DNA of 20,000 nucleotides from positions 170,828-190,827 of the forward strand of contig JYFJ02000087.1 of the NCBI GenBank assembly GCA_000934665.2, in the 5' to 3' direction. The translations under genes and the position numbers were made by a program. Position 1 is the stretch's first letter. Each line of letters opens with the position of its first letter. The notes below the pieces were generated by a model, which saw only the letters and a program-made list of their open reading frames with translations, ran no database searches and had not been told where the DNA came from. This document shows positions 1 through 20,000 of this stretch, one piece after another. The stretch is from Catajapyx aquilonaris. Lineage: Eukaryota.

Positions 1-922
1 ACCGAGTGTTTATATGTGTTTTTGTACAGCAATAGAAGCGTAAAGCACCGGAAGTGACTAGTTAAGGTCTCCCTTCAGCTGTCTATCTCGAATCAATTTG
101 CATTCATTATTCCAATCAACACGATGACGCCAGCATTGCATAATATTTTCATACATCACCCATTCAATGTTGTAGCGTCGTGTTACAAACAATGTCACAT
201 TTCGGCTTTTCACGGCTGTTTGGCTACCACAAAGAGGAAAAACACGAACAACTATGTGGATACAATGCGTTACATGCGATGTGAATTTGCGACGCTTTAA
301 ATAACAATAACCCTGAAAATGTTATTTACATGACCTCAGTGCATGATTGATCACTTCTCCATTGCCTCCACGTTATTTAGTACGTGCATTGCGTTTGTAC
401 TGTAAGCTCCAATAATAATAAAGCAATAAGAACAGACGTTGTGGTTCATTGTGTTTTAAGTCACTCTCCGGAAATCATGGAATAATATAAATTGCCCTTA
501 CCATTAGGCTATTCTAATATTACACACCAGAGTGACCATATTCATAATTAAGCTGTACAGTAAAATTAATTCAAAGCTTGGGTCGAATAAAACTTCGGAC
601 CAATAAAAAATGGTTTTTCTAAATACTGTACAAGTTCGAATACTTCCAGCACAATTAGTTGTCAAGGAATCATATCCTGCAGACCTGCACCATGCCTTCC
701 AAAGGCTGCAGAATTGGTTTCGATGAATGACGCTGTAGGAATATCCCAGGTAACTGGACCTGCACTGCCGGAATGGCACAGACACAATAGAATAGCGTAT
801 TTATATCACTGTAAGAACAGCTGGTTGCATGCTTCCCTCTCAGGTGTTTCCTTCCATACAAAATTAAAGCACTGTGTGTATGCACAAGATTCCGTCCTGG
901 CAGATGAGCCAGCAGATCAGCC

Positions 923-2759
923 ATGAAGATACCTTGCGCCTGTGTCTCTACTTCCTATCTGATCCTAACCTTGCTGCTTGCCACCATCCTTCGACGAGTG
1001 ACGGCTAAGATATTCGGAAGTTCCTTCTGGAAAGCAATGGCCGACGAGGCCATCTCCGCTGCAGAGCTGTGCGGATGCTGCTACGAACTAATCATCAGTA
1101 AGAAAACCCATTTTAGTTGTTTCCCCACCAAGAACCATCCTGCTCCAAACTATTCCGCCACAAGACATCACAATGCTTAAAGATATTGTCGGCATGCAAA
1201 TATTTGTGTCTTGAATCCTGCTCATTCCAACCGGGTGCCAAAAGAAGAATTAATCCGAGCTTGTTTCTAGTTGCTGACAATTACGGAGTGCTGATGTACG
1301 CAGCGTTCCTATTCTTGTTGACAATATGGTGGAGCATGAATTGGGGTGATGCCACGGCCTGTCCTTACAATCACCTGGAGGACTACCTTGAAGGCAAGAC
1401 TGACATTAAGTCTGTGATACTCAAAATCGCAGCAGAAATAGCCGGGGGACTTCTGGTCTTCAGGTGATTGCCAACATTTACTGTCCCACTAGTAGGCTAG
1501 GTGGTTAACACGTGTCCTTTTTAGGTACGTCCAATTTTTGTGGAAGCTGGAATATGCAGAGACACACAAAGGTCGAGCGTTTGAAGACTGCACAGCAGAT
1601 TTGCAGGTAAGCGATGTTAATTTTAGCTTGAAAGAGATACTTATGGTAGCAGCTGGTTCTTGGCCAAGGAGTCGAGCCTCAAGGTTTCCCTCTTTGGGAC
1701 CTTCAAAGCTCAGCAATTTGTCCTTTTAGTCGCTTATATATAGCGAGAATCTCAAATATTCTAAGTAAATTGCAACAATTTATTCCACTTTGCCTTTAAA
1801 AATTGTGCTGAGAGGAAGGATGCGAGTTATTATGTCTATAGCATGTCCCGCTGCTTATTATTAATGCGAAATACTGGTACAGTACACAGCAGGTAATGTT
1901 ACAATCTGGTTTTCTCTTACGATCCCAAGTGCTCCTTGGGTGCAACAATGGGGGGTGGGAATGTTTAGTGGCTCAGTGGCACGTATTTAGTGTCGTAATA
2001 ATGCTACTTCAGAAGCAAGTGGGTGGTGATGGATGTTCACAAACAAATGCAGCCAAGTTGTCTTTGGCCATATTTCACTATGATGGAATGAGATGTCAGT
2101 GCACCCAGACGTGCGACAACCTTCTCACAACACTGCAGACCCGACCATTTAGCAAGACATAACCAGAATAGTTGTCGGCTAACCTTGCCAATGTCATCAA
2201 ATCCACAAATAATAACAATTACTGTAATTGACAGGTAGCAGCCCTCTATGGAGCTCTGGTAGAATGCATAGCCACTTGTCTATGTCGCCTTGCGTCGAGG
2301 GCAATCGAAGAAGAGGAGCCTCAGAGTGCAGCAGCCATAGATTCATTCATATCTACGGCTCTGGTGGTGGCAGGTATGAGGACATACACTTCTGTTGGTC
2401 TCGTTCTCTTGATACATTGTCTCGTAAAAGTTTACATGCTGCATTCATGTTAAGGAACGTGTAGCCAGTGTAATTACGGAGAAAGAGAAATGGTGGCGCC
2501 AACATTTTGACGAGGTTTCTAACCCGTTATATTCTATTTCCATTCAGCTTTCAACTACTCAGGAGGATACTTCAACCCAGTTCTGGCCACCTCCCTCAAG
2601 TTCGGGTGCAAGGGGAACACAACAGTGGAGCACCTCGGTGTCTACTGGCTGGGTTCAATACTAGGATCGCTAGTCTCGGTCTACCTGTACAGGGTGCCTA
2701 TTATTCGAAACGCACTTCGGAGGCCTTTCGTTCCTTTCAGTAGGCTCAAGACAGCGTAA
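923..2759 (+). CDS. Aqp12L: Unorthodox aquaporin (superaquaporin, AQP11/AQP12-like), 5 coding exons, 266 aa
   Basis: Exons 923-1097, 1271-1463, 1525-1606, 2235-2373, 2548-2759 are all GT-AG, join in frame (801 nt) and end at TAA. The protein has AAELCGCCYELIIIADNYG, WWSMNWGDATACPY (loop B CPY at 1360-1368), HKGRAFEDCTADLQ, and SGGYFNPVLATSLKFGC (loop E NPV at 2574-2582, with the superaquaporin Cys 9 residues after the box), followed by HLGVYWLG. These match arthropod Aqp12-like channels. Confidence 0.95.
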
Positions 2760-3063
2760 AAAGACCGCATCGCCTTTGAAACGCCTAAGTGCTAAATACT
2801 CAATGATGTACCTGTTATGCGTACAATTACACGTTAATTGTCACATGTTGCTTGTTGGTAAAATATATTATTCTCTAAAATACAGCTTGTGTTTATTCTG
2901 ACTTCCTAATCTGTCACATGTTACCACAATATTGATCATGAAGCACAACATTCATTGTTACAATCACCTAGGCCATAAGCAGTTGTTTACACGACGTGTT
3001 ACACGACGTGTGAGTCCTAAATCACCCTCAAAAAAAAATCGGCGCTCCTCACCCGGGTCAGCC

Positions 3064-4389
3064 ATGAACTCGCTCGTGGTGTCTTTCGGGTTCTTGTCCC
3101 TGACGGTCCTGATCTCCAAGATGTTGGTCACCATAATTAGAAGGAACATCACTGACACAACTGTGAACAGACTCGCCTGCGAAGTCATCCAGACTGCGGA
3201 AGTCTGCGCCTGTCTCGCCGAAGTCGCAACAAGTACGCGCAATAAAAAGATGAGGGTCATTGACACAATCACGAAGCCAACTGGAGTTCAATCAACCTCT
3301 GGTCTCTTTCAGTAAGCACAGTCAGTGTCCCTTCGTCCCTGATAGCCCTGTTCTTGGTGGACTTCTGGTGGCAAATGCACCCACAGAGGGAGTCCTCACC
3401 TGCTGTCCAGATTGACGCTTTCCTACAAGGCCGACAGAACCTGACGGACATGGCGTTGGTCATATTCTCCGAACTCATTGGAGCCTTCGCAGCTCTAGCG
3501 TGAGTACTAATTGTCTCAAAATATCCAGATGTGCTTGTAACAATTGCAAAATCCGTTACAGATACATCCACTACTACTGGAATTTGCAACTGGCGTCTTC
3601 CCACGCAGGATTGAAATCCTCTTGCGTTCATGACGGTATGAAGGTAAGGAATCATGTAATTGTGTCTGTAGTTATGCCATGCTGAGATTAGGTTTTACAA
3701 ACTGTGCAGGTACCAGTGTTGTACGGATTTCTGGTAGAGTTTTTCGGCACATTCTTTCTAGAGATGTGCTCTGGCGCAAATGAGGGGACTCGTCACAAGA
3801 GCGCCGAAGCACTCAGGTCGTTGTGTGTGACAGCTGCATTCTTCGCAGGTAAAATGTCTCTACGGGCTATCAATGACATCAATTCAACTGGACCCGATCT
3901 ACTATTTGGTGTGTGCATATCAACCAAGCAGTGGACCAGGTCTAGACCAGGATTGCCAGATAGCCTTAGTTGATTTGGCTCCACAAATCTTTGTAATCTA
4001 GACCGGGTCCAGTTTCATGTGCATATGAACCAAACAGTGGACCAGGTCTAGACCGGATTGCCTCAGTTGCTTTGGCTCCGCCAATCAGTCAATCTAGACC
4101 GGGTCCAGTCTTCCTTCTGGTGGTGTGATGGCCCTAGAAGGCATCATGTAACCAGTAGTCTAATGGTTTCTTTTAATCGTCAGGCATGAACCTGAGCGGT
4201 GGCTTCTACCATCCGATAGTGGCCTTCTCCCAGTGCTTCGGCTGCAAGAGCCACACCTCTGAAGAGCACTTCATGGTCTACTGGGCAGGGCCAATTCTGG
4301 GCTGCATGCTGGCCACTGAAGCTCGCAAGTACCAGACAGTCAAAGATATCTTCGAGTGGCCTTTCGCCTTACATGTCAAAGTTGAATAA
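3064..4389 (+). CDS. Divergent tandem paralog of the AQP12-like aquaporin, 5 coding exons, 260 aa
   Basis: Exons 3064-3232, 3313-3499, 3562-3643, 3710-3848, 4184-4389 are all GT-AG and join in frame (783 nt) with no stops. Intron phases match the upstream gene (1,2,0,1) and exons 3 and 4 have identical lengths (82 and 139 nt). It retains TAEVCAC, FWW, SELIGA, LYGFLVE, SGGFYHPIVAFSQCFGC and EHFMVYWAGPILG. Confidence 0.9.
3864..4134. repeat. Intronic repeat/MITE-like element with an internal ~100-bp tandem duplication and inverted motifs
   Basis: Two diverged direct units (~3912-4013 and ~4018-4109) both start TGTGCATAT..AACCAA.CAGTGGACCAGGTCTAGACC and end TCTAGACCGGGTCCAGT. That end is inverted relative to ACTGGACCCGATCTA at 3887-3901. 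Weak outer termini GGGCTATCA (3864) / TGATGGCCC (4134) suggest a Harbinger-like MITE, but the boundaries are uncertain. Confidence 0.6.
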
Positions 4390-4884
4390 GTTGGAGTAGA
4401 CCGACTTGGTTTCAGAGGAGTGCGAGTGATTGAAAGATAGTGACGAGTGATTCAAGATTGAGCGGAGGGATTCATGGCTGAACACCGGTATCAAAATTGT
4501 AAATGTGAAGCAATATATTACTTCAAACTCTTGTTCTTTCATAGATGTCAGTTTCCAAAAACAAAGCTGTGGATATGTGGGTTTCTTACCACAACAGCTT
4601 TGGGTTCGTTTTACGAAGTCCTTGCTTTCTTTAGTTTAAATGTAAAAATCCGGAGTCCATTTTTTTGGTTCGTGTTCAAAGACAGCCATGAGGTCAGAGC
4701 TACCGCCATACAATATTGAAAGAAATTAAATTATCGCAGGCTACTAGCGTGGCCTATACCTGTTGACATTTCAAACTTGCTAACACTCTGACCGCTTTAT
4801 CTCAGCTCTTTCCCTAGTTTGCAATCAGTTGTTTCGAAAGGGCCTTACCATATTGATTTACTTTCCTTTTTTTTGCCACAAATA

Positions 4885-5163
4885 CAGTGAGTGCCCTTAC
4901 AGGTCAGCAGATAGGCACACATTATGAATAGAATCCTCCTGGAGCCGAATGCACTGGTTCATGGATGTGGCAACCTCTCCAGACCTTCCAGGCGGTGCAC
5001 CCACTCCTGGAGAACTGTGCGCAGTTGTGTGGGAGTGTCCCCCCTCCAAAATCGGTTCCTGCGCTGGAGGCCCTAGAAAGGTTTGCCACAATCATGTCAC
5101 GAGTGCATACGGAGGATTATATATCGATAAAGTGTGCCTATTCTGCTGACCCGTAAGACACTG
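4885..5163. mobile_element. Palindromic Tc1/mariner-type MITE (CAGTG...CACTG, TA target duplication)
   Basis: Flanked by TA at 4883-4884 and 5164-5165. The left arm CTTACAGGTCAGCAGATAGGCACAC...AATCCTCC...TGCACT..CATG..TGTGGCAACCT matches the reverse complement of the right arm over roughly 110 bp with indels. Confidence 0.8.
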
Positions 5164-5492
5164 TATTTGTAGCAAAATAATTGTTAATTAATATGGTGCG
5201 GCCATTATTATATCCGATGTGCTTACAGTATAGGAGGATTCCACTGTACTTTGTCAGTTACATTTACCTAAGCTTATGTGACCTTGAACAAATAATAATA
5301 ATTTCGTCTGCTGTAGGCTTATTGGCACTTTGCTCATTTGCCTTATTACAAGTTGAACATGATTTTATCCGGTTATAAAAATTCATTAGAATAAGCTCTG
5401 GTAGCCTACAGTACTTCTGTACATTCGTAAACTACTTACTGGACTACTTCCTAGTAGTGAAGTAGTCGTAGTGCTTTCGTAGTGCCTAGATT

Positions 5493-5572
5493 GGGGGGGG
5501 GGGGGGGGGGGNGGGGGCTATCTCAAATTGCTTTCCAGAGGGCCCCGATGTGGCAAATGTTGAGAACCACTG
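5493..5572. mobile_element. Poly-G tract (contains an N) followed by a solitary hAT/Charlie-like terminal sequence
   Basis: GTTGAGAACCACTG at 5559-5572 is the reverse complement of CAGTGGTTCTCAAC, a typical hAT-Charlie MITE terminus. The partner end was not found. Confidence 0.4.
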
Positions 5573-5615
5573 CATTTTAAGGGTTGAAGTAAAGAATGTT
5601 ATTTTCTCAGAAATG

Positions 5616-5970
5616 TTTATTATTTTATTTTTTTAAATTTACGTTACCCCACTGGAGAGTGGTGCTCTTTTAGGGGGTGGTAACCCACTGTAAATTCCAT
5701 TTTTCATATTTTCTTCAACTCTGGTGCAAGGACAAAAGGACATGGGGGTACAGATGGGAATTTTTTGGGGAAGGGGCACAGGTGCAGGTGCAATGTTGGA
5801 AAATGGGTCATGTGCAGTCCCCCAGGAGGCTAGGTTGCCAGACACCTCCAAGGTGCAGGTACGAAACCCTCCTGACGCAGGTGAAAGGAAAGTTCCCCAG
5901 GCGGGGATCGAACCCGGACCTTTTCACTCAGCAAGCCAAGTCGTTACCAACTCGGCCACCACACCTCCCC
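5616..5970 (-). mobile_element. tRNA-derived SINE
   Basis: The minus-strand head GGTGTGGTGGCCGAGTTGGTAACG...GGTCCGGGTTCGATCCCCG has a Pol III A box (5947-5958) and B box (5904-5914), but the acceptor and anticodon stems do not pair. It is followed by a ~260-bp body and an A-rich tail (TTTATTATTTTATTTTTT on + from ~5616). Confidence 0.75.
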
Positions 5971-5995
5971 TTATAAATGTATATTTTAAGGTGGT

Positions 5996-6266
5996 TTGGT
6001 TGGTTTGGTTTATTTGGAAGAAGCCAAAGCAACTGTGGCTATCTGGCTGTAAGAAGAAGCAAAGGTGGGACAGACGGAGGGAGAAACGAAGAGGAAAAAG
6101 AAGAGAGGAAAGACTGGCATCTCTCTTAGTCTGTCTCCTATCCCAAAGACCTGTCCGGCTTGGGTGGCCCTACCAGTAGACGAAGCTACCGCCGGCATAG
6201 CTCTTGGGGTCATGGGAGAAACGCAAACCCCACCACCACGATAAGGTGGAGATACCATCGGGGGGA
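5996..6266 (-). mobile_element. Short non-autonomous retroposon with RTE-5'UTR-like structured head, pyrimidine tract, 3' stem-loop and ACCA(A)-repeat tail
   Basis: Perfect 11-bp target-site duplication TTTAAGGTGGT at 5985-5995 and 6267-6277. The minus-strand head CCACCTTATCGTGGTGGTGGGGTTTGCG...GAGCTATGCCGGCGG...TGGTAGGGCCACCCAAGCCGGACAGGTC...CAGACTAAGAG resembles the 5' end of RTE/Rex3-Expander LINEs (from recall). The 3' end is AGCCAGATAGCCACAGTTGCTTTGGCT then AAATAAACCAAACCAACCAA. Confidence 0.8.
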
Positions 6267-6297
6267 TTTAAGGTGGTAATGCATTTTCAATCACATA

Positions 6298-6669
6298 GGG
6301 GTCGTCCATATACCATGTGACCGATTTTTGGCCACTTTTTGACCCCCCCCCCCTCCCTCAGTGACCGACCGTGGTATCCATTGGAACCCCCCCTCCCCCC
6401 CTTTTTCAAGTGGTTTTTTAAAAATGTAAATGTTATCAGAAAAAACGCGTTCCAAAATGATAGCTCCTCAACTAAACTGTTTAAGCACGTAAAAAACATG
6501 TCTCCCCATGTATTCTGGGTCGCTGATTTCGAATTTTAGGTTATTTTGAACCCATGTGCATCTGCAAAAGCTCCCATATGTGCCAATTCACTGTGATCAG
6601 ANGTGGTATATCAGCAGGACCCCCCTCCCCCCTCCCCCCAAAACGGTCACGTGGTATATGGACGACCCC
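6298..6669. mobile_element. PIF/Harbinger (Tourist)-like MITE
   Basis: 26-bp TIRs GGGGTCGTCCATATACCATGTGACCG / CGGTCACGTGGTATATGGACGACCCC (1 mismatch), 3-bp duplication ATA on both sides, non-coding interior with one N at 6602. Confidence 0.85.
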
Positions 6670-6778
6670 ATATATGGCAGTTCATAAAAATCAACCTATG
6701 TAGTAGTCATGAAACAATCATCTTTATCATTAGAAATGTTACAAAAATCTTAACACCCATTCATCCATACACAAAAGT

Positions 6779-9700
6779 TTATGACGGAGAAAACACTCCA
6801 CTGGCTCCACGTGGGCTACGTATTCCACTCAGTGACAAATGGCCATTGCCCATAGATGTAGCTCCATAGCTGAACAACATTGGGAAGTACTGAATCCGTC
6901 CACCAGACCACACCTGCAATTAGCAAGGCAATGATAAGTAGCAACCGACAACAAACACAGTTCTAAATGCTTACCACAGCAAGAAGGGCTCCATTTTTAT
7001 AGTCTTGCTGAAAGGTGACAGTCACAGGATATTCATCTTTCTGTCCTTGGATGAAGCCGCTACCCAAGAAACCAATTTAATTTGACAGGATAACTACTGT
7101 ACCATTTCAAAGATGGCACTTTTTATAGAAACAATAACACGTGATTCATTAAATATTTTAAAATTAAATAATAATGCTTTTTCATACCACCCTTCTGCCA
7201 AAACACTCGAGCCCAATAAGGGCAAAATATTATTGATTCAACCAGTAAATGGTACAGTGCTGGACATATTAGCCATCGCTGAATGTTTTTTTCCGGCGGC
7301 GGAGGCGGCGGTGTTACCTGGCAACCCTGTCTGGCGGGCCAATTCAAACATCAGCCCATGGAGAGCGCTTCCATTGTTGCCACTGTTTACAAATCGAGTG
7401 AGTGACGCGGACGACCCAGCCACAGGTCTCTTCTGCCTGCGCACTCACTCACTCGATTTGTAAACAGTGGCAACAATGGAAGCGCTCTCCATGGGCTGAT
7501 GTTTGAATTGGCCCGCCGGACAGGGTTGCCAGGTAACGCCGTCGCCGCTGCCGGAAAAAAACATTCAGCGACGGCTAATATGTCCAGCACTGTACTGGTG
7601 TCACAAACATTTAAATATCTCACTGAAACAATAATATAAGTGTCCACTTACCAAGGGGTTACTTGCAGTACAGGGGATGTCTTGGTCCTAAATAAGGCAA
7701 CGAGGGTACTCTCCCTGAAGCATACTGCTAGCCTCTCACCTGACGGATCCCAGGCCATGTCTAAAACAGAGCCACCAACCAGACAACCATACCCAGCGTC
7801 CACCAGGGCCAAGTCGGCCACTGGTATTGCTGCTTTGGCCCCTCCCCCTTCAGACCTGTCCTCGTGTGGAAAAATGAGTGCATATATCAAAGGATCATTT
7901 GCAGTGGCAAAAAGTAATGTGGAGCCACAAGGACTCCAGCAGGCAGCGCGCAAGTGGCCCTCCACAGTGCTCCACCGCTCGTGTGTCCAGCTATGTGACT
8001 CCCAAACACGAAACACGGAACTAGGGGTTGCTGACAAGAGTCGTCTCCCATCCTGGGACCAGGTCAGGTATGACACGCCGCCACCACCAACCCTTGTCAT
8101 TGGGACACTTCGCTCAGTTGATGCCTCCCACACCACCATGGTTTTATCCAAGGCTGATCCAGTAACCAACAACTTTCCATCAGGGTGCCAACTAAGAGTG
8201 CTCACTGGTGAATGCCCACTGCGGGTGAGGAGTGTGACACAGGTGGAAGACGGGCGTGTCACAACAGAGTTGGGGTCAACATGCCAGAGAAGTATGCCTT
8301 CCCGGCATCCAACTGCAAGCTCTGAGGCAGACAAAGGACGCCATGCCATGCAAGTGACGTCTCGCTGTTGCCGGTGCTTTAGGACTGGAACTAGTGAGGA
8401 GTGCAGGGTGTAGACATGAACAGAGTCGTCACGCAAAGCCACAGCCATCTTTGTCGAGTGCGGATGCCAGGCGAAACTGCGGACTGGGCTTGAGGGCCAG
8501 TCACGCACGTGGCCAAACTCCAAGGACAAAGCTTCAGGAGACATCTAAAAAACAAAGGACACATAGCAGTCATCATTTGAAGTGAATAAGTCAGTCAGTT
8601 AGGTCATGCCCCTCAAAGCTAGGGAGTTGCCAACAGTCACAGGAAACTAGTTAGCCATATGACCATAGCTTTACACTGTTATACACACCATTAGATGTGG
8701 ATAGAGTGATGTATGTAGCCTCTGTGCCCAGCGAAAAAAGCTCAGCGCCTTCTGTGCAAACCATGACACAGCGCTTGGAACATCACCTTGAGCAAGTTCT
8801 TCCAGTGCTGGGATCATTCCAATCTCATACCTGAAAGGCAATCATTCAAGCAATTCAGAAACAAACAAAAAGGTGTAATGTATCAAAAGAGCATGACTAA
8901 CAGCAAACTGACTAGTACTGTACCACCAAGTATTCAGCTCAAGAGAGCAGAAAGAGAAAGACATTGTCATGATTATTTCCTGTCTTCTTTTTCTCTTTAT
9001 ACCATCATTACTCCATCTGCCCTATCTATGTATACCAGGGCAAGTCAACAAAGAATGAGAAGGAATTTATTTTTCGCGGAATACGTTAAGCAGGGTCCAG
9101 GTTGATATTGTGTTTTTCGAGTTAGTCCCCATTGAGTTATATGCACTTGGCCCAACACTTCTGGCAGTTGTGGAAGACATGCCAGAACCCCTTTTTTTGA
9201 CATCGTCTTCAGAACCACCTTCTTCATAACGGCTGTTGATGATCCAAAACGGTGGCCCCGCAGTACCAATTTCAGACAAGGGAACAGAAAGCAGTGCAGG
9301 GAGCTAGGTCCGGGCTGTATGGCACACATTCGATGTTTCGTTGGGTCAAATATTGGGCAACAACATTGGCGACATGTAGCCATGCAGCAGGATGCAGCTC
9401 AGGACGCTTTCGTCGGATGTGTTCGGCCAGGACCTTCAAAACTGCCACGTAATACTTATCAGTGACTGTTGTATGCAGGGACACCTCATACTGGTAAACC
9501 ATTTCCCGGATTTCGAAGAAGGTAATGGTCATTGCCTTTCCTGCTAACTGAACAACCTCGGCCTGAATTGGGTTATTTTCAGACTGAGCTCGCCTGTTTG
9601 CATTCGGGATCTTAGTGGTGAAGCCAACTCTAAACACCTGTAATGATGGAATTCTGGCAGGCCTTGCCATACTCCGCTACCAGACGCTCTCTAACAATGC

Positions 9701-10176
9701 AACAGGGTAACATGCAATGGACTACTACTTGTGTACATGTAATTGTTCCATGTCGATGACTTTTCTGTATCATACAACGCATTTTTTCATGGCTGAAAAT
9801 TCAGGCTGCAATGTGGGCCATGTGGGCACAACAACTGATGTGTCTGACGTACCAAGCATGCATGGCCCTCTTGAGAGGCGTCTCCTCGCTGGGCAGGAAG
9901 GCAGCCTTTGCGCTCTCCTTGGAGGCAGTGGGTCGCAGCACCTCCCTGGTGACATGTATCACAGGATAAGACCCCAGCTGCAACGAACGGTCCCAATCAG
10001 TCGGTTGAACCACTGCCAATAAACACACCATTTATAGTAGGAGGGAGGCATACCATAGGGCTGTACTTGGTGATGTCCGCCGACTCGGCCGGCATGAAGT
10101 GCATCTTCCCTTCCTTCTCGCAAACGGTCACCATCCCAGGCCCCGGAGGTTGAGGGAATCCAGCCAAGGAGGTCAT
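6779..10176 (-). CDS. AAAS: Aladin (WD40 nucleoporin), 6 coding exons, 500 aa
   Basis: Minus-strand exons 10176-10054, 9977-9853, 8830-8689, 8544-7652, 7059-6975, 6913-6779 are all GT-AG and in frame (1503 nt). The protein begins MTSLAGFPQPPGPGMVTVCE and contains FRWAQRLHTSLYPHL, VRSFAWHPHSTKMAVALRDDSV, CMAWRPLSASELAVGC, GHSPVSTLSW, MAWDPSGERLAV, PCGFIQG and GALLAVVWSGGRIQYFPM, all aladin-typical. Confidence 0.95.
7255..7592. mobile_element. Foldback Tc1/mariner-type MITE in AAAS intron 4
   Basis: TA|CAGTGCTGGACATATTAGCC...GGCTAATATGTCCAGCACTG|TA. Near-perfect inverted arms of ~150 bp (7255-7405 vs 7445-7592) surround a ~40-nt spacer. Confidence 0.92.
9035..9700 (-). mobile_element. Decayed, internally deleted mariner transposon in AAAS intron 2
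   Basis: Minus-strand frames give IRRKRPELH...VAQYLTQRNIECVPYSPDLAP (mariner YSPDLAP signature), then after a frameshift FLFPCLKLVLRGHRFGS, then WAKCI*LNGD*LEK (mariner C-terminus with stops). A TIR-like TA|CCAGGGCAAGTCAA starts at 9035. The high-coordinate boundary is approximate. Confidence 0.85.
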
Positions 10177-10535
10177 CTTCTTCGCCACAGGAAAGCTCGA
10201 AAAAAGGACAACCAAACCGACAAAGAAGCAACCGCCAATGGCCGCCACATAAAGTGCCGACACCTGCCCGACCCTTGTAACGACTGCCAGCACCGACACT
10301 GTTTAAAACTTAGAAGCATAATTAGTTTTTTAATTAGTTCGGCATTAAATTTGTTTAATTTTTAGAAACCGTTGGTGATGTGGCAGGAGAGGGAATGCGC
10401 CTTGTTGGGCGTAGGCAGCTCCTCGGCGCGGGTTTCAACCGAAGCTTCTTCTTCTTCCGATCATGATGATCGGATCATCAGAAATGGAGGATGTGAGGTT
10501 GCTGCAAGGAGCGGCGAGAGGGATGCTGGAGGGCC
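10177..10535. promoter_or_regulatory. Putative bidirectional promoter and 5' UTRs between AAAS and PXYLP1
   Basis: The divergent start codons are only ~360-410 bp apart. The interval has an AT-rich core (10301-10365) and the palindrome CCGATCATGATGATCGG (10457-10473). Inferred from gene geometry only. Confidence 0.55.
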
Positions 10536-10586
10536 ATGGACCGGCGGTGCCTGGGAGGCCATGAGGAGGAGGAAGAGGGGGCCAGC

Positions 10587-12160
10587 ATGAAGCTCACCAC
10601 CAACAGGACTCTCTACTGCTACCTGGCTCTCACACTATGGATATTCATCGTGGTGGCCGGTCAGTGCACTTGCCGTACTCACTGGTATGCAGCGCTGAAT
10701 CATGATTGTGTCTTGCTGCAGGTCTGTACCGATTCATGTACAGGGATGCCCTCCTGTCCACCCCGCATCCTGCCAGCCGACCCACTCTGGACAGCTCCAT
10801 CTTGAAGCCTTTTCTGCGGTCGGGAGGACCAGTTAGCACCAAGAGGGTGGCTAAGCTGTGTAATGAGCCGGACAGGATATCGGTTGGGTCAGAAGGGGAC
10901 GTTCATACCAATTACACCTTGGAAGGGGTGGTTGTGCTTTTTAGGCATGGTGACCGGGGGCCTTTGTCGCACGTGCGCAACATCAGCTCCATACATTGCT
11001 CCGGGCACTATGATCCAATGCTGCCTCCATATTGGAGCTACTTGCAAAATGCGTCGAGAGATCCTGACTTTCTGCGGTTCCTCGGACCGTTCCAGACGTT
11101 TCCGTTGGCACCTGAGCATGATGAGTGTGCGCTTGGGCAATTGACACGACTGGGGGTGTCGCAACTGCTACGTACTGGAGAGGTGTTGCGTGAAGCGTAC
11201 CGCTCCCGGCTACCTACATGGCCACCTGTTACGGTCACGTACAGCACCAGGTATCGACGCACATTCCAGAGTGCACTGGCATTCCTCTATGCTCTGCTGG
11301 GGCCAGCCCACGTCACAATGGTGGCCCTGCGTGAATCACAGGCATTGAGCTTCTGCTTTGATGACTGCGTTTGCCCTGCAATTGAATCGCTGCGACGTCG
11401 CTTCAACAGAAATGCTGCGCAGTACCTCCGATCACATCCAGCCGTGCATGCCTTGGTTCGCTCCTTAGCTGCAGCCATTTTTGACCATGGTGACCATGCA
11501 TCCGATATACAGAATCCACGTGTGGTGGAAGATGCATTGTTAGCATACCTTTGCCACAATGCACCACTCCCATGTGTGACTCTAGGCACGTGCATTAACA
11601 TGGAACACGTCAACAACCTACTGGCATACAACGAGTGGGAATCGAAGCAACATGTCAAGAGCAAGCCATTGGTCCGAAGTTTTGTGCTGCAGTCGTACGG
11701 ACTGGTGCGAAACATCCTGCAACACCTGCTGAGAATGATGTCTGATGCAGATGTTCCACGAGTCATCGCTTACTCTGGACATGACAAGACCATGCAATAC
11801 CTGATGTTCTCAATGGGCGTTTCAGATGGTTCCTTGCCTCCGTATGCATCCAGGCTTGTGGTCGAGCTATACCGGCACGGGGCTGCCTCACATCCTGACC
11901 GCTTCTACTTCCGAGTGGTGTACAATGGGCGGGACGTTACCTCCAGGGTTGCTTTCTGTCGACGCACTGCATTCCCTGTCATGGGGGACCTCAACATTGT
12001 TGCACCTGACGAGAGGCGAAGACAGGCATACCTTTGCAGGATCGAGAACATTGTGAGGTTCCTACATGACGACTACTTTCAACTATTCAATGGCACCAAC
12101 TTCAAGGATGTGTGCTTTCCTAATGGATTCGCAATGCCGACGAGATTTACTGTGCTTTAG
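10587..12160 (+). CDS. PXYLP1: 2-phosphoxylose phosphatase 1 / ACPL2-like histidine acid phosphatase, 2 coding exons, ~503 aa
   Basis: Exon 1 10587-10659 encodes MKLTTNRTLYCYLALTLWIFIVVA, a type II membrane anchor (an in-frame upstream ATG at 10536 is an alternative start). A 62-nt GT-AG intron is followed by exon 2 10722-12160. Catalytic RHGDRGP and SGHD motifs are present, plus GQLTRLGVSQLLRTG, YSTRYRRTFQSALAFL and PPYASRLVVELY. Confidence 0.88.
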
Positions 12161-14660
12161 TGATATTGACAGTGATCGAGAAACAGCCAGAAGGCAGCTT
12201 GATGACATTTTATCAGCCAGTTACCCATTAGTTCCCATGAGCTATTGCACATTAGGGAATTTAATTAATCGCAGCAAAGTGCATCAACAGTATTAGCACA
12301 CCCCATACCAAAGTAATTGAGGCTTAACATAGTGCAAGCATAGATCTGTTCAGTCACTGTAGAAATGGCCTTCACATTTTGTGTTCACCAAGTTTCAGTG
12401 AATGTAATGAACAAGTCGATCTACTTTCAGTCGTACAAAACTGTGCAGCTACCTGCCGCAGCACACGATAACTTTTGTCATTCCATTTTTAGGCTGAACT
12501 GTTTGTCAGTATTTTCCTTTCTATGCAATTCGATTCCACTGAGGGCATTGCTCTCTCAACTAACTTATGTGATACTGCTTTTGATATACACAATGTAGGC
12601 TGACTTTGACATTGCCTCACCTCAACCCTCATCCCTCACAGATAATTTATTATAGCACGCACTTCATGAACAACCTTTGCCTTCCATGTTTTTCCATCAT
12701 TTTTCTTATAAATGATAACAATATTCCAAATGTTGCAAGACAAGAGTTTCACCCTGCACATTTTTATCACATGTAACATGAACTGTGCACCACCTCTCCT
12801 CGTAAATAGGTTTTTTTAAATAAAAAAAAAGCCACATTAACTTGAAGGGCCACTGCCTCAAAAATTAAACCTGAAATGCTGCTTTTAACACGTGACCTTC
12901 AAACGACTAATGTAAGAAAAAAATTTAGTGAGGGTGGAGTAGGCATGGGCAATGCTTCTTATTTCCGTTTTCAAATACCAGGGACCTATGCACCACATTC
13001 CATTAATTATCTCAAGATATTTTGGAAGGAGTGGCCCTTTAAGACAACAAATGGGTAACGGGCTGCCTCACTGCATTACTTCAGTTGCCAAAAGGTGGTT
13101 TTCACCCGAGGGTAGAACGAGCAGCTAGTGTGGGTGCAACCCAAATTTATGCATAATGACATTCTAGTGATTAGCTTTTTAGGGATGCCTGACTGAGTAT
13201 GAATTAGCCTTTTTGTAGCCCAGTGTAATTATAACTGGGTTCATCAAACTCTATCCAATTTTCCTCCTCTATGAAGAGACTTTCCCTCCCTCCCGATCTC
13301 TTTTTACTGCATTGCAAATGTAAATAACGTCATGTGAGATGCACACGTTTGATAGACATATCTCTTTTCCGTAGGCTGCGGAAAAACTCACCAAAATACG
13401 CTTGAGTCAGTATTATTGCCGTGTCTCATGTCCACTATCTGGTTGTGCTTTTCCATAGAACGTCTTTTTTTATTTTCATAGGTACCACAATTTTTTATGG
13501 CAAGTCACCGATGAAAAGACTGCTTACTTAAGTCTGTGTCATGAATTGGAAGTGAATAAAGGAAGGAAGGCTTGCTAGTACAATCCCATTGTTTTATTGC
13601 ATGAAATTAACTCTTTTGCCTTTGACTACGGTTTCGCCCATAAACCCCCCGACACAAAAATAAAGCTATGAGTTCCTAGCGAGTCACTGGTCACTTTTCA
13701 GGTGTCAGCCCCCCTTCCATGTGGCCGACAGGGAGTGTTTTAAGAAATGACTAGCACTTCAGTCGTGCATTGTTAAGGTTCATTCCAGAGATGTGATGTT
13801 GGAAGTTTTACAGGGACAGATCTGACAATCGAACCAAAGAAATTGCAGGCCAAAATGGAACGAAAATAAGGAATGTTCCCTGCTTCATTTTCTTCCTTGC
13901 GGATCAGGACAGAAGACAAAATAAAAGTACTAGCACACAACAGATCAAAGCACAGCAACAAAGTGTCCAGAGCCAGTCGTACTTCCTCATGTGACTGTCC
14001 ATAAACTTTGTCATGCTGCAGGAGAGGAGGGCATTATATTTAAGTACAAGGGATGGAAAACGACATAACTCAAGTGTATGTAACAGTCTACTGGTTACTC
14101 TCCACTTGACTTGCTGAGACTTGCCCTTGTATTTTGACCATGTCAAAAATTTTATTTTCATTTTTTATAACAGGCCTATCATATGTCCAAACTTGTACAC
14201 ACTGCAACATTACACAATTTATGGACGTCCCCTTCTCTGCTTAAGCGCCACGAGATGTTGCGTACAAGATTGCTGTGGAAGTTTGGTCGTTACCACTGTT
14301 GTAACTTATTGTAACTTCCTCAATGATTTGTTAAAACTGTAGTTAAAATGGGAATGCCCAAAGTTCTACAACAATCTCGGAGTAGAAGGCCCATAACAAT
14401 TGGCTGAGAAAATGTTACAACTGGACTCTGGTATACAGGAAAGATAAATCATTGGAATGGATTTTGTCATAAACAATATTGAGTAAACAAAGCGTGGTAA
14501 ACAAGGCAAGGGATCAATTACAGGCACTGTAAATTGCACCTTTTCCCCAAACCAACATATTCGTGCCGTAAACGAATCAAAAAATATAGCTTTCTTTTCC
14601 ACTTATGTACGTTGTTAACTTGTGTCGTGATTACTGGCTCGTTATAGTTTTACCTCTATC

Positions 14661-17351
14661 TCAGATTCCTCCTCCTGTCCCAACCTCTCCAAAAACAAGT
14701 CTCTTGTATGTCGCATTCATCTGCTCCAAGAATATGAATGTGAGGACTGTGTGAGGCCCAAGTCTGGCATAATATGGTGTGAACCCTTTCCAAAGGGAGA
14801 AGAACCCTTCGTGTCGAATGACCTTGCTCAGAACATCCATAGCTCCTCTGTACTCTGGCTTCCCGTCAATGATCTTCATGTTCTGCACCCTGCAATTTGG
14901 AAAGGTGCATGCTGAGTCAACATCTCGTGATGCCTGCAACTAATTTAGCTCCTACGGCACAAAGATATGACATAACCCGTGCAATAGGAATTAATCTCGC
15001 CCAAGGATGCACACCGTAGTTTAACTCACAGTTTGTTATGCATTATATTTGTCTCTCCCAGTGCAATGATACAGGGAGGTACAATAAATGAATGACTGAC
15101 TGATTGATGGTTAATTAACATAACTTCCATCCTTTTTATGAAGCATTACATGATATTTAAATATCATTGCCACATCTGGACTTCCTGACAGATCAGAAAG
15201 GGCGCAAAGTTTTGGCGCACATGAACTCACCTAGTTTTCGCAATGTCTACAGGCATGGAGGCAGCCGTAGTGATAAGTCCCGAGATCATGCTGCTGCAAA
15301 AGTGAAGAAAGATTCCCTCCCTGAAGTACCCAGTGTTAAACAATATCTGCTTAGCCTGAGAATAGGACGCCAACTGAGCCGCATTGACCACCATTGCACG
15401 TCCCATGGTAGGAAGGGTTCCTCGCCACAACGTAGCCACTCCTTCCTCCTTGGCCATCCTCGCCAGAGCATTGACCACTCCAGTGTAGTTTCTCCTCTGC
15501 TCTGGGGGTAGCCTCCCATCTGCAGTCATCCGGATCAGGCACACCTCGGCAGGAGTGCCCACAAAGGCACCTGCACATCCAGCCGCCATTCCCAAACCAG
15601 CCTTCATGGCAAAATTGGGTGGCTGTCCTTGCGGGCCTGAGAACTGCTCAAACAAATAAGTGTACACACCAAGACGTGTGGTGGTGTAGGTGGCTTGTCT
15701 CAACAGCCCTGCAGAGAGGCCACGATACAGGCCAGACACACCCTCGTTCTTGACCGTCTCCTGGATGACCCTTAAGCTGGTCTTCCGCTCACCCTTCGTG
15801 CCCTCACCACTCAGCTGCATGCGGTTTTTAATCAGATCAAGTGGCTGGACAAATAGCGTTGCTGCCATCCTAGTGGAATAAGACATGTTACATAAGATGG
15901 AGGTGTTTACCCATGCGCTGAATCTATTTCTAGACTCCCCACTCAAAACACTTCATTGCAATCTTGGAACGCAAGTCTGCAGGGCTGTTCATTCTCAGAG
16001 TCAAATATTTTTCAACCGTAATCTAAGGCAAGTGAACCATGCAATTTTTCCATCTCAATGACCACACCCTGAATACAAAGCCTTGCACCTTATCTACCAG
16101 TGACACAGGGTGTAAATTTTGCATCAAGTTTTACCACATTGTAAAACCATGGTGTAAAAATGAGACTCACCTGGGGATAAATTTGCAAATAAAGGCGCAC
16201 CTTTTAAGTAAAAAAAAAACAACAATATACAAGTGCACCTTTTTTTTTTTTGTAAATTCAACCCTGGTTTAAAAATAATATGATATCCTAAATGTTTTAA
16301 GATGTAAACAAGAGCAATTTATTCCTACTAAATTACACCCAGGATCACCATTCAAGGCCACCATATGGCTCAATACTATAGGCACTATTGATGTCTATGA
16401 ACAGGCCTTCCTCCTGATATAAGCAGTGCAACTTTCCTGTGCTAAATTCATTCTGTACAGTAACAAAAGAGACAAAAAGACACCGTCATTTAATTAATTT
16501 CCAGCAGTATGTCACTTGCACTTTGCACAATTAAATACCTCTAAGAAAATGTGATAGCGTGCAAAAAATTTGGCATGAATTGTGAATTCACAAGCTACAA
16601 CACAGTCATTGTGTTAGTTTTTCATTTACTCATGAGAAAAATATTTAAAAAATTAAACAAAACAAAATTAACCCTGGAACGATAACGTGGCATCTTTTAG
16701 GACCCCAAAGGAATTAAAATGCATTGAAATGATAATTACACTGAACTTTTGCCATTTTTTAAAAGTGTATAACAGTAAGTGCATGTTTATTTTGAATTCG
16801 CGATCATTTTAGGCATTGTTCAAATAATTATTACATTATAGTCAATACATGGCAAAGTATTATATAAAAATTAATAAAAATTAAAATATGGATGGGGTCC
16901 TAAAAGACCCCACGTCACCGTTCCAGGGTTAGGACGTAGCTGAGGTAAAACACTGCCAATACAAACAATAAAATACTATTTTAATTACTGGTATGCACTG
17001 TATGTGGCAGGTCACATATCAGGTGCTTTTACACTAAAAGACAAGTGCACTTGAGACGTGGTTTCAATAGCATGTCGCATTTACATCAAGGTGACTGCGG
17101 CTGGAGAATGCCTGTCTCTCTAGTGAAACTCAGCGACAGGTCTCCATTTGCACGCGACTGTTTCCCTTATTTTTAAATAATCATGATGCAAATGCCACGA
17201 CCCCCGTAGCATGACCCCATTTTTTCTCTCTCTCTCTCTCTCTCCATCATCCCGCACCCTTTGATACTGACCCCGCAGACCCTCCGAAGACAAACTTGAT
17301 AGCGTTGGGTATGGCCTTTGGTGCAGCAGCCGGTGCTCCCTTCCCAGCCAT
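14661..17351 (-). CDS. SLC25A11: Mitochondrial 2-oxoglutarate/malate carrier, 3 coding exons, 315 aa
   Basis: Minus-strand exons 17351-17272, 15869-15231, 14889-14661 are GT-AG and in frame (948 nt). Three carrier signatures (PLDLIKNRMQ, PAEVCLIRM, PVDIAKTRVQ) and OGC-specific GLSAGLLRQATYTTTRLG, RAMVVNAAQLASYSQAKQ and WKGFTPYYARLGPHTVLTFIFLEQMN are present. Confidence 0.97.
16672..16928. mobile_element. piggyBac-like MITE in SLC25A11 intron 1
   Basis: TTAA|CCCTGGAACGATAACGTGGCATCTTTTAGGACCCC ... GGGGTCCTAAAAGACCCCACGTCACCGTTCCAGGG|TTAG: 35-bp TIRs with 4 mismatches, CCC/GGG termini, TTAA-type target (right copy mutated) and an AT-rich interior. Confidence 0.85.
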
Positions 17352-17999
17352 GGTTCCTTCCTTCCTGTGTGTGTGTGTCCTACGCTCTGTGTACACCACC
17401 AGACCAGAAGTGGCTAAATCCTAATCCGAGGGGATAAAAAGGCAGCACAGGTTGAGCAATGACGTAACCGGCGTTTGGCTCGGATCGTCTCTGGAATATC
17501 TCTTCTTCTTCTTCCCTCCCACCTGCCCTTGGCCCCTGCCTTCCTCTCACTCGCTCGGAGCAGCTGGCGGCTGGTCGGAAAGGATCGGGATTAGAAGTAG
17601 CTGGCTGCCGACTCGGAGGGAAGGCGGATGAGAACTTCGGGGGGGGGAATAGTACTACAAATAAAAAACGAAGGGAGAGAGAGAGATTCCCTCTCGGCCA
17701 GTCCGACCTTGTCCGAGTTGTTTCGAAAGGAAAAGGGTGTCATACCAGGGCTCGTTCTGGTCAGTGCCCGACACCCCACGGTCTGTTCACGTGGTGGATG
17801 GCCACTCGCTTAATGACGATGGGGTTTATTATTAGAGGGGAAAGGGGGGTGCACATCTTCAATTACGAGGGCATTACGAGTGTTTCCGGGTGGTTAAATA
17901 CTCGCCATGAGTTCATGAGTTAGAGAGTTTACAAAGGGGCGCGGGTGGGAACGCACCTTTTTGGCGCGTGATACAAATGGGGGAAGATAGGAAATAATG

Positions 18000-18045
18000 C
18001 AGTAGAAGAACCCCGATTATCCGTCACCCACGGGACTCGGGATGG
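18000..18045 (+). mobile_element. Possible solitary pogo/Tigger-like terminal fragment
   Basis: CAGTAGAA(GAA)CCCCGATTATCCG resembles common pogo-type MITE termini. No partner TIR was found. Confidence 0.3.
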
Positions 18046-18270
18046 TTGCAACACAAAAAAAGGTCAGATAATCCCAGGAGTAATTAAAACATGAATGAAA
18101 CAAACAAAAAATCAAACATATAACGTAGACTAAGAAATTTTCTAACAAATAGCGAAGCATTTATCTTTTACATACACACTCTACTGTACTGCATTTACAA
18201 TTTAACTAAGGCAATCTGAAACAAATGCTTAGTGCATTATAGTATTTAATGAGAAAAATATATTTATTGT

Positions 18271-20000
18271 TTGGAGAAAAGACTAAAAAACTCCGAGGTT
18301 CGACTTTCCATTGTTAATGTAAGAGGGATTCATAATAAGTGTGATATTGTTAGGAAAGCATTTGTTGATGCTCGTTTAGATATAATGTGCTTGTCTGAGA
18401 CCAAGAAGAAGGGGTGTTCAGTGGGTGATTTCAATGGGCTAACAGGTTTCTGGTCTGGTGTAGATGAAAGGGAGAGGGCTTGTGCAGGTGTTGGTATACT
18501 TATTAGTCCTAAGCTGGTGCACTGTGTGAAAGGATATAGTCAGGTTAGTGAGAGAATAATGTGGGTGAGTCTGAAGGTGGTTAAGACTTGGATTGTGGTT
18601 GTGGCTGTGTATGCACCAGTTGACTCATCTTCGGATGAGGATAAGGAGAGGTTCTGGGATAGCTTAAGTGCTGTGTTGGATGGGTTCAATGGTAATGACA
18701 GGATAATTCTTGCAGGGGATTTTAATTCTTGGGTGGGTGTCTCTCGCCCGGGGTATGAGGGAGTGTTGGGTCGTTATGGGGATGTCAGGGTTAATGGAAA
18801 TGGTGTGAGTTTATTGGATTTATGTGTAGAGAGGGGACTTTATGTGTCTAATACTGTGTTTCCACACAAACGGATTCATCAGTATACTTGGGAGAATAGG
18901 TCATTAGGTCAGAAGTCCTTGATTGACTTTGTAGTGATAGATAATACTGTAGGTTGAGGTCAAAGGTAGTTGATGCTAAGGTGGTTAGAGGTGTAGATGT
19001 TGGTTCTGACCATTACCTGGTTGTCTCTAGGTTAAGGTTAGGTATTGGATGGAGGATGTTTAAGAAAAAACCTGAGGTGGTTGAGAGGATTAAGGTTGAG
19101 CAACTTCCTGCATTCGGTTTGGAATATCAACAGCTAGTTTCTGATAGATTGATAGAAGGGAACAAGACAGCTAAGTCCTTAGAAGAGGGTTGGGATTGTT
19201 TCAAGTCCTCCTTAGTGAGTAGTGCTGTTGATATTTGTGGTATGGCTAAGGTGGGTTGTAAGAAGGGGGATCGTTGGTGGAACGAGGAGGTGGCTAGGGC
19301 AGTTAATCGTAAGAAGGAGGCTTACTTAGGAATGCTGCAGGGTAGTGTCCCTGCAGGGGAGTATAGGTTTTGGAAGCGGGAGGCAGCACGGGTTGTTAGG
19401 GAGAGTAAGAAGCGGGTAGATCTAGAGGAGAGTGAGAGGCTGGAGAAGGCCTTCAAGGAGGATGAGAAGTCTTTTTGGAAGACTGTTAGGAGGTTAAGAA
19501 CTGGCCATGGGGTTAGCGTAGTGGGTGTGAAGGATAAGAAGGGTGACATGCTGTGGGATGGAGGAGAGGCGAAAGGGCGCTGGGGAGAGTATTTTAAGGA
19601 CTTGCTGTCAGCAAGTGATAAGGCCAGTGTAGATGTATCTGTTAGCTTAATTGGGGATGTTGTATCAGCAATCAGGTAATGATGGTTGTGGGGATATTGT
19701 TAAGAAGGAAGTTGCAGCTGCTGCTTTAGGACTTAAACTAGGTAAATCCCCTGGGGTTGATGCTATTTCTTCGGAAATGGTGAGGTGTGGCGGGGGTGAT
19801 GTAGTTACTTTTTTGACTAATTTATGTAGGGTTTCTTTTGATAATGGTGTAGTTCCTAGGGATTGGAGGGATGCTATTATAGTACCTCTGTATAAGGGTG
19901 AGGGAGATGTGTGTGACTGCAAGAATTATCGTGGCATTAGTTTGTTAAGTGTACCAGGGAAAGTGTATGCTAAGGTTTTGATAGAAAGAGTTAAGAGGGT
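18271..20000 (+). mobile_element. RTE-clade non-LTR retrotransposon (APE endonuclease plus start of RT), frameshifted, truncated by the window end
   Basis: APE motifs NVRG, CLSETK, VYAP, LAGDFN, IDFV and VGSDH are present, with a frameshift near 18950. The linker contains RWWNEEV and FWKTVR. After a second frameshift near 19670 comes the RT N-terminus GKSPGVDAISSEM...VPRDWRDAIIVPLYKGEGDVCDCKNYRGISLLSVPGKVYAKVL, typical of RTE/BovB-like LINEs. Confidence 0.93.

Follow-up and report, generated by a model that had tools for sequence, protein, structure and literature searches.

Within the aquaporin family, the unorthodox branch is the one least understood. Reports of transport by an invertebrate Aqp12-like channel (Aqp12L) and of a first AQP11 structure date only from 2026 (PMC13673172, PMC13324649). 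Human AQP11, described as the only solved member, is a homotrimer whose N-terminus bears an additional helix, H0, and which has a disulfide between C155 and C227 that joins loops C and E; its pore is reported to be wide and hydrophobic, with a filter formed by T61, V82, V204, A213, and L219 (PMC13324649). On the arthropod side, Artemia Aqp12L is reported to carry water and H2O2 as well as ammonia and urea and to reside in yolk-platelet membranes (PMC13673172). A further study also describes Aqp12L channels in these membranes and states that yolk platelets seem to be lysosomes in modified form (PMC13344155). Arthropod Aqp12-like channels are described as marked by the box pair CPY/NPV together with a cysteine nine residues after the second box (PMC4539701, PMC8699810), and this cysteine is a named feature of the AQP11/12 type (PMC8699810). 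Duplication within the group has precedents. Lineage-specific Aqp12-like duplications are described in several aquatic arthropods (bioRxiv 10.1101/2022.07.25.501387), and the salmon louse carries a second Aqp12L paralog in one genome (PMC4539701).

The stretch of Catajapyx aquilonaris DNA analyzed here, 20,000 nucleotides in its entirety and called the window below, contains two genes of the same architecture arranged head to tail on the forward strand: gene A, which encodes 266 amino acids, followed by gene B, which encodes 260 (Table 1). A sequence-only reading had proposed gene B as a five-exon, stop-free gene that is invisible as a single open reading frame and yields a spliced product of 260 residues. 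The rebuilt model agrees on each point, and no single open reading frame spans gene B. All eight introns of the two genes obey the GT-AG rule and their phases are common to both genes, as are the lengths of exon 3 (82 nt) and exon 4 (139 nt). The donors of gene B read GTACGC, GTGAGT, GTAAGG, and GTAAAA, and every acceptor ends in AG. The spacer from the stop codon of A to the ATG of B measures 304 bp. Searches of the window with both proteins (tblastn) found no third aquaporin copy, leaving A and B only.

Table 1. Features of the window, with positions counted from its first nucleotide
Feature	Position	Strand	Description
Gene A	923-2759	+	Exons 923-1097, 1271-1463, 1525-1606, 2235-2373, 2548-2759; boxes CPY/NPV; canonical tandem neighbor
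Gene B	3064-4389	+	Five exons; 783 nt, 260 codons plus TAA
Gene B exon 1	3064-3232	+	ATG; N-terminal hydrophobic segment (counterpart of AQP11 helix H0); TM1 with E40, E46, C48, E53; Leu51
Gene B exon 2	3313-3499	+	TM2 with Asp73 (3360-3362); loop B SPA (3396-3404); TM3
Gene B exon 3	3562-3643	+	82 nt; loop C with Cys140 (3623-3625)
Gene B exon 4	3710-3848	+	139 nt; TM4 with E156; TM5 with Phe190 (3839-3841)
Gene B exon 5	4184-4389	+	Loop E HPI (4210-4218); Val205; Cys213 (4243-4245); VYWAGP; TM6; stop TAA
Inverted repeat	7260-7600		Long and near-perfect, found by eye shortly upstream of the exon for Aladin; a probable foldback or MITE-like element
Aladin (AAAS)	7651-8544	-	Single long exon; seven-bladed propeller (PF25460, E 1.2e-125)
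Histidine phosphatase, branch 2	10587-12160	+	Short first exon and 484-codon second exon (PF00328, E 8.1e-25)
Mitochondrial carrier	15230-15952	-	Exon (PF00153, E 8.5e-43)
Non-LTR retrotransposon	18253-19998	+	Endonuclease/reverse-transcriptase open reading frame; runs past the end of the window

The noncoding parts of the pair have features of their own. The start-codon context, TCAGCCATGAA, is the same in A (918-928) and B (3059-3069), in genes otherwise saturated with change. The 12-mer TTACACGACGTG occurs twice in tandem at 2987-3010, about 55 bp upstream of the ATG of B, with two ACGTG cores. This repeat may be a regulatory site within the short spacer. In intron 4 of gene B (3849-4183), a short element with inverted ends (ACTGGACCCGATCTA ... 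TAGACCGGGTCCAGT) is present as a tandem pair, each copy being about 100 bp long. The Logan word depth in this intron rises from about 35 to 249 at 3937-3997, which identifies the element as a genomic repeat. By its sequence it looks like a MITE insertion, and this MITE-like insertion explains why intron 4 exceeds the remaining three introns of B in length.

By its sequence, gene B is a true member of the AQP11/12-type branch. A family HMM built from 44 members, with A and B left out, scores B at 182.8 bits over residues 2-248 and A at 372.8 bits; 487 of 500 shuffled versions of B gave a score with the same model, the highest being 8.1 bits. The link from B to solved structures is transitive, via a family profile that matches both. 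This 32-member profile aligns end to end with human AQP11 (9vxw_A, E 5.2e-39) and matches 36 more solved sequences at E <= 0.01, all of which are aquaporins, AQP4, AQP1, and AQP0 among them. In a Pfam scan covering single exons only, exon 5 of B alone reached 13.3 bits (E 0.074) with PF00230, whose cut-off is 25 bits. None of seven full-length family members reaches that cut-off, so the PF00230 model is weak for the AQP11/12 branch. The Atlas label for exon 5 is "MIP" only.

The conserved landmarks of the family are largely present in B. Cys213 lies nine residues past I204, in a column occupied by cysteine in 82 of the 83 full-length members (81 relatives plus A and B), and the residue that follows HPI is Val205, not an arginine. 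In loop C, Cys140 stands one residue ahead of the aligned column, which holds Val141, and a one-residue insertion follows directly; judged from this alignment, Cys140 is a candidate to pair with the cysteine of loop E. The N-terminal hydrophobic window covers residues 1-27, and the alignment of the profile with AQP11 begins at chain residue 10. Seven of nine family-invariant columns are strictly kept in B, or eight if the loop C cysteine may shift by one residue. Gene A is more conventional. A search with its last exon returned 81 proteins at E <= 0.001, the named ones being insect and crustacean "aquaporin-11/12", and its full-length product is 57-61% identical to its best relatives, which marks the source as an arthropod but puts neither its own protein nor one from a close relative among these matches. 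CPY combined with NPV or NPA occurs in 67 of the 83 full-length members, a pattern that A (CPY/NPV) fits and B (SPA/HPI) does not.

The two pore boxes of gene B both lack the asparagine that begins each half-helix. The codons TCA CCT GCT encode SPA and CAT CCG ATA encode HPI, the proline of each box being kept, and both the pairwise alignment and the two profile alignments set them under CPY and NPV of gene A. The sequence-only reading had placed and read both motifs correctly, down to the loss of every box asparagine. It was equally right about the TM2 aspartate, Asp73 (codon GAC), which distinguishes LFLVDFWW of B from LFLLTIWW of A, and the features that it listed as retained (E40, E46, E53, E156, Cys213, and VYWAGP) were all found. 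It had also allowed that CAT at 4210 might be a sequencing error for AAT. Logan contigs from three DNA runs show 0 differences over 2900-4700 at a word depth of 20.7-35.6, which rules out an assembly slip; the runs share their sample with the likely source of the assembly, and a peculiarity of that individual is possible.

A map of AQP11 residues onto A and B, drawn through the profile alignment, extends the comparison to the rest of the pore. At the filter, T61 corresponds to C53 in A and L51 in B, V204 to V194 and F190, A213 to G203 and G199, and L219 to L209 and V205; V82, which the alignment treats as an insertion, falls between L72 and F73 of A and between L69 and F70 of B. The first-box asparagine N99 corresponds to C89 in A and S85 in B, and the second-box N216 to N206 and H202. 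Of the disulfide cysteines, C227 corresponds to C217 in A and C213 in B, and C155 to C145 in A and, with a one-residue shift, to C140 in B. The placement of Phe190 recurs in an independent alignment to AQP4, where it falls under His201, a filter residue of that channel (PMC13324649). Valine occupies the V204 column in 78 of the 83 members and phenylalanine in two, while leucine at the T61 column and valine at the L219 column are found in B alone.

Asp73 aligns with S86 of AQP11, four residues past V82. It is thus predicted to lie one helical turn below the filter on the same face of TM2, at a site that corresponds to the hydrophobic pore-wall position at the NPA level in AQP1. Threonine fills this column in 67 of the 83 members, and an acidic residue in 3. 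In AQP6, the residue at the matching position, Thr63, is described as adjoining the two asparagines (PMC4150397), and profile alignment combined with helix periodicity would put Asp73 next to His202. The changes in B therefore comprise both pore-center caps, three of the five filter positions (Leu51, Phe190, and Val205), and the TM2 aspartate. An enrichment of changes at the pore was considered, but 6 of 8 pore positions against 39 of 73 other conserved columns is not convincing.

The divergence between the two genes is deep. Their proteins are 30% identical, nucleotide identity at codon positions 1, 2, and 3 is 0.467, 0.548, and 0.347, and pN and pS are 0.485 and 0.742, the latter saturated. 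No intron similarity between A and B is detectable. Saturated synonymous sites and unalignable introns indicate that the B copy is old. Despite this age, B is very probably a real gene maintained by selection. Neutral simulations that carried the coding sequence of A to the observed divergence gave 0 stop-free outcomes in 20,000, and the other five frames of B contain 5-18 stops each. A codon-usage score trained on three neighboring genes gives the coding frame of B +41.3 and that of A +39.1, and the other two frames of B -96.7 and -38.5.

The distribution of changes along the protein is uneven. Measured against consensus columns from 30 arthropod-clade rows, B keeps 56% of the 50 columns that are at least 95% conserved versus 9% of the 64 most variable (Spearman p 2e-07). 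Of the 73 columns at least 90% conserved in the clade, 39 are changed in B versus 3 in A, and those changed in B include the family-invariant glycine of the DNYG turn (Ser61) as well as one deleted tryptophan. In 19-residue windows at a hydropathy of 1.2, A has segments at 179-201 and 223-249, whereas B has none past residue 168; on this measure TM5 and TM6 of B may be weakened. We read the substitution pattern as one of selection under shifted constraints, not of decay.

In a maximum-likelihood (ML) tree of 46 full-length rows, B falls outside a 33-row arthropod clade (clade support 97/89) and joins P0082 (support 100/84), which is also without both asparagines; this join is flagged as two long branches meeting. 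The two are 23% identical, less than B and A, and a sister pairing of A with B is not rejected by an AU test (lnL difference 14.4, p 0.121). On these grounds, an old paralog clade of B and P0082 was rejected. A reduced tree that leaves out nine long rows (P0082, P0088, P0090, P0081, P0041, P0047, P0022, P0054, and P0051) puts B on a branch of 4.7-5.2 changes per site at an unresolved base, with a median branch of 0.35. The branch of B measures 2.12 versus a median of 0.41 in the full tree and 5.23 versus 0.35 in the reduced one, or about 5-15 times the median. A neighbor-joining tree places B with a bootstrap of only 27. The duplication may be old, local, and strongly accelerated, or else B may be an older paralog lost elsewhere. 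Intron positions are uninformative on the date, because many fragments of relatives begin at the same exon 5 boundary.

The search for a B-type ortholog found no relative that matches the last exon of B clearly better than that of A; the largest excess for a family member is 11 bits, in an 88-aa fragment. A word-index search with exon 5 of B gave one candidate, which was not significant. P0002, which has a similar C-terminal tail and an NPI box, was rejected as an ortholog of B on its higher score with A.

How unusual the loop E box of B is can be judged from its relatives. An exhaustive search with exon 5 of B returned 93 matches at E <= 0.001, of which six (P0001, P0024, P0029, P0040, P0050, and P0075) are not aligned over the box. 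In the 87 aligned relatives, the first position of the box is asparagine in 77, histidine in 6, serine in 2, and glutamine in 2. The search with the last exon of gene A supplies 73 further relatives, all with asparagine (63 NPV and 10 NPA), and the named ones are all arthropod. In the full-length set, 78 of 83 members have the loop E asparagine, and the five that lack it are all without the loop B asparagine as well: B itself, P0022 (SPL/HPA), P0088, P0082, and P0090. These counts bear out the earlier claim that the family normally keeps this asparagine.

The concern that HPx boxes might already be common in loop E holds only in part. They are rare (6 of 87, plus two more relatives of one of these), but they do exist elsewhere, and the group P0021/P0033/P0044/P0167/P0168 keeps HPV at 63-69% identity to P0044. 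Its conservation over this range implies that a loop E histidine can be a stable state. As judged by these sequences, a loop E histidine is rare in the family and not unique to B. Relatives that have lost the box asparagine are no closer to the last exon of B than to that of A, and their losses therefore seem to be independent. In the literature, a phrase search for histidine-type boxes found nothing relevant, only plant papers on an "SPA motif", which is a weak negative. Published supplementary alignments may already show Aqp12-like sequences with unusual loop E boxes. The members of the HPV group are Aqp12-like metagenome fragments with a common four-residue insertion after the GC motif; a weak Atlas lead, at 0.84 below the Atlas threshold of 0.9, points to Arthropoda.

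From the earlier interpretation, then, there stand an intact paralog with signs of selective maintenance, a kept scaffold in which the pore-center residues are replaced, and a loop E asparagine that is the family norm; its functional proposals, a pH- or metal-gated channel, an ion-permeable channel, or a silent regulatory subunit, are hypotheses. Gene B encodes a protein that keeps the scaffold, with serine and histidine in place of the pore asparagines, and that probably has altered channel properties. In the mechanism proposed, B would be a long-maintained, very fast-evolving tandem duplicate of the neighboring arthropod Aqp12-like gene, and its product would be an intracellular AQP11/12-type membrane protein, a location suggested by its relatives. 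The parts kept are those that define the fold, namely the additional helix at the N-terminus, the glutamates of TM1 and TM4, the prolines of both half-helices, the candidate cysteine pair of loops C and E, and the VYW-G-P that ends TM6. Ser85 and His202 would cap the two half-helices at the pore center, Phe190 would narrow the pore, and His202 would, in the predicted geometry, face Asp73 to form a titratable pair. In storage organelles that are acidic, such as yolk platelets, conductance or selectivity would then depend on pH or on a bound metal.

This would make B a pH- or metal-dependent, narrower channel, unlike the broad neutral-solute conduit reported for Artemia Aqp12L, a tentative reading that is the likeliest of those considered, although we doubt it slightly more than we believe it. 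A more specific version holds that Ser85, His202, and Asp73 meet at the pore center of a fold without an arginine filter and form a proton- or metal-binding site there, by which a channel for neutral solutes would have become one that conducts cations, protons, or ammonium under pH gating, or else a sensor of metal, in yolk or storage organelles of acidic content. We consider it extremely improbable; if true, it would mean that an ion-handling aquaporin has arisen naturally by tandem duplication.

The same residues could instead close the pore. B might be a non-conducting subunit, plugged by His202, Asp73, and Phe190, that forms an oligomer with A or has a role in trafficking or membrane organization. 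Consistent with this, the pore residues change in a scaffold that is otherwise kept, its cysteine pair included, the filter has phenylalanine in place of the valine found in 78 of 83 members, and the tandem position with its 304-bp spacer makes co-regulation of A and B possible. Burying polar serine, histidine, and aspartate in a closed pore would, however, be costly unless they are paired, and we regard this explanation as unlikely. AQP11 is a homotrimer, so the hetero-tetramers suggested by the sequence-only reading are not to be assumed for A and B. The opposite proposal, that little has changed, takes B to be an ordinary Aqp12-like polytransporter in which serine and histidine still cap the half-helices and hydrogen-bond with permeants, the boxes being near-neutral variants in a fast-evolving duplicate. 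The family offers arguments for it: the loop B asparagine is already dispensable (CPY in 67 of 83 members), Artemia Aqp12L is still reported to move four solutes (PMC13673172), and the loop E asparagine has given way to histidine, serine, or glutamine in 10 of 87 relatives, one histidine group being stable at 63-69% identity. The changes in B nevertheless go beyond the boxes, to three of five filter positions and the TM2 aspartate, and in the ML trees it sits on a branch about 5-15 times as long as the median one; this account, too, seems improbable to us.

It is also conceivable, though very unlikely, that B is a relic, silent or inactivated not long ago, in which the frame is still unbroken. 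About half of the conserved columns are changed (39 of 73), and the 304-bp spacer, which must hold the 3' end of A and the promoter of B, contains no canonical AATAAA, ATTAAA, or TATA-like word. Yet the copy is old and still has its open frame, eight intact splice dinucleotides, and codon usage like that of the genome, with conserved columns preferentially kept; a loss of function would have to be very recent to fit. Expression of the gene together with sensitivity of its product to pH or ions would constitute a clear neofunctionalization after duplication, whereas a silent or A-like B would show only the tolerance of this pore. Gene B is a ready-made natural experiment on the pore-center asparagines in the AQP11/12 branch, for which the adjoining canonical sister A is a built-in control.

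A comparison of gene B with described channels places its closest sequence relatives among the arthropod Aqp12L proteins, represented by Aqp12L1 and Aqp12L2 of the salmon louse and Aqp12L of Artemia franciscana; identity is 29% to phasmid and stomatopod members, near that to gene A. B resembles these proteins in its length, its N-terminal hydrophobic segment, its glutamates, the cysteine nine residues past the second box, and the absence of an arginine after that box. It differs from them in having SPA/HPI in place of the CPY/NPV of the clade and in falling outside the arthropod clade in the ML tree. The salmon louse paralogs are reported to be 61.8% identical and both carry CPY/NPV (PMC4539701), whereas A and B share only 30%. 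Human AQP11 (9vxw) has counterparts in B for helix H0, for the loop E cysteine and, one residue off in the alignment, the loop C cysteine, and for a filter without arginine; its boxes are NPC/NPA, whereas B has no asparagine in either. Its filter T61/V82/V204/A213/L219 contrasts with L51/(L69-F70)/F190/G199/V205 of B, and its S86 with Asp73.

The relatives without a loop E asparagine, P0022 (SPL/HPA), P0088 (HPV), P0011 (HPI), P0082 (SPS), P0090 (SPI/QPM), and the HPV group P0021/P0033/P0044/P0167/P0168, are nearest to B in their boxes, and P0022 has the same pairing of serine with histidine. Full-length identity between these relatives and B is nonetheless 18-23%, and none has an aspartate at the TM2 position. 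Mammalian AQP6 serves as a working analogy only, being a member of the orthodox branch with both NPA boxes intact and related to B only through the superfamily. It is activated by low pH. AQP6 is described as residing in intracellular vesicles and as owing its ion conductance to unusual pore-center residues next to the NPA asparagines (PMC4150397).

Follow-up and report, generated by a model that had tools for sequence, protein, structure and literature searches.

The 5' end of a short minus-strand retroposon in the Catajapyx aquilonaris genome raises the question of whether such an element carries a catalytic RNA. Within the 20,000-nt stretch of DNA analyzed here (the window), the initial annotation described positions 6116 to 6266 as a compact, possibly pseudoknotted multi-helix RNA and a candidate ribozyme. 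We consider this segment to be, most likely, the head of an ordinary SINE-like, LINE-dependent non-LTR retroposon, carrying transcription signals. Behind this reading stand an 11-bp TSD, very many copies, well-defined ends on both sides, a 3' stem-loop, and a simple-repeat tail preceded by AAUAAA. According to this model, a partner LINE would spread copies of the 271-bp element in the genome by means of target-primed reverse transcription, the 3' hairpin and the tail presumably recruiting the LINE enzyme. The head would supply what is needed at the 5' end, most likely internal Pol II rather than Pol III signals, and may derive from a parent LINE's 5' UTR. If the head does contain internal transcription signals, the fixed 5' end would reflect transcription initiation and not RNA self-cleavage.

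The segment from 5996 to 6266 on the minus strand is a real retroposon. The initial annotation had proposed that the domain at 6116-6266 forms the 5' end of such an element, and this is confirmed by an exact 11-bp TSD and sharp ends. As also stated there, the first base of the helical domain is about 10 nt away from the 5' boundary, which is marked by the TSD (ACCACCTTAAA, found at 6277-6267 and 5995-5985). With 271 bp, the element is too short for protein coding and, as in a SINE, ends in a tail (CCAAACCAACCAA) after AAUAAA, which is placed 13 to 18 nt from the 3' end. No second copy was found within the 20,000-nt window. The 151 nt of 6116-6266 consist of 45 G, 42 C, 35 U and 29 A (58% G+C), and the head starts with a C-run. 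The features of the element and of its neighborhood are collected in Table 1.

Table 1. Positions of the retroposon, its parts, the putative HDV-like thread and the neighboring features in the window
Feature	Positions	Strand	Remarks
SINE-like non-autonomous non-LTR retroposon	5996-6266	minus	271 bp; TSD on both sides and depth edges
TSD, upstream copy	6267-6277		ACCACCTTAAA in minus-strand reading; 11/11 identical to 5985-5995
TSD, downstream copy	5985-5995		ACCACCTTAAA in minus-strand reading; 11/11 identical to 6267-6277
GC-rich 5' head (domain of the initial annotation)	6115-6266	minus	No Rfam family, no B box within 2 mismatches
Closing helix, 5' strand	6249-6257	minus	Pairs with 6115-6123; P2 in the HDV-like threading
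Closing helix, 3' strand	6115-6123	minus	Pairs with 6249-6257; contains variant site 6118
Sub-hairpin closed by CCGGC/GCCGG	6155-6195	minus	Contains CCCAAGC (6164-6158); probability 0.99
22-nt block	6119-6140	minus	No substitution among the variants listed in four runs; zone of highest summed depth (contigs)
C/U-rich spacer	6057-6114	minus	U5 run at 6099-6095 (element nt 168-172); from the sequence
3' stem-loop	6022-6048	minus	11 bp and one bulge; from folding
AAUAAA and simple-repeat tail	5996-6014	minus	AAUAAA at 6014-6009, tail CCAAACCAACCAA at 6008-5996; read directly
Putative thread, P1	nt 2-8/32-38 (nt 1 = 6266)	minus	Followed by J1/2, AU
Putative thread, P2	6256-6249/6123-6116	minus	
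Putative thread, P3 and L3		minus	CAC/GUG (hairpin of the initial annotation), loop CUUAUC
Putative thread, P4	6226-6130	minus	Large central domain
Putative thread, J4/2		minus	CUAAGA; C6129 as candidate catalytic base
Aladin-type WD propeller, long open exon	7648-8544	minus	Window neighbor
Branch-2 histidine phosphatase, long open exon	10706-12160	plus	Window neighbor
Mitochondrial carrier, long open exon	15227-15952	minus	Window neighbor
Frameshifted LINE endonuclease/RT fragment	18253 to window end		Window neighbor

Five public runs of the same organism contain the stretch, and we compared the contigs of four of them (X1, X2, X3, and X5, the last from a second sample). Contigs were placed on positions 5900-6350 at a likeness of at least 80%. 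These 451 bases also include two neighboring repeats, and with these included, 1,910 (X1), 1,856 (X2), 1,805 (X3) and 73 (X5) contig pieces were recovered. Inside the element, the summed contig depth in X1 ranged from 17,700 to 125,000 per bin. In the bin just upstream (6268-6283), it was 3 to 7 in X1 to X3 (about 6 in X1), and in the bin just downstream (5980-5995), it was about 100 to 146 (about 146 in X1), with sharp edges at 5996 and at 6266-6267. Loose contig ends with unrelated flanks were found at 6000 (23 to 27 contigs per run in X1 to X3) and at 6265 (17 contigs in X2), and the agreement among them was about 0.4 at both sites, indicating that the flanks differ. At both element ends, the edge bins amounted to about a third of their neighbor bin, which makes the two ends equally discrete and identifies the element as a defined unit rather than a random series of 5'-truncated LINE tails. 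Furthermore, 271 of the 1,910 X1 pieces on 5900-6350, the two other repeats included, were at least 99% alike, so that the repeats of this region, including the present family, look young. As it stands, the locus adds one more short animal retroposon family, useful mainly for repeat annotation.

The 3' end offers a first indication of how the element may be mobilized. The 3' hairpin folds with -10.0 kcal/mol (z -1.97), and 10 of 200 shuffled sequences fold as well. Position 6035, in the loop, is the only variant inside the hairpin among those listed, and several sites just outside it vary among the contigs (6049, 6051, 6058 and 6059). LINE enzymes of the stringent type recognize a 3' hairpin, and the hairpin described here is likely to be the one recognized by the reverse transcriptase of a partner LINE. 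In stringent SINE/LINE pairs such as eel UnaSINE1/UnaL2, the 3' stem-loop and the tail repeats of the SINE copy those of its partner LINE. The element resembles these pairs in its 3' hairpin (6022-6048), its short simple-repeat tail and its TSD, which are its best-evidenced part, but differs in that its head has no tRNA, 5S or 7SL match in Rfam. The window's only LINE (18253-19998) shares nothing with the element, and no partner LINE was found there, a point against our favored reading.

We then considered by which polymerase the element might be transcribed. Using consensus patterns, no B box was found in the element within two mismatches, and A-box-like sites appeared only at two mismatches. 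The same patterns matched the neighboring tRNA-like SINE with one and zero mismatches. Additionally, a T5 run at element nt 168-172 (6099-6095) represents the majority state, only 2 to 3 contigs per run differing at 6098 (X1 to X3), and because of this run a Pol III transcript would end before the tail. A classical Pol III SINE is made unlikely by the lack of a B box within two mismatches, by the internal T5 run, and by the silence of the tRNA, 5S and 7SL models at an E value of up to 10. Together with the AAUAAA near the 3' end, the missing Pol III boxes and the T5 run make Pol II transcription or co-transcription of the element more likely, as far as this can be judged from sequence. Among the functions that the initial annotation offered as fallbacks for the head, we think that a promoter is the most likely one. 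This young-looking family, with no Pol III boxes and an internal T5, lends itself to studying the transcription of such elements.

A specific form of this reading, which we regard as possible but doubtful, is that the element is a short internally deleted LINE in which a 5' UTR has been joined to a 3' UTR, like the SIDEs of R2. The head would then be the 5' UTR of the parent LINE with its internal Pol II promoter. The lack of a small-RNA match and of Pol III boxes in the head, the AAUAAA near the 3' end and the discrete 5' end all agree with such an origin, and the passages on SIDEs in two reports provide a precedent (PMC3414825, PMC6765202). As described there, SIDEs are short forms of R2 that lack internal parts but retain its 5' ribozyme and its 3' end. 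Similarly, our element is a few hundred bases long, combines a 5' module with a 3' recognition end and would be mobilized in trans. R2 and its SIDEs, according to the same passages, are site specific in the 28S rDNA and have a demonstrated HDV-like ribozyme, whereas the present copy lies between ordinary genes and has a generic TSD. Against this origin, three sequence collections gave no homologues and the LINE in the window is unrelated. An internally deleted LINE would in any case be a sub-case of the retroposon head that we favor, and it is silent on catalysis.

To assess the proposed RNA structure, we compared the folding of the head with that of dinucleotide-shuffled sequences. The helix strings proposed in the initial annotation are all found where it had placed them on the minus strand, and two of them required correction. 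The CCAC/GUGG hairpin lies at 6249-6246/6239-6236 and shares C6249 with the closing helix, and the closing helix itself comprises 9 bp (UGGUAUCUC/GAGAUGCCA, 6257-6249/6123-6115) with one G.U pair. The presence of these strings does not translate into unusual stability. Indeed, the minimum free energy of 6116-6266 on the minus strand was -52.2 kcal/mol, against -51.6 ± 4.2 kcal/mol for 200 dinucleotide shuffles (z -0.13), and this fold omits the closing helix. Extension to 6110 (157 nt) gave a z of -0.45 with the closing helix present, and the whole 271-nt element gave a z of -0.77 with the closing helix absent again. The opposite strand folds better (z -1.50). Only the core pairs of CCGGC/GCCGG occur in all three minus-strand folds.

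Pairing probabilities in the 157-nt context were high for the closing helix (0.99, a value reached only in this context), for CCGGC/GCCGG (0.99) and for UCUCC/GGAGA (0.91), and intermediate for GUUUG/CAGAC (0.57). They remained below 0.06 for three of the seven helices in the initial annotation, namely, the CCAC/GUGG hairpin (0.007), GACC/GGUC (0.009) and GGUAG/CUACU (0.055). In the same context, the full nested structure proposed there reached -31.8 kcal/mol, compared to -54.6 kcal/mol for the minimum free energy fold. An uninterrupted helix of at least 8 bp with at most one G.U pair was found in 421 of 1000 shuffles, and one that in addition spans at least 100 nt was found in 93 of 1000. Helices of at least 6 bp numbered 33 in the real sequence and 25.1 ± 4.8 in the shuffles. 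The pseudoknot between the loop CUUA and UAAG comprises 4 bp and is too short to carry weight. Overall, complementary strings in the head are no more than what chance gives, and the description of a compact multi-helix RNA did not hold against z values of -0.13, -0.45 and -0.77 and a helix of at least 8 bp in 421 of 1000 shuffles. The helices would be what a sequence of 151 nt with 58% G+C forms anyway, and some of them may persist as a general structured module. The further claim that they mark a catalytic RNA is not supported, given the absence of excess stability, the absence of an Rfam match and an HDV-like thread that 8 to 10% of shuffles match when anchored and 49 to 58% when unanchored.

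Variation among the copies was analyzed on the contigs of the four runs, variants being listed from a share of 5% and all counts referring to the variants so listed. In the contig comparison, the window copy proved close to the majority sequence. At 6075 and 6080 it departs from nearly all the others, and at 6035, 6118 and 6213 it has one of two alleles that are both common. We mapped the 20 head variants listed onto the minimum free energy fold of 6110-6266 on the minus strand (157 nt) and found that 16 of the 20 hit paired bases. Among these 16, 11 retain a standard pair by a one-sided change and 5 break the pair; linkage between variant sites is absent from these data, so that two-sided compensation is not visible in them. 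The paired variants with a share of at least 9.5% in X1 all retain their pair (6/6), and the common variant at 6118 (G to A in the RNA, about 54% of the X1 depth) turns a U.G pair of the closing helix into a U-A pair. In X5, pair-breaking variants reach high shares at two sites, 6165 (A to U, 60%) and 6190 (G to A, 30%). This pattern hints, weakly, that source copies keep some structure, which is expected of many retroposon heads and is silent on catalysis. The 11 retained pairs among 16 and the 6119-6140 block without any variant among those listed are observations that count against our favored reading. At 6209, the consensus of loose contig ends is noisy (agreement of about 0.6) and differs from the window copy at several bases just upstream. 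In some X5 copies, moreover, the sequence upstream of 6226 is not the same, and the family is thus heterogeneous in its 5'-most part.

Searches for known RNA families were negative. The whole 20,000-nt window gave no Rfam match at gathering thresholds, and at an E value of up to 10, segments of 901, 171 and 99 nt gave only chance-level matches to miRNA, lncRNA and cis-regulatory families. None of the ribozyme models (hammerhead, HDV-like, twister, twister-sister, pistol, hatchet, hairpin and VS) matched at an E value of up to 10. The same was true on the head for the tRNA, 5S, 7SL and snRNA models, in a screen that is insensitive to decayed heads, as it also missed the clearly tRNA-like neighboring SINE. 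The Rfam search suggested in the initial annotation thus returned no credible match at any threshold tried, and the head matched none of the ribozyme family models. ARAGORN found no tRNA genes across the window. A likeness to the 5S rRNA internal control region was discarded because the Rfam 5S model was silent at an E value of up to 10 on 171 nt, and a likeness to U1 snRNA was discarded because it gave no Rfam match and lies on the plus strand, the wrong one for the element. For a 24-mer taken from the block of lowest variability, contigs of metagenomes, viruses and genomes yielded no match. A 19-mer of the 3' hairpin gave 0 loci in viral contigs and 11 in metagenomes, all of which match over 19 to 24 nt only and are attributable to chance. 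Finally, a literature search by sequence words matched one 12-mer, in three papers on unrelated topics.

The catalytic reading of the head that survives best is nevertheless improbable. In this reading, the head would be an HDV-like nested double-pseudoknot ribozyme whose cut in a co-transcript falls on the element's first base, the ribozyme itself remaining on the 5' end. More broadly, the first 150 nt or so would be a candidate self-cleaving RNA with HDV-like topology and non-canonical features (a mismatched P1 without an opening G.U, a P4 of about 100 nt and a P2 of 8 to 9 bp), an entirely new ribozyme class making up the smaller part of this already low probability. The initial annotation had found no threading on HDV by eye. 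A thread can be drawn (Table 1), but its P1 is mismatched, and 8 to 10% of shuffles match it equally. We scored it using a descriptor of our own, built on general features of the family and distinct from the published one. When a fully paired P1 was required, the element gave 0 matches, either anchored or unanchored, although 25 of 2000 shuffles anchored at nt 1-3 and 69 of 300 unanchored shuffles did match. With one P1 mismatch allowed and anchoring at nt 1-3, the element matches, as do 194 of 2000 dinucleotide shuffles when P1.1 has at least one pair and 158 of 2000 when it has two; without anchoring, 147 to 174 of 300 shuffles match (49 to 58%). The anchored rate of 8 to 10% makes the thread a lead and not evidence. 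That an HDV-like fold can be drawn at nt 1-3 at all, as in only 158 to 194 of 2000 shuffles, counts against the ordinary retroposon head.

Several features of the element are compatible with this thread. A ribozyme that processes the 5' end should start precisely at the point where the thread is anchored. In the 157-nt minimum free energy fold, the C-run (nt 2-7) and most of its G-rich partner run are unpaired, G38 being taken up by the base of the next helix, so that the topology leaves room for a pseudoknot. P2 gains strength from the common variant at 6118, and J4/2 and the 3' strand of P2 lie in or beside the 6119-6140 block, where no variant is listed. In HDV-like ribozymes, J4/2 provides a cytosine in a C-N-R-A type junction, and CUAA at 6129-6126, just before the P2 3' strand, contains such a cytosine, a weak criterion when taken alone. 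According to PMC4908430, the family is cleaved at the first nucleotide of P1 and requires a spacer between P1 and P2, both of which fit the thread. Since the element has no Pol III promoter and may sit, on the same strand, in the transcribed aladin region, release from co-transcripts would make sense: a cut at the first base would detach the retroposon, which in this reading is promoter-less and Pol III-incompetent, from the host transcripts that contain it.

Other features speak against it. P1 contains a C.U mismatch in its middle, which is apparently the majority state, as no variant is listed there. The first P1 pair of HDV-like ribozymes is typically G.U, and the first pair of this P1 is not; likewise, P1.1 would be weak (G.U/A-U type). 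The HDV, CPEB3 and drz-type Rfam models were silent at an E value of up to 10, although such models cannot score pseudoknots. Furthermore, the noisy consensus at 6209 (agreement of about 0.6) departs from the window copy in the 3' strands of P1 and P3, whose partner strands are outside its view.

Precedents for an HDV-like ribozyme at the 5' end of a non-LTR retroposon are RTE elements, R2, and L1Tc with its short partner NARTc; the initial annotation likened the present sequence to RTE/Rex3 5' ends, a resemblance that is tentative. In Trypanosoma cruzi, the first 77 nt of NARTc/L1Tc combine the Pr77 promoter and the HDV-like ribozyme L1TcRz, according to three reports (PMC3383444, PMC3185411, PMC6765202). 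Like NARTc, the present element is a short, non-autonomous non-LTR retroposon of a high-copy family with a module at its extreme 5' end, and as in NARTc/L1Tc, one 5' segment could be both promoter and processing signal. Unlike the trypanosome module as outlined there, the head shows no sequence or covariance-model similarity to it, its putative P1 is mismatched, and its host is an animal and not a trypanosomatid. Schistosome SINE-like elements with a hammerhead are likewise of SINE size, and for them, too, self-cleavage of the RNA has been proposed to form part of the life cycle. They are Pol III transcribed, often tandem and have a recognizable hammerhead, as summarized in PMC6765202; our element, in contrast, matches no hammerhead model and is a solitary copy. 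Should the head be catalytic after all, a high-copy, SINE-sized carrier would join the non-LTR elements freed by a 5' ribozyme, and such ribozymes could escape covariance-model and strict descriptor searches.

The least probable of the readings weighed here, and a very unlikely one, is that the center of the head has its origin in a twister ribozyme like that at the 5' end of the RTE-type Perere-3 of Schistosoma and is now degenerate or rearranged. This idea comes from sequence likeness to the Schistosoma mansoni table in PMC8501958. CUCC (6218-6215) and GGAG (6138-6135) occupy the position of P2 and are collinear with that table, a CCGG-closed stem around CCCAAGC (6164-6158) resembles P4/L4, and a hairpin containing GUAGCU lies between CUCC and this stem, as in the block order of the table. 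As with Perere-3, the collinear CUCC...CCCAAGC...GGAG lies in the 5' part of a non-LTR element with a simple-repeat 3' tail. By our estimate, a 7- to 8-mer match to one of a dozen known ribozyme motifs is not rare in about 150 nt, and the three Rfam twister models (P1, P3 and P5 permutations) were silent at an E value of up to 10 on 901, 171 and 99 nt. The conserved twister loops given in PMC8501958 are a UAA that lies 5' of P2 and holds the cleavage site, CCCAAGC in L4, a UAAA-type L2' and GAGGG after P2'. In the head, by comparison, UUU replaces UAA, ACAGAC replaces GAGGG, L2 lacks GC, there is no UAAA-type L2', and about 16 to 18 extra nt per side form an additional helix where the catalytic internal loop belongs. 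In Perere-3, as this source describes it, the TSD directly adjoins the AA of the cleavage site; in the present element, the would-be P2 begins only after 48 nt, and depth has no step at about 6220. Because of the missing loops, the extra helix, the silent models and the 48 nt between TSD and would-be P2, we rejected membership in the twister family. The CCCAAG motif itself is retained in a diverged X5 loose-end copy.

The retroposon family represented by the 271-bp element (5996-6266) has subfamilies, which differ in the 5'-most 40 to 60 nt. Beyond 6209, 12 to 13 contigs in each of three public runs (X1 to X3) run on with related but diverged sequence (loose ends at 6209-6238), and two contigs of a further run from the same organism (X5) likewise end loosely and carry different sequence upstream of 6226. 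The existence of subfamilies follows from these diverged or different sequences. Among the variants listed for the element, C>U substitutions in the RNA sense outnumbered G>A substitutions (12 versus 6). In the C-rich 3' part, where we counted from base composition, the per-base rates were similar (6/42 for C versus 2/12 for G). The excess of C>U over G>A probably reflects base composition rather than editing.

Features surrounding the retroposon in the window
Feature	Position	Strand	Details
Tandem duplication	3912-4013 and 4018-4109		~100 bp, 81% identity
Weaker self-inverted stretch	4838-5206		66% over ~400 bp
Long C or G homopolymer-like tracts	5490-5513, 6341-6357, 6383-6405, 6615-6638
tRNA-like SINE	5890-5970	minus	A box and B box
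30-bp inverted repeat	6298-6327 and 6640-6669		arms 93% alike
Palindrome or hairpin-forming repeat	7252-7595		344 bp, 89% identity to own reverse complement
Aladin propeller exon	7648-8544	minus	E 1.2e-125
Branch-2 histidine phosphatase exon	10706-12160	plus
Mitochondrial carrier exon	15227-15952	minus
LINE fragment	18253-19998	plus	endonuclease domain Exo_endo_phos, E 3.6e-6

The element has a tRNA-like SINE as its downstream neighbor, at a distance of 25 bp. Scored with consensus patterns, this SINE harbors an A box at ~5958 with one mismatch and a perfect B box at ~5914; it was reported neither by ARAGORN nor by Rfam at E<=10. Contigs of X1 to X3 reached a summed depth of 98,000 to 177,000 per bin over 5900-5963, and 72 to 78 contigs per run ended at 5970, the edge of the SINE. 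Just upstream of the retroposon, the 30-bp inverted repeat encloses ~370 bp with many G-runs, and the arms together with this interior may represent a MITE-like DNA transposon. Since the bins at 6284-6347 showed summed depths of 1,400 to 11,300 in contigs of the same three runs, the sequence under these bins is also repeated in the genome. At the far end of the window lies the LINE fragment, which is read in three overlapping frames, indicating that it is frameshifted, and which continues past the window end. Compared within the window, the 271-bp element and this LINE fragment had no sequence in common.

The retroposon is located downstream of the aladin exon and on the same strand, and thus may lie within the aladin gene, either in an intron or in a UTR. 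The exons of the host genes, encoding aladin, the branch-2 histidine phosphatase and the mitochondrial carrier, are uninterrupted and unusually long. Directly downstream of the aladin exon lies the 344-bp self-complementary stretch. Finally, the homopolymer-like C/G tracts are grouped around the repeats; two of the four contain an N, and the N count of the whole window is 2.
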